64,000 bases of DNA from a virus: the IMG/VR virus record IMGVR_UViG_3300048913_000208. The stretch is one strand, 5' to 3'. The notes under the pieces were generated by a model. It made no database searches. It saw only the letters and a program-made list of their open reading frames with translations, and had not been told where the DNA came from. The position numbers were made by a program, and so were the translations under genes. Within the stretch, counting starts at the first letter, position 1. Every line of letters starts with the position of its first letter. Positions 1 through 64,000 of this stretch are shown piece by piece.

Positions 1-318
1 ATGGAGAATGGAGGGCCTTTTGAACCAGCCGTCTATGAGACGTGGTTTGCCAATGTATACAGTAAGGCCCATGCAGTACCAACCGTGAGTGCCCATTTGC
101 TGGACGCTATTCCAAACAATTTCCAGGAAGAGCGAGGGCGATTACTAACCGTTGCCCACGCAGAACGAATAGACCTGTTGCGCATTCTGCCAGCGCCTCG
201 TGACTTCGACGTCACAGAGAACGGGATTACCTTCTTCCTGGAAGGCGACATTTTGATGATGGGGACTAACAGTGCAATTGAAAGAGCCTGGAGACAGCTG
301 TCTCATCGATTTCCATGA
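1..318 (+). CDS. hypothetical protein (possibly 5'-truncated by the window edge)
   Basis: First ORF of a contiguous + strand chain; true start may lie outside the window. Confidence 0.6.
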   Translation: MENGGPFEPAVYETWFANVYSKAHAVPTVSAHLLDAIPNNFQEERGRLLTVAHAERIDLLRILPAPRDFDVTENGITFFLEGDILMMGTNSAIERAWRQLSHRFP

Positions 319-718
319 CATCGCGTCATGGCTGGCCCACGAACTGAAGAAGAACGATATCGACTTCAACAGACGTGATCGTGTTCAATGCGGCGAGGTG
401 GTCTGGGCAGTTATCGATAACTTCTTCACCGAGAAGATGACCTGGACTAAACGCCGTGCTGAGTTCTCGGCTGAAACGTACCTTAGGATGATGCCAGTAT
501 CGATCGACCGACATTTCAGTCCGCATGACTTAGCGGATGAGCTTATTACCAGAGTAGATCAGTGGTTACGTCAATTTGCCGAATTCCCAACATGGCACTA
601 CTTCGACCTCCATCGCCACGGTGAACAGGTTTCGATCACCATGGGGGAAGACTTCCGTCTCGAAGACTGGATGAGGCGTTTCGGGAAGGAGTATGGTTGT
701 GGCGAGCACTCCTGGTAA
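272..718 (+). CDS. hypothetical protein
   Basis: 148-aa ORF, GTG start after GGGGA, overlaps neighbours in an operon-like chain. Confidence 0.7.
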   Translation: MQLKEPGDSCLIDFHDIASWLAHELKKNDIDFNRRDRVQCGEVVWAVIDNFFTEKMTWTKRRAEFSAETYLRMMPVSIDRHFSPHDLADELITRVDQWLRQFAEFPTWHYFDLHRHGEQVSITMGEDFRLEDWMRRFGKEYGCGEHSW

Positions 719-1232
719 TGTCATCGTCTTAGAAACCCGATCGTGGTACCGTCGTTTGAAAAGGGCTTTCGAGGAAGGTGGTGACGACATCTTCTACGCT
801 CACGATAAACCAATCGAACTGTTATTGGCCTCCGCGGTTAGTACGTTTGATTGGATGGCTGAAACGCCGCACCAGAAACTGGACAAACTCAGAATCACCC
901 CTGAAGCCAGAGCGGTAATCACCAACACGGTTATTCAATTCACAGAACACGTACGCCGTGAGGTACGCCTGACTGCTGAGTTTGACTGGACGTTCACAGA
1001 GGCTCGGATCTTCCCCGACGACCATGTGATCACAATTCATTTTCTATTGCCCGGAGGCCCCCGTGAGCAACGATTCGAAGATTTCCTCGAAGCTTGTCGA
1101 GAAGCTGGAGAGTTCATCCCCCTCGACTTCGACAAGAAGTTACGTGACTTCCGATCACTGTCTAGAGACACAGACGATCGGGAACCGTTTTCATCGATTC
1201 ATTCTTACCTGCGACCATCTCGGTCTCGATGA
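693..1232 (+). CDS. hypothetical protein
   Basis: 179-aa ORF with AGGAG upstream of the ATG. Confidence 0.7.
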   Translation: MVVASTPGNVIVLETRSWYRRLKRAFEEGGDDIFYAHDKPIELLLASAVSTFDWMAETPHQKLDKLRITPEARAVITNTVIQFTEHVRREVRLTAEFDWTFTEARIFPDDHVITIHFLLPGGPREQRFEDFLEACREAGEFIPLDFDKKLRDFRSLSRDTDDREPFSSIHSYLRPSRSR

Positions 1233-1647
1233 TGTTGCGCAGTCAACCAACCTCGACCCAGCCCCGATTCTGGAAGCTGCGTTGACGCTGGCGTTCCTGA
1301 ACGATACGCGTGCGTGGGAAGGTCTGATGTTGATGACCAACCAACCACCAGAGATGGACAACATCGACAATCTGGCGGTGATGCTCGACTCCTGGTACTC
1401 CCAGTACAAGTCAGCAATGCTGCGGACGTTCTCGTTTATCAAGGACATGCTCAACGTCACCGATGTAGTAATGGTAGACGGCAATCATGTCTTGATCGAG
1501 GTGATCGAAGAGTACGATCTCTCCCAAGCCGAAATCGACAAGTTTGCCGAGCTGGCTAAGCGAGCCATCGAAGATGACTTCGTAGCCCGCATCAAGTCCG
1601 GTGAACTGTCCCCACCTCTTGGCACGGCCAATGATCCCTTGGAATGA
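1063..1647 (+). CDS. hypothetical protein (start uncertain, probably later than 1063)
   Basis: C-terminal ~130 aa is protein-like and fills the gap between flanking genes. Confidence 0.65.
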   Translation: MSNDSKISSKLVEKLESSSPSTSTRSYVTSDHCLETQTIGNRFHRFILTCDHLGLDDVAQSTNLDPAPILEAALTLAFLNDTRAWEGLMLMTNQPPEMDNIDNLAVMLDSWYSQYKSAMLRTFSFIKDMLNVTDVVMVDGNHVLIEVIEEYDLSQAEIDKFAELAKRAIEDDFVARIKSGELSPPLGTANDPLE

Positions 1648-1666
1648 ATGGAAGGAAGGCAGAGAA

Positions 1667-2062
1667 ATGACGCGTCGTAAAGTAATGCTGGATATCGATC
1701 GAGATGCCGGCAGCGCGGTGTTGGCTCTGGCGGACTACGTCTCCAACCCGCTCGTAAAATCCCAAGTGATCCGCAAGACGTACAGTCTCTTGCTGGTATC
1801 GCTCTTGTTGGAAGGAGACCATGATGCATTCGACGGGTTTGAGCGCATTCTCAATGATCTCGATAAAGTCAAGGAAATCGAACGGGAACGACTGTACGGG
1901 GAGTTCCTTGGCCTGAGTGGGTTGTTCATCGGCAAGTACCGTCGGTACAAGTACCTGCTGATGGAACTGGAGAATATCCTCCCGAACGATCTCAGAGAGT
2001 TCCCCGAAGAGATCTTCACTGTCGAGTGGTCACGACACGGCGATGTACTGGTGGTCTCATGA
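1667..2062 (+). CDS. hypothetical protein
   Basis: ORF-track frame 1601..2062; ATG 1667 follows the upstream stop; ATGA overlap with next gene. Confidence 0.7.
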   Translation: MTRRKVMLDIDRDAGSAVLALADYVSNPLVKSQVIRKTYSLLLVSLLLEGDHDAFDGFERILNDLDKVKEIERERLYGEFLGLSGLFIGKYRRYKYLLMELENILPNDLREFPEEIFTVEWSRHGDVLVVS

Positions 2063-2484
2063 GGGAATACAACGAAGATGAGCCATTTGTCTTCGATGTT
2101 GACCAGGTGCTGATCGATAAGGTAGAACTTGCGATCAGCTGTCTTGAGTTGACTGAGGACTATCAAGGTTCGACTCGGGAGGAGATCAGCGGTGAATTGC
2201 TGAGGGCGTTGTTTGAGTTCTGGGTAGAGTGTGAGTACCAAGCTCTGGCCAATCTCGTAGACATCCTTCAGGAACACTCTCACGACCACCACGTCGAATC
2301 CGATGTCGGTATCATCGAGGAGATCTCAGTTCTGCACGGCAGTGACTATCGGGAAACTCGCCGGATAGTGAAGTACCTGAAAGACTATCTGCGACACGAG
2401 GATAGTCAGATCTTCTTCGATAGGGTTTACCTCCCAAAGTCAGGCCGTGTGATCTCCGTTACAATCTGTCGAGAGAGGATGTGA
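2059..2484 (+). CDS. hypothetical acidic protein
   Basis: ATGA overlap at 2059-2062; GTGA overlap with next gene. Confidence 0.7.
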   Translation: MREYNEDEPFVFDVDQVLIDKVELAISCLELTEDYQGSTREEISGELLRALFEFWVECEYQALANLVDILQEHSHDHHVESDVGIIEEISVLHGSDYRETRRIVKYLKDYLRHEDSQIFFDRVYLPKSGRVISVTICRERM

Positions 2485-2801
2485 TGGAACGTACCGAAAC
2501 ACTCATGATCGAAATCAGCAGACACCACGGTATCGAGGAAGATACCGTGGCTTATATGCTGTCGTGTTGGATATTGACGCTGGCTAACTACGAACAGTGG
2601 TTGGAAGATGACGTCATCGAAATCTTGCAGGAGGACTACAACCTTGATGCAAATGACATCGAGCGAGTGTCCAGTTATATCCTCAATGCTCTAGAAGGAG
2701 CCGGCGTTCATTTCAAGTTAGCTAACCGCAAAGCGTTCTTAGTCAGCGTCAATACTGAAGTCCGACGAGACCTTGCGTGTCTCAAACTCATTTGGGGGTG
2801 A
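2481..2801 (+). CDS. hypothetical protein
   Basis: 106-aa ORF coupled to upstream gene. Confidence 0.7.
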   Translation: MMERTETLMIEISRHHGIEEDTVAYMLSCWILTLANYEQWLEDDVIEILQEDYNLDANDIERVSSYILNALEGAGVHFKLANRKAFLVSVNTEVRRDLACLKLIWG

Positions 2802-2804
2802 CTG

Positions 2805-3173
2805 ATGTCCAACCTAATCCCACTGAACCGCATTCCGCATCGCGTGAGTTTTCACAGCGAGTGCTTAATTGGATACAGGACGCAAGAGCAGCTTTCGTTT
2901 GCGATGTCAATCCTGCGTATCCGAGCTGGGCAGTTTGCAGAGCAAATGCCGTTTGCCAATCATCAGCTGTCGTGGCCACCGCCGTTTGGGATGTTTCCGG
3001 ACTTACCGCGGGGTCACCCAGCACTCAGGCTGTACGACTTGCTGTACAACACAGTGGGTCAGTGCGGGTTTCCCGTAACGGCCCTGGAAGACATTGAGGT
3101 CATCTCCCATGATCCGAAATCACTTACGGTCATCGAACTCAACAAGCGACGACAGGTCATCAGCGTCCAATAA
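2805..3173 (+). CDS. hypothetical protein
   Basis: 122-aa ORF starting 3 nt after the upstream stop. Confidence 0.7.
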   Translation: MSNLIPLNRIPHRVSFHSECLIGYRTQEQLSFAMSILRIRAGQFAEQMPFANHQLSWPPPFGMFPDLPRGHPALRLYDLLYNTVGQCGFPVTALEDIEVISHDPKSLTVIELNKRRQVISVQ

Positions 3174-3552
3174 CCGCGGCGATAAGTCCTACGTCGTAGT
3201 TGATGTGACTGACCTGACCCGCAAGTTCATTAACCAGGTGGATTACGAAGTATGTGATTTGGGGTATGACCTTGCCGGCATTCTCACGGATTACGATTCG
3301 ATTAAGTCTCCACCGACTACCGATCCAGGGCTACTCGCGAAGAAAGCCATGGAGTTGTGTGACAAAGGCCGAGTCAAAGATTTCGAAGACGCGCTGATCG
3401 TTGCCGATTACGTAGTCAACTCCTTCTACCCAGCAATAGCTCGTTACACAAAGCACTTAGGGTATGTTGGAGCAAAGGTAGTCGAAGGTACAGTCAGTCT
3501 TACCGGTGCTAACCGGAAGATATACTGTAACGTGATAATGATGGTCGTTTAA
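3094..3552 (+). CDS. hypothetical protein (start uncertain)
   Basis: Protein-like from about residue 30 onward; fills the operon slot. Confidence 0.65.
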   Translation: MRSSPMIRNHLRSSNSTSDDRSSASNNRGDKSYVVVDVTDLTRKFINQVDYEVCDLGYDLAGILTDYDSIKSPPTTDPGLLAKKAMELCDKGRVKDFEDALIVADYVVNSFYPAIARYTKHLGYVGAKVVEGTVSLTGANRKIYCNVIMMVV

Positions 3553-3570
3553 ACTGACTGGAGAACCCGA

Positions 3571-3909
3571 GTGGGAGAACATTCCTTCATTGGGTATAGT
3601 CCTAAGTTCTACTTAGCTCTGCAGGCACTAGCCTATCAAGAGTTCCAGTACGAGCCCTGTGACACTTACCCGCCGCAACACAGTTGCCACCCCATGGATT
3701 ATGAGGAGCATGTCCAGTTGTGCCTCAATGCCATGTCTGGCAACGATAAGGCTTTCGAAGAAATAGAGCTGGGCTACGGGTGCTTCTATCTGGAACAACT
3801 CTTCCTTCAAGTGGATGATGTGAATCTCTTCGACCTGATGCGTACGGGTCAAGTGAAGTCCCTGGAGTTTGATAAGGACGGCTATTACCTGGCTGTCTTG
3901 GAGGAGTGA
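3571..3909 (+). CDS. hypothetical protein
   Basis: GTG start with GGAGA upstream; GTGA overlap with next gene. Confidence 0.7.
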   Translation: MGEHSFIGYSPKFYLALQALAYQEFQYEPCDTYPPQHSCHPMDYEEHVQLCLNAMSGNDKAFEEIELGYGCFYLEQLFLQVDDVNLFDLMRTGQVKSLEFDKDGYYLAVLEE

Positions 3910-4310
3910 CGATGAAGTTGGACAACAATGCGGTCGGCCAAACGCTGACCTTCACCACTGTTGCCGGGGAGAAACTGCGTAACTTGAAGTTGATTAGCTT
4001 CTTGGATGCACAGACTCTCCTGGCGATCGGTGAGGACCCGGTGGCAGATCACCGCCAGTACCTGCCGTTCATCCCCGACCCAAAGCCGGTGAGATATACC
4101 GATTACCTCTATGCCAAATTCATTGACGCGAACAGCGTGCCGAGTTACTACGGCATTCCGTGGATCATCGAGACCTCGATCGAGAGTGGCGGTAACGTCC
4201 CTCGGATCATGCGTCTACCTGACGCCACCGACGAGCAGATCGAATCGCTCAAGACCATGGCGCTCAAGTCTGGTATCGAGAACTTCTCGTTCGAGTACGT
4301 CAACCCGTGA
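3906..4310 (+). CDS. hypothetical protein, last of the small-gene operon before the DNA polymerase (phiKZ gp49-like position)
   Basis: 134-aa ORF, GGAGGAG upstream, followed by a terminator; gp49 link is synteny only. Confidence 0.7.
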   Translation: MTMKLDNNAVGQTLTFTTVAGEKLRNLKLISFLDAQTLLAIGEDPVADHRQYLPFIPDPKPVRYTDYLYAKFIDANSVPSYYGIPWIIETSIESGGNVPRIMRLPDATDEQIESLKTMALKSGIENFSFEYVNP

Positions 4311-4315
4311 CGCAC

Positions 4316-4359
4316 ACCTACCCGCTCCGAAAGGGGCGGGTAGGGTGGTCTTTTTTTTT
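4316..4359 (+). terminator. intrinsic terminator
   Basis: Stem CTACCCGCTCC-GAAA-GGGGCGGGTAG followed by a T-tract. Confidence 0.85.
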
Positions 4360-4402
4360 GTTAACGAACGTCCAACTGATGTAGTTAACAGGAGGGAAGG
4401 TC

Positions 4403-4669
4403 ATGAGCCGACTCACACTCACCGTCGTCGATCCCATTGTCGACGAAGAAGAACTCTACAAAGCAATGACGGAGTTCAGGACCAAGTTCGGCCTGCGAGT
4501 CGATCTGGTCCGTGGTACGGAAGATGATTCCGTGTCGTACACCATGCATGATAAGGCGTGGGTATGTTTCCACTGCGGGTCGAGGTTTGAGTCGTCCCAA
4601 GGCGCTGCCGGTCACTTCGGCGATACGCCAGACCAACCCCCAGTGTGTCAACAACGAGAGATTCTGTAA
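4403..4669 (+). CDS. small putative zinc-finger protein
   Basis: AGGAGG RBS; CFHCGSRFESSQGAAGHFG...C motif. Confidence 0.7.
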   Translation: MSRLTLTVVDPIVDEEELYKAMTEFRTKFGLRVDLVRGTEDDSVSYTMHDKAWVCFHCGSRFESSQGAAGHFGDTPDQPPVCQQREIL

Positions 4670-4671
4670 CG

Positions 4672-6798
4672 ATGGCTAACCCGTTTGTTCGCCCAGTAGA
4701 GCAGTACCGTCGTAACCTGGACATTCGCCGTGGTTACGTCCGGCAGAACGCCAAGTACATTTCGCTGATGCTCCGTCGTGGTTACACGGGGAGTCTGAAG
4801 TTCGTTCAAGAAAAGATCAAGGAAGGGAAAGAGCTCGCGATCAAAGATCCGGCCATGACCCAGCTGATCAGCAAAGCCAAAGGACATCGGGTAGAAGATA
4901 CCACCAGTTTCCTGAACTACGTACAGGAGATCACTGACAGCGGTCGTATTGTTTCGCCGTCGATGGTGGTGTACGAACGTCCGGAAGTTGAGAAGTCGGT
5001 TACTGCGGAATGGCAGGACGATAACATCAAAGCCCGTAAGACGTCCAAGAAGGCGATGTTCCAGTTCAAGCAGTTGGGCGAGATGCTCAAGTCTGCATTG
5101 GCGGACTACGACCAGAACGCCCGTAAGATCCGAATCAACTCGGTATCCGGACAGCGTGGCTTTGAAGGTAACGCACTGTATCTGGCGACAGGTCACTCCA
5201 GCCTGACTTCGCTTTGCCGTGCGGCAGCAGGTTACGGTAACGCCACGGTAGAACGGTTCCTCATGGGATCGAAGCACTATCATACGCCAGAGATAGCCAG
5301 GGCAAACTTAATGGCTATCCTAACAATCGAAAACCTCGATCGGATGCAGGAGACCATCACCAAGTACGATCTGGTTTATCCGACCGCTCAAGATGTGGTC
5401 GACATGGTCGAGTACTCCGGTAAACTGTACTGGCGCATCCCGCACGAGCTGGAGAAGTTCTTACAGCTGGCTGAGGGCATGACTCCGCTGGAGCGCGCAG
5501 CTGTTGTGTATTCTGGCGATATGTTCCACGTAGCCAAGCACAACCCGGACATCATTCGACAAATGATGTCCGAGCTGATCGCGTTGGATCTTTCTGACAT
5601 TCCGGACGATATCGATACCGACGTAGCACTGAAGTCTCTGGACGCTACCGACATCGCTTACGTGAACGCCTTGTGTGCTTCTGTGCTCAAGGGTACAACT
5701 CACGAGCTGGTGAAAGAGAACAATCCAGAAGGTTGGAAGACCATCGGTAAGACTGCTCAGAAGTTCATGCAGTCCTCTGCGAAGTGGTCCGACTTTATCT
5801 CTGGTCTGTTCGTACCTGATCACCTGCCCCCAACTGTGGCGAGTCTGAAGTCTATCCAGCGCCGTGCCTGTCTGGCAGCGGATACTGACTCCTCGATCTT
5901 CACTACCGAATACTGGGTGCAGTGGTACTCGGGTAACATGATTCGTGGTGAGGTTAACGACCGGATCTGGTATCTGGCGACGTACATGGCGTGTCAGTGC
6001 ATTGCGCACTCGCTGGCTATGTTGTCTGCCAACGTTGGTGTGGAAGTTGCCAACACCTTCCGTCTGGCGATGAAGAACGAGTACGGCTTCCCAGTCTTTG
6101 CTCGGACTAACTTGGCGAAGCACTATTACGCCTTGATGTCGATGCGGGAAGGTAACATCTACGAAGAAGACGAGACTGAAACCAAAGGCGTGGGGCTGCG
6201 TGGTTCGTCCACCCAGAAACAAACGCTGCAAGGCGGTGACCGCATGCGCCGTAAGATCCTGGACGCTGCCAACAACAGTGAACAGATCTCGGCCAAAGAG
6301 CTGCTGGAAGAAGTGGCTAAGTTCGAACTGGACACTATCCGTTCGATCATGCGCGGTGAGTACACCTACCTGAAGTCTGCGTCGATCAAACCTGAGACCA
6401 ACAAGGTCCCTTACTTCGAGATGTGGCAAGAAGTGTTTGGTCCAAAGTACGGTGAATCGATTCAACCGCCTATCCCTGTGGTTAAAGTCACTACCGAGTT
6501 GGTGAACAAAACCAAAACGCAGGAATGGCTGGCTGAGATCGAAGACCGCGCGTTGGCTGAGCGCATGATTGCGTGGATGGCGAAACACGGCCGTACAGAA
6601 CTGCCGACAGTGTATCTGCCGACCATGTCGATCAAGCAGTGTGGGTTGCCTGTAGAGATTCAGTCTGCGGCAAACGTGCGTAAGCTGACCTACCAGATCA
6701 ACGAAGGTTTCTACCGCACGCTGGAATCCACCGGTCTGCACATCGTTGACCGAAACAACTACCGTTTGGTGTTCGACTTCCTTGGGATGAAAATATGA
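4672..6798 (+). CDS. family B DNA polymerase, polymerase-domain subunit of split PolB (phiKZ gp50-like)
   Basis: Motif B-like KIRINSVSG and motif C ADTDS; located upstream of chimallin; ATG 4672 chosen by RBS. Confidence 0.88.
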   Translation: MANPFVRPVEQYRRNLDIRRGYVRQNAKYISLMLRRGYTGSLKFVQEKIKEGKELAIKDPAMTQLISKAKGHRVEDTTSFLNYVQEITDSGRIVSPSMVVYERPEVEKSVTAEWQDDNIKARKTSKKAMFQFKQLGEMLKSALADYDQNARKIRINSVSGQRGFEGNALYLATGHSSLTSLCRAAAGYGNATVERFLMGSKHYHTPEIARANLMAILTIENLDRMQETITKYDLVYPTAQDVVDMVEYSGKLYWRIPHELEKFLQLAEGMTPLERAAVVYSGDMFHVAKHNPDIIRQMMSELIALDLSDIPDDIDTDVALKSLDATDIAYVNALCASVLKGTTHELVKENNPEGWKTIGKTAQKFMQSSAKWSDFISGLFVPDHLPPTVASLKSIQRRACLAADTDSSIFTTEYWVQWYSGNMIRGEVNDRIWYLATYMACQCIAHSLAMLSANVGVEVANTFRLAMKNEYGFPVFARTNLAKHYYALMSMREGNIYEEDETETKGVGLRGSSTQKQTLQGGDRMRRKILDAANNSEQISAKELLEEVAKFELDTIRSIMRGEYTYLKSASIKPETNKVPYFEMWQEVFGPKYGESIQPPIPVVKVTTELVNKTKTQEWLAEIEDRALAERMIAWMAKHGRTELPTVYLPTMSIKQCGLPVEIQSAANVRKLTYQINEGFYRTLESTGLHIVDRNNYRLVFDFLGMKI

Positions 6799-6953
6799 AA
6801 TGGTTAATGTATCTGCTCTACCGCATCACGGCTGGTCCAGAGATAGTCCGCAAACCACTGCCGACAACGGTTCCGACAGCGCCGCCACCTGTGCCTTGGT
6901 GTGAGTATTGCGGCTTCTGCGCCCATTGTCAGAATAAGGAGAATCGACAATGA
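6795..6953 (+). CDS. 52-aa Cys-rich microprotein (CxxCxxCxxC), not in the ORF track
   Basis: Manual translation MKWLMYLLYRITAGPEIVRKPLPTTVPTAPPPVPWCEYCGFCAHCQNKENRQ; ATGA overlaps at both ends exactly fill the gap. Confidence 0.65.
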   Translation: MKWLMYLLYRITAGPEIVRKPLPTTVPTAPPPVPWCEYCGFCAHCQNKENRQ

Positions 6954-7366
6954 ATATCGATGTGTTCGAACTGAGTCAGCGGGCCCAGAGTTGCCGTACG
7001 TCGATCAGGGTCCCTCAAGCCGCCCAACAGTCTTCGGAAGAAGTCATGCGGGATGTCGCTAAACGTTTGCCGACCATGAAGGGTTTTGTGATGGCACAAG
7101 CAATAGTCAACGAAGTGATTCAAAACGTAGCGTCGGTAACGTTAGGTCCGCCGACTATCTATCTGGCAATCCGACCTGCCAACGGCGGTGAGATCTTGTC
7201 GGCCGTGTACGAAGGTAAAGAAGGCGAATCGGTGCAAGAGCTGATGATCCGTGCAGCAAACGACGTCACCGATGGCGAGATCCTGCACCTGCACTTCAGC
7301 CAACAGCGTATCGTCAACACCGAAGAACAAGAAGACCTGGCCCAACAAGCCGTCTCCGTCCTTTGA
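6950..7366 (+). CDS. hypothetical protein
   Basis: AAGGAG RBS; 138 aa; ends at a hairpin. Confidence 0.75.
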   Translation: MNIDVFELSQRAQSCRTSIRVPQAAQQSSEEVMRDVAKRLPTMKGFVMAQAIVNEVIQNVASVTLGPPTIYLAIRPANGGEILSAVYEGKEGESVQELMIRAANDVTDGEILHLHFSQQRIVNTEEQEDLAQQAVSVL

Positions 7367-7371
7367 CGGCA

Positions 7372-7402
7372 TACAGGGAGTGGGGATTCCCCACTCCCTG
7401 TA
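7372..7402. terminator. bidirectional hairpin terminator between convergent genes
   Basis: 14-bp perfect stem TACAGGGAGTGGGG-ATT-CCCCACTCCCTGTA. Confidence 0.75.
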
Positions 7403-7405
7403 GTC

Positions 7406-8518
7406 TTATGCTGTTGGTTCTTCAACACCCAACGGATTAGGTAAACGCGATACTACCAGCCCCGTCAATCGATCCATGAGAAGGGCGCTAGCGGCGGTGG
7501 TCAAACCTGTCGTCAGCGTCTTGGCTTCTTCGTTCTGAATCAAAGTCCTGCGGATGATTTTGAGAACATCCAGAAGACGAGAGTCTCCGACGTACTTCAT
7601 GCATTCAAGCACTACAGAAGCCGGGTCCATCTTGAAAGCCTGATCCGCCCAGGCAATCTGGAAACTCGTCATCACATCAGGGAACCTGACGCTGTCCAGA
7701 TAGTTGTCGCCAAAGATCACAGGGATGCTGGAGAGGATCTGGTTCTCATGCATAGCCTTGGACGTGATGTTCTTGACTACAGTTGCTGCCAAGTCGTTGG
7801 CTGGGCCATCTGCCGGGAACTGCTGGAACGTCAGGTTGGTGCGTGCCTTGATGTAGGGGATGATCCCCATGGCCGCACGTACCTTGTTGAAGAAAGCGAT
7901 GTTGAGGTGGCTCTTCACCGCCCCTACCAGAGGAACCTCCGTCAGGAAGTGTTCTGGTGTACCGTCTGGGTTACCGGCTCTCCACAGCTGCCATTGCGCC
8001 GCCAGGAGCGGAATGTCGATAGCGATGATTGCCAAGTCCAACCGTTTGTTGACGGTGAAGTTGTTCATCACCCCCAACTCGACTACATCGATGTCTGTGA
8101 TGGGGTGAGACAGTACCGTTACTGCACTGAGTTTCCGGTAGTCCTTCCACAGATCCATGACCGTCCAATCAAAGCTTGGAGCGGCGATGATGATTTCAGG
8201 ACAGTCGTTGTAGAAGACGCCTTCGGTGAACAACCGCCCACGGCTGTAGGAAGATGTCAGGTTCAGCGTAGGTACGACTCTTCGCTCAGCTGCCCCCACT
8301 GCCTGAATGTATTGCTGTAGATCTCCCTTGAATTCAACAGCGAGGCCGAGCAGGATAGACCGCAGTAAATGCGAGCTGTCCAACCGCCCCGTAGTCCAGC
8401 GCCGCTGGTCCACCAGTTTCTTGTAGTTCTCACCAACCCGCTCTCGCAGGTAGTCCATCCTGGCGTACTGGAACGGCGAGCGATCAAAGATATTCCTCGA
8501 ATCAAATAGCTGGAACAT
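7406..8518 (-). CDS. conserved phiKZ-like protein, probable virion component (gp52-like position)
   Basis: Reverse-strand gene between DNA polymerase and chimallin as in phiKZ; ATG 8518 has a GAGGG RBS. Confidence 0.65.
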   Translation of the reverse strand: MFQLFDSRNIFDRSPFQYARMDYLRERVGENYKKLVDQRRWTTGRLDSSHLLRSILLGLAVEFKGDLQQYIQAVGAAERRVVPTLNLTSSYSRGRLFTEGVFYNDCPEIIIAAPSFDWTVMDLWKDYRKLSAVTVLSHPITDIDVVELGVMNNFTVNKRLDLAIIAIDIPLLAAQWQLWRAGNPDGTPEHFLTEVPLVGAVKSHLNIAFFNKVRAAMGIIPYIKARTNLTFQQFPADGPANDLAATVVKNITSKAMHENQILSSIPVIFGDNYLDSVRFPDVMTSFQIAWADQAFKMDPASVVLECMKYVGDSRLLDVLKIIRRTLIQNEEAKTLTTGLTTAASALLMDRLTGLVVSRLPNPLGVEEPTA

Positions 8519-8635
8519 CCACTCTACCCTCGCTATGTAAAAAGTTACGGACAATATCCATTATATGTGAAGAACTCACATGACCTGTCTGCCGCAGGTC
8601 CCTGGACCGGGGAGAATTACGCAACTCCGCCTTCA

Positions 8636-8735
8636 TTGTATTACCACCACGTTTAAAGATTCGTGGGTGATACATTATCATCGTGATACAAACGTGACGA
8701 TGATTGTGATTAAAAATATCACGTTAGTACATTAC
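8636..8735 (+). promoter_or_regulatory. cluster of candidate early (virion RNAP) promoter cores upstream of chmA
   Basis: TGTATTAC (8637), TACATTAT (8671), TACATTAC (8728) resemble the phiKZ early consensus TATATTAC. Confidence 0.55.
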
Positions 8736-8941
8736 TGTACTGATTCAGAAGGGGAGATTCGATGTAAGACTTTACTTTGGCAATATAAGGTTTGAACCGA
8801 ATCGCATTATACCCGGCTGCACACCGGGAAATCTAGGCCCGATGGGCTCACGACGGTGAGTCGTGATCGGGAATCTCTGACGCGATTAGGAGAAGTTGTG
8901 CAATCCATTATCGCAAGACAATTGTCCTTTAGGAGCAACAC

Positions 8942-10993
8942 ATGAGCAATGACGATCTGGTACTCGACGACGAACCAACCGGCGGCGACAAGTCGACCGG
9001 CGATCAAGGCCGCGAGAACCGCACCGAAAACCGTGACCGCGACCGTGATGAAGATCGTGGTGGCCGCGACCGTGACCGCAGCGACCGTGGCGGTAAGCGC
9101 GGGCGTCGTGGTGAAGAAGAAGACGAAGGCCGTGGCTTCAACATGGCGTCCCTCGGTCGTGCCATGAACCGCCCGCAAATGTCGGGTGTTTCTGACGCTG
9201 CCCTGGCTATCCTGATGGATACCTTCAAGGCTGCCAAGACCTTCGACAATCCAAACATCCACCCGGACATCCAGCAGTCGCGCTTCCAGGTTCTGCCGTA
9301 TACCGGCCGTAAAGGCTCGCGTGCTCTGCCGTCCCTGCTGGTCTGCCTGCCTCTGCCGAAACTGATCCCGGGCGGCGTAACTCTGGTCTACACCCTCTGC
9401 ATCGAGCAGCCGGGTTCCCAGACCACCCGCAACGCGGTATCTCGTGGCGACAACTACGAGGCGCTGGTGCTGCCGGAAGACCGCATGAACGACGCCTACA
9501 CCAAAGGCATTCGTGAAGAAGCGGCCGGCCTGGGTTGCAAACGTGTCGTGCTGGTCAACTCGCAGGTGATCCTGGCGGATCTGATCTCGGAAGTCTCCGA
9601 GAAAGAAAACAACCGCGTGGTTGCTCAGATCTTCGACAATGCCATCGATGCCCTGTGCGGTTACCGTCAGGAAATCCTGGACGCCAGCAATCCAGACGCA
9701 ATCAGCGAGTTCGCTCTGCGTCCGGAACTGATCGACAGCGGCGACCGTCTGGAAGCCACCATCGATTACAACCAGCCGTTCGGCCACGACACCTCCGGCC
9801 TGCCGATCCGTACCGATGCGTTGGTAACTTCGCACTACTCGGAACGGACCGACGATGACGAGGACGATCTGTACGAGCGTACTCCGATGGTCGAAGCCCG
9901 TTGCTCTCTGGATATGTTCATCCAGGACGACGACAACGATCGTGACCGCAACCGCCTGAGCCGTAAGCGTACCCGCCGCCGCGACGAAGATGACGAAACC
10001 GCCTTCATGCAGGGCGTTATCAACATCAACTCCATCGCCCCGGTCGACGGTTACCCGAACAGCCTGGGTCTGGTAGGTCTGGCGCTGGGCTCCGTGGCTC
10101 TGCTGTCGAACGACTACCGCTGGACCAACATGGCGCGTCCTCGCAAGACCGTCGGTGGCAAAGTCAAGCCGGTGTTCGATCTGAAGGATATCGCCCTGCT
10201 GGCGGATCTGGAAGATGATCAGCGTCGCGACGCAATGGACCTGGTCACCAGCAACATGAACGACGACGACTTCGCCGACTTCATCGACGCGTTCTTCAAG
10301 CGCGACGTGTCGTTCGGTATGGTCACCGCCAGTTCCGGCCAGAACGCCGCAATCCTGTCGATCTTCGAGAAGATCGCCACCGAGGAAAGCAAGTCGAAAG
10401 TCGACGCCCTGTGCACCAAGCTGTACGATGCCTGGGACGTTTTGACCGACGACCGCTTCCGCGAAGAATACCGCGAAATGAACGGCGGCAGCATGCCTCT
10501 GCCTGTTGAATCCGCGGGTACTCGCGTTCTGATCGGTACCTGGACCGACCCGGACACCTCGACTCTGCGTCCGCTGAGCGAGTGGAACGTACCGGCTGTG
10601 CTGACCCGTGCTGGTTCGAAAGATCTGGAGCTCGTTCGCGACTACCAGTTCACCTTCGAAGACAGCCGCCACACCGTCGACTACAACCTGTCCGAGCGTT
10701 ACCACATCCTGCGCAAGTTCGTGCCGGACATCCATGTCGTACAGACTGCCGAACAGCTGGTCTTCCAGAAGAACCTGCTGCCGGCTCTCGCGTCCGCCCT
10801 GGACAAGTCCCGCATGAGCCCGTACATCGCCGGTGGCGACACCCTGTCGGGTCGTCGTTCGGTGGGTAACCGTCTGTTCTCGTCGCAGGCAATCTCCGAA
10901 GGCGGCGTGAGCCGTCGTCGTGGTCGTGACCGCGATCGTGATCGCGAAGGTCGTGGTGGTCGCTTCTTCAGCGATGACTGGGATCGTCGTTAA
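8942..10993 (+). CDS. chmA: chimallin, major phage nuclear shell protein
   Basis: Segments QPFGHDTSGLPIRTDALVTS, VLIGTWTD, AEQLVFQKNLLPALASAL and GRRSVGN match my recollection of 201phi2-1 gp105; lies directly upstream of nvRNAP beta'; strong codon bias. Confidence 0.9.
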   Translation: MSNDDLVLDDEPTGGDKSTGDQGRENRTENRDRDRDEDRGGRDRDRSDRGGKRGRRGEEEDEGRGFNMASLGRAMNRPQMSGVSDAALAILMDTFKAAKTFDNPNIHPDIQQSRFQVLPYTGRKGSRALPSLLVCLPLPKLIPGGVTLVYTLCIEQPGSQTTRNAVSRGDNYEALVLPEDRMNDAYTKGIREEAAGLGCKRVVLVNSQVILADLISEVSEKENNRVVAQIFDNAIDALCGYRQEILDASNPDAISEFALRPELIDSGDRLEATIDYNQPFGHDTSGLPIRTDALVTSHYSERTDDDEDDLYERTPMVEARCSLDMFIQDDDNDRDRNRLSRKRTRRRDEDDETAFMQGVININSIAPVDGYPNSLGLVGLALGSVALLSNDYRWTNMARPRKTVGGKVKPVFDLKDIALLADLEDDQRRDAMDLVTSNMNDDDFADFIDAFFKRDVSFGMVTASSGQNAAILSIFEKIATEESKSKVDALCTKLYDAWDVLTDDRFREEYREMNGGSMPLPVESAGTRVLIGTWTDPDTSTLRPLSEWNVPAVLTRAGSKDLELVRDYQFTFEDSRHTVDYNLSERYHILRKFVPDIHVVQTAEQLVFQKNLLPALASALDKSRMSPYIAGGDTLSGRRSVGNRLFSSQAISEGGVSRRRGRDRDRDREGRGGRFFSDDWDRR

Positions 10994-11018
10994 TCGCTTC
11001 GCAGGCAAGTGAGATCTC

Positions 11019-11054
11019 GAGGGGTGGGTTTCCACCCCTCTTGATTTTTTCTTT
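11019..11054 (+). terminator. intrinsic terminator after chmA
   Basis: GAGGGGTGG-GTTT-CCACCCCTC followed by T-rich run. Confidence 0.8.
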
Positions 11055-11074
11055 ATTGTCTTTGCGGAGGTATT

Positions 11075-12598
11075 ATGGCGCAACTCTCTACCGCGGTTTA
11101 CGAAGACTTCACGGACCAGATCCTCGAAGATATACACGCACCCAGACAGCGGTATCCGGGTCGTAAGGGGATCTACCCGACGGTGGTTGACTTTGATGAC
11201 GTCTTCCGCCGGCTGGAGATTCGGCCCATTCTGGCAAACGAGCTCGATTTGAGCACTGAGCCTGGACGGGAGAAGTTCAACCGGTTGGTGTATAGCCGGT
11301 ACGATGGAGATGTGTTCTCGAATATCCCGGCGTGTCCTTGTCGACACACCAAAGGAACTCCGTTCATCGGAGAGAACTGTGAGGAATGTGGCTACCCAGT
11401 GGTGCCGCTGACTGAGCAGACAATCGAGCCCATCATCTGGGTATCCGCGCCTGAGCAGATTCCGGGCTTCATGAACTTGCAGATCTATCGGCTGCTCAAA
11501 GCTCGCTTTACCAAAAGCGGGTTCAGCGTGATCGATTACCTGCTTGATCCGAAGTACACGCCGCCCAAGTCGGATAGTCAGGAAGAACTGATCGTCAACA
11601 GACTGATCGAACGTCGAGGTCTGACGTACTTCCACGACAACTTCGACGACATCATGGAAGGTCTGTGTAAAAGCAGGCATTTCCTGAAGGCCGCTAAAGC
11701 GACCACCACGCAGCGATTCCTCAAGATCCACCGGGATATCGTGTGGTGTAAGCATCTCCCGTTCCCGTCCAAGATCGGCTTCATCGTCGAGAACGTGAAC
11801 GAGCAGACCTTCGTCGATCCAAAGATGGCCCCAGCACTTAGTGCCCTTATTTCCATCGCCAACGCCGGTAACACCACCAGCGGCGCGAAAGTGGTGGAAA
11901 GTCGTATTGCCCGATCGATGATGAAGTTGATCGAGTACTACTCAGGGTACGAAGGGTCGAAGATCTTCGACAAGAAAGGTGTCTACCGGAAGCTGGTATT
12001 CGGTACGAGCCCTCACTGGGTATGGCGGACTGTGATCACCCCGCAGTTCAAGCCGCACAAGTACAACTCTCTGTCGTGGCCGTGGGGAACGGCTGTGCTG
12101 ACGATGAAGACGCATTTGTCGTCCTACTTGTTGGCTGAGGATTACACGCCGAACGAAATCGCGTCCCTGATCTACGACAACGTCCTGCGAACGCACTACA
12201 AGCTCGAAGAGCTGTTCGACCGGATGATCGCTGAAAGCCCTGGCGGCCGTGGGATACCGACGAAGTTTACTCGGTTCCCATCGCTCATGCACGGCTCGAC
12301 GCAGTTGTACTGGATCGATGAGATCAAGCGCGACCCAACGCAGCTCAGCACCTCGCTGCCGCTGCTGACCACCGTGGCATTCAACGCCGACTTCGACGGC
12401 GACTACATGACTGGACAACTGACGTTGGACAACTGGACAACCCAGAAGTACCTGCGCATGGAATCCCACACCGGTCTGATGGACCTGAAGCACCCGTTCC
12501 GTGTAAGCAATCACGCGGCAATCCCAGCAACGGTACTGTCAACCGTGAACGCACGCTATGAGGAAGGGGACGCCCTTTCAGTAGCTATGGAGGACTGA
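11075..12598 (+). CDS. non-virion RNA polymerase beta' subunit, N-terminal part (phiKZ gp55-like)
   Basis: Catalytic FNADFDGD motif; N-terminal Zn site CPC...CEEC; GGAGG RBS. Confidence 0.93.
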   Translation: MAQLSTAVYEDFTDQILEDIHAPRQRYPGRKGIYPTVVDFDDVFRRLEIRPILANELDLSTEPGREKFNRLVYSRYDGDVFSNIPACPCRHTKGTPFIGENCEECGYPVVPLTEQTIEPIIWVSAPEQIPGFMNLQIYRLLKARFTKSGFSVIDYLLDPKYTPPKSDSQEELIVNRLIERRGLTYFHDNFDDIMEGLCKSRHFLKAAKATTTQRFLKIHRDIVWCKHLPFPSKIGFIVENVNEQTFVDPKMAPALSALISIANAGNTTSGAKVVESRIARSMMKLIEYYSGYEGSKIFDKKGVYRKLVFGTSPHWVWRTVITPQFKPHKYNSLSWPWGTAVLTMKTHLSSYLLAEDYTPNEIASLIYDNVLRTHYKLEELFDRMIAESPGGRGIPTKFTRFPSLMHGSTQLYWIDEIKRDPTQLSTSLPLLTTVAFNADFDGDYMTGQLTLDNWTTQKYLRMESHTGLMDLKHPFRVSNHAAIPATVLSTVNARYEEGDALSVAMED

Positions 12599-13224
12599 TG
12601 GCAATTGTGTTTTGTTTGGATGATGACGCAGATCTGATCCGGACGAGCTCCCATGGGATGATGTCACGGGAGGATCTGCGATTCTTTCGAGACCGGATGG
12701 ATACAGCGATACGCTCCGCAGGTGCGGGCGCTAGCGAATATCTGCGTTCGGCCTACGACAATCTGGCGAGCTTCAACCTGGACAGGCTGCGGGATCGCGT
12801 GGAGGCGATGCGCGACCGTTTCACCAAACGTTGGGACGAAGACCGGGTTTGCCGTCTTCCGTCAATCTCGGACTTCCAGAACGCCAAGCCGTCGAATCGC
12901 CGGTACATCATGGCAATTCCGCGACTGCGGGCGCTCTGGCAGGCTGGTCGTTGCGATGGCTTCGACGGTCTGTACGACGACGAGGAACCGGGTGCTATTG
13001 GCCGGAACCACACGCCGTACCGGGAAATGATGAACGGTTCCTACGTCGAGGAGAATGAGGACGAGGATACCTTCGTTACTTATCTCGGCGTGGAAGACGA
13101 CGAGGGTGAACAACCGCTGACTGGCGCGCGACGTCAGGATCTGCGGGTAAACATGCGCACCATGGAAGAGATCCTCAACCGCGGTACGCAAGACCCGACC
13201 AGCGTGAAACGCAAGACCCTGTAA
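12598..13224 (+). CDS. conserved phiKZ-like protein (gp59/Imp3-like by synteny)
   Basis: Coupled to beta' gene (TGATG); assignment from gene order only. Confidence 0.55.
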   Translation: MAIVFCLDDDADLIRTSSHGMMSREDLRFFRDRMDTAIRSAGAGASEYLRSAYDNLASFNLDRLRDRVEAMRDRFTKRWDEDRVCRLPSISDFQNAKPSNRRYIMAIPRLRALWQAGRCDGFDGLYDDEEPGAIGRNHTPYREMMNGSYVEENEDEDTFVTYLGVEDDEGEQPLTGARRQDLRVNMRTMEEILNRGTQDPTSVKRKTL

Positions 13225-13232
13225 ACCGACAG

Positions 13233-13264
13233 CATAGGGCCCGGCCTCGCGCCGGGCTTTATGT
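13233..13264 (+). terminator. hairpin terminator
   Basis: GCCCGGC-CTCGC-GCCGGGC then TTTATG. Confidence 0.6.
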
Positions 13265-13289
13265 CGTTAACAATCCATTGGAGGTAAGA

Positions 13290-13796
13290 ATGAGCAAACA
13301 ACAACAGATTCATCTGGCCGTTACAGTCAGTTACTCTGGCGATCCCGTTGATGGTAAACGCGTCGCCGCTGTCGTGGAGAATGCTCTCGAGCACTGTCGG
13401 CAGAAAGGAATGCTCAGCGAACCTGAGTGGGAAGAGACCTCCTGCGACGCAGTGCGGTTGAATCTGGTCGGGGAAGGCGCAGATATCGACACCGATTGCT
13501 GGAAATTGTTCTTTCCAGAAGCTGCCGTTAACAGTCCGTCCGATGGAATGGTGAGCGCACACCAACCTGAAAACCCACAAACCGAATTCGTCAAGCTTCT
13601 CCAAAGTGCTCGAGAGCGCGATACGGAGCGTAAGCATACGACGGAAGATCGCGCCTGGACTGAAGGGTACGGTACGGCGGCCGAAACCATCTTCGATACC
13701 ATCCACAACCACGGCTACGTGATTCTGGACAAGGACGGTAACCGCGTCAATCGAGTCGAACACAGTTTGGCTCTGGGCCTGTGGCATAAACGTTAG
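13290..13796 (+). CDS. hypothetical protein
   Basis: GGAGG RBS before ATG 13290. Confidence 0.75.
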   Translation: MSKQQQIHLAVTVSYSGDPVDGKRVAAVVENALEHCRQKGMLSEPEWEETSCDAVRLNLVGEGADIDTDCWKLFFPEAAVNSPSDGMVSAHQPENPQTEFVKLLQSARERDTERKHTTEDRAWTEGYGTAAETIFDTIHNHGYVILDKDGNRVNRVEHSLALGLWHKR

Positions 13797-13806
13797 GAGA
13801 ACGGCA

Positions 13807-14340
13807 TTGAATCGCAAACAACTGGAAGCTGTATTATTGCTGGCTCGCATTGAACCCATCAGCATTCATGAAATCCCCAACGAATACCATCGTGAGGCTT
13901 CCAATCCCTGGTTCTATGTTTTGACCAAGGACGGGATCTTGAAGATCGGTCTTCGTAGTCGCGTTGTCGAACTCGATTACAGCCTAACCTGTAAACGCGG
14001 CGAGCTGACCGACAGCGACGTGACCAAGTCGAATACCATGGTCCACGCCTGGACTGACGGTGATCTGGTGAACTACCTGATCAACTGGGGTCGCTTACCC
14101 TGGAGCGAAGACTTCTCGAGAAAGGTCGGTGAAGGCAAGACCATGATCGGCGAGTATTTCGATACCTACGCCGGCCCGCAACTCAACAGCGATCCAGTCG
14201 TTAAAGCCGTTCTTGAAAACATGAACGAACACGACTCGGACCTGACCAAGATGATCGACCCACTCACCAAGGAAGAAACCATGGTGCTCTGGACCGGTCG
14301 CAACCAGATCAGCTTCACGTTTCCAAAGACCCCTGCCTGA
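13807..14340 (+). CDS. hypothetical protein
   Basis: AGGAG RBS before TTG; ends at a terminator. Confidence 0.75.
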   Translation: MNRKQLEAVLLLARIEPISIHEIPNEYHREASNPWFYVLTKDGILKIGLRSRVVELDYSLTCKRGELTDSDVTKSNTMVHAWTDGDLVNYLINWGRLPWSEDFSRKVGEGKTMIGEYFDTYAGPQLNSDPVVKAVLENMNEHDSDLTKMIDPLTKEETMVLWTGRNQISFTFPKTPA

Positions 14341-14347
14341 CGGCATA

Positions 14348-14394
14348 GTGTGCGACCCTACGGGGTCGCTACACGACTTTCTTTTTTTTTGTTT
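14348..14394 (+). terminator. intrinsic terminator
   Basis: GCGACCC-TACG-GGGTCGC stem and long T-tract. Confidence 0.85.
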
Positions 14395-14426
14395 CCAATA
14401 GGATGTTAGCTATCTGGAGAATTCAC

Positions 14427-14852
14427 ATGGGCGTCAGTGTCGTCACATTGGGCATCCAAGGCGTCACCCGGGATGTCGATAAGGCCATCGACTATTTGAT
14501 GTGCTGTTTCTTTTATTCGAAGTACAGTCAATCCACACTCTACCGTGGACGGGTTACTTCACTCACCAAGATCATCCAGATGAACGCCACGGATGCTACT
14601 GGTTTGCGTGTAGAGATCGAAAACCAACTCGGTACATTCTTGCGGCGCACATTCGCCAGTGCAACTGTTGTCGTTCGTGAAGAAAGCGACAGTGCCGATC
14701 CTGGTATTAAGTTACAGATCAATGCAATGGTAAGCACAGGAGACGACATTAACGCTTCGTCCACCAGCGTGGGTTATTCACTCCTCACGAAGGACTCGAA
14801 ACTCAAGCGTCTGATCAATCTCTCCAACGGCACCACCCTTATTAGCAACTAA
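14427..14852 (+). CDS. conserved phiKZ-like protein (possible gp25-like baseplate fold)
   Basis: GGAG RBS; size and alpha/beta pattern compatible with gp25-like proteins; fold not verified. Confidence 0.5.
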   Translation: MGVSVVTLGIQGVTRDVDKAIDYLMCCFFYSKYSQSTLYRGRVTSLTKIIQMNATDATGLRVEIENQLGTFLRRTFASATVVVREESDSADPGIKLQINAMVSTGDDINASSTSVGYSLLTKDSKLKRLINLSNGTTLISN

Positions 14853-14866
14853 GCAAGGTAGACATC

Positions 14867-15349
14867 ATGTCCGCAGCAGCTCCGCAACAAGCCGAACAAG
14901 CCCAAGCTCAAATCGAGCGTCCGTTCCCGACTACCCACGAGGAACTGCACTTGATCGTGGCTGAAGCCGTCGGCCGCATCCTGTCGTTCCCGGAAAACAT
15001 CCAGCAGCTGGCCATGTCGGTTGCCAGCGCTCAGGCCGGCGCCCTGCAACAAGTCAACATCATCAACCAGCGTATGGAAGCTCACCCACAACTGGTTCGC
15101 GTCGAATACCCGGGCGCTGCCCGTGCGACCGTCGTGGCCGCCGCTGAAGGCTTCGACGTGGTCCTGGAAGAGCGTGACGGCACCGACGGCTGGAAACCGC
15201 TGGAGCGTCCGGACTACGTGATCGCCGGCGCCAAGAAACTGGTTCTGTCTCAGGTCACCCACGATGGCGACGTGTGGTTCATCACCACCACCGCCGAAGT
15301 CCACAAGTTCCAGGACTCGATGATCGGTCAGAACGTCACCCAAGGCTAA
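14867..15349 (+). CDS. hypothetical protein, likely highly expressed
   Basis: AAGG RBS; strong C-ending codon bias; followed by a hairpin. Confidence 0.8.
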   Translation: MSAAAPQQAEQAQAQIERPFPTTHEELHLIVAEAVGRILSFPENIQQLAMSVASAQAGALQQVNIINQRMEAHPQLVRVEYPGAARATVVAAAEGFDVVLEERDGTDGWKPLERPDYVIAGAKKLVLSQVTHDGDVWFITTTAEVHKFQDSMIGQNVTQG

Positions 15350-15356
15350 GTGCTGC

Positions 15357-15401
15357 GTATACGACGGCCGCAAGGCCGTCGTATACTGGAGGTTTTCTTT
15401 T
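15357..15401 (+). terminator. hairpin terminator
   Basis: 13-bp perfect stem GTATACGACGGCC-GCAA-GGCCGTCGTATAC, then T-rich run. Confidence 0.75.
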
Positions 15402-16097
15402 ATGATTCGCAAAGATGTGGCAATGGGCGAGAACCCTTTCGTTCCGCCAAAGAACGTAAAGCCGATGGCTCCTACCGCCTACCAACGGTATCTTCAGGAA
15501 AGCCTGTCTTCCCTTGACAGCGCTGCGGACGAAATCAACCGCATGACGGCAGCTCGTATCCGCCGAGTTCCTGAACCGTACTTTGCTAAACATTTGCTAC
15601 ATGTTGTGCGAGCATGGGTCACTAAAGCCGATCCTGCTCCAGAAATTGGTCATTGGCTCAATGTAGCCGACGGCCTGCACAACCCGATCAACGTTGTGGA
15701 TGCTAACGACAACATCCTGTTCGTCGTACCTCCAGCGTTCGTCGATATCCAGCTGAACACCACCGACCACAAGGCCGCCCGTAAGAAGTCGATGCTCCAC
15801 GCCATTAACTTGCAAGGCGTGTATGCGGACAACACCAACCTACGGGAATTCTGGGGTATCGAGGAAAGTCTCGTCCAGGACAACATGGCAAAGCCAGCTG
15901 AACACAGCATGGCCCATGCCCTGACCCAATTGGTCAGGATGTACCACTACTACAAACTCCCCTTGGTAGAAATCCTCGGGGAAGAAGGCGCTGCCCAGCT
16001 GGCCCCGTTACTCGAAGCAGAATCGGGGGTGGCAAAACAGACCACTACCGATAACGGCAATGACGATGACGATGAACCAGGCGCTTTCGAATACTAA
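15402..16097 (+). CDS. conserved phiKZ-like protein with acidic C-terminus
   Basis: GGAGG RBS; ends DDDDEPGAFEY; precedes SbcD-like gene. Confidence 0.7.
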   Translation: MIRKDVAMGENPFVPPKNVKPMAPTAYQRYLQESLSSLDSAADEINRMTAARIRRVPEPYFAKHLLHVVRAWVTKADPAPEIGHWLNVADGLHNPINVVDANDNILFVVPPAFVDIQLNTTDHKAARKKSMLHAINLQGVYADNTNLREFWGIEESLVQDNMAKPAEHSMAHALTQLVRMYHYYKLPLVEILGEEGAAQLAPLLEAESGVAKQTTTDNGNDDDDEPGAFEY

Positions 16098-17238
16098 TCC
16101 AGTCCGGCAGGTGGAGTGGGTGGATTACATCAATCCTACTCCTGCCCCCGGCACGTTTCACGTCGTTATCCTGAGTGACGTCCATTTAGGACACGGTCGG
16201 GTTCCGACCCGCAAGATGATTGAAGACCTGGAGTTGTTTCTCAACCCTGACCGTCTGAAACTCATCGACTTCATCATCATCACAGGGGATCTGTTTGACC
16301 AACGTCTGCCGCACGACAGTACCGAAGCGTATCTGATCAGTCGGTGGATGGAACGTCTCCTGCGAGCTTGTAAGCAGTACAACGTCGCTATCCGTATCCT
16401 GGAAGGCACTCCGAGTCATGACCAGCGGCAATCGCAGTGGATGGTCACGTACAACGAGATGACTTGCCTTGGTGTGGATCTGCGGTACTACCCGGAACTT
16501 TCGATTGACGAACTGTTCCCTGGCGGTCCAATGGTCCTTTGGGTGCCGGATGAGGTCAACCACGACGCGAACCGTACTTGGCTTGAAGTCCAAGCCCTGA
16601 TGCGAGACAGAGCGCTGGATAAGGTTGACTTCGGATTCATGCACGGCTTCTTCCGGTTCCAAGCGCCGGTAGAGACAGTCTCGAGTCATGATGAAGACAG
16701 GTATCAAGGCATTGTCCGCCACCTGATCGTCAACGGCCACGACCATACGCACAAGGTCTTAGGGATCATTCGTATCCCAGGATCACCAGACCGGCATAAA
16801 CACCGGCAGGAGGAAGCCAAAGGCCACCTCCAGTTCTCGTTCTCGCCAGAGAAAGGCGTGCACGACGAGCAGTTCATCGTTAACCACCGCGCGGTCATCT
16901 TCACGACGTTAGACGTAGTCGGGAAGTCGTATCCTGAGGTTGAGAAGCTGCTGTCTTCTCTGGAGGACAGTCCTGACGGTAGTAACTACCGTCTACGACT
17001 TAGTCGTTCGGATGAGACCTATTCCAACTTCTCCCGCTTGAAGACCCGCTTCCCTCATTTCAAACTCACCCACGACACCGTTGAGGCTAAGAAGATTACC
17101 GGCGCCTACGAGTCTCCCGTAGAACGTCCTATCCTGACCTCCATCCGTTCTGACACGTTGTCAGGCCTGGTGGTACCAAGGTTGAGTAATCTGAGCCCTG
17201 AGGCGCTGAAGTTCGCTGAGCAAGAGCTAAACAGTTAA
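16060..17238 (+). CDS. SbcD/Mre11-family metallophosphoesterase nuclease (phiKZ gp65-like)
   Basis: Motifs SDVHLG, GDLFD, GTPSHD, MHG and GHDH. Confidence 0.88.
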   Translation: MTMTMNQALSNTNPVRQVEWVDYINPTPAPGTFHVVILSDVHLGHGRVPTRKMIEDLELFLNPDRLKLIDFIIITGDLFDQRLPHDSTEAYLISRWMERLLRACKQYNVAIRILEGTPSHDQRQSQWMVTYNEMTCLGVDLRYYPELSIDELFPGGPMVLWVPDEVNHDANRTWLEVQALMRDRALDKVDFGFMHGFFRFQAPVETVSSHDEDRYQGIVRHLIVNGHDHTHKVLGIIRIPGSPDRHKHRQEEAKGHLQFSFSPEKGVHDEQFIVNHRAVIFTTLDVVGKSYPEVEKLLSSLEDSPDGSNYRLRLSRSDETYSNFSRLKTRFPHFKLTHDTVEAKKITGAYESPVERPILTSIRSDTLSGLVVPRLSNLSPEALKFAEQELNS

Positions 17239-17247
17239 GGAGCTACC

Positions 17248-18105
17248 ATGTCAGTCGACTCTATATCCAGAGACGCACTGTCGCAACGGACGATGGGGAA
17301 CTTTCCCATCTCCATCGCTACAAGTCAGGCCATCGAGTCTTTCATCGGTAAGCTCCCAGAAGCTCCTACTGCTGACCCGGAGATTCGTCGCCGGGATTTG
17401 CTGATGGTCAATATCCGCACTCTGATCCGAAACATCTTCGGGTCGATGGATAAAGACCAGCGAGCGAAGGTCGACGAGTACAACGTAGCGGAATCGTTGA
17501 TTGCAGAGATGCGGACTATCGAAGGTATCATCACCGAAGAGTCAGACGGTGTGTGCCAAACGATGTTCTACTACTGCTCGTACGACGACTTCCTGCGTAA
17601 GTTCACCAAGTCGATCCCCAAGACGGCGAACACCATCCTCCAGAAGCAGAACGCCGCTTCGGAGATGTCGGTGATCAAATACATCTTGGGTGAGATGAAG
17701 GATCAGGCGCCTGTTGAGAAGTACACCACGGACTTCCCTAACATAGACGCCGATACAGCGATTCTGACGCATTATCCGATCGACCTGCTGCAACGGTATA
17801 AGTTCAAGTCGCTCGTGCTCCTAGAGTCCCACACAGGCGCTATAAAGCCGCCTATGATGTGGAACACCAAGCTGCATGAAGGACGGGATTTGGAAATCAT
17901 CCCGTTTGACAGAATGTCGTTGCAGATCTTTGGCGATAACGTGCTCTTTGTTCCGATGGCGGTAAAGATCCGTCAGCGAGTGTACAAGGTGGCTACGAAG
18001 AACGCCTGGACTCCAGCAACCACGAAGGACTTTGTGATCTACTCGATCGAGCAGAACCGCGACCCTGCGTTGGAAGTGTTGGTCAAAGACTTGTACCGCA
18101 AGTAA
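17248..18105 (+). CDS. conserved phiKZ-like protein (gp66-like position; possible PIN/5'-nuclease-like fold)
   Basis: AAGGAG RBS; LLMVNIRTLIRN beta-alpha start; function unverified. Confidence 0.55.
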   Translation: MSVDSISRDALSQRTMGNFPISIATSQAIESFIGKLPEAPTADPEIRRRDLLMVNIRTLIRNIFGSMDKDQRAKVDEYNVAESLIAEMRTIEGIITEESDGVCQTMFYYCSYDDFLRKFTKSIPKTANTILQKQNAASEMSVIKYILGEMKDQAPVEKYTTDFPNIDADTAILTHYPIDLLQRYKFKSLVLLESHTGAIKPPMMWNTKLHEGRDLEIIPFDRMSLQIFGDNVLFVPMAVKIRQRVYKVATKNAWTPATTKDFVIYSIEQNRDPALEVLVKDLYRK

Positions 18106-18162
18106 GTCGTTACACAACTCTTAGATAAGATGTTCACCGATTAACCCCCAGAGGTAGGCACC

Positions 18163-18978
18163 ATGAGCCAAGCTCCACGCAAACCGCCACGCGACTATGA
18201 CGTAACCGACGACAAGGCTTTGATGCTTTGGGGTCCGCCTATCCGGCCCGACGGTTTCCCAATTCGCGGCAAGTTCTCCTTCGACGAAAACGGCCCGATC
18301 CTGACCGTCGACTCCGGCACCAAGACCGACAAAGGCTACAAAGTCGATGTCGAGATGCCGATCATGCTCGCCAACATGCTCACCGTTCTGAACTTGATCC
18401 GTCGGGTAGCCAGCCATCAAGGCGGTGGTCTGGCGTTTGAAACCGATATCTACGGTCACCCGTGGGTCTACGATCGCGGTCAGGGCAAGAACGTCAAGTC
18501 CAAGGAAAAGCTGCACGTCGGCCGCATGCTCATCGAGAAGCGTGCAGATGGTCAGGTTTCCCTGTCGGTGACTGCTCGCAACAAGCCAGAAATGCGCTTC
18601 GACTTCAAGCAGAACGACTACATGGCTATTACCCAAAACGGCCAGCCGGTGTCTGTCGACATCAGTTCGTCCGAAGCGGCACTGGCCTGGGCCGAGATGT
18701 GGAAAACCATTCTGGTCAATAAAGTCGAGCGCGACTGGAAAGAACCGGAATACAAGAAGGAATGGCGCCTCAAGCAACAAGCCGAACGCGCTCAGCGCAA
18801 TAACGGCGGTGGTGGCGGTGGTGGCGGCCAGTACCAGAACCGCAACAATGGTGGCGGAGGTGGTGGAGGCGGTCAACAGCAATACCAGCAGCAAGGGCAA
18901 GGACAATCTCAAGCTCAAGCTCCAGCGGCACCTGGCCACGATAGCTTCGATTCGTTCGACGAAGACCTGCCTTACTGA
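18163..18978 (+). CDS. conserved protein with G/Q/N linker and SSB-like acidic tail (phiKZ gp67/Imp6-like position)
   Basis: GAGG RBS; tail GGGG..QQQ..DSFDSFDEDLPY. Confidence 0.65.
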   Translation: MSQAPRKPPRDYDVTDDKALMLWGPPIRPDGFPIRGKFSFDENGPILTVDSGTKTDKGYKVDVEMPIMLANMLTVLNLIRRVASHQGGGLAFETDIYGHPWVYDRGQGKNVKSKEKLHVGRMLIEKRADGQVSLSVTARNKPEMRFDFKQNDYMAITQNGQPVSVDISSSEAALAWAEMWKTILVNKVERDWKEPEYKKEWRLKQQAERAQRNNGGGGGGGGQYQNRNNGGGGGGGGQQQYQQQGQGQSQAQAPAAPGHDSFDSFDEDLPY

Positions 18979-18992
18979 TAGGTTACCTCGAT

Positions 18993-19020
18993 CCTCTACA
19001 TGTCCATGGGCATGTAGAGG
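18993..19020. terminator. hairpin without T-tract
   Basis: 12-bp stem CCTCTACATGTC-CATG-GGCATGTAGAGG. Confidence 0.5.
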
Positions 19021-19091
19021 ACAGTCCTGTATGCCGCTCACGGTTAAAACTTACTGTGCCGCCATATATAATGTCCAAAGATTTACAACGA

Positions 19092-19099
19092 TACATTAT
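19092..19099 (+). promoter_or_regulatory. candidate early promoter core TACATTAT
   Basis: Same motif as upstream of chmA, in an AT-rich intergenic gap. Confidence 0.5.
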
Positions 19100-19132
19100 C
19101 AACTCGAACGAACCCATACATCGGAGTACTTG

Positions 19133-20797
19133 ATGGAACTTGTCATCACGGGTTTTACGAAGAGCAGTTTTTCTCTCGTGTCGATTCGACATGGGACAGA
19201 AGAAGAGCTGACATTCTCAGCCAAAGGTTATTCTACCGCAAAACCCGGTGCAATGAAGGAAGACGATACTTCTGAAACCGGTGTCCGCGTAGAACTGTTC
19301 GAGGAGATCAACGAGTTCCTGCAGAAGTTGACTAAAGATCAGCAGGACACGATGTACGAAATTTATTATCGAATCGATGAAATCTTCAGCCAGTTCGGGA
19401 CAACCGAAATGTCAGCTGAAGGCGTCAGCAGTTCGAAACTTCTGGCGGAGTTGCTGTCTGAGCAAGTCGCCAGGATTTACGAGATTGTCAAGTTCGAGGA
19501 TCTGCGAGAGTTTGTGGTGTTCAGCCGCAAGTTCAAGATTCCAGCTGACTTAATGGACAGTTACGCCACAGCCGACAAGGTTACGCCGCGCTACATGCAG
19601 CGGACCTATCTGCGTAACGAGTACATCGATCTCGTGGCCGTTGCACTCGGCCTGCGTCTGATGATCCCGGTCTGGGGCCGATACCTGCCAATCTCTGGTA
19701 AGGAAGATCGGATCTCCATGAAGGAGCTCAATGCTTATAAGCTCCTGGCCAAGTCGTCTATCTATCGAGCACAAGGGATAATCTCCCCAGACTCTCGTTG
19801 GTTTGGCGATGTGTTGGATGATGAAGAACCGAACCTCTCGGTCTTCGCACGGTTGGAGACGTATCTTGCGGCAAACCTGAAGGAAGAAGAGTACGAACTC
19901 GCGGTGTCGTTCAAACACCTGTCCAGCGATGAAGTGCCTGAATACCTGATGGCGCAAGGCCTGATCCGGAAAGCGGCAGTAGCCCCACTGTCGCCGGAGC
20001 ATGACAAACAGCACATGATGAAGATTATCTTCAACTACTGCTGCTCCAACAACAACCGTAAACCTTCCGTCTTCGGCAGCAACATCAAACCGAAGGTGGA
20101 CGCAGAAACTGCGCTGGATGATAACAGCTCGGTGCTCTGCGTGTACAAAATGAAAGAGCAGGTTTCGGCTGGCGATCTCATGATCAGTCAGAAGTACGTC
20201 ATGCGGTACATCAATGCCGCGCAGACGATCGAACCGAACCTCAGCAAAGAACGGATCGAGATGTGCGTCAGTAGCACCATGGCTATCGACCGATTCATCC
20301 CGACAGAAGCCCAGACGACCCTTTGCATCTGGATCATGTCAACCGTTATTGCTGGTTGTATCGTTGAAGTCTACGACCGTAAAGAACCGCTTCTGGTTTC
20401 CATGGGTATCGCTCAGGCGGTACTGTGGGAGTGGGGTCTTCCGCAGTTGGCGATTCTGCTGACTGCCAAGAAGATCGAATTGGCCGATGGCGAGATGTTG
20501 ATGGGAGTTACTCGATTGCCCGTCAGTAACGCCAACATCCAAACGCTTCAAGCCATCAGTCCGTACGACTACACCGATAGCAAAGGCTCTGACGTAACCC
20601 TGGCTGTCAACACGGCCGTCCGCGGCATCGACATGGTGGCCAACGAGTTCATCAAGAACGAGTGGGAACCACGGTGCTGCAAAGAACTGGCTGCGAGCTA
20701 CTATCGCAGCGACAAGACCAAACGAATTGAAGTCTCGCCCGACTTCCGCGACCAGTGCGCGCAGTTGCTGATCAAGCTCAACGATTTCAGCCGCTAA
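19133..20797 (+). CDS. non-virion RNAP promoter-specificity (sigma-like) subunit, phiKZ gp68-like
   Basis: 554 aa from ATG 19133 (GGAG RBS); assigned from synteny and size. Confidence 0.68.
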   Translation: MELVITGFTKSSFSLVSIRHGTEEELTFSAKGYSTAKPGAMKEDDTSETGVRVELFEEINEFLQKLTKDQQDTMYEIYYRIDEIFSQFGTTEMSAEGVSSSKLLAELLSEQVARIYEIVKFEDLREFVVFSRKFKIPADLMDSYATADKVTPRYMQRTYLRNEYIDLVAVALGLRLMIPVWGRYLPISGKEDRISMKELNAYKLLAKSSIYRAQGIISPDSRWFGDVLDDEEPNLSVFARLETYLAANLKEEEYELAVSFKHLSSDEVPEYLMAQGLIRKAAVAPLSPEHDKQHMMKIIFNYCCSNNNRKPSVFGSNIKPKVDAETALDDNSSVLCVYKMKEQVSAGDLMISQKYVMRYINAAQTIEPNLSKERIEMCVSSTMAIDRFIPTEAQTTLCIWIMSTVIAGCIVEVYDRKEPLLVSMGIAQAVLWEWGLPQLAILLTAKKIELADGEMLMGVTRLPVSNANIQTLQAISPYDYTDSKGSDVTLAVNTAVRGIDMVANEFIKNEWEPRCCKELAASYYRSDKTKRIEVSPDFRDQCAQLLIKLNDFSR

Positions 20798-20827
20798 TTC
20801 GATACATCGACCCAAGGGAGAGTCAAC

Positions 20828-22408
20828 GTGGAACTTATTAAACTGGTCTTTACCCAACTGGCCCCACAGTTGGATATTCCGATCACCCCGCATGCGTTGG
20901 ACCTGCGTAAGCACATGGTCGACGAGTTCGCCAAAGCGACCAACGAAGGCACCAACGTGTCACCGTTCCGTCTGGCCAAAACCGCAGCCGGTCTGTTCGT
21001 ACCGAACACCGCCCGTGAGCGGCGGATCAAATCTCACGTTGCGAACGGTTGGGATGCCGACCGCTTGGCTTTCGCCATGGTGATTGCGGTCAACAACCGT
21101 AACCACAGCAAGACGTACCACTACATCGTCGGCACCACTGACGAGGACATGCATGCCGGTACCGATTCGAAGATCGTCTTCGACAAGAAGATGAAGCTGT
21201 ACTTCGACAAGGTGACTCGCGTTCACATGAACGAGTCGCGTCACCGCGACCGTAACGTGTGGGTACCGAAGATCCAGGCGCATGACCAGATCCTCAACCG
21301 TGCTTCGTTGACCGGTTACGATCGCGACAACATCGGTCTGCGGGATCGGCCAGTCAGTCTGCGTCCGACGGATATCTTCCGTCGTCGTACTGGCGCTACG
21401 CAGTTTGCCAAGCACTTCAGCGGTGATGAGAACGTTACCAACATGTGTGGTGCGTTTACCAGTCAGCTGAAAGCATCGACGCTGGATAACAACAGCACCT
21501 CGATGTATCTGTCGCGGACTCTGTCGGCGTACATGGCTTCTGCAGCCGATCCTGAGCAAGCACACCACTACGACGAGGGTCAGCACGATACGCTGAACCA
21601 TGCCCATGATCGTGTCGAGGAGAACGATCTGGAACTCGATCCGTGGATCGAACAGATGAAGGAGCAGTACCGCATCCTGGATGACGGCTACATCACCTTC
21701 GGTCAGCTTCAGCGGATGAACCCAGACTACGACTGGGACAAGATCATCTTTGGCCGCACTGGGCGTGGTGGTCGCGGTATCAGTCTGGCAAACCAGGCGG
21801 GCTGGAACGGTACCGACAACGAAACTGTAGCGGCTCGCATCATCGCTCAGTCGTTGCCGAACCTGATGATTCAGTCGATGTACAACGAGGTAGAGCACTT
21901 GGTTCTCGACAGTACTGTCCGTAGCGGTCAGAACGAAGTCGAGATCTCCAAGGTCTGGCCATTCGTAGACGGTATCTCGACTCAAGGCAGCTGGCCTTAT
22001 TTCGAGAGCGCTTGCAGCAACATCCTGTTGCGCGAAGCGACCTGCGGTGGTCGATTCCAAGTGACTGCCCGTATCGATGCGAACCTGGACCGGTTGATCA
22101 AGATCTGGATTCGTATCGACCATGGCGAAGAAGCCTACTTCGAGTTCCCGGCATGCATGTCCGGCGCAGTTGCGCCTACGCTGGAAACCGACAACAAGGC
22201 ATTCGACTCCTTGGCCAAAGGTATCGTCGGCCTGGCAGCAGAACTGTCCGCCCGTCGTCTGGATGCAATGCCTACCCACACGGACTCGCCGAAGATCAGC
22301 TTGTCCTCCGACATGCGCAGCGCACGCGATGATCGGACCCGAGATCGAGACGACCGCAGCGACGACCGTCGCAGTGATCGCCGCACCCGTTCGCAGCGTG
22401 ACTGGTAA
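20828..22408 (+). CDS. picA: phage nucleus protein import factor PicA/Imp1 (phiKZ gp69-like)
   Basis: 526 aa, directly after gp68-like gene in the conserved block; GGGAG RBS; RD-rich tail; assignment mainly by synteny. Confidence 0.68.
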   Translation: MELIKLVFTQLAPQLDIPITPHALDLRKHMVDEFAKATNEGTNVSPFRLAKTAAGLFVPNTARERRIKSHVANGWDADRLAFAMVIAVNNRNHSKTYHYIVGTTDEDMHAGTDSKIVFDKKMKLYFDKVTRVHMNESRHRDRNVWVPKIQAHDQILNRASLTGYDRDNIGLRDRPVSLRPTDIFRRRTGATQFAKHFSGDENVTNMCGAFTSQLKASTLDNNSTSMYLSRTLSAYMASAADPEQAHHYDEGQHDTLNHAHDRVEENDLELDPWIEQMKEQYRILDDGYITFGQLQRMNPDYDWDKIIFGRTGRGGRGISLANQAGWNGTDNETVAARIIAQSLPNLMIQSMYNEVEHLVLDSTVRSGQNEVEISKVWPFVDGISTQGSWPYFESACSNILLREATCGGRFQVTARIDANLDRLIKIWIRIDHGEEAYFEFPACMSGAVAPTLETDNKAFDSLAKGIVGLAAELSARRLDAMPTHTDSPKISLSSDMRSARDDRTRDRDDRSDDRRSDRRTRSQRDW

Positions 22409-22446
22409 GTCACGCTACACCCATTAGGAAAATCACGAGGTAACAC

Positions 22447-23706
22447 ATGTCCTCCAAACTGGATACCAAACTGGAGTTTGACCGCAGTCTGTTGCTCGAT
22501 GTCGGCATTTACGACAAGGACGATAACGGTTTCATGCTGGTCGATCTGGCCGGTTCCCCTACTCCGGTAACCATCGGCGGTAAGCGCCTGGTCCTGACTC
22601 TGAAGAACCTGCTGCGCGAAGGCGACTGGGAAGAGCGCATTGCGTTCCACCCAGAATGCGAACAGATCACCCAGGGTCCATCCCCAATCCTCAACGCGCT
22701 GAAGAACTACATCGTCGAGCGCACCAAAGAAACCTTCAAGTCGATCATCGACGCACTGGGCGAACTGGCATCCGACACCAAGCGTCAGAAGCCGCTGTCG
22801 GCCAAGGCCGCACAATACCTGTCGTTGTTCAACGGTCAGGAGTTCGATGCCACCACGCTGAAGACCCTGCGCGCTGTGCTCAAGGCCACCAGCAATGTTC
22901 CGGAGAAACGGTTCATCAACCTGTTCCTCCAGAACGGCGGTAAAGACGGAGCCTTGCGTACCTGCCAGGTATCGTTCCCATTCATGGAGAACGACGACGC
23001 ATCCGACCCAACCACCTTCTTCGGCGTGAAGATGCCGCGCAAGACCAAGGACAAGGCGCTGATCATCGCTCTGCTCGAGTACGTCCTGGGCAATGAAGAA
23101 GAACGCAACACCCTGTACACGCAGAGCGTCAAGGATGGCGATGCGCCGTACCTGAACTCCCTGCTGAAGTCCTTCGACGCACTGGCTGAGCGGCAGAACA
23201 AGCTGATCGAAATCCACGGCAAGGCCTGCCAAACCCTGACCCCCCTGAAGTACGGTCTGGAATGGGCGCACCACCTGCCGAAGTTCGATGAGTTCGTCCG
23301 TACCTACGGCGTCTCTGTACCTGCGCTGCCTGGCAACGTTGGTGTGGACGATGACGAGATCGAAGAAGAAAGCAGTAACGCTTCCTCGGTTTACGAATCG
23401 GACGCTGACGACGTCGGTGCTGGTGAGCGTCGTGAAAGAAGCGAGAAGAAAGACGTCGACCTGCCGTGGGATGACGATGACAGCGATCGCCGTGAATCGC
23501 GTCGTTCCAGCGGTAAGTCCATGGGAGACCTGCTGAAAGGCAAGAGCTCCCGTAGCGATGACCGCCGCGACCGTGATCGGGATCGTGACCGCGACGACCG
23601 TCGGGATGATCGTCGTGACGACCGCCGTTCGGGCAATCCGTTCCGTCGTGACAGCCGTGACAGCCGTGATGACCGTCGCGGTAGCAGCAGCCGCCGCGAC
23701 TGGTAA
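22447..23706 (+). CDS. conserved nucleus-block protein (phiKZ gp70-like) with acidic and RD-repeat tail
   Basis: GAGG RBS; between picA and nvRNAP beta. Confidence 0.65.
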   Translation: MSSKLDTKLEFDRSLLLDVGIYDKDDNGFMLVDLAGSPTPVTIGGKRLVLTLKNLLREGDWEERIAFHPECEQITQGPSPILNALKNYIVERTKETFKSIIDALGELASDTKRQKPLSAKAAQYLSLFNGQEFDATTLKTLRAVLKATSNVPEKRFINLFLQNGGKDGALRTCQVSFPFMENDDASDPTTFFGVKMPRKTKDKALIIALLEYVLGNEEERNTLYTQSVKDGDAPYLNSLLKSFDALAERQNKLIEIHGKACQTLTPLKYGLEWAHHLPKFDEFVRTYGVSVPALPGNVGVDDDEIEEESSNASSVYESDADDVGAGERRERSEKKDVDLPWDDDDSDRRESRRSSGKSMGDLLKGKSSRSDDRRDRDRDRDRDDRRDDRRDDRRSGNPFRRDSRDSRDDRRGSSSRRDW

Positions 23707-23724
23707 CGGTTGCTGACGGCATAA

Positions 23725-23764
23725 AGCGGGGAGGGTGACCTCCCCGCTCTTCTTTCTTTCTTTT
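23725..23764. terminator. terminator between convergent genes
   Basis: AGCGGGGAGG-GTGA-CCTCCCCGCT plus T-rich run. Confidence 0.8.
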
Positions 23765-24107
23765 ACCCGCTTGCCGTGAGCTTTGTACGGTAGGCCTGCT
23801 TCAAACGCGTGATCAACTCTTGAGCAGGGACGATCAGCGCCGTTACTGTTTCATCGAACTCTTGGGGCGTGGTCATTCCATTGACCCGCATAACGAGCCA
23901 ATGGTCCTCCAAAGGCACTTTATTGTCGAGCAGGAACGACGTTAGATCAAACCGGTAGAGATAACCGGTCTCTGGAATGATGGAAACCACCCGGTCTTGT
24001 GATTGAGTGCGTAACCAACCAGTCATGGATTCCACGAAAATGCGGTAATCCTCGGTCAGGGTGTACGCGTCTGGAGATGCTACCGCCATGCTGTCGAGAA
24101 GAGACAT
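23763..24107 (-). CDS. small LysM-like/T4 gp53-like baseplate wedge candidate
   Basis: DLTSFLL..HWLVMRVNGMTTP..LIVP resembles the gp53/LysM pattern; ATG 24107 has an AGGG RBS. Confidence 0.5.
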   Translation of the reverse strand: MSLLDSMAVASPDAYTLTEDYRIFVESMTGWLRTQSQDRVVSIIPETGYLYRFDLTSFLLDNKVPLEDHWLVMRVNGMTTPQEFDETVTALIVPAQELITRLKQAYRTKLTASG

Positions 24108-24135
24108 CGCAATATTCCCTAAAGAGTTTGGGTAA

Positions 24136-24143
24136 TACATTAC
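24136..24143 (+). promoter_or_regulatory. candidate early promoter core TACATTAC
   Basis: Upstream of nvRNAP beta gene; recurring motif. Confidence 0.55.
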
Positions 24144-24177
24144 CTAATTGAAGTATAAGGCCGCAAGGGAGAGTCAA

Positions 24178-26331
24178 ATGCTCATTCCACCGGAGATGGT
24201 CCCGATCAGCGGGATGAACGCTCTGTTTCACTGCGTGGCTGGTGCCCGCCAAGCCATGTTTACAGGTAACCAGGATCAGCGTCTGGTTACCGCCGGTCTG
24301 ACCAGGAAGCGTCAACGTTCTGGCCTTGACCGTGAATTCGCAAAAGGTACCTTCAGTCATACGTTTCCAACCGACTGTGTCGTTCTGGCAGTTATCCCTC
24401 GCTTTCAGGGGGAGAAGTTCGGCGAAGATTTCGCGCTGAACCCGAAGGACATCGTCATCTACGAGGACTACCGCACCGAACAACTGGGGTTTGTTGAGCT
24501 GACTAAGTTTCACGTAATGCACCAGCATTATGGATTCGAGTTCAAGTTTCGTGAAGAGTTGTACGAACGTCTGAAGACCGAGCACCGGCCGAAGTTCAAA
24601 GCCGGTACGGTGATCGCAACATCGCCGGCCATTACCGACGATGGCGATTACATGAGCTGTATGGAAGTCAACGTCATCCGGATGTCTGATCCGGCAGTGA
24701 CTGAAGACGCCATCAAGATCTCCCGATCGTTTGCCAACCGGATGCGCAGTACGGCATTCGAGACCAGGACGTTTGAGTTCGGTCGTTCGCATTATCCGAT
24801 CAACAGTTACGGGAACAGTCAGGCGTATCGACCGATCCCTGATATCGGTGAGCGAATCCAGAGCAACGGTTTGATCTGTGCGCTCCGCCCGTTCGATGCG
24901 AAGCTTGACGCGGTCTACATGACCGAGAAGCGTCTGTTCAAGCCGGTGTACAACCTGGACATCCTGACGTACGGGAAGGTAGATGCGGAAGTTGTGGACA
25001 TCAAGGTGTATCACAACCCACATGCACCGAACAAGCGCCTCCCAGAGGCCATGACACGCCAGCTGCGTAAGTATTACGAAGCAGACCGCCGGTTCTACAT
25101 GGCGATCGTTAAAGCGTGTCTAGCGCGCCGTGGTGGCGTTATACGGGAAAGCGATGACATCGACATGACTGACCAGCTGCGCGTGCTGCTGGATGAAGCC
25201 ATTGTCTTTGCAGGCGACTACCTGGTTGAAGAAGGTATCTGCGACAAAGAGTACGTGGATATCCTGCGAGCGAAGACCAACTACCGTGGTAGCACCATGG
25301 ACGAGTATCGGGTGGACATCACCTACCGGTACATGACGTCTATTGGTGACGGTCCGAAACTCTCCGACGAAAACGGTGGTAAAGGCGTAGTCTCTCAGGT
25401 AACTGAAGACGAAGACATGCCCATCGATGACTTCGGCAACCGTGCAGACGTGGTAACGTTCGACGGCTCCACTGTGAACCGGCAGAATAATGCCCGTGAC
25501 CATTCGGCGTGTATCGGTGCAGCTGGTCGTGATATCATCCGCACTATTCGTCACAGCTACGGTCTGGATACCCATGCGGTTCTGGAACGTGACGAAGTAG
25601 AGAAGGTGGTCCACGCCAAGAAGAACGCGGAAAACGGCCTTAAACAGTTTGAATGGCTGATGGGTTTCTACAAGCTGGTAGCACCGACTGGTGAAGGCAA
25701 GTATCTGGCCAAGCCGTCCGTCATTCCGAGTGGTCGTCACCTGCGTCATCTGGTGGAAGTCATTCTCGATGGTAACGAGCCTTATGGCCTGTTCCTTCGG
25801 ATGCGGTCTGACCAAGGCCTGGATATGGCTGAGGTGATCCACACGATCCGTCATTCCGATTACTGCCCGAAAATGTCGCCTGTCTGGTACGTCGACCACG
25901 CTGGGAAGCGCACTCGTACCAAAGACTCGTTCCTCATCGGCCCTAACCCGTACATGGTACTGGAGAAGACTGCTGCGGACGGTTCTGGTGTTTCCTCGGC
26001 GAAGACCAACCACTTCGGCGTAACCTCGAAGCTGACCAATGCGGACAAGCACTCGACCCCAGCGCGTGAGACCGGTACTCGGTCTACCGGTGAAGCTGAG
26101 GCTCGTGGCGAAGCCAAGTCGGTAGGGCCGGGCGTAGTAGCTGACGTCATGGAAATGAACAACAACCCGGTGGTCCACAAAGAAGCAGTAAACACAATCC
26201 TGGACACACGAACGCCGACCAACATTCCACGGTTGATCGATCGTCGCAAGTTCCGGCCTGTGGGACACCGCCCAGCCAACTTCATTGCCCACCACTTCTA
26301 CTGTTCTGGCAAGCAGCTCTCCCGGGACTAG
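24178..26331 (+). CDS. non-virion RNA polymerase beta subunit, C-terminal part (phiKZ gp71-73-like)
   Basis: TEDA catalytic-region motif and KLSDENGGKG twin-Lys motif; ATG 24178 has a GGGAG RBS. Confidence 0.9.
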   Translation: MLIPPEMVPISGMNALFHCVAGARQAMFTGNQDQRLVTAGLTRKRQRSGLDREFAKGTFSHTFPTDCVVLAVIPRFQGEKFGEDFALNPKDIVIYEDYRTEQLGFVELTKFHVMHQHYGFEFKFREELYERLKTEHRPKFKAGTVIATSPAITDDGDYMSCMEVNVIRMSDPAVTEDAIKISRSFANRMRSTAFETRTFEFGRSHYPINSYGNSQAYRPIPDIGERIQSNGLICALRPFDAKLDAVYMTEKRLFKPVYNLDILTYGKVDAEVVDIKVYHNPHAPNKRLPEAMTRQLRKYYEADRRFYMAIVKACLARRGGVIRESDDIDMTDQLRVLLDEAIVFAGDYLVEEGICDKEYVDILRAKTNYRGSTMDEYRVDITYRYMTSIGDGPKLSDENGGKGVVSQVTEDEDMPIDDFGNRADVVTFDGSTVNRQNNARDHSACIGAAGRDIIRTIRHSYGLDTHAVLERDEVEKVVHAKKNAENGLKQFEWLMGFYKLVAPTGEGKYLAKPSVIPSGRHLRHLVEVILDGNEPYGLFLRMRSDQGLDMAEVIHTIRHSDYCPKMSPVWYVDHAGKRTRTKDSFLIGPNPYMVLEKTAADGSGVSSAKTNHFGVTSKLTNADKHSTPARETGTRSTGEAEARGEAKSVGPGVVADVMEMNNNPVVHKEAVNTILDTRTPTNIPRLIDRRKFRPVGHRPANFIAHHFYCSGKQLSRD

Positions 26332-26361
26332 GGAGAGCTGTAACAAAAGGAGACCTGATGT

Positions 26362-28347
26362 ATGCGCTCATTTCAAGCCAGAACATTGCTGGATACCCCA
26401 CGCCATCGTTGGCCGTGCGGGAATCTGGAGAAGTTCAAGCTCATCTTCGATGATGGTGACGAGATCGTTACCAACACGTATCGAACGGAGGACTCATTCC
26501 GAATCTGGTCTATCCATGCCAGGTACCCAAAGCTGGACGTTCTGAAACGACATCACGTCGGGACAGGATCGCTGTCGAACGATCGTCTCCAGGACATCAT
26601 GTCTGCAATCGTGGAGGACATCCACATCCTCTACTACGGAGATCCGGACTACAACCGCGAGGAAGTCTGGCGAACCGTCTACGAGACGATGCAGAAACTG
26701 TACAACGAGTGGAGTACGGAGTATTCGGAATACGTGCGCGGGGCTAACTCGTTCACTTACGACGAGCTGTACTTCTATCCACCGATCGCTGCGATCCGTA
26801 ACGAGATCTTGGCAGATCCGACGGACATCAATATCGACGATGGTTATGCCAAAGCCGTTGAAGTATTGATGAAAGATCCGCTCCTGCAACGCAATACCGT
26901 GGTGTCACAACTGCGGGCGAAGTTGGTGAAGATGGAACAGCTGCTGCAAATCCTGCTGATCCGTGGTTTCAACACCGACATCGACTCGTACCGCTACAGC
27001 AAACCGATCCTCGGCAACTACCACTCTGGCATCATCGATGCTGCAGAAGCTGCCATGGAATCGACGCTGGCTGCGAAGGCGATCATCTTTACCGGTCAGC
27101 CGCTTGAGCAAACCGAGTACGCTAACCGGAAAATGCAGTTCAGTTCCCACCAGGTGGATTTGCTGGTTATGAACGACTGTGGGTCAACGACGTACGGGAC
27201 AATCGAGATCACCCCAAGTCGCTTCAAGGACATGGATGGCCTCTATTACCTGGACCCGGACACCCAGCGCCTGAAACCGATCCGCCAGACCGACAAGCAC
27301 CTGATCGGGGAAACTCGTCAGTTCCGCCTGCCGTTCTTCTGCAACTACCGTCATCACAACTGTATTTGCGAGAAGTGTTACGGTCTGCTGGCGTTCAACA
27401 TCCCGTACGGGTTCAACCTGGGTCACTTGGCTTCCACCATGACTCAGTCCGTGATCTCGCAGCGGGTACTGAAGGTTAAGCACTCCGAAGCATCGGGTTC
27501 GATCGAACGCATCAACATCAGCCAGGAAGAACGGGCGTACATCATCCACGCACCAAGTCCCAACGAAATCCGGCTTAACCCGGAGATGAAAGGGAAAGGC
27601 GTGAAGTTGTTGCTGAAGGCAAACGCCCACCAGGGTCTGCTGAACGCATCGCGCCTGCCGACGATGAAAGCGTCCCACATCACCGAGCCGGCTGCGGCAG
27701 CCCGCCTCAGTCAGTTCAAGGATGTGACGTTCGAAATCGCAGCGGCTGAGGAAGGGAAGAACCCACAGCGCTATCACGTAGCCGTATCCCGTGGTGGTCG
27801 TCTGTCCTACCTCACCAGCGAGTTCCTGCGCTTCTTCCTCGATCAGAAGTTCAAGATCCGTGACGATGGTTACTATCACATCGAACTGGACGAATGGGAT
27901 TTCAAGAAGTCAGCGTTCGCATTGCCGAACCGCCAGACCTCCATGAAAGACCTGGCTGCTGAAATCGAGGTGTTCATCCGTTCCACCCGCGATTCCTCCA
28001 TGCGGCATCTGGGTGGTTTGAAACAACTGCGGCACTACGACGATCCAACAGAAGCTTTGTTGGACATGCACGAGCTGATTGCAGAGACCGCCAAGGTTCC
28101 TGTGGCATTCACTCACTGCGCCGTCGTAATGACGTCGATGCTGGTTGGTCGTTACGCAACCACTGACATGCGGATTCCTCCTCTGGGTGAGCCTGCACGT
28201 TTCGGTAAGTACGACCAGATCATGCAGTACCGTTCCATGGGACCACTCCTGGCGTATCAAGGCGGTGCAGCCGCACTGAACGACATGGAGCAATACCTGA
28301 ACACGGACCGCGATCAGCACTTGATGGACTGCCTGTCGCAGATCTGA
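26362..28347 (+). CDS. non-virion RNA polymerase beta' subunit, C-terminal part (phiKZ gp74-like)
   Basis: Bridge-helix-like EYANRK, Zn site C..CICEKCYG, trigger-loop-like SQRVLKVKH. Confidence 0.9.
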   Translation: MRSFQARTLLDTPRHRWPCGNLEKFKLIFDDGDEIVTNTYRTEDSFRIWSIHARYPKLDVLKRHHVGTGSLSNDRLQDIMSAIVEDIHILYYGDPDYNREEVWRTVYETMQKLYNEWSTEYSEYVRGANSFTYDELYFYPPIAAIRNEILADPTDINIDDGYAKAVEVLMKDPLLQRNTVVSQLRAKLVKMEQLLQILLIRGFNTDIDSYRYSKPILGNYHSGIIDAAEAAMESTLAAKAIIFTGQPLEQTEYANRKMQFSSHQVDLLVMNDCGSTTYGTIEITPSRFKDMDGLYYLDPDTQRLKPIRQTDKHLIGETRQFRLPFFCNYRHHNCICEKCYGLLAFNIPYGFNLGHLASTMTQSVISQRVLKVKHSEASGSIERINISQEERAYIIHAPSPNEIRLNPEMKGKGVKLLLKANAHQGLLNASRLPTMKASHITEPAAAARLSQFKDVTFEIAAAEEGKNPQRYHVAVSRGGRLSYLTSEFLRFFLDQKFKIRDDGYYHIELDEWDFKKSAFALPNRQTSMKDLAAEIEVFIRSTRDSSMRHLGGLKQLRHYDDPTEALLDMHELIAETAKVPVAFTHCAVVMTSMLVGRYATTDMRIPPLGEPARFGKYDQIMQYRSMGPLLAYQGGAAALNDMEQYLNTDRDQHLMDCLSQI

Positions 28348-28349
28348 TC

Positions 28350-28390
28350 CACTAGGGGAGGGGCAACCCTCCCCTAGTGTTTCTTCTTTT
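28350..28390 (+). terminator. intrinsic terminator
   Basis: CACTAGGGGAGGG-GCAA-CCCTCCCCTAGTG then T-rich run. Confidence 0.85.
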
Positions 28391-28480
28391 GCCCAATACA
28401 GTAAGGAGCTACGGGAGATACTAATGGAATGATAGGCCCTGCTTCTCTGCTGGGTCGTTGTAGACTACGGGAGATGGGCT

Positions 28481-30022
28481 TTGAGGATCGACGTATACAG
28501 TCACAACTTCTGTGTGACCGAGATGTCGCGAGACGAGCGTATCGCAATCGAACAATACGTTTCGCGCAATCTCGTGTCCAAAAAGATGTCCTACGAAGGG
28601 GGACGCAAACACTGGATACCCGACAAGGAATTCTACTCCAGAGATGAGCATGGGACCTACGCACGGTTCCACATCAATCTGGCAAACGACTTCCTGCGCA
28701 CCATCATGTTCTACGGCGTCCCTAAGACGAACATCAAAGTGTTTCGTTGGAAGCCGGTCGTTGATGAGCGCTCAATCATCCAGTTGGAGAAGACGCACCT
28801 CTGGGACCCAAAAGAACACCAGATCAAATGCATCGACCACATCCTGGACGATGTCAATAACCCGCACAACAAAATCATCAACCTGCAAGCAGGTGGTGGT
28901 AAGACCGAGATTTCCAAACACGCCATGTACCGCACTCAACTGCGGACCGGTTGTATCATGAAGTCGAGTTACATCGACCGATGGATTCCGGACATGGAAG
29001 ACTCCTTCGTTTATAAGAAAGGAGAGTTGCTGGAGATTTCCGGCGGTTCGGCAATGAACTCCATCATGGAGGACGCGCTCGAAGGTAGTTTGGCTGCCAA
29101 GACGTTGTTCTTCTCGACCAAGACGTTATCGCTGTACCTGGAGTCGTTTGAGCAATACGGCACCACGGACATGTATCCGATCGCACCCATTGACTTCTTC
29201 CACAGGTTGGGGATTGGCCTTGGGGTACTGGACGAGGCTCACCAGTTCACGCATGCGATCATGAAGTTCTTCTCGTATCTGCACATCCACAAGTTCGTCA
29301 ACTTGTCCGGTACACTGGAAACTCAGGACCCGTTCAAGACTCGGATGCGCGACCTGATGTTCCCGACGTCTCAGCGCTTTACGGCAGACTACTACAACAA
29401 GTACATCGTTGTGACCGCCTGCATGTATCAGCTGAAGCAGATGAACTCCATCAAGTGCACGGGCTACGGTGGGGCGTATAACCACGCCAAGTTCGAAGAA
29501 ACTCTGCAGCTGGCTAAGAACCGCGATCGTCTCAAGATGTACGTGGATATGATTGCGTACTACGTGAACATCAAGTACGTCTCGGTGCGCTCACCTGGAC
29601 AGAAGATGCTCGTGTTCTGTTCGACGATCAAATTCTGCCAAGTCGTGGTCAAGCAGCTACAGAAACTCTGGCCTCACCTGAAGATCGGTATCTACGTCAG
29701 TACCGAGAAGCAGAAGGTCAAAGATGAGGTCCTGAAGAACGCTGACATTATCGTCAGTACCGTGCTGTCTTGCGGTACAGCGGTAGACATCCCGAACCTG
29801 CGCGTAAGTCTCATGACGATCGCACTGAACTCGTGGGAGTCCAACGAACAGGCGATGTTGCGCACACGACCGTTGCGTGACTGGCCGGACGTCGATGCGG
29901 AGTTCTGTTACTTCGTATGTCAGACGATCGATAAGCACGTCACGTATCACGAAGCCAAGAGGGACTACTTCAAGAATAAAGTCAAGGCTCAATGCACTGA
30001 CATGGCACCATTTTCCATTTGA
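28481..30022 (+). CDS. superfamily 2 DNA helicase (phiKZ gp75-like)
   Basis: Walker A AGGGKT, Walker B LDEAH, motif III SGT, GTAVDIP, EQAMLRTR. Confidence 0.9.
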   Translation: MRIDVYSHNFCVTEMSRDERIAIEQYVSRNLVSKKMSYEGGRKHWIPDKEFYSRDEHGTYARFHINLANDFLRTIMFYGVPKTNIKVFRWKPVVDERSIIQLEKTHLWDPKEHQIKCIDHILDDVNNPHNKIINLQAGGGKTEISKHAMYRTQLRTGCIMKSSYIDRWIPDMEDSFVYKKGELLEISGGSAMNSIMEDALEGSLAAKTLFFSTKTLSLYLESFEQYGTTDMYPIAPIDFFHRLGIGLGVLDEAHQFTHAIMKFFSYLHIHKFVNLSGTLETQDPFKTRMRDLMFPTSQRFTADYYNKYIVVTACMYQLKQMNSIKCTGYGGAYNHAKFEETLQLAKNRDRLKMYVDMIAYYVNIKYVSVRSPGQKMLVFCSTIKFCQVVVKQLQKLWPHLKIGIYVSTEKQKVKDEVLKNADIIVSTVLSCGTAVDIPNLRVSLMTIALNSWESNEQAMLRTRPLRDWPDVDAEFCYFVCQTIDKHVTYHEAKRDYFKNKVKAQCTDMAPFSI

Positions 30023-30025
30023 TTT

Positions 30026-30052
30026 CCAGGGCAGGTCTACTGCCCTGGCTTT
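30026..30052 (+). terminator. hairpin terminator
   Basis: CCAGGGCAG-GTCTA-CTGCCCTGG then CTTT. Confidence 0.55.
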
Positions 30053-30070
30053 ATGTTGCAGGGGGCAGAA

Positions 30071-31072
30071 ATGTCGGATAGACCGTATATTTTCATGAGT
30101 CCAGGATTGAAGACAGCACTACGTGTTCACGAACGCATGTTGAGCATTTGGGGACAGTATGCAGAAGATGAAGATGGGTCGAATGACGCTATTGAAGTTA
30201 CGGGATTCAACACCCTTGCGGTAACCGGACTGCATTTCGCCACCACCCGCAGTAAACGATCAGCAAACCTGACCGAAGAACGAGTGTGTGACGGGATCGC
30301 AATCAACTACGGTCCCAGCAGTGAATACGACCGTACTTCGAACCAGGCGGTAGGTCGAGTAACTCGCATCGAATACAGCGAACATCAGGTCGATGACGTT
30401 GCGAGAGATCTGATTGAATGGCTATTATTTGGCAAAGAACCTCAGGAACGGGAAACTCGAGGTAAGATCTTCGAACGTACCGTCTTTGAATCGCCTGATA
30501 CCACCGCTGTGGGTGATGTGCACATATACCGGTTAGTTTCGCATAAAGGTAAGTTGTCCAGCAACGGCCGTAAACCGAAAGGGAGTAAGGTGACGCCAGA
30601 ACAAATCGAAAGATTGGCAGTACTTACCAACCTACCGTTTGAAGAAGGTACGTATCTCGATTTACATCGACAGCACTACTCGATGTTACGTAACGGTGTT
30701 GAAGAGGATCTTGAGAGCTCGGAGATAGTCCTATACAACGAGACGACGGGCACGCTCTACGCCGTATACGTCAGGAAGTCCGACTATAAAGCGTATTGTC
30801 ATGGCGTCTACTACGGGTTTCCCAAATGCTGCACTAAAGCGCTCTTCACGAAAAAGCGCAGTATGAAGAACGGCTGGTGGATTGGTACCGGCTACATCGC
30901 CTGTAAACAATGCGAAGATAAACCAGAAGCCGAGATCCGTGAAGGTATTACATCGCGACGTCTTGCCCCTAAGCCGTTCCCAATTGACGACATGGATACG
31001 CCTGAACACACGGTTCATTTCCTCGAGATGTTCTGTGCTGGTAAGACTGACCCTCGTCAGTACATGCTTTGA
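30071..31072 (+). CDS. hypothetical protein with C-terminal Cys-rich domain
   Basis: CHGVYYGFPKCC and GTGYIACKQC motifs. Confidence 0.75.
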   Translation: MSDRPYIFMSPGLKTALRVHERMLSIWGQYAEDEDGSNDAIEVTGFNTLAVTGLHFATTRSKRSANLTEERVCDGIAINYGPSSEYDRTSNQAVGRVTRIEYSEHQVDDVARDLIEWLLFGKEPQERETRGKIFERTVFESPDTTAVGDVHIYRLVSHKGKLSSNGRKPKGSKVTPEQIERLAVLTNLPFEEGTYLDLHRQHYSMLRNGVEEDLESSEIVLYNETTGTLYAVYVRKSDYKAYCHGVYYGFPKCCTKALFTKKRSMKNGWWIGTGYIACKQCEDKPEAEIREGITSRRLAPKPFPIDDMDTPEHTVHFLEMFCAGKTDPRQYML

Positions 31073-31077
31073 CGGCA

Positions 31078-31120
31078 TACAGCCCGGGCATTACGCCCGG
31101 GCTGTAGCTTTCTTTTTTTT
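31078..31120. terminator. terminator between convergent genes
   Basis: TACAGCCCGGGC/GCCCGGGCTGTA 12-bp stem and T-tract. Confidence 0.85.
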
Positions 31121-31122
31121 GC

Positions 31123-32697
31123 TTAGAAAGGCTTGGCGTAGAACTGAATGATATTCTGACGCTCTTCCTCGCTCGGGATGTGGCGCAGGATGGTTTCGAC
31201 GTTGCGGAACCCAGTACCGGCCATGCGAGCAGCAGGGGTGCGGGTGTCGATCATCAGACCCAGCAGTTCTTCGAAGCTGGTCAGCGCAGGCTTGGAGAGA
31301 CTGATCTTACTCCAGCCGTAGTACGCACGACCCATGTTGAACAGGGTGTTGTACTCGACGTTGATCCAGTTGAGGATGATCAGCCAGCCTTCAGCGAAGG
31401 TTGCTGGGTCTTGCTTCATCACGTCACGAATGACCTTGTAAAGCATCAGCTGAGCCTTGGCCGCGGTAGCCTCGGTCAGGTGAGGGCCGTGCTGCGTCAT
31501 CGCAGTCTTGTATTCTTCCAGCTTGTGTTTCAGTACAACCATGTCCATATTGACCTCGGTCTGAGACTTGTCGAGGTCGGCCAGCAGCTTCTCTTCGGAG
31601 TAGCTATCCCGCAGACCCAGGCGGGTACGGAACTGGGCGACCACATCTTTACGTTCGTGACGGACTTCGATCTGACCCAGCAGCGCAGCGCGCAGTTCCA
31701 GATAGGTCCAGTGGGAGATCGGCGCGGTGTCGCGGGTACGGTCTTCGATCAGTACACCGTCTTTGGTGTACCCTGGTTTCTCACCGGTAGCGATGAAGGC
31801 ACGTACCGCATCCAGCGTCCAGTTGCCAGGCAGACGCCACCGGCGGAAGATCTCGTCGACGATCAGATCGGAGTCCACACCACGAGGCGTAGCGATCTTG
31901 CCATCGAGCCAGTCTTCGAGTTCGCTGGTCTGCCAGTCTTTCAAGTTGGCCTGACGACGAATGTCTTCCAACCAGTTGCCCCGACGGGTCTTCTCAGGCC
32001 ACGCACCGGTCTTCTCGAAGAGGACCAGGTGTTTCTCAGGCCAGGCCTTGAGGGCTTGAGCAGGGAGGACATGAGCGAGCTCCAGACGCAGGTTACGTTC
32101 CGGCGCAGCGTCTTCAACTGCTTCTTCCAGAGGAGCTTCAGGTTCAGGCTCTGGCGTCTCGACCACTGCTGGTGCAGTCGACTCAGGCTCCGGAGTTTCT
32201 GGCTCCGGTTCAGTCAACTCAGCCACCGGAGCGTCGACCTCAGGTGTTGGTTGAACTACTTCGGCTTCCTGAGGAGGTAGCCCGGGCATACCGGCGTATT
32301 CCAGATCGATTTCAGGCACCGGCCGATTTGCTGCCAGTTCCGGGTGTAGGAGGATGTCTTTATAACGCCCGCCCTCTTGCTCGACAACCGGCGTCTCGGC
32401 TACGACGTCGTCACCGTCGAGTACGATCAGTTCGTCATCGGTCGGTTGCAGAGCGACGTGGTCGGCGGAATGACTACCCGGTTCCAGCAGAACTGGAGTC
32501 TCAGGCAGTTCGGAGAAGTCAATGACCTCATCCTCTACCGGATCGAGTGTTTCATCCAGTGGCTGCTCCGAAACTCCTTCCACCAGCTCGCCTGTTGCAT
32601 TTTCAGCGCCAGACTCAATTCCAGTGCCGTCCAGAGACTGATCGTCCTTAAGGTTTTCATCGTTGTTCCGGTTCCTGTTCTTTCTGCCCATGGTCAT
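31123..32697 (-). CDS. conserved phiKZ-like protein with long acidic Pro/Glu N-terminus and internal duplication
   Basis: 524 aa, downstream of vRNAP beta' fragment. Confidence 0.7.
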   Translation of the reverse strand: MTMGRKNRNRNNDENLKDDQSLDGTGIESGAENATGELVEGVSEQPLDETLDPVEDEVIDFSELPETPVLLEPGSHSADHVALQPTDDELIVLDGDDVVAETPVVEQEGGRYKDILLHPELAANRPVPEIDLEYAGMPGLPPQEAEVVQPTPEVDAPVAELTEPEPETPEPESTAPAVVETPEPEPEAPLEEAVEDAAPERNLRLELAHVLPAQALKAWPEKHLVLFEKTGAWPEKTRRGNWLEDIRRQANLKDWQTSELEDWLDGKIATPRGVDSDLIVDEIFRRWRLPGNWTLDAVRAFIATGEKPGYTKDGVLIEDRTRDTAPISHWTYLELRAALLGQIEVRHERKDVVAQFRTRLGLRDSYSEEKLLADLDKSQTEVNMDMVVLKHKLEEYKTAMTQHGPHLTEATAAKAQLMLYKVIRDVMKQDPATFAEGWLIILNWINVEYNTLFNMGRAYYGWSKISLSKPALTSFEELLGLMIDTRTPAARMAGTGFRNVETILRHIPSEEERQNIIQFYAKPF

Positions 32698-33999
32698 TTA
32701 CCTCAGGAAATTCTTGATGTCCAGGCGCACGGTTTTGAGCGCCTTGGCGTGAGCGGAAGCCATCATTCGGGCCATCATGGTAGACGGCATGTCTTGCATC
32801 ATGGACCCCACACCATCCCTGTATGCTGTCAGTTTCTTGCCCGCACACACCTCACACATATCACCGTGCTCGGTCAGACAGTACATCGGAGACAACAATG
32901 GTTGGACGGTACCCAGATACCCTTCGATGTTCTCTGGGGTGATCTTCACCACCTCACCATCGATGAGGAGGTTACGACCCAGGTTACGCGTAATGATCGG
33001 GAACGACCACGTATCCTGAGTACCGCAATAGCCAGGAACGATCTTGGCGTTCTGGAAGATACGGCCGAAGAGGTCAACGTCCTCACCCGCCATTGCGGTC
33101 AATGCACCACGGAAGTAGGAACCCGCACGCAGCGAGTTCACCATCTCCGGGTAGTACTTGAGGTCGGTCTGTTCTTGAAGACTGGTCGGTACCAATACGG
33201 CACGACCGCCCTCATTGAACCCAGCCTCAGGACCGTGGATCAGGAACATCCGCTTCAATGCCGTGTTGAGCGACTTCGTCTTGTAGAGGAAGCCTTCGGC
33301 AGGAGTTCCCTTGATGCACTTGTCGATGTAGTTCTTGACCAGCGCATCTTGGATCTTGACGTGCGTCACCGGATCGTCCAGCGTGTCCTTGTTCTCCTCG
33401 AACAACTTATCACGCAGCTCGACGTTGTCGGCGGGCGCTTGGAGAACAGCCTCGGTCACGGACGGGATGAAGATCTCATAACCGGCAAGGTCAGAGATCG
33501 CTTTCCCGAAGCGCTGGTAGTTGCGCACGTAGATGGTCTTGTCGTCTTCCTGATCTTCAGGGACGTTGGAGACCATGATCGAGATGATGTCTTCCTCGAG
33601 CTTACCGAGATCGATAGGACCAATCCGGTATGGGATCTTCTCGCCAGCTGCGTACACGAGCACACGGCTGTTGAAGAGCAGGTCACCCCAAGTAGCGTCA
33701 GTGATGTCCTGCTTGAGGTTCTCTACATCGCCTGCCATGACCCGAGGAACAGGATCGTGGTAGACGAACGGGATGTCGTAGGGCTTAGCGCCCTCCAGCA
33801 CTTCCCAGGCGAACTGACCATTGTTCGGCACACAGACTTCAACGTGCTGTGTAGTGTGGCGGAGCATCCAGTGGTCTTCCGGTGTGACTCCACCATTGCG
33901 AGTAGGAGTCAACACCACGGTAAACGCACGGAGCATCCAACGGCGCTGATAGTGCGCCTTGGCCTTCATCGATCCGATGAAGAAGTTGTACTTATCCAT
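32698..33999 (-). CDS. virion RNA polymerase beta' subunit fragment (phiKZ gp80-like)
   Basis: Bridge-helix-like GSYFRGALTAMAG; Zn site SPMYC..CEVCAG; position between helicase and polymerase exonuclease gene. Confidence 0.82.
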   Translation of the reverse strand: MDKYNFFIGSMKAKAHYQRRWMLRAFTVVLTPTRNGGVTPEDHWMLRHTTQHVEVCVPNNGQFAWEVLEGAKPYDIPFVYHDPVPRVMAGDVENLKQDITDATWGDLLFNSRVLVYAAGEKIPYRIGPIDLGKLEEDIISIMVSNVPEDQEDDKTIYVRNYQRFGKAISDLAGYEIFIPSVTEAVLQAPADNVELRDKLFEENKDTLDDPVTHVKIQDALVKNYIDKCIKGTPAEGFLYKTKSLNTALKRMFLIHGPEAGFNEGGRAVLVPTSLQEQTDLKYYPEMVNSLRAGSYFRGALTAMAGEDVDLFGRIFQNAKIVPGYCGTQDTWSFPIITRNLGRNLLIDGEVVKITPENIEGYLGTVQPLLSPMYCLTEHGDMCEVCAGKKLTAYRDGVGSMMQDMPSTMMARMMASAHAKALKTVRLDIKNFLR

Positions 34000-34910
34000 C
34001 AGTTATCCCCGAAGACAGGCTTGTAGCTCTCGTGGATGCGAGCACGGGCGCGTTCGGCTGCAGCGCGCTCCATGCCGTCAGTGTAGAGGTCATCAAGGCA
34101 ATTGCCGATACTGACTTGAGCTGATTCGAACGATTCAGAACTCATGGCAGCCAATGCGTAGAGTTCACCCACCGCCTGCTCTGGTTGCATGTCGATATAA
34201 CGACCAACGTGCACCTGATACAGAGATTCGAGCGAAGTACCCACACCCACCTGATTCGAAACCAAGTCAGCAGCGAAGGAATCGCCCGCGGCCTTCATCA
34301 TCCGACCGATACGCTGGAGCAACTTGGTCTGGTACTCAGGATCACCAGCAGGCGACTCGTTGAATGCTTCAGCCTTATTGCAGACCTTGACCAGGTTCTT
34401 GGTGAACGTATCCACCACGTCAACCACGACTTCAAACCAATCGTCGTAGGTGTACGTACCAATCAGTTCCAGAAGACGGCAGAGAGCGTCTGCATCATCT
34501 TCGGTATCAGCCATGGTTTCGCTGATAAGCGTTGGGTTGTCGGTTGGATCGAACAGCAACAACTGTTCAGCGGCTTCAGCCAGCATTTCGATACGGATGG
34601 CGTCAGCGAACTCAATACCCAGGTTGAGCAGAGAGCGAGCAATACCGACCCGCAGGATCTCATCAACCGCCGGTACAATGCCCAGGATGTCGATGGTCTG
34701 ACTGTTCATCTTGCTGCGCAGCATGTCCAGTTCGTCCATGTGGACTGACATGTTGCAACCTAACAGGGTGTTACTCAGCTGGACGTAACAACGCGTCAAT
34801 TCCTCGGCACAACGGCCGAAGCACAGCTCTTCGATCATGTCGGTAGCAGCGTTGGCATACGCCCCACGCAGGTCCTGCCCTTCAGCTGCTACGATCTCAG
34901 ATTCTTCCAT
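33999..34910 (-). CDS. hypothetical alpha-helical acidic protein
   Basis: 303 aa; stop overlaps the vRNAP start. Confidence 0.75.
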   Translation of the reverse strand: MEESEIVAAEGQDLRGAYANAATDMIEELCFGRCAEELTRCYVQLSNTLLGCNMSVHMDELDMLRSKMNSQTIDILGIVPAVDEILRVGIARSLLNLGIEFADAIRIEMLAEAAEQLLLFDPTDNPTLISETMADTEDDADALCRLLELIGTYTYDDWFEVVVDVVDTFTKNLVKVCNKAEAFNESPAGDPEYQTKLLQRIGRMMKAAGDSFAADLVSNQVGVGTSLESLYQVHVGRYIDMQPEQAVGELYALAAMSSESFESAQVSIGNCLDDLYTDGMERAAAERARARIHESYKPVFGDN

Positions 34911-34997
34911 CGGACGGCTCCCATCGATGTGCGTAAAAATTGAACAATTATGCCCCTATATATGGGTAATCAAATCGCTTCATAGTAGAGGCCAATC

Positions 34998-35447
34998 ATG
35001 ACCGACGGTCGTTATACCAGCCGCAATACGACCGAGAAGGTCAATGTTGCGCAAGTTGAAGAAGACACCAAGAATTCGGTAAACGCTGTGCGCGAAACCA
35101 TCGACGTGATCGATGAGTCCATCCGCACGTTGCCGGACAGTATCGAAGTGCTGGCATCACGCGGCGATCGGGATGGGATTAAGAAACTCCTCGTTCTTAC
35201 CGGCACCGCCAACGATGACGCTGAACGTTTCAAGAAAGAACTCAAAGGCCTGGAAGAAAAACAAGACCGGGTTCTGCAATCCAGACCCTCACGCCCACGC
35301 CATTACGCCGACCACTACACTCGTTGCTTTGCTGTAGGTGGTGAGGCGATCGAGCTGAACCAGCGGGTGATGAACGTGTCTGGTGGTCTGGTCGAACAGA
35401 TCGCTGAACTCCTGCAACCATCTTCGACTGAAGAGGCATCGTCGTGA
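34998..35447 (+). CDS. hypothetical coiled-coil protein
   Basis: GAGG RBS; heptad-like helices; divergent from upstream gene. Confidence 0.75.
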   Translation: MTDGRYTSRNTTEKVNVAQVEEDTKNSVNAVRETIDVIDESIRTLPDSIEVLASRGDRDGIKKLLVLTGTANDDAERFKKELKGLEEKQDRVLQSRPSRPRHYADHYTRCFAVGGEAIELNQRVMNVSGGLVEQIAELLQPSSTEEASS

Positions 35448-37180
35448 CTGAAAACGAAAACGAAAATACTGGCGCTGAAGTACCGGTGACTCCAGCCGAA
35501 GCTGCACCTACACCAGCTGCAGAGCAAGTATCAGCACCCAAGCCGACGGCAGCTGAGATCGAAGACAAGTTGGCAAAACAGCTCGCTGAACTCGAGAACA
35601 TGCCGACCCATCCAGAGCTGGAAGATCAACCGCAAGAAGAAGTCTTCGGCGGCGAGATGACCTCCAGTCCCAACATCGACATCGGTGTTGAGATCTTCGA
35701 AGAAGCGACCGAAGAAGAGCTCGACAAGCTGCTCGAGAAAGGCTCGTTCATCGCCGGTAACGACGATCACGAGATGCTCGACCGGATCTACACCCACATC
35801 ACCACGACTATCGTGCGGCATCAAGCCAAACGTAAGAAACTGGTAGATGTCGGTCAGGGTGGACACTTGCTGGGCGCTCCGATCGACGATCGCGGTACCG
35901 TTCTGTTCGTAACTGAGAAAGAACGCACTGCGATGGCTGCCATCTCCTATTTCCGGAAGATGGCGCGTCACGGTCTTGGTAAAGACCTCTTCGAACAGGA
36001 CCAGTGGACCAACCTGCCGCAAGTGGGCGAACACATCCTGGCTCCAGGCAAGACCTCGTTCGAGAACTCCAATAACGAACGTCTGAAGATGCGCGGCGCG
36101 CTTGGCATGTCCGGTGAGTTCCCAACTCCGCTGTGGAGTACCGGCATGCACCTGAAGACCGTTTCTCCAGGCGCTATCGAAGGTCTGCGTCTTGAGACCA
36201 AGATCGCACTCGAGAAGATTGAGCAGGCGCGTGATACGCTCGGGTACTCGCTGAGTGCCAGCGAGATCTACATGAACATTCCGGTGATTGAGTTCTGCCT
36301 GGACCGTGTTATCTCGTCCACTCTGGGTACGACCAACCGAGCCGACCTCGAGAAAGTCGTCCTGCTGACAGACCTCGAACCTCTGGCCGGTAGTGTAGCT
36401 GCTTCGATGTATCCGGACGGCTTTGTTCTTGAGCGTCCTTGCCTGAAGTCCAACGGTGGTTGCGGTACCGTAGTACGTCGCAAGATCCAATTGCGCCGTG
36501 GTCTGTTCGTTCGCTGGGAACGGGTGTCCGAACACCAGAAGAACTTCATGACCAAGCGCAGCGGTCGTCACGACGTTGCCACTATCCGCAACTACCAGGA
36601 CATGACCCGTCCAGACATCTCTCGTCTGGTGGATCTGGGCGGTGGTTATAAGCTGCGTCTGCAAGTGCCGACCATTGCTCAGTACAAGCGTATCGCCGGC
36701 AGCTGGATGTCCAACCTGACCAACGGTGCGAAAGACCTGATCGTTTCCAACGCCAACCGCGGGGAACGTGAAGACTTCATCGAGCGTCAGGCCAACATCG
36801 CGCTGATCATGGCGTACGCTCACTGGATCGTGGCCTTCGAACACGTCCCTACCATCGACGCTCCGCCGAAGACCGTAGTGACTCGTCTCGTGACTGATCC
36901 TGACGAACAGTACGCCGCTGACCAGGCGGTGGACCAGGAACTGATCGATCTGTCTGCCGACGGTGGTCAGACTCAGCGTATCGTTGCCGAGATCCGTAAG
37001 TTCATCAACGACATGACCCTGGCCGTGTTCGCCATTCCGAAGACCTGCTGCCCGAACCCTGAGTGCGGGAAGTCGATCACCGGTGACGACATTGCCAACC
37101 ATCCTGCGTTGGTACAAGTCAATACGGTCGAGCTGTTTTTTACCCTACTCCGCCACAAAATCCGGAACTCCGGAAAGTAG
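35444..37180 (+). CDS. conserved protein with Cys pairs, candidate baseplate hub/tail assembly chaperone (T4 gp26-like)
   Basis: Acidic N-terminus; PCLKSNGGCG and CCPNPECG motifs; functional call tentative. Confidence 0.5.
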   Translation: MTENENENTGAEVPVTPAEAAPTPAAEQVSAPKPTAAEIEDKLAKQLAELENMPTHPELEDQPQEEVFGGEMTSSPNIDIGVEIFEEATEEELDKLLEKGSFIAGNDDHEMLDRIYTHITTTIVRHQAKRKKLVDVGQGGHLLGAPIDDRGTVLFVTEKERTAMAAISYFRKMARHGLGKDLFEQDQWTNLPQVGEHILAPGKTSFENSNNERLKMRGALGMSGEFPTPLWSTGMHLKTVSPGAIEGLRLETKIALEKIEQARDTLGYSLSASEIYMNIPVIEFCLDRVISSTLGTTNRADLEKVVLLTDLEPLAGSVAASMYPDGFVLERPCLKSNGGCGTVVRRKIQLRRGLFVRWERVSEHQKNFMTKRSGRHDVATIRNYQDMTRPDISRLVDLGGGYKLRLQVPTIAQYKRIAGSWMSNLTNGAKDLIVSNANRGEREDFIERQANIALIMAYAHWIVAFEHVPTIDAPPKTVVTRLVTDPDEQYAADQAVDQELIDLSADGGQTQRIVAEIRKFINDMTLAVFAIPKTCCPNPECGKSITGDDIANHPALVQVNTVELFFTLLRHKIRNSGK

Positions 37181-37644
37181 TGGACGACGAAGGGAACACG
37201 ACGATACACCACGTCGCTGCTCCCTTCTTTGGGCATGGCATCTCGCCATTCCAAGAGGGTACCGAGTCGTTCGATTTGATCATGAACCATTCGGCTCCAG
37301 ACGGGATGACGGCTCAACTGTTGTTGATGGAGGCGTACGATATCGACTACGGCCTGTTCCCTCATGGCGAGGTGGATGGACCGGACGGAATCATGTCGGT
37401 AGTGGGCGCTCACGACGCGGAGATGTTGTACGGAGAATCGAAGATGTATGCGCTCATGGATGAGCTCGTCTCCTGTCGAATCCCCGAGATGACAAACACA
37501 TCGGTACACACGCTGTTGGAATGGCCTAAGTACGTGCTTGATCGGATGATCAAGCGCTACAGGCCGGGTGCACAGAAAGACGCACAGACAGCTGAAGAGC
37601 TTAAGCGAGCGATCGCTGAGGCTCAACGTAACGGTAAACAGTGA
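37180..37644 (+). CDS. small protein, candidate gp51-like chaperone partner; possible -1 frameshift fusion with the upstream gene
   Basis: GTG overlaps upstream TAG by 1 nt in the -1 frame; weak RBS. Confidence 0.55.
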   Translation: MDDEGNTTIHHVAAPFFGHGISPFQEGTESFDLIMNHSAPDGMTAQLLLMEAYDIDYGLFPHGEVDGPDGIMSVVGAHDAEMLYGESKMYALMDELVSCRIPEMTNTSVHTLLEWPKYVLDRMIKRYRPGAQKDAQTAEELKRAIAEAQRNGKQ

Positions 37645-37651
37645 AGTAAGG

Positions 37652-37685
37652 GCATAGAGCCGGGGCAAGTGCCCCGGCTCTATGC
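37652..37685. terminator. bidirectional hairpin terminator
   Basis: 15-bp perfect stem GCATAGAGCCGGGGC-AAGT-GCCCCGGCTCTATGC between convergent genes. Confidence 0.8.
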
Positions 37686-37696
37686 TGTCTCGTCAC

Positions 37697-39031
37697 TTAC
37701 GACATGGCTGCGATGACGGCTCTGCGACGACTGGCCAGAACGGTCTTCCCGCCTATGGTGAGGTGGTCACCATTCTTACGCACGAATTTATCCAAATCCT
37801 TGGCGACGTTGAGCGACGCTTTGGAAATGGAGATTACGGCGTTGTCGCGGTTTGCTACCAACTCACCCAAGCAACCTTCCATGAGCGTATAGCCCTGGAT
37901 GATGCTGAGCAGTGCTTTGAAGAACGGAACCAGGACTGTGGAGTAGATCTGATCCATGCCAGGCTTGAGCGAGTTCTCGTTGAAGCTGTTGATCTTCGAC
38001 AGGAGACGCTCTGTGCGCTGACTGGAGGACCGTACGGCGTCTGTGACGACCTCACCCCAGTTCATGACTGTTTGACTCACCACAGCCTGGGAGAAGGCTT
38101 CTGGACTGATGTCCATACGGTGGTTACTCCAACTGCGGAAGATCGACTTGATGAACGACGCATTCGCATGGAACGGAGTCATGTTGTCTGCGATACGGAT
38201 CTGCCCTGGTCGGTAACCATACTTCGACGACAGTGCCGCCAGTTTCCCGTTGGGAGTCTGGAACAGCTCCATCTTGGCAACCGCTGCCATGACGTCTTGT
38301 TCGGTAGCCGAATTGGTCAGATCGGTCAGTAGGGTTTCTACCGCCTCACCAAACGCTGGGACACTGACCTTCAACACGCCAGACAACATGTCGATCAGCT
38401 CGAACGAATCGGCAGGACGAGTGACCACGAAGTTACGGAACTCGTTCCAGCTCTTCGAGACATTGTGGCGCTCGCTTTCCATGACGGCCTTACGAGCCTT
38501 GGCGTAGTCAGCAGCTACCGGAGTGTCGGACATGATCTTGTCGACTTCCAGGATGAATCGCTGGATGTCAGCCAGTTTGTTTTGTACGTCGTCCACGGCA
38601 GCAGTCCGTTGAGCGTTCTGGGTGAGGAACTTCCACAGACGGGAGAGGTTGTTGACCAGGAACCTGAGTACGTCGCGCAGTGCGTTGACGACTGCGTCGT
38701 AAGCGGTTCTGGCGAAGCCTTCAGTCGAAACCTCGTAGTTGATGTTACTGGGTTCGACGGAGAAGCTATTGATCGGGTAACGCTTGAACAACTTCGCCAA
38801 CGACGGGAACGTCTCGGTCAGATCTTTGATCTGGTCCATGTCGGCGCGGCAGACACAACCGCGGTTGATGATGGCGCTGTAGACGTCGAGCAGTCGATCG
38901 GCTTGATCGATACCAGCACTCTCGGCAATATCCGAGGGCACGCCAGCAAACGACTCACTCGGATCAACATCGACTGCCAGCACCTCGTTCGATTCGAACG
39001 ACAGGTCGCCCAGGCTTACGTGTACAGTCAT
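37697..39031 (-). CDS. virion inner-head protein, prohead-protease-processed family
   Basis: SFE/SVE/STE sites followed by amphipathic helix GFARTAYDAVVNALRDVLRFL. Confidence 0.65.
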   Translation of the reverse strand: MTVHVSLGDLSFESNEVLAVDVDPSESFAGVPSDIAESAGIDQADRLLDVYSAIINRGCVCRADMDQIKDLTETFPSLAKLFKRYPINSFSVEPSNINYEVSTEGFARTAYDAVVNALRDVLRFLVNNLSRLWKFLTQNAQRTAAVDDVQNKLADIQRFILEVDKIMSDTPVAADYAKARKAVMESERHNVSKSWNEFRNFVVTRPADSFELIDMLSGVLKVSVPAFGEAVETLLTDLTNSATEQDVMAAVAKMELFQTPNGKLAALSSKYGYRPGQIRIADNMTPFHANASFIKSIFRSWSNHRMDISPEAFSQAVVSQTVMNWGEVVTDAVRSSSQRTERLLSKINSFNENSLKPGMDQIYSTVLVPFFKALLSIIQGYTLMEGCLGELVANRDNAVISISKASLNVAKDLDKFVRKNGDHLTIGGKTVLASRRRAVIAAMS

Positions 39032-39059
39032 GGTGTTTCCGTCCTTCTAAGTGGGGTGA

Positions 39060-39488
39060 TCAGGCGCCAGTCTTTTCAGAGACGCCTTCACGCAGGCAGG
39101 TGATGGTCTTGGCCAGCGTTTCACGATCCAGAGCACATTCTTCGAACTCCGGGATGTGGTCAGCGGTGTTCATCGGCTCCAGCAGATCGTGCGGGTGGCA
39201 GAAGTGCGCGAGCTCGTAGCGACGAGCGTAAACGCGGTAGCCGTAGTCGACAGCGCGGTCAACGTTGAAAGGCACGACTTCGTTGATGTCGAAGGCGACT
39301 TCACGCAGGACCTTGCTGTTGTCCATGTAGTAGTTGCGCAGGTCAGTGCGAGACACTTCAGCGCCTGGCAGCGGTACGATTGCGCCGATGGCCATGCCGA
39401 TCTGGCAGCAGGTACGCTGAGACACCTTACCGATGTCGAAGCCTTCCGGGGTGGCGTTGAAGTGGCCGTGGATTTTCAGTGCATTCAT
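39060..39488 (-). CDS. hypothetical protein in virion operon
   Basis: 142 aa between two structural genes; AAGGG RBS. Confidence 0.7.
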   Translation of the reverse strand: MNALKIHGHFNATPEGFDIGKVSQRTCCQIGMAIGAIVPLPGAEVSRTDLRNYYMDNSKVLREVAFDINEVVPFNVDRAVDYGYRVYARRYELAHFCHPHDLLEPMNTADHIPEFEECALDRETLAKTITCLREGVSEKTGA

Positions 39489-39492
39489 GGGA

Positions 39493-40803
39493 TCATCCCT
39501 TTAATTTCGCGGAGAATTCATACAGTCTGTTGTTAGCCAGGTCATCCACCATGTGTTGGTGACCGAACTCGGACTTGCGGCCAGTAGCCACATTGACGAT
39601 CCAGCGAGAGAGCTGCGAGTACACATCAGTGAAAGGATGTGCCGTTGCAACCTCTTCGTCGATCACCTCAAGGTCATTGAGGATGAGTTTCCGTGTCGCT
39701 TCATCGAGGTTCGGATTCTTCAATTCCGAGACCACGTCACGACGGATGACTTGCAGCCGCTCACGCAGTGGGGCGTGGTTACTGCCGCTCATCCGCCCCT
39801 TCAGCTCACCACCGATACCAGTCAGGAAGAAGTTGAAGGTGAACGACTTACTCGCCTGCTTCAACAACTGAATAACGGCAGGTGCCGCTACCTCAGCGCT
39901 GATACTGAACGGCAACATGACGATGTTGGTAAAGTTGAAGAGCACGCCCAACCACTTCGGATCGTAGCCAGTGCCTGCCCAGATGTGGCGAGAACGTTCA
40001 AACCGAGACATTGCTTTGACGAGGTCGGCGCCTGCACCGAACCGTACGGCAAACTGATCGGCCATGGTCTCAGCCAAGCGCTGGTCGTACCAGCGAGTGC
40101 CTACCGAGGTCTGCATCCGGCGTACCTGACCTTCCAGCACAAAGGCAGTGATGTCAGCAGCGGTGTAATCGTCACGGATATCAGCAGGAGAACCAGACAT
40201 CCGGATTGCAGCCTTACCGATGAGGAACTTCTTCTTGACATCTGCTTCCATGTCGTACTGACCCACCAGCTCAGCCAACACCACGTTGGTAGCCAGCGTC
40301 TCACCCATGTAGGCGCAGTTGACGTAAGCGTGCCCGACTTCATGTAGGTTAGCAGCTGCCAATTCGTTAGCCGGGATCTCGCCCTCGAACGTCTTGCGTG
40401 AATACGACGTACGATGAATTAGTGTGCTGAAGAACCCACTCACCCGACCTTTCGAATAGTCGACCCGACCCGTGATGGTGTCGTAGATCGACAGGTTATC
40501 CAGATCGTAGTTGCGCATCCGTTTAACGGCTTGCGGGTTGACGGGTGAGAAGGTGTTGAGGTTCGGTAGTTCGACACTGATCTCGTAGGGTCCAAAGAAC
40601 CACGAACGATCGACCAACGTCGATTCGAACTTGAGACCAGTCTCCTGGAAGATAAGGTCATTGATCTCGAGGAACACACGACGCACGAAAGATTCGTCGG
40701 TGTGATTGTCGATGATCTTCTGGAACAACTCGGTCATTCGAGGCTTCAGCGTACTGTTACGCTGCCAAGCCACCGCCTCGAAAGAAGCAGAAAGGATAGA
40801 CAT
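39493..40803 (-). CDS. virion-associated zincin-like metallopeptidase candidate
   Basis: HEVGH (HExxH) plus downstream ETMADQFA; N-terminal SFE site. Confidence 0.65.
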   Translation of the reverse strand: MSILSASFEAVAWQRNSTLKPRMTELFQKIIDNHTDESFVRRVFLEINDLIFQETGLKFESTLVDRSWFFGPYEISVELPNLNTFSPVNPQAVKRMRNYDLDNLSIYDTITGRVDYSKGRVSGFFSTLIHRTSYSRKTFEGEIPANELAAANLHEVGHAYVNCAYMGETLATNVVLAELVGQYDMEADVKKKFLIGKAAIRMSGSPADIRDDYTAADITAFVLEGQVRRMQTSVGTRWYDQRLAETMADQFAVRFGAGADLVKAMSRFERSRHIWAGTGYDPKWLGVLFNFTNIVMLPFSISAEVAAPAVIQLLKQASKSFTFNFFLTGIGGELKGRMSGSNHAPLRERLQVIRRDVVSELKNPNLDEATRKLILNDLEVIDEEVATAHPFTDVYSQLSRWIVNVATGRKSEFGHQHMVDDLANNRLYEFSAKLKG

Positions 40804-40900
40804 ACGGACTCCCCAGGGGAATAGTTCAGACTCATAGCACTCCAGTAACTTCCTAAGAGACTGTCGAATGATTTAGACGGATCGAGTTATAGAGGCATTC

Positions 40901-42733
40901 ATGTCCATACAGACTTTTGCTGGACCACGTGATATCGACGCGTTTTTACGTTCGATCCCGAAGGAACGTATCGTTTCCCGTGAATGTAAACACGCGACGT
41001 ACGTGACGCACCGAGACGAGCTGAAAGACATGCTCGTGGTGAAGGAATGGGTAACCCTGGATGACGGCAGTCGTTATCCGACCCTTAAGTTGTACGAGAA
41101 CTTCCCGCGGCCTTATTGGGTCACCAAGCCGCACTTCCGAACCCACCCGGATAAAATCCAGTTCGAAGATGTTGATCGACTGGACATGTTCAAGATTCCA
41201 CAATGTCAATTGCGTCGGGACATCTGTTTCCGATTAGGCTCTGGTAACCCAACCAACCCCATCAAGCAATTGGCGCGCAGTCCTTACGTCTACGGTCTTG
41301 ACCAAGGACCTGAGGTTTTCCTCAAGTACAGCTACATGAACAAATGGCCGGAAGCATTCCAGCCTAACCGCATCGCGGTAGTCGACGCCGAGACTGACGT
41401 AAACGGCGTCATCGACAACCGTAAGCAATTGCCGATCCTGTGGTCGCACGTTGATGACGATGAGATCATCCTCTTCGCCAACAAGCAGTGGATGTACGAC
41501 GAAACGAACTACGTCAATGAAGTCATTGCCGAGTACAAGCTCGTTCGTGAAGAGTGGGTGACCAACCTGCGTGAAACCATGAAGGAGAAGAAGGGTAAGA
41601 CCAAAGGTCAGTACCCTGAGTGGGTTGACCACATCCTGAAAATCCCGGTGCGCGTAGAAGTGCTCGACACTCACTTCGACATCACCAAAGCGATGATCGA
41701 CAACCTACACAAAACCCAGCCGGACATTGTGACCGGATGGAACGTGTTCTTCGATGCTAACGTGGTAGATCTGTCGTGTACGTATGCTGGTCATGATACG
41801 GCCATGATTACATCTGACCCCCGCGTGCCTTTCGAGTACCAGTACCAGTATCTTCGGGAAGGTCCTCGCAAGAAGAAGATGTCGTCAGGTCGTGAAATGG
41901 ACCTGGAACCACAGGAACGTTGGAACGTCGCGATGCACTCGGCCTCCTGGCGCTTCCAGGACGCGATGCAGACGTATTGGCAGTTGCGTAAGGCCAAAGG
42001 TAAGGAATCGGGCGGATACGGCTTAGGCGCGATCCTTGACCGTCAGCTGAAGTTGGGTAAGATCACCTACCCGACAGAAGACTCCAGCATCCCTGGCGGA
42101 ACGCTCCACTGGCACATGGAGATGCAGCGCAAGTACAAAGTACGGTACGGCGTGTACAACATCTTCGACTCCTTGGGTGTGTGGGTACTCGACAAGAAGA
42201 ACAACGACTTGTCTTCCCAGATCTCCTCGCTGGCAGGTCCGACCGACTATTCGAACTTCAACTCGCAACCGAAGGTCAATAGTAACGACATGCTCTTCAG
42301 TGTCTTGAAGAAGCGTCGTAAGGTTATTTGTTCGACCTCTGACCAGATGAAGACAGAACTGGACTTCAAGGTTCTGCCTAAGGAAGGTTGGATTGTCACG
42401 TTCCCTTCGTACAACGTTGTGGACTCTGGCGTGTTCTTGTTCTACGACATGCCGACTATCCAGTCGATGATCAACAGGTACTGTGCTGACGCCGACGTTG
42501 AAACGACTTACCCGACCGCTGAGATCATCCAGAACCTTTCCAAAGAGACGACAGTTGCAGAACCATGTCGAATCGATGGGGTGGGTTCAGAGACGCAGCG
42601 TAAGGCGTCTATCAACCTCACCGCAGGTCCTGTGAACTCGATTGAGATTCTGCAGACTGTTTGCAACGCACCTACCATGGATGAATGGCTCGAAGCCGCT
42701 AAAGCAGAAATGAAAGAAGAAGAAATGAGCTGA
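40901..42733 (+). CDS. family B DNA polymerase, exonuclease/N-terminal subunit of split PolB (phiKZ gp82-like)
   Basis: ExoI VDAETD, ExoII GWNVFFD, ExoIII YNIFD, motif A-like DVETTYP. Confidence 0.88.
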   Translation: MSIQTFAGPRDIDAFLRSIPKERIVSRECKHATYVTHRDELKDMLVVKEWVTLDDGSRYPTLKLYENFPRPYWVTKPHFRTHPDKIQFEDVDRLDMFKIPQCQLRRDICFRLGSGNPTNPIKQLARSPYVYGLDQGPEVFLKYSYMNKWPEAFQPNRIAVVDAETDVNGVIDNRKQLPILWSHVDDDEIILFANKQWMYDETNYVNEVIAEYKLVREEWVTNLRETMKEKKGKTKGQYPEWVDHILKIPVRVEVLDTHFDITKAMIDNLHKTQPDIVTGWNVFFDANVVDLSCTYAGHDTAMITSDPRVPFEYQYQYLREGPRKKKMSSGREMDLEPQERWNVAMHSASWRFQDAMQTYWQLRKAKGKESGGYGLGAILDRQLKLGKITYPTEDSSIPGGTLHWHMEMQRKYKVRYGVYNIFDSLGVWVLDKKNNDLSSQISSLAGPTDYSNFNSQPKVNSNDMLFSVLKKRRKVICSTSDQMKTELDFKVLPKEGWIVTFPSYNVVDSGVFLFYDMPTIQSMINRYCADADVETTYPTAEIIQNLSKETTVAEPCRIDGVGSETQRKASINLTAGPVNSIEILQTVCNAPTMDEWLEAAKAEMKEEEMS

Positions 42734-42740
42734 CATAAAG

Positions 42741-42772
42741 CCACACTACAGACCTTACGGTCTGTAGTGTGG
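42741..42772. terminator. bidirectional hairpin terminator
   Basis: 14-bp perfect stem CCACACTACAGACC-TTAC-GGTCTGTAGTGTGG. Confidence 0.8.
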
Positions 42773-42778
42773 TGAGGT

Positions 42779-45730
42779 TTATGTCCCCAAAGCGTCGTTG
42801 CGTTTGAAGTTGACTTCGATCGCATCGACCACAGCGTACTTACCGTCCGCAGTAGTTTCCAGCGCTTTAGCCAATCCAAGACGCGTCGTCTCGTCAAGCA
42901 GCACGATGACGTTGTAGTCGTTCTTGAGACCACCCAGACCCGACAGGTGTACACCGATGATGTCCGTACCGAGGTTGTCGGTAATGGCCTTCTCGATGAC
43001 GTTCCTTGCCACAGTGACGGCGTTGAGGCCGGCCACCGTTTGTGCGATAGCGCTTGCCTTGAGAGACTTGCGCAGGTCGGTATCTTTGTAGACGTCGTCC
43101 GTGACGTACAGGTCGATCGTGAGCTGTTGAGCACTGTGTAGTGTCTTGAGCTCGCCATCCTCCACCCGCGTGTCGACATAACGCAACGTCGTAAGCGGTT
43201 GGAACAGCATGATGGTTTCTGCCAACAGGTTTGGGCGCAGACTGCCCAACTGATCGTTGATCCACTCCACCAGCACGTTCGGCACGCTGGCAGTGTAGGA
43301 CACGTCACCGGCGTACGTAGCGTAACGATAGACCGCGTCAAACAACGTCAAGTCAACCCACCGCAAGATGTTTCGATCGGACTCATACACCGGGTTACCG
43401 TTCTCGTCCAACACAGCGTATCCTTTCGGATGTTGGATGATGGCTTCACCGGTGGTCTCGTCGAGTTCCAAGTCACCCTTGGCGTGGAGGAGTTTGAGGC
43501 TCTTCTTGCCATCACTGCCGGTGATGATGACGTACTGGCCGGTGACTGGGTCCTTCTCGTACTCGTTCTTCGAATACTTCTTGTAGACGTCTTCTTCGTA
43601 CGTCAGGACCTTACGGTTACCGATCATGCTCCGGCACCGTGCCCACAGCCCGGAGAGCTCCGCACCGAGGTTAACGATCACCGATTCCTGATAGACGCCA
43701 ACAGAGCCCTTCGGCAGCAACCACGTACCCATGACCTGATCGATGTCGGTCGGCTCAGAACCATCGGCCACGTAATCACTCACAGCCCACACCAACGTGA
43801 ACGGTGCGCTTAACGGTGTTGAATATTTACGCTCGATCGCTTCGAACATCGAGAAGTTGGTGGTGATCAACGCATGGTCGTCGTCAATGTCCCAACGAGT
43901 GTTGATACGGAACCGGAAGATGCGTTCCTTCGAACCCGGATCAACGGCCATCTGAGTGCCGCTCACGAAAGCGAGCTTACTCTCACCGATAGGAACGAAG
44001 CCCAACTGTACATGGACCTGCTCATCCTTCAACTCCTTCCAGGTGTCGTTGGACGTGGCCATGATATCGATCTGGTAGCCGTTCTCATCCCTGACAATCG
44101 ATTTGACCTTGCTGCTGCCAATCGTCAGACCCAACGTGTCGTTACTGTCCTCGTAGGACGACAGACCGAACTTCGGATCGTTCAGGTAATAAGGACGTGC
44201 CTCGAACTTTTCCTCCTCGAAGTCAAACACGTAGTGGAACGGTGTCCACATGTAGTGCTGGCCATTGAGTTTGTTGACCTTAGCGTCGCCTTCGAGTACA
44301 TCGATAGCTTCACGTAGGTCATCCGGAACGATCTTGAGCACACCGTCGACGTATTGGTACAGCGTCTTTGGCGTGAGCGTGATTCGATCAGTGTTGTCCA
44401 CCACAGTCTTGTACTTAACCAGATCGGTCAGGGTCGACTTGAGCGTGATGACAGCTGAGTCGATACCAGTACTTGCCCGCCCACCGGTGTTGGTCGGCAT
44501 TGGTTTGGACGCAAGGTAAGTCAGGGTGGTGATGTCGTCAATCTTGGTGTCGACGTCAAAGCCCATGTTGGCGAGCTCCACACCCAACTGCGCATTACTG
44601 ATTGGAATGACCGGATCACCAATGGCGTTGTTCTTCACACGATCGCGCATGACTTCGAACGTAGGCGCAGCCGCACCACCCGAAGCGATATCCGTCGAGA
44701 AGACCGAGATGGTGCTCATGGTGTTCAGCGGTGCGTAGTAGATCCCATTATCGTCCTTGTCGAGATCAAGCCACGTTGCCGTGAAGTCACCCGGCGTCAG
44801 ACCTTCGAAGTTCTCGTTGATCGGACCTTTCGTCGTATAGACGTCAACCCGAATGCTATCGTTCACCAACGTCGACTTGTTGTAGACGTACGGCAACTCG
44901 ATCGTGAGTTCATCGTTCTCCAGCGTGTAGAGCAGCGTAGGATCGGATGCGTCAAAGACCTGCTGGGAGTTGGTGGTTTTCATCTCCACCCACTTCCCGT
45001 TGTTGCGGTTGAATGCCCGGACAAAGAAGAAGTTATCAGACAACGCCAATGTCTTCTTCAGGATCTTCGCGTCACTTACGCTGTGCACGGTTGTCGACAG
45101 ACCCATCTGTCGCAGATAGACCCGCATCCAAACCATGCGAATACGACCTTGGGTATCGGTCGCAAGCGGAGTGGTCACCACGCCCCAGTCTACGACGTTA
45201 CCACCCATCTGTTGAAGCGGAGACGGACGGCTGATGTCGTAGACGATGTCGATGCCGTTGTGGCTCTTGACGATGACGTTGATCGGATACTGGAACGTGA
45301 AGGTCATCCCGTTCACGACAATATTCGAATGTTTGGGGAACGTCAGTTTACGCGTCTTGGAGTTACCCACTCGCACCGCTTTGCTGACCAACTCATCTTC
45401 AGCCACGTAGATGTCGAACCACGCACCGCCCGGTGTGGTGAAGTCACCCACGTAGTCCCGGTCTGTCTTGTGGTACCGCAGGTCGCCCACAGTCTGCGAC
45501 ATGTTGGGGTAGGAGTGGTAGTCGATCGCTTCGTTACGCAGGATCGCACCATGCGTCATCAGAGCGTACATCTCCATGATCTCTACCGCAGGACTCGACG
45601 GGTCGACGTACAGCTGTTCGCCATTACGCAGTCGTTCCTGAATCGAGATCATGTACTGCATCACTCGAGTCGGCTCGTATCCAAAGCTCGAAAACTGAGC
45701 GAGGATTTCATCACCCGTGATAGTCATCAA
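42779..45730 (-). CDS. large virion structural protein, probable baseplate wedge (phiKZ gp87-like position)
   Basis: 983 aa, beta-rich; AGGGG RBS; synteny with the virion block. Confidence 0.6.
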   Translation of the reverse strand: MMTITGDEILAQFSSFGYEPTRVMQYMISIQERLRNGEQLYVDPSSPAVEIMEMYALMTHGAILRNEAIDYHSYPNMSQTVGDLRYHKTDRDYVGDFTTPGGAWFDIYVAEDELVSKAVRVGNSKTRKLTFPKHSNIVVNGMTFTFQYPINVIVKSHNGIDIVYDISRPSPLQQMGGNVVDWGVVTTPLATDTQGRIRMVWMRVYLRQMGLSTTVHSVSDAKILKKTLALSDNFFFVRAFNRNNGKWVEMKTTNSQQVFDASDPTLLYTLENDELTIELPYVYNKSTLVNDSIRVDVYTTKGPINENFEGLTPGDFTATWLDLDKDDNGIYYAPLNTMSTISVFSTDIASGGAAAPTFEVMRDRVKNNAIGDPVIPISNAQLGVELANMGFDVDTKIDDITTLTYLASKPMPTNTGGRASTGIDSAVITLKSTLTDLVKYKTVVDNTDRITLTPKTLYQYVDGVLKIVPDDLREAIDVLEGDAKVNKLNGQHYMWTPFHYVFDFEEEKFEARPYYLNDPKFGLSSYEDSNDTLGLTIGSSKVKSIVRDENGYQIDIMATSNDTWKELKDEQVHVQLGFVPIGESKLAFVSGTQMAVDPGSKERIFRFRINTRWDIDDDHALITTNFSMFEAIERKYSTPLSAPFTLVWAVSDYVADGSEPTDIDQVMGTWLLPKGSVGVYQESVIVNLGAELSGLWARCRSMIGNRKVLTYEEDVYKKYSKNEYEKDPVTGQYVIITGSDGKKSLKLLHAKGDLELDETTGEAIIQHPKGYAVLDENGNPVYESDRNILRWVDLTLFDAVYRYATYAGDVSYTASVPNVLVEWINDQLGSLRPNLLAETIMLFQPLTTLRYVDTRVEDGELKTLHSAQQLTIDLYVTDDVYKDTDLRKSLKASAIAQTVAGLNAVTVARNVIEKAITDNLGTDIIGVHLSGLGGLKNDYNVIVLLDETTRLGLAKALETTADGKYAVVDAIEVNFKRNDALGT

Positions 45731-45737
45731 GAGCCCC

Positions 45738-46805
45738 TTAAACCGTTTTGATCAGAGATTGGAATTCGTCGTTCGCCACCCACCACTCCATTTCTTGAGT
45801 AGCGAGGTTGATGCGAGGATACCCGTTGAAGTTACAGGCTTTCGTTGCGGCCATCGGAACCTTGGTGTAATACCGTTCACGCTTGCCGTCAGCCATGTCC
45901 TTGTTCCACATCTGCACACGCAGGTTGAACTCGAGCAACTGGATCGGATCGTTGTAGACCGCACCGATCGATGCGAACTGAACGCTGATCTCTTTGTTCT
46001 CGAAGTCAAACCCACTCGACCGGTCGTAACCGAACGAAGCACCAATCGACAGGTTCTGAGGAACACTACCGCCGGTGTGGAACCACCCCACGACATACCG
46101 CCCTGACTCATCGAACTTGTAACGCTCGATACGAGTCCAGTAGTCCATCTCGTCTGCCCTACGGTTGTAGGGGTGAGGGATGACGGGACCGATACGCAGG
46201 GCCGACATGTACGCCAACCACAACTGGAACAACCCAAGGATCGCGTTACCCTTGAAGTTGCTGAAGGTGCAGGTGATGTCGTACTTACCGTTGTACTCAC
46301 TGATACTGTCGTTCATCATCCACTGCTCCTTGAATTGCCCCTCAGGAGAAGTGTACATGTTCAGACCAATATCCGGTGGCGGAGTCATGGTCATGATGCT
46401 GTTCGTCAGTAATGTGATGTAAGGTATATGTGGATCAACCAGCGGTGAGAGCCGCGCGTCAGGAACCAGATAGGTCGTTGGATCGAGCATCATCCGAACG
46501 GCGTACTGGTACGAAGACGGGTCCTGAACCAAGAAGTTGGTCAGAATACGGGTGGTTGCGATATTATCGTATGACAAGTTGAGATTTGGCCTCGTGAACA
46601 GCACGAGACCCTGTGTTTCCTTATGCAGTGGGATCGGGGCCATGTTCGGCAAACGGTTGATGCCGTAGAACACGTCGTTGTACCGACTGTATTCGGCACC
46701 ACCGCCCATCGACCGAGAAATGGAATCGAGCAGTTCCTCGGTGCTTTTCATACCGCCACTGGTGCGGATCTGTTCGAGAAGCTCTTTGTAGATAATGTCC
46801 GACAT
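45738..46805 (-). CDS. virion structural protein, probable tube-fold baseplate/tail protein (gp88-like position)
   Basis: 355 aa, beta-strand pattern (FTRPNLNL, DITCTFSN); synteny. Confidence 0.55.
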   Translation of the reverse strand: MSDIIYKELLEQIRTSGGMKSTEELLDSISRSMGGGAEYSRYNDVFYGINRLPNMAPIPLHKETQGLVLFTRPNLNLSYDNIATTRILTNFLVQDPSSYQYAVRMMLDPTTYLVPDARLSPLVDPHIPYITLLTNSIMTMTPPPDIGLNMYTSPEGQFKEQWMMNDSISEYNGKYDITCTFSNFKGNAILGLFQLWLAYMSALRIGPVIPHPYNRRADEMDYWTRIERYKFDESGRYVVGWFHTGGSVPQNLSIGASFGYDRSSGFDFENKEISVQFASIGAVYNDPIQLLEFNLRVQMWNKDMADGKRERYYTKVPMAATKACNFNGYPRINLATQEMEWWVANDEFQSLIKTV

Positions 46806-46865
46806 TACAGTGATCTCGATCGAATAATCAGCCTGCGAAAATTAATTGAAACCCGGGAGTACGAG

Positions 46866-48116
46866 ATGAGCATCATCGGTATCATGGCTGGTGCTGGATT
46901 GAAGTTGGCCACACCTGTCGCCAGAAAGCTCGGCGAAGCAATCGTCGACAAAGTGGCGGAAAACGTTGTTGCCGAGCGGGTGGGTAACGCTCTGGACAAA
47001 ACCATTTCTGCGGTCTTCGCTGCATGGAAACAAGGTCACGGCCAGAGTCTGGTCTCTGCCTCGGCTTCCGTTCGTGTCGAACCGTACGTCCTGGTCGACG
47101 CCCGCGCCACGCGCTTACCGTACACCAAAGACGCCATGATGTTGGCGCAAAAGCTTTACTCCAGCTACTACCTGCTGGCGAACGCTGCTGAGAACACCAT
47201 CGCCGGTGCGAAGATCAGCAAACGTCTGGACAAGTTCGCGACCGATCGCGACCTGCGTAGTGCTACCACCCACTTCCTGGGTATGGAAGCCAAAGCGCCG
47301 GAATACCTGTCCCTCGAGTCATATCAATTCGGCTTGCCGTTCGTCGGCGAGGCGGCTGGGCTGAATCGCTGGGCAGATTACTCCACCGAAGCCAACGACC
47401 CAACCAAAGGCGCCAAGCCCGAAGGTAACAAGAATGGCGATGGTGCGAGCTTCAAGACCAACAACGTCATCACCGACGTGCAGAACCTCGCTGTAGGTCA
47501 AATGCTCGACGTGACCATCACAGACGGCAACCAGTCCGGTACCATTCCGGTGATGGTACGCATGCGTCCTCTGGGCATGGACCCACACGCCTTGTCTGAA
47601 ATCATTGCCTTGGGTGGTGAGAGCGACAAGATCGGTCCGCGCTGGCAGAAGTTCCGTCTGGGCGACATCCCGTCGTTCATGGACCTCGTCACCAAGCAGG
47701 ACCAGGTACGCCGCTACCGTCAAGCGCTGTACGCCGACAAGTCCGGCTACTTCCGCAAGGCGTTGGCTCGCAGCAACAAGGCGCTGTTGGCTACTGCCAT
47801 GACCGGCACTCCATCGATCGGCGACGCTGTGTCTATCGCCATCGTGACTCGTCAGACTCTGCTCGAAGCTGAAGAGAAGATGGACGGCCCAATCAGCGAC
47901 TTCGAAGTCCGTCAGAACGTGTTCGACCGCGGGATGATGATGATGATGATCGTGCTGGACGAAGATGCCGAAGTGGTCACTATCTACACCCGTGACATCG
48001 ACGACGTCGCCAAGTACACCCTGCGCGACTTGAAGTCCTCGGCAAGCTCGAACAACAACGACCTGGCCGACATCATGAAGAACTACCTGGAAGGCCGCGT
48101 GCCAGGTCGCATCTAA
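46866..48116 (+). CDS. inner-head protein (phiKZ gp89-like)
   Basis: GGGAG RBS; SLE and DYSTEA processing-type sites; strong codon bias. Confidence 0.65.
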   Translation: MSIIGIMAGAGLKLATPVARKLGEAIVDKVAENVVAERVGNALDKTISAVFAAWKQGHGQSLVSASASVRVEPYVLVDARATRLPYTKDAMMLAQKLYSSYYLLANAAENTIAGAKISKRLDKFATDRDLRSATTHFLGMEAKAPEYLSLESYQFGLPFVGEAAGLNRWADYSTEANDPTKGAKPEGNKNGDGASFKTNNVITDVQNLAVGQMLDVTITDGNQSGTIPVMVRMRPLGMDPHALSEIIALGGESDKIGPRWQKFRLGDIPSFMDLVTKQDQVRRYRQALYADKSGYFRKALARSNKALLATAMTGTPSIGDAVSIAIVTRQTLLEAEEKMDGPISDFEVRQNVFDRGMMMMMIVLDEDAEVVTIYTRDIDDVAKYTLRDLKSSASSNNNDLADIMKNYLEGRVPGRI

Positions 48117-48143
48117 CCCATCACGTCCAGCCGAGAGTGCCCT

Positions 48144-49058
48144 ATGGATATCCCAGCTTTCCTCCGCAACATCATGCCGACGTTCACTCGAAACGACGTC
48201 TTGGAGAAGATCAAGAACATCAGCAAGAAATTGCTGACCATCGTACGTCCATCGTACGACTTGATGGTCGAAGCACTTGACGAAAGTCAGTTCAAATCGG
48301 CCTTCGCTAAGTCGGTTGCAAAAGACTTCAGTGTGGCTCTTCCGACCCGCCTGAAGAACGAGCGTCGGCCGGTCACCACCTTCCTGCCGAAGGCGATCAC
48401 TCACGCTCAACAACTGCTGGATTCGCTCGAGCAGTACGTGGGTAAGAACCTAGCAGCCTCGATCCACATCGAGGGCATCAACTACCAGAAGGCCACGGTG
48501 CTGCGACTCATTGAGTTGCTGGACTTCTTCTCGGATTACAGCATCCGTCACCTGGCCTACATCACCGCCTCCGAGACCAACATCGACGAGTACGGCCGTC
48601 CCGACGGTCTGGCCTTCACGCCGGATGAGCTGCGCTTCCTCGAGACCAATCGAGGTACCTGGATCAAGTTGATGGCCATGCTCCAGGATGATCCGAAGGG
48701 CATGCTCAAGCAGGTCAACGACATTCCTGAGATCGTCTTGGGCGATATGGATATCGGTGCTGTACCTGCATTGGCCGGTGCTTCGGCTGACCCGCTGCAC
48801 CTCGGCCTGATCCCGCTGGTTTCGAACATCTTCCGTTGGGTGGGTATCCGCCACGCTCACTGGGAGCTGGATCGTTTTGAACGTGCGGTCAAAGAGAAGC
48901 GCATCATTGAGCTGCGTCTCGAAGCCCGCCGTGAACGCCTGGCCGGTCGCCAAGACGCCGGTGCCGAAGCCATCGTCAACAACTACGAAAACGAGCTGGT
49001 TCTGATTCGTGAACGTATCAAGGAGATGGAGCGGAAGATGGAGATCAAAGCACGATGA
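48144..49058 (+). CDS. head protein (phiKZ gp90-like position)
   Basis: 304 aa helical with coiled-coil C-terminus; synteny. Confidence 0.6.
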   Translation: MDIPAFLRNIMPTFTRNDVLEKIKNISKKLLTIVRPSYDLMVEALDESQFKSAFAKSVAKDFSVALPTRLKNERRPVTTFLPKAITHAQQLLDSLEQYVGKNLAASIHIEGINYQKATVLRLIELLDFFSDYSIRHLAYITASETNIDEYGRPDGLAFTPDELRFLETNRGTWIKLMAMLQDDPKGMLKQVNDIPEIVLGDMDIGAVPALAGASADPLHLGLIPLVSNIFRWVGIRHAHWELDRFERAVKEKRIIELRLEARRERLAGRQDAGAEAIVNNYENELVLIRERIKEMERKMEIKAR

Positions 49059-49570
49059 ACGTCATCTATACCCACCGTGGGTTTCCGACGTTGATCGCTG
49101 CTGTTCCCACCCTGGGGTCGGTCTATGAATCGCCCAGGGTGAGTGACATCTACCGTCAGCGTTCGGGGCAGACCCGTCCGACCTTCGATGTAGAACTCGC
49201 TCAGATCGCGGTGCTGTCGAAAGAGTGGAAGTACACCAACGGTTTCTTCCGCGCAGCACTCGACCCAGCCTGCCGCATTGGCAATAACGTTCAGTCGTTC
49301 ATTGCCGAAACCGCCATGTTCCTGATGAAGAACATCACGCGTCGTCGTATCTGTTTCCAGGATCGGGCGCTGATGATCAAACAGGATAGTGTGGTGCAGA
49401 CCCGCCTACCTTCGTTTACTGACATCGAACGGCAAGCGGTTGAAGAATTGGCGCAGTATACGCCGGAAGCCTTGATCCAGCTGTGGGTTACGGTCGCCGG
49501 TGTCGACGACCTGTCCGCATCCCTAGAACTCTATGTGGGTGACCGTACAGTCGCGCCTCCATTGCAATAA
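49055..49570 (+). CDS. conserved virion-operon protein (gp91-like position)
   Basis: ATGA overlap with the upstream gene. Confidence 0.6.
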   Translation: MNVIYTHRGFPTLIAAVPTLGSVYESPRVSDIYRQRSGQTRPTFDVELAQIAVLSKEWKYTNGFFRAALDPACRIGNNVQSFIAETAMFLMKNITRRRICFQDRALMIKQDSVVQTRLPSFTDIERQAVEELAQYTPEALIQLWVTVAGVDDLSASLELYVGDRTVAPPLQ

Positions 49571-49630
49571 TGTGCGTATACGCCGTCGGCTTGCATACCG
49601 ACGTTCAATTTGCCTAGGAGCAATACCAAG

Positions 49631-50935
49631 ATGAGCGAACTCGCTAAAATGTTGAACCAGCTGTCGGTCGAATCGGGTGCGGTAGCGCCTGAGTCCGATG
49701 AAGATCACAGCTACCTCGGTGCCGAGGAAATCACCGTCGTCACCGACGAGACCGCCACCGAGCTGGAAGAGGCCATCGCCGACACCGCCGAGAAGGTCGA
49801 GAAGATGCAAGCCTCGGACGTTGCTGCCGAGAAAGTCGCCGAAGCCGTCGACTCGCTGGAAAGCAACCTGGCTCAACTGCGCGCTATGGCCGCTGGCGGT
49901 CAACCTCTGGACAACAGCGGTATGCGCTGGTACATCCAGAACGTTGCCCTGTCGGTAGAAGCTCGCGAGCTGCCGTCGTCCCTGGTCCGTGATGAAGTCA
50001 TGGCCATGCAACACAGCTTCGAATCGGCTCAGGTGGAAGACTACACCACCGAAGCTGAAGAGAAGACCGAGGGCGTTCTGTCCCGTCTGTGGAAAGTTCT
50101 GGTCCAGGCTTTCAACTCCGCTCGCACCAGCATCAAGCAGTTCTTCGGCACCATGGGTCGTTCCGCCGACGCCATCGTGACCGGCGGTCAGCAACTGCAG
50201 CGTCTGGCTTCCAAGACCAAAGGCGAAGCCAAGAAAACCGAACTGAAGACCACCGGTTACGGTCGTCTGGGCGGTAATCCTGGCCAAGCGATCGACAAGG
50301 CCCTCCAGGTCTTCGACGGCGAGTTCACCTCCAAGGTGGTCGAGCCGATGAAGAAGGTCCTGCAGCCTGTTGTTGCCGCGCTGAAAGGCGACGTCGGTGC
50401 CAACGACCTGACCGATGCCAACTGGCAAGCCAAGTTCGCCTCCATGGGTCTGCGCGATACTTCCATCGAACTGCCAGGCGGCGTGAAGGCCGAGCTGAAG
50501 CTGAACGGCGACAAGATCACCTTCAACGTCACCAAGCCTTCTCCAGGCGCCGAGAAGACCGCTCCGCTGTCTCCTTCGGAAGTTTCCGCTCTGGGCGGTA
50601 AGCTGGTGACCCTGGGTCGCCGCATGAAGCTGGCCGAGGCGAAAGCCGAGAAGTACCTGGACGACGCCGAGAAGGTCATGAAAGCTGCCCAAGCGGCCGC
50701 CAACAAGACCGAAGGCGACGATGCCAAAGCCAAGCGTCAAGGCGTGGCGAAAGTCGTTACCACCGCTGCCCGCATCATCAAGGCCGGCGAAGGCGTGGTT
50801 CCGACCTACGTCAACTACCTGTCGCAGCTGGGTAAAGATGCCTACAACTTCGGTAAAGCCTCCCTGGGTGCCCACGGTGCCAAGGCGAAGGAAGAACCGG
50901 CTGCCGCCGACGACAAAGGTGCTGCGGGAAACTGA
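49631..50935 (+). CDS. abundant inner-body/ejection protein paralog (phiKZ gp93-family)
   Basis: AGGAG RBS; SVE/SFE/DYTTEA sites followed by GVLSRLWKVL helix; strong codon bias. Confidence 0.72.
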   Translation: MSELAKMLNQLSVESGAVAPESDEDHSYLGAEEITVVTDETATELEEAIADTAEKVEKMQASDVAAEKVAEAVDSLESNLAQLRAMAAGGQPLDNSGMRWYIQNVALSVEARELPSSLVRDEVMAMQHSFESAQVEDYTTEAEEKTEGVLSRLWKVLVQAFNSARTSIKQFFGTMGRSADAIVTGGQQLQRLASKTKGEAKKTELKTTGYGRLGGNPGQAIDKALQVFDGEFTSKVVEPMKKVLQPVVAALKGDVGANDLTDANWQAKFASMGLRDTSIELPGGVKAELKLNGDKITFNVTKPSPGAEKTAPLSPSEVSALGGKLVTLGRRMKLAEAKAEKYLDDAEKVMKAAQAAANKTEGDDAKAKRQGVAKVVTTAARIIKAGEGVVPTYVNYLSQLGKDAYNFGKASLGAHGAKAKEEPAAADDKGAAGN

Positions 50936-50955
50936 CTGGGTCCGACAACGTCGAC
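50926..50955 (+). promoter_or_regulatory. candidate -1 programmed ribosomal frameshift signal (G GGA AAC plus 3' hairpin)
   Basis: Canonical X XXY YYZ heptamer immediately before TGA; -1 frame open to 51264; hairpin 7 nt downstream. Confidence 0.7.
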
Positions 50956-51264
50956 AAATTCATTCGTGAATATAAGTCGGGGAAGTCGGACGCCCTCCTC
51001 GTCAGAACTGCCTTGCGGTTGGAGTTCAATAATTCCAAGCTTTCCGGTGCCGATATCAAAGCGACGGCTCGCGCCGCGGCCAAACAGGTCAAAGACCTGT
51101 GGCAACCGTACGAAGAGAAATCCTTCGCCCGCGAATTGGAAACGGATAAGTCGAAATGGAATGAGGACTACTTCCACCTTCAGGAAGTCTACCTGAAGAC
51201 TAACTTCTCGGAGAAACGGTTCAACCATCTGGTTGAGGTCCACGATTATCTGAAGAAGAAATAG
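50932..51264 (+). CDS. 110-aa C-terminal extension reachable by -1 frameshift from the 49631 gene
   Basis: Frame open and protein-like 27 codons upstream of the ORF-track TTG (51013), which has no RBS. Confidence 0.65.
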   Translation: MTGSDNVDKFIREYKSGKSDALLVRTALRLEFNNSKLSGADIKATARAAAKQVKDLWQPYEEKSFARELETDKSKWNEDYFHLQEVYLKTNFSEKRFNHLVEVHDYLKKK

Positions 51265-51277
51265 TCAGGCCGTAAAA

Positions 51278-51309
51278 CATAAAGCGGGGGCTTCGGCTCC
51301 CGCTTTATG
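51278..51309 (+). terminator. hairpin terminator
   Basis: CATAAAGCGGGGGC-TTCG-GCTCCCGCTTTATG, placed after the extension ORF rather than after 50935. Confidence 0.75.
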
Positions 51310-51352
51310 CTGCAGATGGTATAACTAAGCCTTACTGTGAAAGGTAACCCTC

Positions 51353-52519
51353 ATGGACTTGCTGCTGGAAGAAGATCCTTTCGAGGAGCTGGTAAGAGCG
51401 GATCACGAAGTTACGATCGCGTTCGAAGCTTTCTCTCGATTCATGAATTCCCACACCGCGTTTGAAGACTTGCTCAGTCAAGCCGGTGAAATGCCCAAGG
51501 CTTCGTTCGAAGCGTCTGCCCGTCCGTTGATGACGGCAGTCACGGGTGAGATCGGTCACTGCTGGTCTTTGGATGAGATTAGCGTGGAGTCGGTCAAGAC
51601 GGTAGCGGCGTCGGTAGTCCGCGCTGCCATCAGTGCGCTCCAACAGTTCTTCAAGGCATTGCTCGACTTCTTCTCGAACATTGACCTTGCTGCTACGTGG
51701 CTATCACGTAAGCTGAGTTTCCTGGAACGTCAGGTGGCTACCACCAAAGGCATGCGTCCTAGCGAACCTACCGTCGAGTTGGGTCGTATCGGTCGGTACA
51801 TGCGTGTACACGGCATCCAGATCGATGACGCCGGTAAGCTCGAGTCTCAAATCCATCAGCTGCACAATGTGGTCAAGGTCATGGCGATGGACTACCGTAA
51901 GGAAGTCATCGACGCGTCTGCTGAACTGCAAGCCGCAGCTCGTGGTAAGACCGGTAAGGTACTGACTGATGCCATGGTCGCTGTGATCACCAAGATCCCG
52001 TTCGACAAGATGGCATCGCAGTGCGGCATGCACGCAGCGCCGTACGATCGCTTCAAGCGCAACAATGTTCAGGCTACCCCTTCCCTGCTGGGTGGGATGA
52101 GTTTGTTCTACCTGCGCGGTGATCTGCGTGAGCGTGGTATCGACGCGTTCCGCTTCCACGGATTCCTCTTCGAGAAGACTGGTCGGAACGAACTGAAGGT
52201 TCAACGTGAATACACGTTGACTACCCTTCAGCCGGGTCAGATCGGTGAACTGCCGAGAGTGATCCGTAGTCTGCTGGACGACATCTCCAAGTCCAGTAAC
52301 TCCGGTGTACGTGCAGCGGCTAACCGTTCGCGTACCTCGTTGGATACGTTCCTGAAGACGAGCTCCTTCGCCCCGTCTGACATGGACGCAGTGCGCAAGA
52401 CGGTGAACACCCTCACGCACTGGTTGCAACAACCCACCCGTTCGCTGCTGATCCACTCAATGTCGGTCTGCCGCGCTGCGATTCAATACTGCTACGCCTC
52501 CATTAAAACCTACAGGTGA
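51353..52519 (+). CDS. inner-head protein paralog
   Basis: AFE/SFE/SVE sites followed by an amphipathic helix. Confidence 0.65.
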   Translation: MDLLLEEDPFEELVRADHEVTIAFEAFSRFMNSHTAFEDLLSQAGEMPKASFEASARPLMTAVTGEIGHCWSLDEISVESVKTVAASVVRAAISALQQFFKALLDFFSNIDLAATWLSRKLSFLERQVATTKGMRPSEPTVELGRIGRYMRVHGIQIDDAGKLESQIHQLHNVVKVMAMDYRKEVIDASAELQAAARGKTGKVLTDAMVAVITKIPFDKMASQCGMHAAPYDRFKRNNVQATPSLLGGMSLFYLRGDLRERGIDAFRFHGFLFEKTGRNELKVQREYTLTTLQPGQIGELPRVIRSLLDDISKSSNSGVRAAANRSRTSLDTFLKTSSFAPSDMDAVRKTVNTLTHWLQQPTRSLLIHSMSVCRAAIQYCYASIKTYR

Positions 52520-52522
52520 TCC

Positions 52523-53815
52523 ATGTCTGTATTCAAAACTACTCTGCAAGAGGCGTTGCGCGGTAAACTCTCGCTCGAAGCCTCCGAAGTGGTGATTCCA
52601 CCACCCTCCCACGAACTCACTGTCGAAGACGTGCAAGAAGCGCGCGAAGAACGCAGTGAGATGGCTGAAGCTCTGCACGAAGTCCAGACGAACAATTCGG
52701 CCAAGGACATGGAAGCAGGCGCTGCTGTGGTTACCGCTATTGGTGCCGCTGCCAAAGCCGCTGAAGACATGCCCGCCGCTGCTGCCGATGCGTTCGTCGC
52801 TACAGCCAACATGAACATCGCTACCGCAGAACAAGTCTTGGAGACCACCATCCCCAAGCTTGCCATGGGAAGTGACGGTGGTGTCGATGAAGTGTCGCTG
52901 GAGTCGCTGTCCGATTGGTTCGGTTCTGCTGTGAAAGCGTTCTCCGCTGCCGCTGCTCGTACCGGTGGTCGTTTGGCGCTGTCGTTCGTTCGTCTGAACC
53001 AAAGCACCGTCGGTCTTCAGAACCGTACCCGTCGTGTTCGCGACAAGGTGCGGTCTCGTAAAGGCAGCGGCGGTGTGGACATTCGTCTCCCGCAAAAGGT
53101 TCTTGAGCTATTGGTCAATGGGAGTAACTACTCTCAGGCACCGACTCACGACCTGACTGCGTTCGCCACAACCAGCCGGACCCTGACCGACATCGTGATG
53201 GAATACCACCGTCGTTGTGACCACGCGGTCAAAACGCATTTGGTGCAGGCTATCAGCGCGCAAGATCTTCCGCATGACCTGTTCGCAGGTATCCAGCAGG
53301 ACGATCTGTTCCAGCGCCTGGATGCGGTTATCAAGGCTCAACCACTCCCGCTGCTGGGTAACGTCAAGTACGCCCGCAACGAAGAGCGTATGGGTCGCCT
53401 GATGGCGTTCCACCTGCAGCAAGATGGCACGTTGGCTACCGACGTGGTCAAGTACACCGATCAGATCAAATCCCTGTCTACCGAAACCATCCTGCAATAC
53501 TGTCAGGAGTTGGATCGGGTGATTGGCGAACAGATCCGTTTGCTGGAGAAAGTGTCGGACGCCGTCAAGGTGTCTTACGCCAGCGTCGGTGTGACCATCA
53601 AGAAGTTGACCAACATGTCGACTGACGACGTCGAGGTCGAATACGACTACGAACTGGACAGCGATATCAACACCGCTGACCTGCTGCGTCTGGAGTCCCA
53701 ACTGGTGAGTGAGATCGGTCGCATCTGCGATCGTCTGAGTCGTCTGCAAGCCGACCTGCTCGCTCGTTTGGACGCCGTCCTCACGCTGGTAGAAGAGTCC
53801 GTCTTCCAGGACTGA
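52523..53815 (+). CDS. inner-head protein paralog
   Basis: SLE sites; SLESLSDWFGSAVKAF helix. Confidence 0.65.
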   Translation: MSVFKTTLQEALRGKLSLEASEVVIPPPSHELTVEDVQEAREERSEMAEALHEVQTNNSAKDMEAGAAVVTAIGAAAKAAEDMPAAAADAFVATANMNIATAEQVLETTIPKLAMGSDGGVDEVSLESLSDWFGSAVKAFSAAAARTGGRLALSFVRLNQSTVGLQNRTRRVRDKVRSRKGSGGVDIRLPQKVLELLVNGSNYSQAPTHDLTAFATTSRTLTDIVMEYHRRCDHAVKTHLVQAISAQDLPHDLFAGIQQDDLFQRLDAVIKAQPLPLLGNVKYARNEERMGRLMAFHLQQDGTLATDVVKYTDQIKSLSTETILQYCQELDRVIGEQIRLLEKVSDAVKVSYASVGVTIKKLTNMSTDDVEVEYDYELDSDINTADLLRLESQLVSEIGRICDRLSRLQADLLARLDAVLTLVEESVFQD

Positions 53816-53827
53816 GTCTGTCTACGG

Positions 53828-53861
53828 TACTGCGGAGAGGGCGTTGTCCCTCTCCGCAGTA
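53828..53861 (+). terminator. hairpin terminator
   Basis: 14-bp stem TACTGCGGAGAGGG/CCCTCTCCGCAGTA followed by TG. Confidence 0.65.
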
Positions 53862-53882
53862 TGCCCTATCCGTGAGGACATC

Positions 53883-55532
53883 ATGCCAAGAATCAAAGTA
53901 CCTCTCCCCGTCACGTATGAAAACATCTCACGTCCCGTTGCGTTGTCTATCGCTCGCGACGTGATGAAGTTGATGCGTATTCCTGACACTGTTCCGGTCT
54001 ATGTGACTAACGAGTTCGATCAGGTCAACCAGCCAGACTCACCTCTGGTAAACGCTGCTGGTACAGACTCGGCTACGTTCGAAAGCGACCAACGTTTGCG
54101 TGTCAGGGCTATCGAACGAATCAAGCACGAGAAGACGCTGAATGAAAACATCCGCACCAACGAGGAGCCGCCGTTCCTTGAAGACCGTCGGATTGGATTC
54201 AGTCTGCGCCCCAACTACGTCACCTCGGAAATCACGTTTGAGTTCAAGTACACAGCCTCCAGCCGACAACAGGCGGTGGATTGGAAAGACTCACTCTCTT
54301 CCGACCGTGGCGAGAACCGGGAATCGATCCAACATCAGGTCCGTTACCAGATCCCGTTCCAAGATGGTGTCTGGGAGCTCCTCCTGCATCTTTACACGCT
54401 GCGTGAGAAGATTGCCGGATATGGACAGACCTTTGAAGAGTACGTGCGTGAAATCGCCTTACGCGAGCTCGTACCGCTGGGTGCCGTCGACCACGACGTG
54501 AACAAGCTGACGCTTGCTATCGATGAAGGTCAGGTGCAGGCTCAAGGATGGTTCGAGTTCGATGAGATCCCTGAGGAGCAAAAGGTAGAAGGCGATACCT
54601 CGTGGACGGTGGAGTTCAGCTACAAGGCCGTCTACAAACGCCCGCGTCATTTCTACATCGCCTATCCATTGGTTGTGCACCAATCCCACATCGGGAAGAA
54701 GTGGTACGATAAACACCAGAACTTCAGCGTCGAAGAAGTCCGTAAGAATGGACCCATCGGTGTGAGAGCACTGGATGTGTTGGATGGACATGTGGACTCC
54801 CTCCCTCCTCCTACTGATGGATTGAGGTTCCCGTATTGGGATGAGTGGATTCCCGGGTATCGCAACGTACCACCGAAAACCATCCCAGCGGTCAGTTGGT
54901 TGGTATTGCTCAATCCGAAAGATCCGCAAGACATCATCAAGTTGCGGGAACTTCCGGCGATCACGCTGACCAAAGAAATGGACGACTACTTCGTGTCCGT
55001 TCACAAGACCCTCAATCGTCGGTCTGGTGGGTCGTGTCTCATCACGCTCTATCAGAACAACATCCCCATGGGTGAGGACGCGATTGAGATCAACGAACAG
55101 TTGCAGGTGCGTTCGGTAAAACCTCTGGACTTGCGACACACGTATCACGTTCGGTTGTCTTTCCCAGTGCAGTACGCTGCGTTCACGCCAAAGGCTATTG
55201 ACCAGATGGCCGGACATTGGGCAGCTACTCTTCAGGTGTTCCAATCGATCGTCCCTGAACTGGATGTCGAATACGCTCAGACGTTGCTGTTGGATGACGA
55301 CTCGTTGCCGTATCCGTACATTCGGTGGTTCTATCGGTATCTGCTTGATCGGGGTATTGGTTGGCCAGAAGGGCCGGGCGGGGGCATTAAGCCTGGAGGT
55401 GGGGGTGAGTCGCCAGGACAGGACAAGTATCCTGATCCGACCGACGGAGGCGACGGTGGTCGCCGTGGGCATAGCGGTGGTCGTTACGTGCAGTGGCTGG
55501 CCATTGTCGCTATGCAAGATAAAGAAAAATAA
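53883..55532 (+). CDS. virion structural protein (possible neck/tail terminator; gp98-like position)
   Basis: GAGGA RBS; 549 aa; synteny only. Confidence 0.55.
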   Translation: MPRIKVPLPVTYENISRPVALSIARDVMKLMRIPDTVPVYVTNEFDQVNQPDSPLVNAAGTDSATFESDQRLRVRAIERIKHEKTLNENIRTNEEPPFLEDRRIGFSLRPNYVTSEITFEFKYTASSRQQAVDWKDSLSSDRGENRESIQHQVRYQIPFQDGVWELLLHLYTLREKIAGYGQTFEEYVREIALRELVPLGAVDHDVNKLTLAIDEGQVQAQGWFEFDEIPEEQKVEGDTSWTVEFSYKAVYKRPRHFYIAYPLVVHQSHIGKKWYDKHQNFSVEEVRKNGPIGVRALDVLDGHVDSLPPPTDGLRFPYWDEWIPGYRNVPPKTIPAVSWLVLLNPKDPQDIIKLRELPAITLTKEMDDYFVSVHKTLNRRSGGSCLITLYQNNIPMGEDAIEINEQLQVRSVKPLDLRHTYHVRLSFPVQYAAFTPKAIDQMAGHWAATLQVFQSIVPELDVEYAQTLLLDDDSLPYPYIRWFYRYLLDRGIGWPEGPGGGIKPGGGGESPGQDKYPDPTDGGDGGRRGHSGGRYVQWLAIVAMQDKEK

Positions 55533-55576
55533 TGACACATTACTCACTTGTCATGAAACTTGACAAGGACTAAGCC

Positions 55577-55858
55577 ATGACTCGTGATGTATTTTGGTAC
55601 ATTGATCTCTCGGCTACGTTAGGCGCACTGTTGGTGTTGCTCGTAGCCTATCGTCGACTGGGTAGATTCAGGAAGGGTCGAACCGCTGAGATATCGCACC
55701 AGTACATCTTCCACGCCACCAGCATCAGTGCTTTTGCTGCTGTCTACGCGGGCTTTGTAGTGTTGTTTGATCTTGGATCGTCCTGGCTGGTTGGACCTAC
55801 AGCCTGTGGTGTATTGCTAGTGGACATGATCCACACTGAAACAAACCGTCATCGTTAA
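55577..55858 (+). CDS. small membrane protein
   Basis: AAGGA RBS; 2-3 hydrophobic segments with a basic loop; own promoter-like motif (CACATTAC 55536) and terminator. Confidence 0.7.
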   Translation: MTRDVFWYIDLSATLGALLVLLVAYRRLGRFRKGRTAEISHQYIFHATSISAFAAVYAGFVVLFDLGSSWLVGPTACGVLLVDMIHTETNRHR

Positions 55859-55864
55859 CGGACG

Positions 55865-55906
55865 ACTGGGTGGGCTTCGGCTCATCCAGTCCCTTTCTTT
55901 TTTTTT
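55865..55906 (+). terminator. intrinsic terminator
   Basis: ACTGGGTGGGC-TTCG-GCTCATCCAGT and long T-tract. Confidence 0.8.
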
Positions 55907-55955
55907 GTTCAATTTAGGTCGAGTGGTATGAGCATTTCCAACCGAGGGTACTTTC

Positions 55956-57329
55956 ATGCCTGCGTTTATTGAAGACGAAGATCAACCACAAGATCTTCCA
56001 GAACCCACGCTCCAGATCGCCGATCAGCAGTACGACTCCCCCGTAGTCGATACTCGCAAAGAAGGCTACGACAGCCTCGCCACTTTCTACAGTGGTTCGA
56101 AGCTTCCTGGCGACTATTACCAAATGCATCAGCGCCGTGATAGCGCTGCTGCGTCGTATCAAGCCGACATCCCAGTCATCTACGGTCAACGCCGCGTGAT
56201 TCGTGGATTCGAGTTGATTGTTGACGGTCAACTCAACCACAAACAGAACACTTCCGATACCAACGGGTTCAATACCACGGCTGATGCTGTCGTGTACGGC
56301 ATCCCTGGGTTGGTACCACAATCTGGCGATATCTTCGTCGGTCAACTCGGATCGTGGCGCAACGTACTGTTCCAGATCAACAACCCTGAGCGTCTGAGTC
56401 CTTTTGAGGAGTCTGGTTATCGGGTAACGCTTAAAGCACAGAAGTGGTTGGACAAAGAAGGTCTTGCTACTCTCCAGCGTTCTGTGGTGGAAACCGCGTT
56501 CTTCGACCGGGAGAACTTCCGGAACGGTTTGAAGTGTCTGCTGACCAACGAAGACGTGGACGTCATGAAGCGCCTCGAGCGCGCCCACCGTCGTTTGATG
56601 GGCACGTACTTCCGTGACTTCTTCGACGATCAGTTCATGACCTTCATCATGCCTGGTACAAGGGAAGCCGGTACACCAGCGTACGACCCGAACATCACCC
56701 GGTTCGTGAAACGGATGATCTCGGTGGTCGACATGCCATCGATCGTAAAGGTCGTTGAGCTGGGTGTGGGGGATGACCTGTATTCCGCAACGCCGTCGCT
56801 GGTTGACGTGATCCTGAACAAGGATGACACGCTGCTCTACAGCTGCGCTCAGAAGTGGAATCTGGTCGACGTCAACAACTTCTACTCTCACCCATTGATG
56901 CACGGCGTCTACTACAGTGGCGTTCGTTACGTGATGTCTCCGCAAGATCCGAAGTATCGCGTGTCGACGTCTCAGATGTTGCCGTACATCGGTGTGGAAA
57001 CGTCCAAGGCCAACGTCCTGTTCAAGGACATCGACTACATCCTCCCTGCACTCGGCCTGCATGAGGAAGAGACGCATCCGGATCACACGCGGTACATCAA
57101 ACGCGTACTGGTCGACAACTACTACATCTTCAGCAAAGAGTTCTACGAGGACGAAGGCGAGATGAGTATGTTGGAGTCCATGGTTCTCGATCGTCTGCGT
57201 AATCGTTCGATCAACCTCAAGGACTTGGCCGACCTTGCAGAGTACGCTCAGAAGTTCAACAACCTCGAGCGCTACTACTACATCCCGATCATCATCAACC
57301 TGATTAAACGTGCCCCTGGAGTGCTCTGA
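55956..57329 (+). CDS. virion structural protein (possible head-closure/neck; gp99-like position)
   Basis: GAGGG RBS; beta-barrel-like PQSGDIFV segment; synteny. Confidence 0.55.
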   Translation: MPAFIEDEDQPQDLPEPTLQIADQQYDSPVVDTRKEGYDSLATFYSGSKLPGDYYQMHQRRDSAAASYQADIPVIYGQRRVIRGFELIVDGQLNHKQNTSDTNGFNTTADAVVYGIPGLVPQSGDIFVGQLGSWRNVLFQINNPERLSPFEESGYRVTLKAQKWLDKEGLATLQRSVVETAFFDRENFRNGLKCLLTNEDVDVMKRLERAHRRLMGTYFRDFFDDQFMTFIMPGTREAGTPAYDPNITRFVKRMISVVDMPSIVKVVELGVGDDLYSATPSLVDVILNKDDTLLYSCAQKWNLVDVNNFYSHPLMHGVYYSGVRYVMSPQDPKYRVSTSQMLPYIGVETSKANVLFKDIDYILPALGLHEEETHPDHTRYIKRVLVDNYYIFSKEFYEDEGEMSMLESMVLDRLRNRSINLKDLADLAEYAQKFNNLERYYYIPIIINLIKRAPGVL

Positions 57330-57330
57330 C

Positions 57331-57969
57331 ATGCGAGCCGTCTGCAATCCAAAACCCACCCAACCGGTGGAACGTACCACGTGGTACTACCTGTCGAATA
57401 AATCCGAAGAGCTGTTGTTCAATCTGTCGTACCCTCACTTCGTAGCCCGTGCTGGCCGAATGAAGACGGGTATCGTGTCCGATGGCAGTTATCAGGACAT
57501 GGCGCGGATCACCGAGCAGATGATCCCAACAGCGGGTACTGTGCTCGAAATGATCGAGTTGTTCACTGAAGGTGCCAGCGTAGGGTTCTCGGACCCGAAG
57601 GTAGCGCATGTCGCCTACAAACGTATCCTCGATCACTTGTCTCTGCATGCGCGTCTGATGCGTACCGACAAGATGTACGAAGCGCCTGATCCACAGTTCT
57701 TCAAGGACGCTGCGGAGTTCGCGATGAAGATTCGCTCGATCGTCAAGATCTACGATACCGACGTCGACAACCCAGGTGCCAAGAAGACCATCAAGCGTGG
57801 CATGCGTATGCTCCCACGTTTCTCCGATTCGCTGCGTATGGCCGAAGAAGAGAAGTTGCGTCAGGAAGGTTTCCAAGCTCCAGAGGTGGAGATGGAAGAA
57901 GTGACCGCAGCGCCTCTCAGAAAGCTGGACGCTATCGAACGTTACCTGGAGCAATACGGCAATGGCTGA
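57331..57969 (+). CDS. conserved hypothetical protein (gp100-like position)
   Basis: GGAG RBS before ATG 57331. Confidence 0.65.
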   Translation: MRAVCNPKPTQPVERTTWYYLSNKSEELLFNLSYPHFVARAGRMKTGIVSDGSYQDMARITEQMIPTAGTVLEMIELFTEGASVGFSDPKVAHVAYKRILDHLSLHARLMRTDKMYEAPDPQFFKDAAEFAMKIRSIVKIYDTDVDNPGAKKTIKRGMRMLPRFSDSLRMAEEEKLRQEGFQAPEVEMEEVTAAPLRKLDAIERYLEQYGNG

Positions 57970-59383
57970 TCTTCAAAGCTCCGCACTCCTGGAGGAGCTG
58001 ACCAAGATCGCAGCGGCACCCGGTAGTCCTTACTGGAAGTTCCAGTCGTTGATTCACGCTGGCGGTAAGGACATCCTCCCCCTCAAGACCATGCGGTTGG
58101 ATTCCGATGAGGACTTCACGTCTGCATGGTTCGAGAGCGCAACGATCGTGATCTATCTTGGAGCGGGCGATCTTCTCCAAGACGTGGCGCCTTTTCAGGA
58201 TGACCTGAAGATCACGGTACTGCGTTCTCCAATGACAGAGATGGGAGATGTGATTCCCGATGCTGCTGTTGAGACCAGGACCTACAAAGCGTATTTGGGC
58301 GACGATACCGAGTCTCCTGCGGAAGTAGGTAACGATATCACCCTCCAAGACAAGGAGACGGCTAACCGCACTTCGATGCGTGCTGTTACCTTCTATCTGG
58401 AGGAGGCTGCCATCAGCCAACTGCGCAAGCAATCTACCGGTGTGATCGGTGAAGTCGTTCCGCCGTACGTGGTGCTCGAGACCTTGATGAACAGGGCCAC
58501 TCAAGCGCTGCGTCTCGGTAAGGACGAAACCATCCAACGAGTGGACGTGGTGACTCCGAACAACAAGACGTCAAGGCCGTTTGTGATTGTGCCTGACGGC
58601 ACGATGTTGCCTGACTTGCCTGACCACATTCAGAACAAGCAGGGTGGGATCTACTCGACAGGCCTTGGGTTCTTCATCAAGAATCGGATCGTCTACATCT
58701 TCCCGGTGTACGACACCACGCGGTTCGATAAAGCTCCGCGGGTCTTGCAGGTGATCATGTCACCTAACAAGAACTCACAGATGATCGACCGTACTTGGCG
58801 AGACACCGAGCGGACCCTCACGATCTATGCCGCCGGTATGGCTAAGGTAGTGGACGATACGCTGGATAAGCTGAACACCGAAGGTAACGGGGTTCGGTTC
58901 CAGATGGCGTCTCAGGTGTTGAACGCACCAGTCCAGGTCGGCAACAACAAGATGGTCGCTTCCCGTTCCAAGAACAACAGTGAGTTTGCAACGACTGTCG
59001 TTGGGGATGGGTCGAACCTCATGCGTGTGGCCAAGACCAAGGTGACCGACAACGTCTACCTCGAAGCCAGTAAGATGGCTAAGCGTGGTTGTGCTTCAGT
59101 GATCGTGACATGGTTGCGCAGTGATCCATCGAAGATCATCCCGGGGATGCCTACCGAGATCATCTACGAGTACAACAACGAGATCCAAACGCTCCCAGGC
59201 GTGGTACGTCACCAGATCTCCTCACTCGAAGTTGAGGGTACGGGTATGGTGGGTGATCGTGCACGCGCCAAGTCGTCGTTGGTGATCGCAGTAGATCGTT
59301 CATCCCCTGAGTTCCAGAAGTACCTGCAAGCAGGCGGAGAGGTTTCGGCACTACCTGAGATCTCCACGATCCAAGTCAATTAA
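57962..59383 (+). CDS. virion structural protein, probable baseplate hub (gp101-like position)
   Basis: 473 aa beta-rich; QGGIYSTGLGFF segment; synteny. Confidence 0.55.
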   Translation: MADLQSSALLEELTKIAAAPGSPYWKFQSLIHAGGKDILPLKTMRLDSDEDFTSAWFESATIVIYLGAGDLLQDVAPFQDDLKITVLRSPMTEMGDVIPDAAVETRTYKAYLGDDTESPAEVGNDITLQDKETANRTSMRAVTFYLEEAAISQLRKQSTGVIGEVVPPYVVLETLMNRATQALRLGKDETIQRVDVVTPNNKTSRPFVIVPDGTMLPDLPDHIQNKQGGIYSTGLGFFIKNRIVYIFPVYDTTRFDKAPRVLQVIMSPNKNSQMIDRTWRDTERTLTIYAAGMAKVVDDTLDKLNTEGNGVRFQMASQVLNAPVQVGNNKMVASRSKNNSEFATTVVGDGSNLMRVAKTKVTDNVYLEASKMAKRGCASVIVTWLRSDPSKIIPGMPTEIIYEYNNEIQTLPGVVRHQISSLEVEGTGMVGDRARAKSSLVIAVDRSSPEFQKYLQAGGEVSALPEISTIQVN

Positions 59384-59388
59384 AGTGA

Positions 59389-59396
59389 TACATTAC
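59389..59396 (+). promoter_or_regulatory. candidate early promoter core TACATTAC
   Basis: Recurring motif at the head of an accessory cassette. Confidence 0.55.
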
Positions 59397-59493
59397 AGAA
59401 GTGATTAATGGGTTGAGTCTTCGGATTCGACCCGTCACTTCCACCTCGGTGAAAGGAACAGTTTGATGTTTATTCGAATTGAGGTCAAACGAC

Positions 59494-60189
59494 ATGAACA
59501 CAACCAGCCTGAGTCCAGGGTTGTCAAAGGTAGGAGTGGGTAATATCTTCTACGTGACGCTTACGTCACCGGAAGGCAAGTTGGAAACACAATCGTTTAT
59601 CGCGGTGGAAGCTTTCGATTACCACGCTGTAATGGAGGAAGTGCGGGGTGAAGGCATCATCATGTCAGAAGATGTCTCTAAACGCTTCTGTGAGCTCGTT
59701 TTAGAGCGAGGTTACGTCTGGAAAGCAGATGCATGCATCTTGGACGTAGGAGAGCGAGGAAGGGCTTCCAGAGCGTTACAGGAGGCTGGGCGCTACACGT
59801 ACAACTCCAGACATGAAATGCTCCGGGCGTTGGCACGGGAAGTGAATGACCTTTATCTCAGCATCGAATGTCGAGCTGGGGATCTCCACCTGCTGAAGAT
59901 CGATCAAGGCGACACGCTGGCGCAAGTCAGAATCTTCCTCGACGATGAAGCATTATCCGAGCAAATAGTGCTGGATCTGATCGGCCCACCGGATTACCCC
60001 ATTCCGGATGACCTTGACGACATCCTTACTCAAGCAATAACGCAATACCTCAAAGGTCAGTATCCGAAGCTTGATATCGGAATCACTGTCCGCGCGAAGA
60101 AATCCGATCTGGTTCTGGCTAAGGAGGCGATCTATGCACCCTTGCGCAAGAAAACTGTTGGACGATATCGACGCGATTCTAAGCACTAA
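59494..60189 (+). CDS. hypothetical protein
   Basis: GAGG RBS before ATG 59494. Confidence 0.7.
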   Translation: MNTTSLSPGLSKVGVGNIFYVTLTSPEGKLETQSFIAVEAFDYHAVMEEVRGEGIIMSEDVSKRFCELVLERGYVWKADACILDVGERGRASRALQEAGRYTYNSRHEMLRALAREVNDLYLSIECRAGDLHLLKIDQGDTLAQVRIFLDDEALSEQIVLDLIGPPDYPIPDDLDDILTQAITQYLKGQYPKLDIGITVRAKKSDLVLAKEAIYAPLRKKTVGRYRRDSKH

Positions 60190-60370
60190 CGATCCTGATG
60201 CACCCATGCTCATCTCGCTGTCGATCCAATGTTGGCTAGCGAATGGCAATCCGCTGTCTTTACTCATGGAGGCCTTGAAGGCCCGCAATATCCAACACCA
60301 CCACGCAGCGCCTATCCTCACACTTCAGATAGGGGATGTGCGTTTGCGCGTACCAACAGAACGTATCTAA
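60134..60370 (+). CDS. 78-aa hypothetical protein
   Basis: AAGGAGG 6 nt upstream of ATG 60134; fills the gap to the next gene. Confidence 0.65.
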   Translation: MHPCARKLLDDIDAILSTNDPDAPMLISLSIQCWLANGNPLSLLMEALKARNIQHHHAAPILTLQIGDVRLRVPTERI

Positions 60371-60379
60371 GGAGAGTCC

Positions 60380-60871
60380 GTGACCAATGACAATACACCA
60401 GGAACCCAAGCCCGGGCAATACGAGAAGACATCTTCACCACCCTCGCAATCGCCACGCTTCTGCATGACGATAACCACACGATCCAGCAAGTAGCCGCCA
60501 ACCTTGCCAAACGAGCGCCGGGGTCTCTTCGCAAGAAGACACTCCTACCGCTTTCGGAAAGTCGATACGCCAGAGAGATCCTTCTGGAGTCTGCAACCTT
60601 TCCGACCCAGGATCTGATCATCGGTTCTGCTGAGCATGACGGCACTACCTACGACATCGTAGCCAACTGGCGACACACGTTGGATTTCACGGTGGGTGAA
60701 GTGATCGGCGCTGTTGCAGACATTCTGATTCAGCGAGGTCTGTGCGATGGTCGCGTGTACGTATCGATCATCGATCCTGTGTATCGGGGGATGAGGGCCG
60801 ATAGCGTACTACTACCAGACCACGCCAAGTATTCAGTTCAGAACTACGACGGCATACAGCAGGAGGCGTGA
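60380..60871 (+). CDS. hypothetical protein
   Basis: AAGGAG RBS before GTG; stop lies in the terminator loop. Confidence 0.7.
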   Translation: MTNDNTPGTQARAIREDIFTTLAIATLLHDDNHTIQQVAANLAKRAPGSLRKKTLLPLSESRYAREILLESATFPTQDLIIGSAEHDGTTYDIVANWRHTLDFTVGEVIGAVADILIQRGLCDGRVYVSIIDPVYRGMRADSVLLPDHAKYSVQNYDGIQQEA

Positions 60872-60899
60872 GCCTCCTGCTGTACACTTCTTTTTTTTT
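60855..60899. terminator. terminator between convergent genes
   Basis: 13-bp stem TACAGCAGGAGGC-GTGA-GCCTCCTGCTGTA and T-tract. Confidence 0.85.
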
Positions 60900-60904
60900 G
60901 CTGC

Positions 60905-62179
60905 TTACGCGCCGACAGGCATTCCTTCCTTGTCGTCGCTCTTACCTTTGCGAGCCTTACCGATGGACGCTTGGCAGTGACGCCATGCATTCATTGCCAC
61001 CAGAGCCACTTGAGGTGCCAGCACCTGCATGGCCATTGGGTAGCGGCTGATCATCTTGCGCACGATCGCCACCTGGTCTTTACCGCTCTTCGCCAGAGCA
61101 GGGACGTCGGAACCTTTCTCGACACCAGCCTTGGCAGTGACCTTGAAGTCGCCGGTACGCTTCTTCAGTTCGCCTAGCAGCTTCTCGATTTCCTGTTCGA
61201 TCGGCTTACCTTGTTCGGCCATGTTCTTCATGCTGGTCGCAGCGCTGTCCATTGCATCCGCGACCTTGTGCATCTCGGCCTTACTCAGGTAAGGGATCTT
61301 GCCGGTTGGGAACTCAGCCTTGCTGACCTTGATGGTTGCTTCGGCCAGTTTGTTACCAGTGCCCTTCAGGTGCTCGTCGACGTATTCGACCTCGAGCGCA
61401 ATACCGCCGGAGATCTTGAACTTCTTCACCCCACCCACAGTAGCCGAAGCGTCGGTGTGACCAGGGAAAGCCAGCAGACGGATCTGCGACTTGAACGAAG
61501 CGTCCCAACCACCCAGCAGGGTATTGACTTCCAGCGGCGTTTCGTGAACGATGCTGGAGGCACTGGAAGCGGCACCGTCTTTGGTCTGGTAGTAGACACC
61601 CCAGGCCGGTTTACCTTCGAAGTCACCAGAAGGAACTTCGTCCTTCAGAACGGTGAGGGAGTTACGCAGGCTTTTAGCCGCCTTACTCACCACGAACCCG
61701 TTATTGATGATCTTCGACCCGAAGCTAACGATGATCTTGCCCAGCGAAGCCAGCGCAGCTTTCAAAGCGTCCCAGAGACGACCCAGCAGACCGGTGGCTT
61801 TGTCCTTGTTCTCTTTGCGGTTCTCATCGTTGGTCTGACTGACGCCAGCCGATTCGAACGACGCGGAGATGGCGTCGGGTTTGGTCGTGTAGCCATGTGC
61901 ATTCATCAGGGCGTTGATACCGACGCGGTACTGACGAGAGACACGACCGTCCCACTCACCTTCAGGTACACGGTCCATGAAGCCGAATACAAACGACTCC
62001 ATCGATTCGTGCAGACCACCAACGTTTTCCACCTGACGGGACATGGCGCCCAATTCTTCGGACGCTGCGTTGAGGTCATCGGTACTGGCGGTCAGCTCGG
62101 CATCCACCGCTTCGGTGGGAGTGTCGGCCAGCGCAGCAGCGGCGATGGCTTCTTGCAATGCATCTTCATGTACGTTCAT
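60905..62179 (-). CDS. inner-body protein paralog (gp93-family)
   Basis: GGAG RBS; SFES followed by GLLGRLWDALKAAL helix. Confidence 0.7.
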   Translation of the reverse strand: MNVHEDALQEAIAAAALADTPTEAVDAELTASTDDLNAASEELGAMSRQVENVGGLHESMESFVFGFMDRVPEGEWDGRVSRQYRVGINALMNAHGYTTKPDAISASFESAGVSQTNDENRKENKDKATGLLGRLWDALKAALASLGKIIVSFGSKIINNGFVVSKAAKSLRNSLTVLKDEVPSGDFEGKPAWGVYYQTKDGAASSASSIVHETPLEVNTLLGGWDASFKSQIRLLAFPGHTDASATVGGVKKFKISGGIALEVEYVDEHLKGTGNKLAEATIKVSKAEFPTGKIPYLSKAEMHKVADAMDSAATSMKNMAEQGKPIEQEIEKLLGELKKRTGDFKVTAKAGVEKGSDVPALAKSGKDQVAIVRKMISRYPMAMQVLAPQVALVAMNAWRHCQASIGKARKGKSDDKEGMPVGA

Positions 62180-62194
62180 TGGAGAACCTTCCTA

Positions 62195-63598
62195 TCAGTG
62201 AACCGGCTCGAAGTGGGCGTACTCGTGCTCAGGCTCGGCCTTGGCCGCTGGGGAGTGACCCAGGAGTTTGTGTTGGTTGGCATTCACTTCTTTGAGCTCG
62301 CCGTGAGAGATCAGACTGATGCAGCGGTCGGCGAACGAGACGTTGGTACGGATCATGGTGATCGCGTGCGGCAGCGTCAGGGTGTATGCCTGGGAGTAGA
62401 GGTTGTTCGCCGCCATGAGCGACTTGATGGCGCGGACGGTATCGTCGTGGCCAGGCATCTTGATTTCTTTGCTCTCCAAGAACTTGGAGATGTTGGTCAG
62501 GATGCGTACAGCGGTATCGCTGTTGGTGACCCAGGCGTCTATTTTCTTCTCGACTTGCTGGATGTTCGACAGCGCATGCAGAGCCTTGTCGACAGTTGCA
62601 TGGATTTCCGCCACCGACAGTGCATCGGCCTCGGTAGGGGTAGTGCCCTGGTGTTCCATGAACACTTCGGCCTTGGCGCCGATCAGCGGGTTGTTCTTGA
62701 TGTTGGCACCGTGCTCGCGACCGACACCAGCAGTGTGCTTGATGTTGAACTTCCAGGTCGGCAGGAAGGCCACGTTTACCAAATGCGGCAGGCCGGTGGT
62801 GTAGTGACCGCCCAGACCTTCGGCCTGCTCCTTAACCCACTTATCGACATCAGCGTCGGTAGGAGTGGTGGACAGCTTACCGACCTGAGTCACCTTGCCG
62901 AGATCGTTCTGCACTTGGGCAACGAAGCGAGCGTAGGCAGTGGTGTTGCGATCGATAGCGTCGGCAGGTTTCAGCAGATGTCCACCGAAGTCGATCATGT
63001 TCCACGCCACCTGTTGGGCGATCTTGACCTTACCGCCTTTGCTGGCACCTTGCAGACGATCAGCACGCGCCTTCACCGACTTGATGTAGCTTTCCAGCGA
63101 ACCGCTGGTTTTGCGCATGCGAGCGACGAAGCTACGAACAATAGAACCGAGACGTGCCAGCGCTTCACGCAGCATGGTGAACAGACGGGAGAGGAAACCG
63201 TCTTTCTTCTTCTCGGCTTCGGTCGAGTAGTCTTCACGTCGCGCAACAGATTCGAACGAAGGTACAACGGCGCGATAATGCAGAGGCAGGTTGGTTGCAC
63301 GGATCAGACATTCGATCGATACTTCCAGCAGGTCAGCACCACGCTCGTCCACACCGCCTTCTTTGTAAGCCTGGATGGTGTTATCGACCAGCGTGTCGAT
63401 GTTGTCCGCCAGCAACGTGCCGGTGGTGATATCCTCGCCTTCTTTGGCGATCTGTGCGGCGATTTCATGCAGGCCTTCGATGTGACCTACGACTTCGTCG
63501 CGTGCGTCCACTGCGGCCGATTCCAGACTGAGGGTATCGCGGATACCAGTACCGCCAGCCATGTTGCGTTTGGCCAGTGCTTCAGAAATGGTGCTCAT
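62195..63598 (-). CDS. inner-body protein paralog (gp93-family)
   Basis: AAGGA RBS; SLE, SFE, DYSTEA and GFLSRLFTML helix, similar to the 49631 protein. Confidence 0.72.
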   Translation of the reverse strand: MSTISEALAKRNMAGGTGIRDTLSLESAAVDARDEVVGHIEGLHEIAAQIAKEGEDITTGTLLADNIDTLVDNTIQAYKEGGVDERGADLLEVSIECLIRATNLPLHYRAVVPSFESVARREDYSTEAEKKKDGFLSRLFTMLREALARLGSIVRSFVARMRKTSGSLESYIKSVKARADRLQGASKGGKVKIAQQVAWNMIDFGGHLLKPADAIDRNTTAYARFVAQVQNDLGKVTQVGKLSTTPTDADVDKWVKEQAEGLGGHYTTGLPHLVNVAFLPTWKFNIKHTAGVGREHGANIKNNPLIGAKAEVFMEHQGTTPTEADALSVAEIHATVDKALHALSNIQQVEKKIDAWVTNSDTAVRILTNISKFLESKEIKMPGHDDTVRAIKSLMAANNLYSQAYTLTLPHAITMIRTNVSFADRCISLISHGELKEVNANQHKLLGHSPAAKAEPEHEYAHFEPVH

Positions 63599-63622
63599 GT
63601 GTTGTTCCTTGATGAGGAGTGA

Positions 63623-64000
63623 TTAACCGCGAGACGCTTTGTCGGCGTAGTTGTCGGCGGCGTAGTGAACCTGGAGGTAGCCACTCAGCAGGTTAGACGG
63701 CAGCTGACCCAGAGTCGCCATGACGTGGCCCAGAGTGGAGTACACGCGGCTCGATTGAGTAGCTTTATCGGCAGCGTCCTTATCGGCGCCTGCCAGAGAG
63801 TTCAGCGTAGCTCGGTACGCGTCGTTCATCGACTTGGCCAATTGACCAAAGACGGTGGAGACGGTGTCGAGCGGTTTACGCAGACTATCGATCTGGTTGT
63901 ACGACTCAATCAGGTGCTCGAGCAACTTCATGGCTTCGCCCTCATCCAGACCAGGCATCTCACCAGACTTCTTCTCGTAAGCGATCTTGCCAGCTTTGGC
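63623..64000 (-). CDS. C-terminal fragment of a probable further inner-body paralog (runs off the window)
   Basis: Frame open from the window edge to stop 63623; C-terminal helix like its neighbours. Confidence 0.6.
   Translation of the reverse strand, partial: AKAGKIAYEKKSGEMPGLDEGEAMKLLEHLIESYNQIDSLRKPLDTVSTVFGQLAKSMNDAYRATLNSLAGADKDAADKATQSSRVYSTLGHVMATLGQLPSNLLSGYLQVHYAADNYADKASRG

Follow-up and report, generated by a model that had tools for sequence, protein, structure and literature searches.

Among the nucleus-forming phages, the closest described shell protein is the chimallin (ChmA) of 201phi2-1 and Goslar, built from an N tail, an NTS, a core with one disordered loop, a first C-terminal segment (CTS1), a linker and an aromatic end (CTS2), with disordered elements that are rich in Q, T, P and G (PMC9365700). 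In 201phi2-1 the N tail (residues 1-47) is disordered and not needed for assembly, its deletion leaving ChmA incorporation unaffected; a Q/P/T-rich loop (residues 307-319) is absent from the cryo-EM map, and the linker at residues 612-621 is unresolved in the structure (PMC9365700). PicA/Imp1 (phiKZ gp69, PhiPA3 gp63), an essential selective import factor, forms puncta at the shell (PMC11087766). These shell-peripheral puncta and the requirement for selective import have been described for phiKZ, PhiPA3 and 201phi2-1 only (PMC11087766; 10.1101/2024.03.27.586873), and Imp1 carrying a C-terminal tag is inactive (10.1101/2024.03.27.586873). A third protein, phiKZ gp70 (PhiPA3 gp64), consists of an N-domain of ~300 aa followed by a disordered tail of ~100 aa. 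PhiPA3 gp63 and gp64 are shell-localised and co-purify with ChmB (PMC10643120); in E. coli, phiKZ gp70 and Imp1 failed to co-purify (10.1101/2024.03.27.586873). How the import machinery attaches to the chimallin lattice has been named as an open question in a 2025 review (PMC12908238). In the literature we found neither a described role for the PicA/Imp1 tail nor a report of tails that switch together, or of matching PicA and gp70 ends, on nuclear-shell proteins.

A shell-protein locus with the phiKZ gene order

The 64-kb window (the whole stretch of DNA analysed here) follows the gene order of phiKZ gp54-gp74, which is also found in 22 other phages. The ChmA gene, syntenic with that of 201phi2-1 and Goslar, lies downstream of head-protein and DNA polymerase genes and directly upstream of the gene for the nvRNAP beta' subunit (gp55), as in the gp54/gp55 arrangement of phiKZ. 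The PicA orthologue is placed between the counterparts of gp68 and gp70, the gp70 orthologue between the PicA and nvRNAP beta genes, and the same block encodes the RNA-binding ChmC together with the nvRNAP subunits (Table 1).

Sequence identity of this ChmA to known chimallins is very low, which accounts both for the lack of any phage match at 1e-5 in a tblastn search and for a Pfam PF25677 score (25.9 bits) slightly below the 27-bit cut-off. The same domain was present in 12 of 12 ChmA homologues, and a profile of 13 homologues of the clade matched the PDB chimallins 7sqq, 8igg and 8fne at E 1e-4; a ChmA pattern scan across IMG/VR gave zero confirmed matches. The PicA orthologue retrieved PHIKZ069 by tblastn (E 3e-13, 84% of the query covered) and the gp70 orthologue PHIKZ070 (6e-19), PhiPA3 064 (1e-17) and also 201phi2-1 gp126. 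With the PHROG assignments and the chimallin profile, these matches bear out the identities that a sequence-only reading had proposed for ChmA, PicA and gp70, and its premise that all three are nucleus-associated agrees with their association with the shell in model phages (PMC10643120, PMC11087766). The N-domain of gp70 (aa 1 to ~305) was modelled confidently with AF2 (pLDDT >90); Foldseek comparison of the gp70 model with the PDB returned nothing at E<=0.001, and its best VIA-align match (Z 5.8, to a designed helical protein) was within noise.

Table 1. Genes and tail segments of the shell-protein locus (positions in the window).
Feature	Coordinates	Strand	Details
ChmA (chimallin) orthologue	8942..10993	+	683 aa; phrog_4795, E 9e-25 over 559 residues
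ChmA N-tail RD/RE tract	9011..9130	+	aa 24-63; charged fraction 0.72, net charge about 0
ChmA internal RD-rich loop	9926..10000	+	aa 329-353; charged fraction 0.76
ChmA CTS1-like segment	10838..10906	+	aa ~633-655, GDTLSGRRSVGNRLFSS...; aligns with 201phi2-1 CTS1
ChmA CTS1-CTS2 linker	10913..10963	+	aa 658-674; R/D/G-rich, net positive
ChmA CTS2-like aromatic end	10964..10990	+	FFSDDWDRR; directly after the R/D/G linker
ChmC/Imp6 (gp67) orthologue	18163..18978	+	phrog_3284; internal control for disordered tail
PicA/Imp1 orthologue	20828..22408	+	526 aa; phrog_3141, E 2e-47
PicA C-terminal RD tail	22283..22405	+	aa 486-526; charged fraction 0.59; ends ...RSQRDW
phiKZ gp70/PhiPA3 gp64 orthologue	22447..23706	+	419 aa; phrog_3520, E 6e-55
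gp70 disordered C-terminal tail	23374..23703	+	aa 310-419; pLDDT <50 (AF2)

Arg/Asp tracts occupy disordered segments

Each Arg/Asp string quoted in the sequence-only reading was found at the gene to which it had been attributed. The tracts are short (18-55 residues), near-neutral and well-mixed strong polyampholytes, with a charged fraction of 0.59-0.72, a net charge per residue of -0.09 to +0.14 and a kappa of 0.03-0.2, and Arg makes up 99% of their basic residues (R/(R+K) about 0.99). [quoted passage not shown] Like the R-MCDs of eukaryotic nuclear speckles (10.1101/771592; PMC9324279), they mix Arg, not Lys, with Asp in disordered extensions of folded domains belonging to a nucleus-related compartment; the resemblance is analogy without homology, however, the phage tracts being much shorter, near neutral and set on a two-dimensional protein lattice.

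To define specificity, stop-to-stop ORFs with a minimum length of 60 aa were scanned in all six frames for at least nine basic and at least nine acidic residues per 30 aa. Among the 428 ORFs of the window, which represents about a quarter of the phage genome, this threshold was reached only in ChmA, PicA and gp70, the three proteins to which such tails had been thought to be limited. Across 24 loci (4448 ORFs) it was reached in 10 gp70 orthologues, four ChmA, the PicA described here and two unrelated matches. An origin of the tracts by slippage or from microsatellites was rejected (TRF reports weak units of 6-12 bp in no more than 2-4.5 copies), as was recent gene conversion between the tails (longest DNA matches <=23 bp). 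Arg and Asp codons within the tracts are mixed, the same as in the background.

In ChmA the tracts had been taken for the tails that form the lattice. They map instead to disordered segments, namely the N tail that is dispensable in 201phi2-1, the loop that is invisible by cryo-EM and the CTS1-CTS2 linker, and not to the lattice-docking ones (PMC9365700). The overall architecture of the known chimallins appears to be retained, but disordered elements that are Q/T/P/G-rich there are Arg/Asp polyampholytes here; the 201phi2-1 termini are Q/T/G-rich, as the sequence-only reading had it. The N-tail tract, the counterpart of residues 1-47 of 201phi2-1, lies upstream of an NTS-like motif (GFNMASLGRA, aa 65-75), and its composition, not its sequence, is conserved in 12 homologues with identities down to 38%. 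The CTS1-like segment, conserved also within the alignment of the ChmA clade, was recognised in the PDB profile alignment, relative to which the linker was placed, while the NTS-like and CTS2-like motifs are assigned by position and clade conservation only. At the end of the protein an aromatic patch, [FWL]F...[WY], is kept in 13 of 13 clade members. The RD-rich internal loop, which aligns with the 201phi2-1 loop, is a fourth RD segment that had been overlooked.

PicA shares with PicA/Imp1 of model phages its core, its neighbourhood and a disordered C-terminal tail with a hydrophobic last residue. It differs in having an RD-rich tail with a Trp end, whereas the tails of phiKZ-like phages are Q/P/N-rich and end in Leu; all nine PicA homologues compared (37-100% identity) terminate in W behind a charged linker. 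In gp70 the two-part organisation is as in phiKZ, but the Q/M/P/N/G-rich tail is replaced by one of RD type (charged fraction 0.64-0.72, kappa 0.03-0.11), with an RD-dense block at aa 366-419, an internal motif SMGDLL and the terminus ...SRRDW. The motif S-h-x-D-h-L was discarded as a general feature of gp70 tails, since no more than about 10 of 23 phages have it.

Tail chemistry co-varies across chimalliviruses

The comparative sample comprised 77 non-redundant chimalliviruses, and use was made of a low-complexity-filtered tblastn panel and of gp65-anchored IMG/VR loci. One homologue list in which RD tails appeared nearly universal was discounted: its candidates had been recruited by shared 5-residue words, so it was biased to RD-rich sequences. 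The gp70 tail was of RD type in 28 of the 77 phages and uncharged (Q/N/G/M/P) in the others, about 64%, with charged fractions falling into two modes without intermediates (0.39-0.76 vs 0-0.2). Phages with RD-type gp70 and ChmA tails include PCH45, SPLA10, Moabite, RSL2 and Xoo-sp14.

The charge of the gp70 tail was closely followed by that of the ChmA N tail (Spearman rho 0.83, 77 taxa), the ChmA C tail (0.88, 77 taxa), the ChmA loop (0.86, 69 phages) and the PicA tail (0.82, 77 taxa), the last being itself of RD type in only five of the 28 RD-type phages and in none of the 49 others. The disordered tail of ChmC, our control, showed no such relationship (rho -0.15 to -0.20): it is G/Q/N-rich with an acidic tip and uncharged in both types of phage. 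Across orthologues the tails of ChmA, PicA and gp70 thus vary together (rho 0.82-0.88) and not independently. Nor is the RD state the peculiarity of one lineage that it had seemed to be, given its frequency in the sample and the three to six times that it has switched. The best tree contains six switches (RD origins), three of them on well-supported branches, and charge rises in every segment each time; a strict independent-pair test gave the same direction in about 3/3 cases and the opposite never, although three well-supported switches are too few to be significant alone. Of the earlier interpretation, orthology, shell association, specificity and co-variation stand, while uniqueness to one lineage and placement in the lattice segments do not.

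Folded cores change as well. The ChmA core is about twice as negative in RD-type phages (net charge -0.049 vs -0.024 in the uncharged type), and the charged fraction of the PicA core is 0.253 against 0.172; the corresponding core shifts in the RNAP subunits are just +0.01 to +0.02. RD-type tails are net positive in the last 30 residues of ChmA (+0.125) and the last 80 of gp70 (+0.06), and the aromatic content is 8-10% in RD and uncharged tails alike.

PicA and gp70 often share their last residue

Within a phage, PicA and gp70 ended in the identical residue in 45 of 77 cases, against an expectation of 10.2. The excess persisted when the phages were collapsed to 41 monomorphic clades (17/41 vs 4.3 expected, p≈5e-5), and end-residue controls with ChmC were null. 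The end residue or motif is therefore matched inside one phage and differs among clades. This clade-collapsed identity test replaced a binary aromatic-versus-aliphatic independent-pairs test, which was uninformative because it contained three transitions only. The last residue of ChmA matched that of gp70 in 12 of 55 phages (5.6 expected) and that of PicA in 8 of 55 (4.5 expected), both weak signals coming mostly from one clade.

In bacterial SSB, a flexible low-complexity linker ends in a short, conserved peptide at the C-terminus that fits a pocket of the partner protein. The PicA and gp70 tails would follow the same logic, and the neighbouring ChmC even bears an SSB-type tip; that tip is acidic and invariant, whereas the end motif of PicA and gp70 has a hydrophobic or aromatic character and differs from clade to clade.

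Proposed tethers, a possible compatibility code and the alternatives

The joint switching of chemistry and the matching PicA and gp70 ends suggest that these proteins dock at the shell through a common system. In the reading that we favour, and regard as about evenly balanced between right and wrong, PicA and gp70 are tethered to the shell by flexible tails that end in the same kind of anchor, and the chemistry of the tails has been selected together with a ChmA surface of greater acidity. The short anchor at the C-terminus of each tail would dock into a single receptor pocket used by both, most likely on ChmA, as ChmA's own linker and CTS2 would do. Tether chemistry would be co-selected within a disordered coat on the ChmA lattice, in which the ChmA, PicA and gp70 segments would share one microenvironment. 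Arg-rich tails might lie on the acidic ChmA surface and cross-link it, a contact suggested by the more negative core of RD-type ChmA and the positive ChmA C-tail and gp70 tail, with Asp maintaining their solubility and preventing adhesion to DNA and RNA. As the ChmA end matches the anchor only weakly, mimicry of CTS2 is no more than a possibility, and a protein other than ChmA could serve as the receptor. Complex prediction for ChmA 66-655 with the gp70 tail 340-419 scored 0.30 (mark 0.32), which counts neither for nor against the reading. The PicA and gp70 tails need not touch each other, given that phiKZ gp70 and Imp1 failed to co-purify. A point against the reading is that 201phi2-1 ChmA is still incorporated after loss of its N tail (PMC9365700).

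Docking tethers, if that is what the tails are, would account for the way in which accessory proteins attach to a lattice whose subunits are joined by swapped tails, and may explain the inactivity of C-terminally tagged Imp1; they may also set phage-phage compatibility, and would show mixed-charge disordered regions at work in a bacterial virus. A bolder proposal, which we put forward tentatively, concerns the disordered shell coat made up of the gp70 and PicA tails and of the N tail, loop and C-linker of ChmA: its chemistry (Arg/Asp polyampholyte or uncharged Q/N/G/M) and the clade-specific anchor may form a co-evolving compatibility code. Such a code would decide which accessory proteins fit the shell, and so could direct assembly and at the same time make co-infecting nucleus-forming phages incompatible, with gp70 a hitherto unrecognised tethered component of the import or export machinery.

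The sequence-only reading had suggested a cohesive phase. RD segments would bind one another to give a mesh, resembling a condensate, within the shell or on its surface; this mesh would be a selective barrier or a means of concentrating import factors, by analogy with speckle R-MCDs or FG-nucleoporins, uncharged Q/N/M/G tails being an alternative cohesive chemistry. Pure Arg/Asp dipeptide repeats do condense in eukaryotic cells in a length-dependent manner (10.1101/771592), PicA is seen as puncta at the shell (PMC11087766), all disordered shell segments co-vary like with like, and aromatics are retained in both tail types. We nevertheless consider this explanation unlikely, the tracts being short, and polymer theory leading one to expect that chains of such low kappa and near-neutrality are expanded and not strongly cohesive. 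Bulk behaviour would also leave the co-evolving terminal anchor residue unexplained, and it is for its better fit to this end-residue co-evolution that tethers with an anchor are preferred over a condensate, a pore-like barrier or RNA handling.

Less probable still is that the tails have no specific function, the disordered regions of a genome being drawn to one composition by mutational bias, by the supply of codons or tRNAs or by conditions in the host cytoplasm, with co-variation as a by-product. The folded cores of the five tested proteins are indeed slightly more charged and Arg-biased in RD-type phages, robustly independent switches are few, and there is a weak association with GC (rho 0.25). 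GC was rejected as the driver, however, RD and uncharged types both spanning 0.33-0.58 with full overlap, and general drift fits poorly with the unchanged G/Q/N-rich tail of adjoining ChmC, the bimodal gp70 charge, the mixed codons and absence of a slippage array, a core shift in PicA and ChmA that exceeds that of nvRNAP beta' by a factor of four to eight, and the lack of RD windows in about 4400 other ORFs. Nucleic-acid handling, in which Arg-rich shell tails bind mRNA for export or ribosome hand-off, or DNA for packaging, like eukaryotic RS, RD and RG domains, is the least credible of these explanations: Arg dominates the basic residues, ChmC and nvRNAP subunits are encoded in the same block and mRNA must cross the shell (PMC12908238), but about 64% of chimalliviruses carry uncharged tails on these shell proteins that are incapable of electrostatic binding, the net charge is near zero, and the dedicated RNA-binding ChmC stands outside the switch.

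The terminal residue shared by PicA and gp70 and the tails that switch with ChmA offer handles on import attachment and on the conserved, shell-localised gp70. So do natural pairs of related phages in opposite tail states: Vibrio pVp-JHP1101 and SPN3US, RSL2 and FLC9, and PCH45 and phiKZ.

Genes of the locus

Gene-order comparison recovered a conserved chimallivirus early block, in the order phiKZ gp54-gp74, in this region of the window. The shell protein chimallin (ChmA) is strongly divergent: it scored 25.9 bits against Pfam PF25677 (cut-off 27) and gave zero tblastn matches among 50,697 phage records, and a profile built from 12 metagenomic homologues reached the PDB chimallins 7sqq and 8igg (E 1e-4). 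Identity of the nvRNAP beta' to that of the closest cultured phage is just 36%.

Features of the early block, with positions in the window
Feature	Position	Strand	Matches
Antisense ORF, 982 aa	8807-11755	-	
ChmA (chimallin)	8942-10993		phrog_4795 (9e-25)
ChmA internal loop, aa 329-353	9926-10000	+	
ChmC/Imp6 (gp67) orthologue	18163-18978	+	
gp68-like nvRNAP subunit ORF	18809-20797	+	
PicA/Imp1 orthologue	20828-22408		phrog_3141 (2e-47); PHIKZ069 (3e-13)
ISLSSD, PicA tail	22283-22310	+	
gp70 orthologue	22447-23706		phrog_3520 (6e-55); PHIKZ070, PhiPA3 064, 201phi2-1 gp126
SMGDLL, gp70 tail	23518-23535	+	

Mixed-charge tracts occupy the disordered segments

All the Arg/Asp (RD) strings quoted in the sequence-only reading are present, and its statement that such tails are limited to ChmA, PicA and gp70 held within the window: a six-frame scan for stretches of 30 residues holding 9 or more basic and 9 or more acidic ones picked these three only among 428 ORFs. 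Over 24 loci (4448 ORFs) the same scan returned 10 gp70 orthologues, 4 ChmA, the window PicA and two unrelated matches. By composition, the tails are strong polyampholytes, well mixed and close to neutral (kappa ~0.03-0.2, charged fraction 0.59-0.72, net charge per residue -0.09 to +0.14). They are no DNA slippage arrays, their Arg and Asp codons are mixed, and inter-tail DNA matches of at most 23 bp make recent gene conversion among them unlikely.

In ChmA, the N-terminal tract (residues 24-63) precedes the NTS-like GFNMASLGRA and is the equivalent of the 201phi2-1 N tail (1-47), a disordered segment that incorporation does not require (PMC9365700). A fourth RD segment, missing from the original list, is an internal loop that aligns to the 201phi2-1 loop 307-319, absent from the cryo-EM map. 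Profile alignment to 201phi2-1 chimallin placed CTS1 at residues ~636-653, and therefore the C-terminal R/D/G tract (658-674) is the linker between CTS1 and CTS2, and FFSDDW forms the CTS2-like end. It follows from this mapping that the RD chemistry sits exactly in the disordered parts of ChmA and not in the lattice-docking segments (NTS, CTS1, CTS2), with which it had been associated.

For the gp70 orthologue, AF2 on a 67-sequence alignment gave pLDDT >90 for the N-domain (1 to ~305) and <50 for the tail (310-419); a fold search found no convincing relative of the N-domain among solved structures. Inside the tail is a short amphipathic motif, SMGDLL, with related forms (SIQDLL in phiKZ, SLDDFL in pPa_SNUABM_DT01, SVDDFL in RTH11) in ~10 of the 23 phages, uncharged and RD-type alike; it may be a second linear motif. 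The PicA tail opens with a conserved ISLSSD immediately before the charged linker, a motif shared by the window's clade and Vibrio phage pVp-JHP1101. In ChmC, a G/Q-rich linker leads to an acidic tip, DSFDSFDEDLPY. Most of the 23 panel phages have an SSB-like tip, [DE]-[DE]-D-h-P-aromatic; it is clear in ~13 phages and diverged in the others.

Tail charge co-varies across chimalliviruses

The equivalent segments are present in phiKZ, 201phi2-1, RAY and SPN3US, uncharged and rich in Q/N/G/M/P/S/L, and are Arg/Asp-rich in PCH45, RSL2 and pPa_SNUABM_DT01. We assembled 77 non-redundant phages from 23 GenBank phages and 80 IMG/VR loci, the latter anchored on the mid-block SbcD-like gene. Charge of the gp70 tail is bimodal: 28 of the 77 phages are RD-type, and in the tabulated loci the remaining 49 do not exceed 0.2; RD tails are thus not special to the window lineage, contrary to what had been proposed. 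The expected co-occurrence was confirmed: gp70 tail charge correlated with that of the ChmA N tail (Spearman rho 0.83), C tail (0.88) and internal loop (0.86) and of the PicA tail (0.82), compared with -0.20 for the control ChmC tail, which stays outside the switch, and 0.25 for GC content, whose range (0.33-0.58) is the same in RD-type and uncharged phages.

On a tree of nvRNAP beta' and gp68, with weakly supported deep nodes, 6 changes are required to explain the distribution of the RD state (Xoo-sp14; the PCH45/Moabite clade; the window/DT01 clade; panel locus L081; the RSL2 clade; pVp-JHP1101), and charge rises in every ChmA segment and in the PicA tail at each. A strict test retained only 3 independent pairs, the ChmA C tail moving in the same direction in ~3/3 and never in the opposite one, too few for significance. 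Fully RD, window-like PicA tails are rarer (5/28 RD-type phages, 0/49 others); every pairable contig of the window's metagenomic clade keeps RD tails on all three proteins.

Folded cores shift too. Charged fraction is 0.253 in RD-type versus 0.172 in uncharged phages for PicA (+0.08) and 0.253 versus 0.206 for ChmA (+0.05), against 0.01-0.02 for RNAP subunits, so the switch involves the whole shell surface rather than tails alone. Net charge of the ChmA core is -0.049 versus -0.024, and there are net-positive tails (ChmA C tail +0.125, gp70 +0.06).

PicA and gp70 share their last residues

A sharper signal than charge came from the C-termini, which are alike in PicA and gp70 of one phage and unlike between clades: RDW on both in the window, ..KF and ..RF in the DT01 clade, GFGNI on both in L100, LGLL on both in PhiPA3, NQGV and GGGV in L053. 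The last residue is identical in 45/77 phages (10.2 expected). With the tree collapsed into 41 clades, each with a single PicA end residue, gp70 matched in 17 (4.3 expected, p ~5e-5), the matches being spread over L, I, V, F, W, Y and R. The ChmC controls were null in this test, and ChmA ends matched weakly, chiefly in one clade.

Possible roles of the tails

Full-text searches found no paper joining chimallin or the phage nucleus to mixed-charge or low-complexity tails, and the key papers on PicA/Imp1, ChmB, chimallin structure and diversity contain no reference, for PicA or gp70, to disordered tails or C-terminal motifs. The patterns fit PicA and gp70 tails acting as flexible tethers whose short terminal anchor would bind a putative common receptor at the shell; selection would act jointly on linker chemistry, ChmA surface charge and the other disordered segments. 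Compatible with such tethering, PhiPA3 gp63 and gp64 are shell-localised and co-purify with ChmB (PMC10643120), Imp1 tagged at its C-terminus is inactive, and phiKZ gp70 shows no direct binding to Imp1 (both 10.1101/2024.03.27.586873). The last point argues for a shared third-party receptor and not tail-tail binding.

It is possible that RD tails build a condensate or selective phase, although this leaves the co-evolution of the anchors unexplained and well-mixed neutral polyampholytes are, by general theory, weakly cohesive. In eukaryotic cells, condensation of Arg/Asp repeats has been observed (10.1101/771592). Several results speak against neutral compositional drift: the ChmC tail does not follow the switch, gp70 charge is bimodal, tail state is independent of GC and the tracts are specific to three proteins.

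Annotation of neighbouring genes

The antisense ORF overlapping chmA and the nvRNAP gene start was rejected as a high-GC artefact without support; a longest-ORF gene caller was misled by it. With its listed GTG start, the gp68-like ORF overlaps the ChmC gene end by 170 nt in another frame; comparison of orthologue lengths points to an internal Met near 19124 as its probable true start. In Vibrio phage phiKT1019 (MZ622713.1), GenBank labels the chimallin orthologue (L018:5374-7443) 'diguanylate cyclase/phosphodiesterase' and the adjacent nvRNAP beta' 'putative DNA helicase', both probable misannotations judging by synteny and HMM matches.

Follow-up and report, generated by a model that had tools for sequence, protein, structure and literature searches.

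A probable programmed -1 ribosomal frameshift predicted to append a five-helix domain to an internal head protein of an uncultured jumbo phage

Xu, Hendrix and Duda are said to have described, in 2004, the frameshift that yields the G/GT tail assembly chaperones of lambda-like and many tailed phages. The locus analyzed here lies in a window of 64,000 nucleotides (the whole stretch of viral DNA under study) and resembles that system in that a -1 programmed ribosomal frameshift (PRF) would take place on G GGA AAG/C close to the 3' end of the upstream gene, would add a C-terminal extension to a small, set proportion of the protein, and appears to be kept across very divergent sequences, with the type of slippery site changing by lineage. 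Predicted GGGAAAC sites have been noted directly before the TGA of the tail chaperone gene of Burkholderia phage KL1 (PMC3483164) and in Caulobacter phage Colossus (PMC3556154). Unlike in G/GT, however, the gene of the window encodes a head-interior protein of family PF12699, is followed by internal head protein (IP) paralogues and by no adjacent tape-measure gene, and carries an extension that is a self-contained globular domain, also found fused in frame and in bacteria. The two systems share no sequence homology, so that the locus falls outside the tail chaperones and the likeness is one of mechanism only.

A second point of comparison is provided by the -1 frameshift of the T7/T3 major capsid protein 10A/10B, the Qbeta A1 readthrough protein, and Orsay virus (PMC5009743), in which, as proposed for the window, the 3' end of a gene for an abundant virion protein is recoded, and in which the C-terminal extension is borne by a minority of the subunits built into the particle. 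These are outward-facing extensions of the shell, whereas the carrier in the window is an inner-body protein, of the kind co-injected in phiKZ, and its extension would therefore be internal cargo; the T7 site is also non-canonical and its extension short, unlike those considered here. Finally, dnaX gamma/tau and the IS3-family transposases share with the window an X XXA AAZ site followed 5-7 nt downstream by a stem-loop, in bacterial translation, but the dnaX shift truncates its protein where that of the window would extend it, and no conserved upstream Shine-Dalgarno (SD)-like enhancer was found in the window. In a literature search of limited scope, internal head proteins of the phiKZ type were nowhere described as frameshifted; the recoding of an inner-body protein appears unreported, and the -1 PRF mechanism itself is canonical.

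The features on which the argument is built are the following:

49631-50935, plus strand: gene for a phiKZ_IP-family internal head (inner body) protein, 434 aa, 0 frame, Pfam PF12699
50926-50932, plus strand: putative slippery heptamer G GGA AAC (X XXY YYZ, 0 frame), read as GGA and AAC in the frame set by ATG 49631
50933-50939, plus strand: 7-nt spacer between heptamer and stem-loop, made of TGA (50933-35) and CTGG
50932-51264, plus strand: -1-frame extension, 110 codons and TAG, predicted to encode one complete five-helix domain of an uncharacterised family
50940-50991, plus strand: predicted stimulatory stem-loop of 52 nt, three stacked helices and a UUCG loop at 50963-66 (minimum free energy [MFE] fold and covariation)
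50940-46 with 50985-91, plus strand: helix S1 of the folded stem-loop
50949-55 with 50976-82, plus strand: helix S2 of the same fold
50958-62 with 50967-71, plus strand: helix S3 of the same fold
51013-51264, plus strand: gene-caller ORF of 83 aa with a TTG start, a truncated reading in which the TTG is domain residue 28
51281-51306, plus strand: GC-rich hairpin then TTTAT, terminator-like as read from the sequence, closing the unit of IP gene and extension

The 0 frame of the IP gene ends GGT GCT GCG GGA AAC TGA, with its stop at 50933-50935 and the heptamer directly 5' of it. The -1 frame, preceded by a stop at 50854, is open from 50857 to 51261 and ends with TAG at 51262-64; when read from CTG 50932, it comprises 110 codons (LTGSDNVDKFIREYKSGKSD...). 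Between the stop at 50854 and position 51013, this frame holds no ATG, GTG, or TTG, the TTG at 51013 being the only one in frame. Tandem slippage predicts a junction peptide ...GAAGN-LTGSDNVDK, that is, ...GAAGNLTGSDNVDK. An earlier note, made by reading the sequence, had proposed this gene end, this open frame of 110 codons, and a junction peptide LTGSDNVDK, and all three are borne out, the last under tandem slippage by translation of the -1 frame. The locus thus combines the canonical marks of -1 PRF, namely a slippery heptamer, an open -1 ORF devoid of its own start, a structure 5-9 nt downstream, which is the canonical spacing of stimulators (Atkins et al. 2016, PMC5009743), and conservation.

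On this basis, we consider it highly probable that a programmed -1 frameshift yields a 544-aa long form of the internal head protein. Most ribosomes would stop at TGA 50933 and release the 434-aa protein, and a minority would be held up, GGA being occupied by tRNA-Gly and AAC by tRNA-Asn, because of the 52-nt stem-loop then standing at the mRNA entrance, 7 nt downstream. Both tRNAs would slip one base back, to GGG and AAA, and decoding would resume at CTG 50932, now in the -1 frame, and run on over 110 codons to yield 544 aa with the junction ...AAGN-LTGSD... and hence, as predicted, an internal head protein bearing a complete five-helix domain on its flexible C-terminal tail. Both the occurrence and the rate of this slip are inferred.

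The heptamer itself shows several signs of selection. In the long ORFs of the window, the background frequency per codon of an in-frame X XXY YYZ is about 1e-3, and that of XXXAAAZ is 1.7e-4. In the window and in three related lineages (L008, L009, and L010), the GGA of the heptamer is the sole GGA among the 37-44 Gly codons of the gene, which in the window is strongly biased (GC3 of 0.73; 36 GGT/GGC vs 1 GGA for Gly), and because of this bias its product is presumed to be abundant. The codon 5' of the GGA varies (GCG, CAG, and AAG, for A, Q, and K) with a third base that is always G, and G GGA AAC is identical in L008, L009, and L010 despite the differing preceding codon. As judged from these alignments, the heptamer is under constraint at the nucleotide level, independently of the 0-frame residues that it encodes. 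AAC in the A site is known to shift more weakly than AAG in Escherichia coli (PMC5009743), and an AAAGGTG lying 5 nt 5' of the heptamer of the window, a candidate SD-like enhancer, is not conserved in the relatives.

The predicted stem-loop begins 7 nt 3' of the heptamer and has an MFE of -24.2 kcal/mol (z -2.5), and the same architecture is found in four relatives, at -23.7 to -33.5 kcal/mol (z -2.9 to -6.5). In the alignment of these five sequences only, from which covariation was computed, 91.6% of the cells are paired, as against at most 43% when the partners are slid, and five pairs show compensatory changes, the observed values being reached in 0 of 500 shuffles; those of L009 carry non-conservative amino-acid swaps, D to S and S to E, in the two arms. 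The pairing of GTCCGAC at 50940 with GTCGGAC at 50985, which had been put forward as a mere alternative, turns out to be the base of this 52-nt structure. The small hairpin at 50940-50955, initially favored as the stimulator, is rejected: about 3 bp can form, and it is absent from every MFE or consensus fold. As for more distant lineages, L017 has a structure of its own (-31 kcal/mol) 5 nt 3' of its heptamer, and the downstream structures of L020, L022, L038, and L039 are not significant (z -1.0 to +2.0).

The related split lineages, retrieved by exact-protein look-ups, were ten in number. In nine of them the domain ORF lies in the -1 frame and in none in the +1 frame, and seven have a canonical XXXAAAZ heptamer within the short 0/-1 overlap (G GGA AAC in four, G GGA AAG in two, and C CCA AAG in one), as detailed below:

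Window, L010, L009, and L008: G GGA AAC, directly 5' of TGA
L017: G GGA AAG, 3 nt before TAA, overlap of 13 nt
L020: G GGA AAG, 15 nt before TGA
L022/L011: C CCA AAG, at the first codon at which the -1 frame opens
L005: G GGG AAG, not canonical; IP 60% identical; a GTG matching CTG 50932 overlaps the stop (GTGA)
L038: GCA AAG TAA, -1 frame, no canonical heptamer
L039: GTG GGG GAG TAG, -1 frame, no canonical heptamer

Relatives thus either retain GGGAAAC or replace it with the canonical GGGAAAG or CCCAAAG, in keeping with what the earlier note had expected of a genuine shift site. The opposite pattern, loss of the heptamer together with a start codon of the ORF's own, which the same note had named as evidence against frameshifting, is seen in L005, hence in a single one of the ten split lineages. 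There, coupled initiation could plausibly yield a free-standing protein of 115 aa, because the GTG overlaps the stop behind an SD-like GAGG. In L020, a TTG 8 nt after the stop would retain the whole domain, making a free-standing reading possible.

These observations bear on a first alternative, the main rival of the frameshift, in which the domain would be produced as a separate 110-aa protein by translational coupling: ribosomes would reinitiate on the near-cognate CTG 50932 (CTGA) after TGA 50933, and the stem-loop would block independent 30S entry, so that expression would depend on upstream translation. This is what L005 suggests, with its GTG at the position of CTG 50932, its SD-like GAGGGG 4 nt upstream and its degenerate heptamer; likewise, AAGGGA precedes the CTG in L009 and L010, RNAalifold can pair CUGAC (50932-36) with an invariant downstream GUCAG that would hide the start, and domain-sized ORFs with plausible starts of their own do exist, such as the one of L020 (TTG). 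However, CTG is a very poor bacterial start, and its position is conserved in the close clade only: in L017, L022, L038, and L039 the stop is overlapped by no NTG, and in L022 nothing ahead of conserved helix 1 could serve as a start codon, not even a near-cognate one. Reinitiation would further leave unexplained the three heptamer types found in seven lineages, the unique GGA, the strict -1 phase, and the in-frame fusions described below, and the one lineage with a start codon, L005, is among the three -1 lineages without a canonical heptamer, a complementarity that PRF predicts. We therefore judge separate synthesis by coupling improbable and retain the frameshift as the preferred reading.

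If the -1 frame is read by shifted ribosomes, it should be coding from the heptamer onward. A profile of 52 homologues aligns to the extension from 50935 on (E 1e-44), so that homology begins one codon past the heptamer and not at TTG 51013. In the 27 codons that precede this TTG, the variable columns are distributed as 9/10/17 over the three codon positions (a third-position excess), synonymous changes equal or exceed non-synonymous ones in most pairs, and no stop occurs in any relative, when the other two frames are full of stops; at the ACN codon at 50935, all four third bases are found across relatives. To judge from this pattern of substitutions, the -1 frame shows coding constraint all the way back to the heptamer. 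AF2 models the extension with a pLDDT of 96.2 and a pTM of 0.88, as five helices (residues 5-16, 21-33, 39-52, 78-90, and 94-109), and the 27 codons ahead of the TTG (LTGSDNVDKFIR...) form helix 1 and most of helix 2, at pLDDT >90.

A second alternative holds that the 83-aa ORF starting at TTG 51013 is the real gene and that the conserved stretch from 50932 to 51012 is non-coding RNA, such as a leader or a regulatory stem-loop. This TTG is indeed the sole canonical start, which is why gene callers pick it or, in relatives, a later ATG, and a conserved RNA structure does occur in the region. Yet no SD precedes it, the supposed start shifts among relatives (TTG, ATG at another codon, or later ATG), and the 27 upstream codons, coding-like and stop-free in relatives, can be aligned to the N-terminal helices of homologues of all three kinds (fused, bacterial, and free-standing), with Arg25 among the matched residues. 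Structure prediction goes the same way, with upstream residues modelled at pLDDT >90 against 0.63 for the truncated 83-aa form (from an Atlas model, hence by another method than AF2 and indicative only). TTG 51013 is a truncated reading and not the true N-terminus, because the domain would be left without helix 1, the greater part of helix 2, and Arg25, which is invariant in the family; the initial suspicion that this start, devoid of a ribosome-binding site, cuts off a protein-like segment proves right, the TTG lying 27 codons inside the domain. An independent 83-aa gene is accordingly very unlikely. We also considered ATT 50962 as a start and rejected it, as it is ATC in L008 and L005 and sits inside helix 1.

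The domain, present in a single copy within the 64 kb, has 209 homologues at E<=1e-3. Searches of Pfam and PHROGs gave sub-threshold matches only (bpX0, E 0.012; DUF7441, E 0.04), those of PDB by sequence and by Foldseek gave nothing, AFDB clusters contain unnamed or "transmembrane protein" entries only, and nothing informative came from Atlas. Among its long homologues, 17 of 20 are in-frame fusions of PF12699 and the domain, mostly C-terminal, which makes at least 17 other phiKZ_IP protein clusters with such a fusion; relatives with an in-frame fusion, for which the earlier note had proposed to look, are therefore many. In P0028, which lies in a tandem IP gene cluster, the domain is 56% identical from extension residue 3, and gp029 of Edwardsiella phage pEt-SU is of the same type, with IP and domain in frame. 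ORF205 of 0305phi8-36 is a virion protein by mass spectrometry. The fusions P0028, P0048, P0043, P0040, and pEt-SU gp029 resemble the predicted long form in having both modules, in unchanged order and with a low-complexity linker between them, with 45-56% identity to the extension over the domain. They are made by ordinary translation, and every copy therefore bears the domain, whereas in the phage of the window and its orthologues only the frameshifted fraction would carry it. Separately, L040/L041 show a possible UGA readthrough to the same architecture.

More distant phages often have the in-frame fusion, so that the ancestor may plausibly have been fused and the split might be thought an artefact (a sequencing or assembly indel) or a decay product (a frameshift mutation of recent date, with the C-terminal domain left as a pseudogene). 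This is scarcely credible, for contigs of four runs from four independent studies span the junction without indels, the same-phase split is kept in orthologues of as little as 33% identity, in which purifying selection acts on the domain, and a dead domain would be expected to lose its open frame, the unique rare codon, and the covariation of the stem-loop. A sequencing error at 50926-50935, named at the outset as a possible undoing of the reading, is thus absent from the contigs of all four studies; the runs that clearly hold the stretch include no RNA run, and a run with a small share of it (X14) is labelled RNA-Seq cDNA.

The identity of the carrier is well supported. The product of the IP gene matches PF12699 with E 4e-14 and 53.1 bits (cutoff 27) over profile positions 5-379 of 387 in a Pfam profile search, and PHROG 2497, "internal head protein", in a PHROGs search; its C-terminal tail is variable and rich in Ala, Lys, Glu, and Gly. 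Downstream, a paralogue at 51353-52519 reaches 43.4 bits against PF12699, above the 27-bit cutoff, and a third IP-like gene at 52523-53815 scores 24.2 bits, below it. The gene thus belongs to a tandem cluster of IP paralogues in a jumbo-phage head module, with synteny preserved in contigs of 188-243 kb, and its orthologues in syntenic metagenomic jumbo-phage contigs are 33-65% identical where measurable. Its closest protein relative is from Pseudomonas phage pPa_SNUABM_DT01 (24.7%), which lacks the extension ORF. Megablast of 49600-51350 against GenBank phages gave no match, scans of IMG/VR for relatives returned 0 and 1 locus, and a scan of JGI metagenomes returned solely a contig identical to the window across the match. 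The phage is uncultured and known from metagenomes only, those of its clade coming from roots, rhizosphere, and plastic surfaces. The terminator expected beyond 51264 has a counterpart in the hairpin at 51281-51306, near-identical 3' of the extension ORF in L005, L008, L009, and L010; a simple consensus terminator scan made no call there, because the T-tract is short. Rfam contains no frameshift element matching the locus, its only match being a sub-threshold CrcZ-like one on this terminator hairpin.

PF12699 inner-body proteins are the bulk protein cargo injected with the DNA by phiKZ-like phages. Those of phiKZ and SPN3US are present in virions, cut by the prohead protease, and ejected, and phiKZ packages and injects inner-body proteins that bear mNeonGreen at the C-terminus (bioRxiv 10.1101/2024.03.24.586471). 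Because phiKZ inner-body proteins tolerate such fusions and are co-injected, the long form would by analogy be packaged at low copy through its IP part and enter the host with the DNA. An A-X-E-like motif, AKE, read by eye in the IP tail, could let the prohead protease free the domain.

As for the domain itself, the resemblance to an uncharacterised bacterial helical domain, suggested in the earlier note, is real: homologues occur in Pseudomonas, Paraburkholderia, and Aeromonas. The only cellular ones are membrane proteins of the tail-anchored type, in which the domain occurs twice, and in 15 of 15 loci of these three genera their gene lies directly after that of a dynamin-family GTPase. It is tempting, though rather unlikely to be right, to see in the domain a dosed, ejected effector mimicking a dynamin-partner module, which would steer host membrane remodelling or block a dynamin-based defence. 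If this were the case, the early lipid vesicle of nucleus-forming phages would be an example of a target, and selection would act on stoichiometry, on which account fusion, -1 frameshifting on three heptamers, and possibly UGA readthrough would converge.

The recoding mechanism being a textbook one, the advance concerns the site of its use and the domain that it would attach, and not its workings. A conserved recoding signal suggests that, in one clade or more, a single inner-body protein is produced as two forms at a set ratio. Standard annotation misses or truncates a well-folded domain, as gene callers start at least 27 codons late; the present reading corrects it for a group of uncultured jumbo phages and defines a domain family of more than 200 clusters devoid of a Pfam entry. 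The putative signal is a compact cassette of about 70 nt that comes with natural covariation variants. Finally, through this domain the head cargo of phages is connected with a bacterial operon that encodes a dynamin-like GTPase, a connection that offers a testable lead on what ejected proteins may do.

The gene of a phiKZ_IP-family internal head protein (hereafter IP) ends on a slippery heptamer beyond which the -1 frame stays open for 110 codons, and we consider it highly probable, from the sequence, that a programmed -1 ribosomal frameshift (PRF) at G GGA AAC joins the two frames. This reading rests on the cis elements, on their conservation and covariation, on coding constraint that extends to the heptamer, and on in-frame fusions among homologues. 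The features concerned are as follows:

49631 (ATG) to 50933-35 (TGA), + strand: IP gene in the 0 frame, last codons GGT GCT GCG GGA AAC TGA
50926-32, + strand: slippery heptamer G GGA AAC, in X XXY YYZ phase and abutting the stop
50857 to 51261, + strand: open -1 frame closed by TAG 51262-64, with 110 residues from CTG 50932

Both the heptamer directly before the stop and the -1 frame open for 110 codons had been described in the earlier note and are indeed present. The background frequency of in-frame X XXY YYZ heptamers in the long ORFs of the window is ~1e-3 per codon, and that of XXXAAAZ is 1.7e-4; it is thus improbable that a gene would terminate precisely on a perfect one by chance. The IP protein matches PF12699 (E 4e-14) and PHROG 2497, the next two genes also match PF12699 (the second slightly under the gathering cutoff), and the strong codon bias of the IP gene (GC3 0.73; glycine GGT 18, GGC 18, GGA 1, GGG 0) would fit high expression. 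In the four lineages with GGGAAAC, the heptamer's GGA is the single GGA among the 37-44 glycine codons of the IP gene, and the codon ahead of it encodes A, Q, or K with a third base that is invariably G. Since GGA is unique and the preceding codon varies yet ends in G, the constraint at the heptamer is, judging from these alignments, exerted on nucleotides and not on the 0-frame protein.

No close GenBank phage was found for the window; its relatives, recovered by exact-protein look-ups, are metagenomic contigs that reach 243 kb and keep synteny, all with a 300-aa gene followed by a 171-aa gene, an IP of ~440 aa, a small ORF, and an IP of ~388 aa. Identity to the window's IP is 65% in locus L008, 62% in L009, 60% in L005, and 57% (partial) in L010, and, among more distant loci, 45% in L038, 42% in L017, and 33% in L022.

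Junctions in the window and related loci
Window: GCG GGA AAC TGA; canonical G GGA AAC, -1
L010, L009: AAG GGA AAC TGA; canonical G GGA AAC, -1
L008: CAG GGA AAC TGA; canonical G GGA AAC, -1
L017: GCG GGA AAG GAA TAA; canonical G GGA AAG, -1; 0/-1 overlap of just 13 nt
L020: TTG GGA AAG, 15 nt, TGA; canonical G GGA AAG, -1
L022/L011: GAC CCA AAG, 21 nt, TAA; canonical C CCA AAG, -1; -1 frame opening exactly at the heptamer
L005 (3993-4004): GAG GGG AAG TGA; non-canonical, -1; stop overlapped by GTG
L038 (1939-1947): GCA AAG TAA; non-canonical, -1
L039 (327-341): GTG GGG GAG TAG; non-canonical, -1
L040/L041: domain in frame behind a single TGA

The phase is -1 in nine of the 10 split lineages and +1 in none. 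As to whether relatives keep the heptamer, a canonical XXXAAAZ, be it GGGAAAC or another type, is found in 7/10 split lineages, in three sequence types and at varying distance to the stop, within tails that are otherwise not alignable. The junctions of L005, L038, and L039 may be single-tRNA slippage sites adjoining the stop codon. A phage lineage rich in AT (38% GC; L040:1926-2243 and L041:890-1207) has the domain in frame after a TGA (GAA TGA AAG ...) that ends a 370-aa, weakly IP-like gene (PF12699 E 0.084). TAA ends six of the contig's eight genes, the TGA is retained in two diverged strains, and programmed UGA readthrough may here yield the same IP + domain architecture.

The same extended stem-loop is found 7 nt downstream of the heptamer in all five close sequences (-23.7 to -33.5 kcal/mol, z -2.5 to -6.5), with the following stems (window coordinates):

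50940-46 with 50985-91: S1, 7 bp
50949-55 with 50976-82: S2, 5-7 bp
50958-62 with 50967-71: S3, 5 bp, capped by a tetraloop

On the alignment, 91.6% of cells are paired, whereas sliding the 3' partners leaves 43% or fewer paired, both sides change in five pairs, and the observed values are reached by 0 of 500 shuffles. Two consecutive S1 pairs are replaced in L009 (G-C to U-A, A-U to C-G), and because these exchanges cost non-conservative amino-acid changes in both arms, they argue for selection acting on the RNA. The small hairpin proposed earlier at 50940-50955 is unsupported, its 50940-46 arm pairing with 50985-91 instead. Among more distant loci, L017 has an unrelated structure (-31 kcal/mol) 5 nt past its own heptamer, and no significant downstream structure was found in L020, L022, L038, and L039. 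RNAalifold also pairs the invariant CUGAC at 50932-50936 (last heptamer base, stop, and C) with an invariant GUCAG at ~51001-51005, 70 nt apart; this candidate pairing would enclose the whole stem-loop and shows no covariation. Further downstream (51281-51330, and at the same place in L005, L008, L009, and L010), TTTATGCTG and then a conserved GGTATAAC motif, just ahead of the next IP gene, come after a near-identical GC-rich hairpin, GCGGGGGC-TTCG-GCTCCCGC; the arrangement resembles a conserved module of terminator and phage promoter.

What the frameshift is predicted to make is found elsewhere as a conventionally encoded protein, because in-frame fusions, which the earlier note had suggested looking for, occur among homologues: 17 of the 20 homologues of 400-600 aa combine a PF12699 protein with an in-frame copy of the domain, mostly at the extreme C-terminus after a low-complexity linker. 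One of them (P0028, 574 aa), whose gene closes a tandem IP cluster, shares 56% identity with the extension, starting at residue 3 of the extension. The same architecture is found in gp029 of the cultured phage pEt-SU, and ORF205 of Bacillus phage 0305phi8-36, a virion protein by mass spectrometry, carries the domain.

The GTG that L005 places at the position of CTG 50932, after an SD-like GAGGGG and with the canonical heptamer lost, speaks for a serious rival, coupled initiation at the CTG overlapping the stop, which we nonetheless hold to be unlikely: the NTGA overlap is limited to the close clade, L022 is without any possible start, and coupling leaves the heptamers, the rare GGA codon, and the in-frame fusions unexplained. 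Besides, three of the -1 lineages lack a canonical heptamer, and L005, the sole lineage with a start codon, is one of them, as expected if the heptamer is functional elsewhere. L005 may have switched mechanism or, alternatively, may slip on G GGG like L039.

That a separate ORF truly starts at TTG 51013, the sole ATG/GTG/TTG in the open -1 frame (50857-51261), is very improbable, being contradicted by the coding pattern and domain homology of the stretch from the heptamer to this TTG. Over 50935-51012, the frame is open in all relatives with stops in both other frames; variable columns number 9 at first, 10 at second, and 17 at third codon positions, with all four third bases seen in the ACN codon at 50935; and the stretch, in which the family-invariant Arg25 lies, aligns with the domain N-terminus of homologues that are fused, free-standing, or bacterial. 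By these three comparative measures the stretch is translated, so the ribosome must be in the -1 frame by 50935, and the sole entry routes are a frameshift or initiation at CTG 50932. The 110-aa product matched no Pfam or PHROG family; a search of 1.8 billion cluster representatives gave 209 homologues of it (E<=1e-3). AlphaFold2, with 52 of them as alignment, models it as a five-helix domain (pLDDT 96.2, pTM 0.88). Since the family profile aligns from 50935, one codon past the heptamer and thus before 51013, and since the TTG (residue 28) comes after the whole of helix 1 (residues 5-16) and the larger part of helix 2 (21-33) in the model, the annotated 83-aa ORF is, by profile and model, a truncated reading, as the earlier note had proposed. 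An artefactual or decaying split, including a sequencing error at 50926-50935, is least credible of all, as the stretch is under coding constraint and contigs of four runs, each from a separate study (metagenomes of root, plant, and plastic, and one labelled organism), cover 50700-51320 free of insertions and deletions, with 0-5 substitutions per contig piece.

Under the frameshift reading, tandem slippage of Gly GGA to GGG and Asn AAC to AAA would give the junction ...AAGN-LTGSD... and, at a low percentage, a 544-aa protein whose IP part would carry the domain into the prohead. As phiKZ inner-body proteins with C-terminal mNeonGreen are packaged and co-injected with DNA (bioRxiv 10.1101/2024.03.24.586471), a natural C-terminal domain should, by analogy, reach the host cell. 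The IP tail also holds an A-X-E-like motif (AKE, read by eye); motifs of this type are cut by giant-phage prohead proteases (PMC10052503), and the domain might be released inside the head by such cleavage.

Structure searches found no solved structure resembling the domain, and its AFDB cluster matches are unnamed bacterial proteins. In all 15 bacterial genome loci (L023-L037; Pseudomonas, Paraburkholderia, Aeromonas; for example L029:57-3570), a ~300-aa protein with two domain copies and a C-terminal transmembrane helix is encoded directly 3' of a 752-aa dynamin-family GTPase gene (PF00350, E 7e-18), a neighborhood that offers a lead on domain function. A conserved 105-aa ORF is also present in 14/15 loci, the three-gene order being 105-aa ORF, GTPase, tail-anchored protein.

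The window's signal is by its sequence a canonical bacterial-type -1 PRF signal, whose nearest counterparts in logic are those of the tail chaperone G/GT and of T7 10A/10B; the IP itself lies outside both protein families. A GGGAAAC site immediately before TGA, as at the end of the window's IP gene, is predicted in the tail chaperone of Burkholderia phage KL1 (PMC3483164). In the literature searched, recoding was not reported for any internal head protein of phiKZ type. Beyond the mechanism, the interest of this case lies in the breadth of its conservation, in a new domain family, and in the alternative evolutionary solutions encountered, namely fusion, three heptamer types, and possible UGA readthrough.
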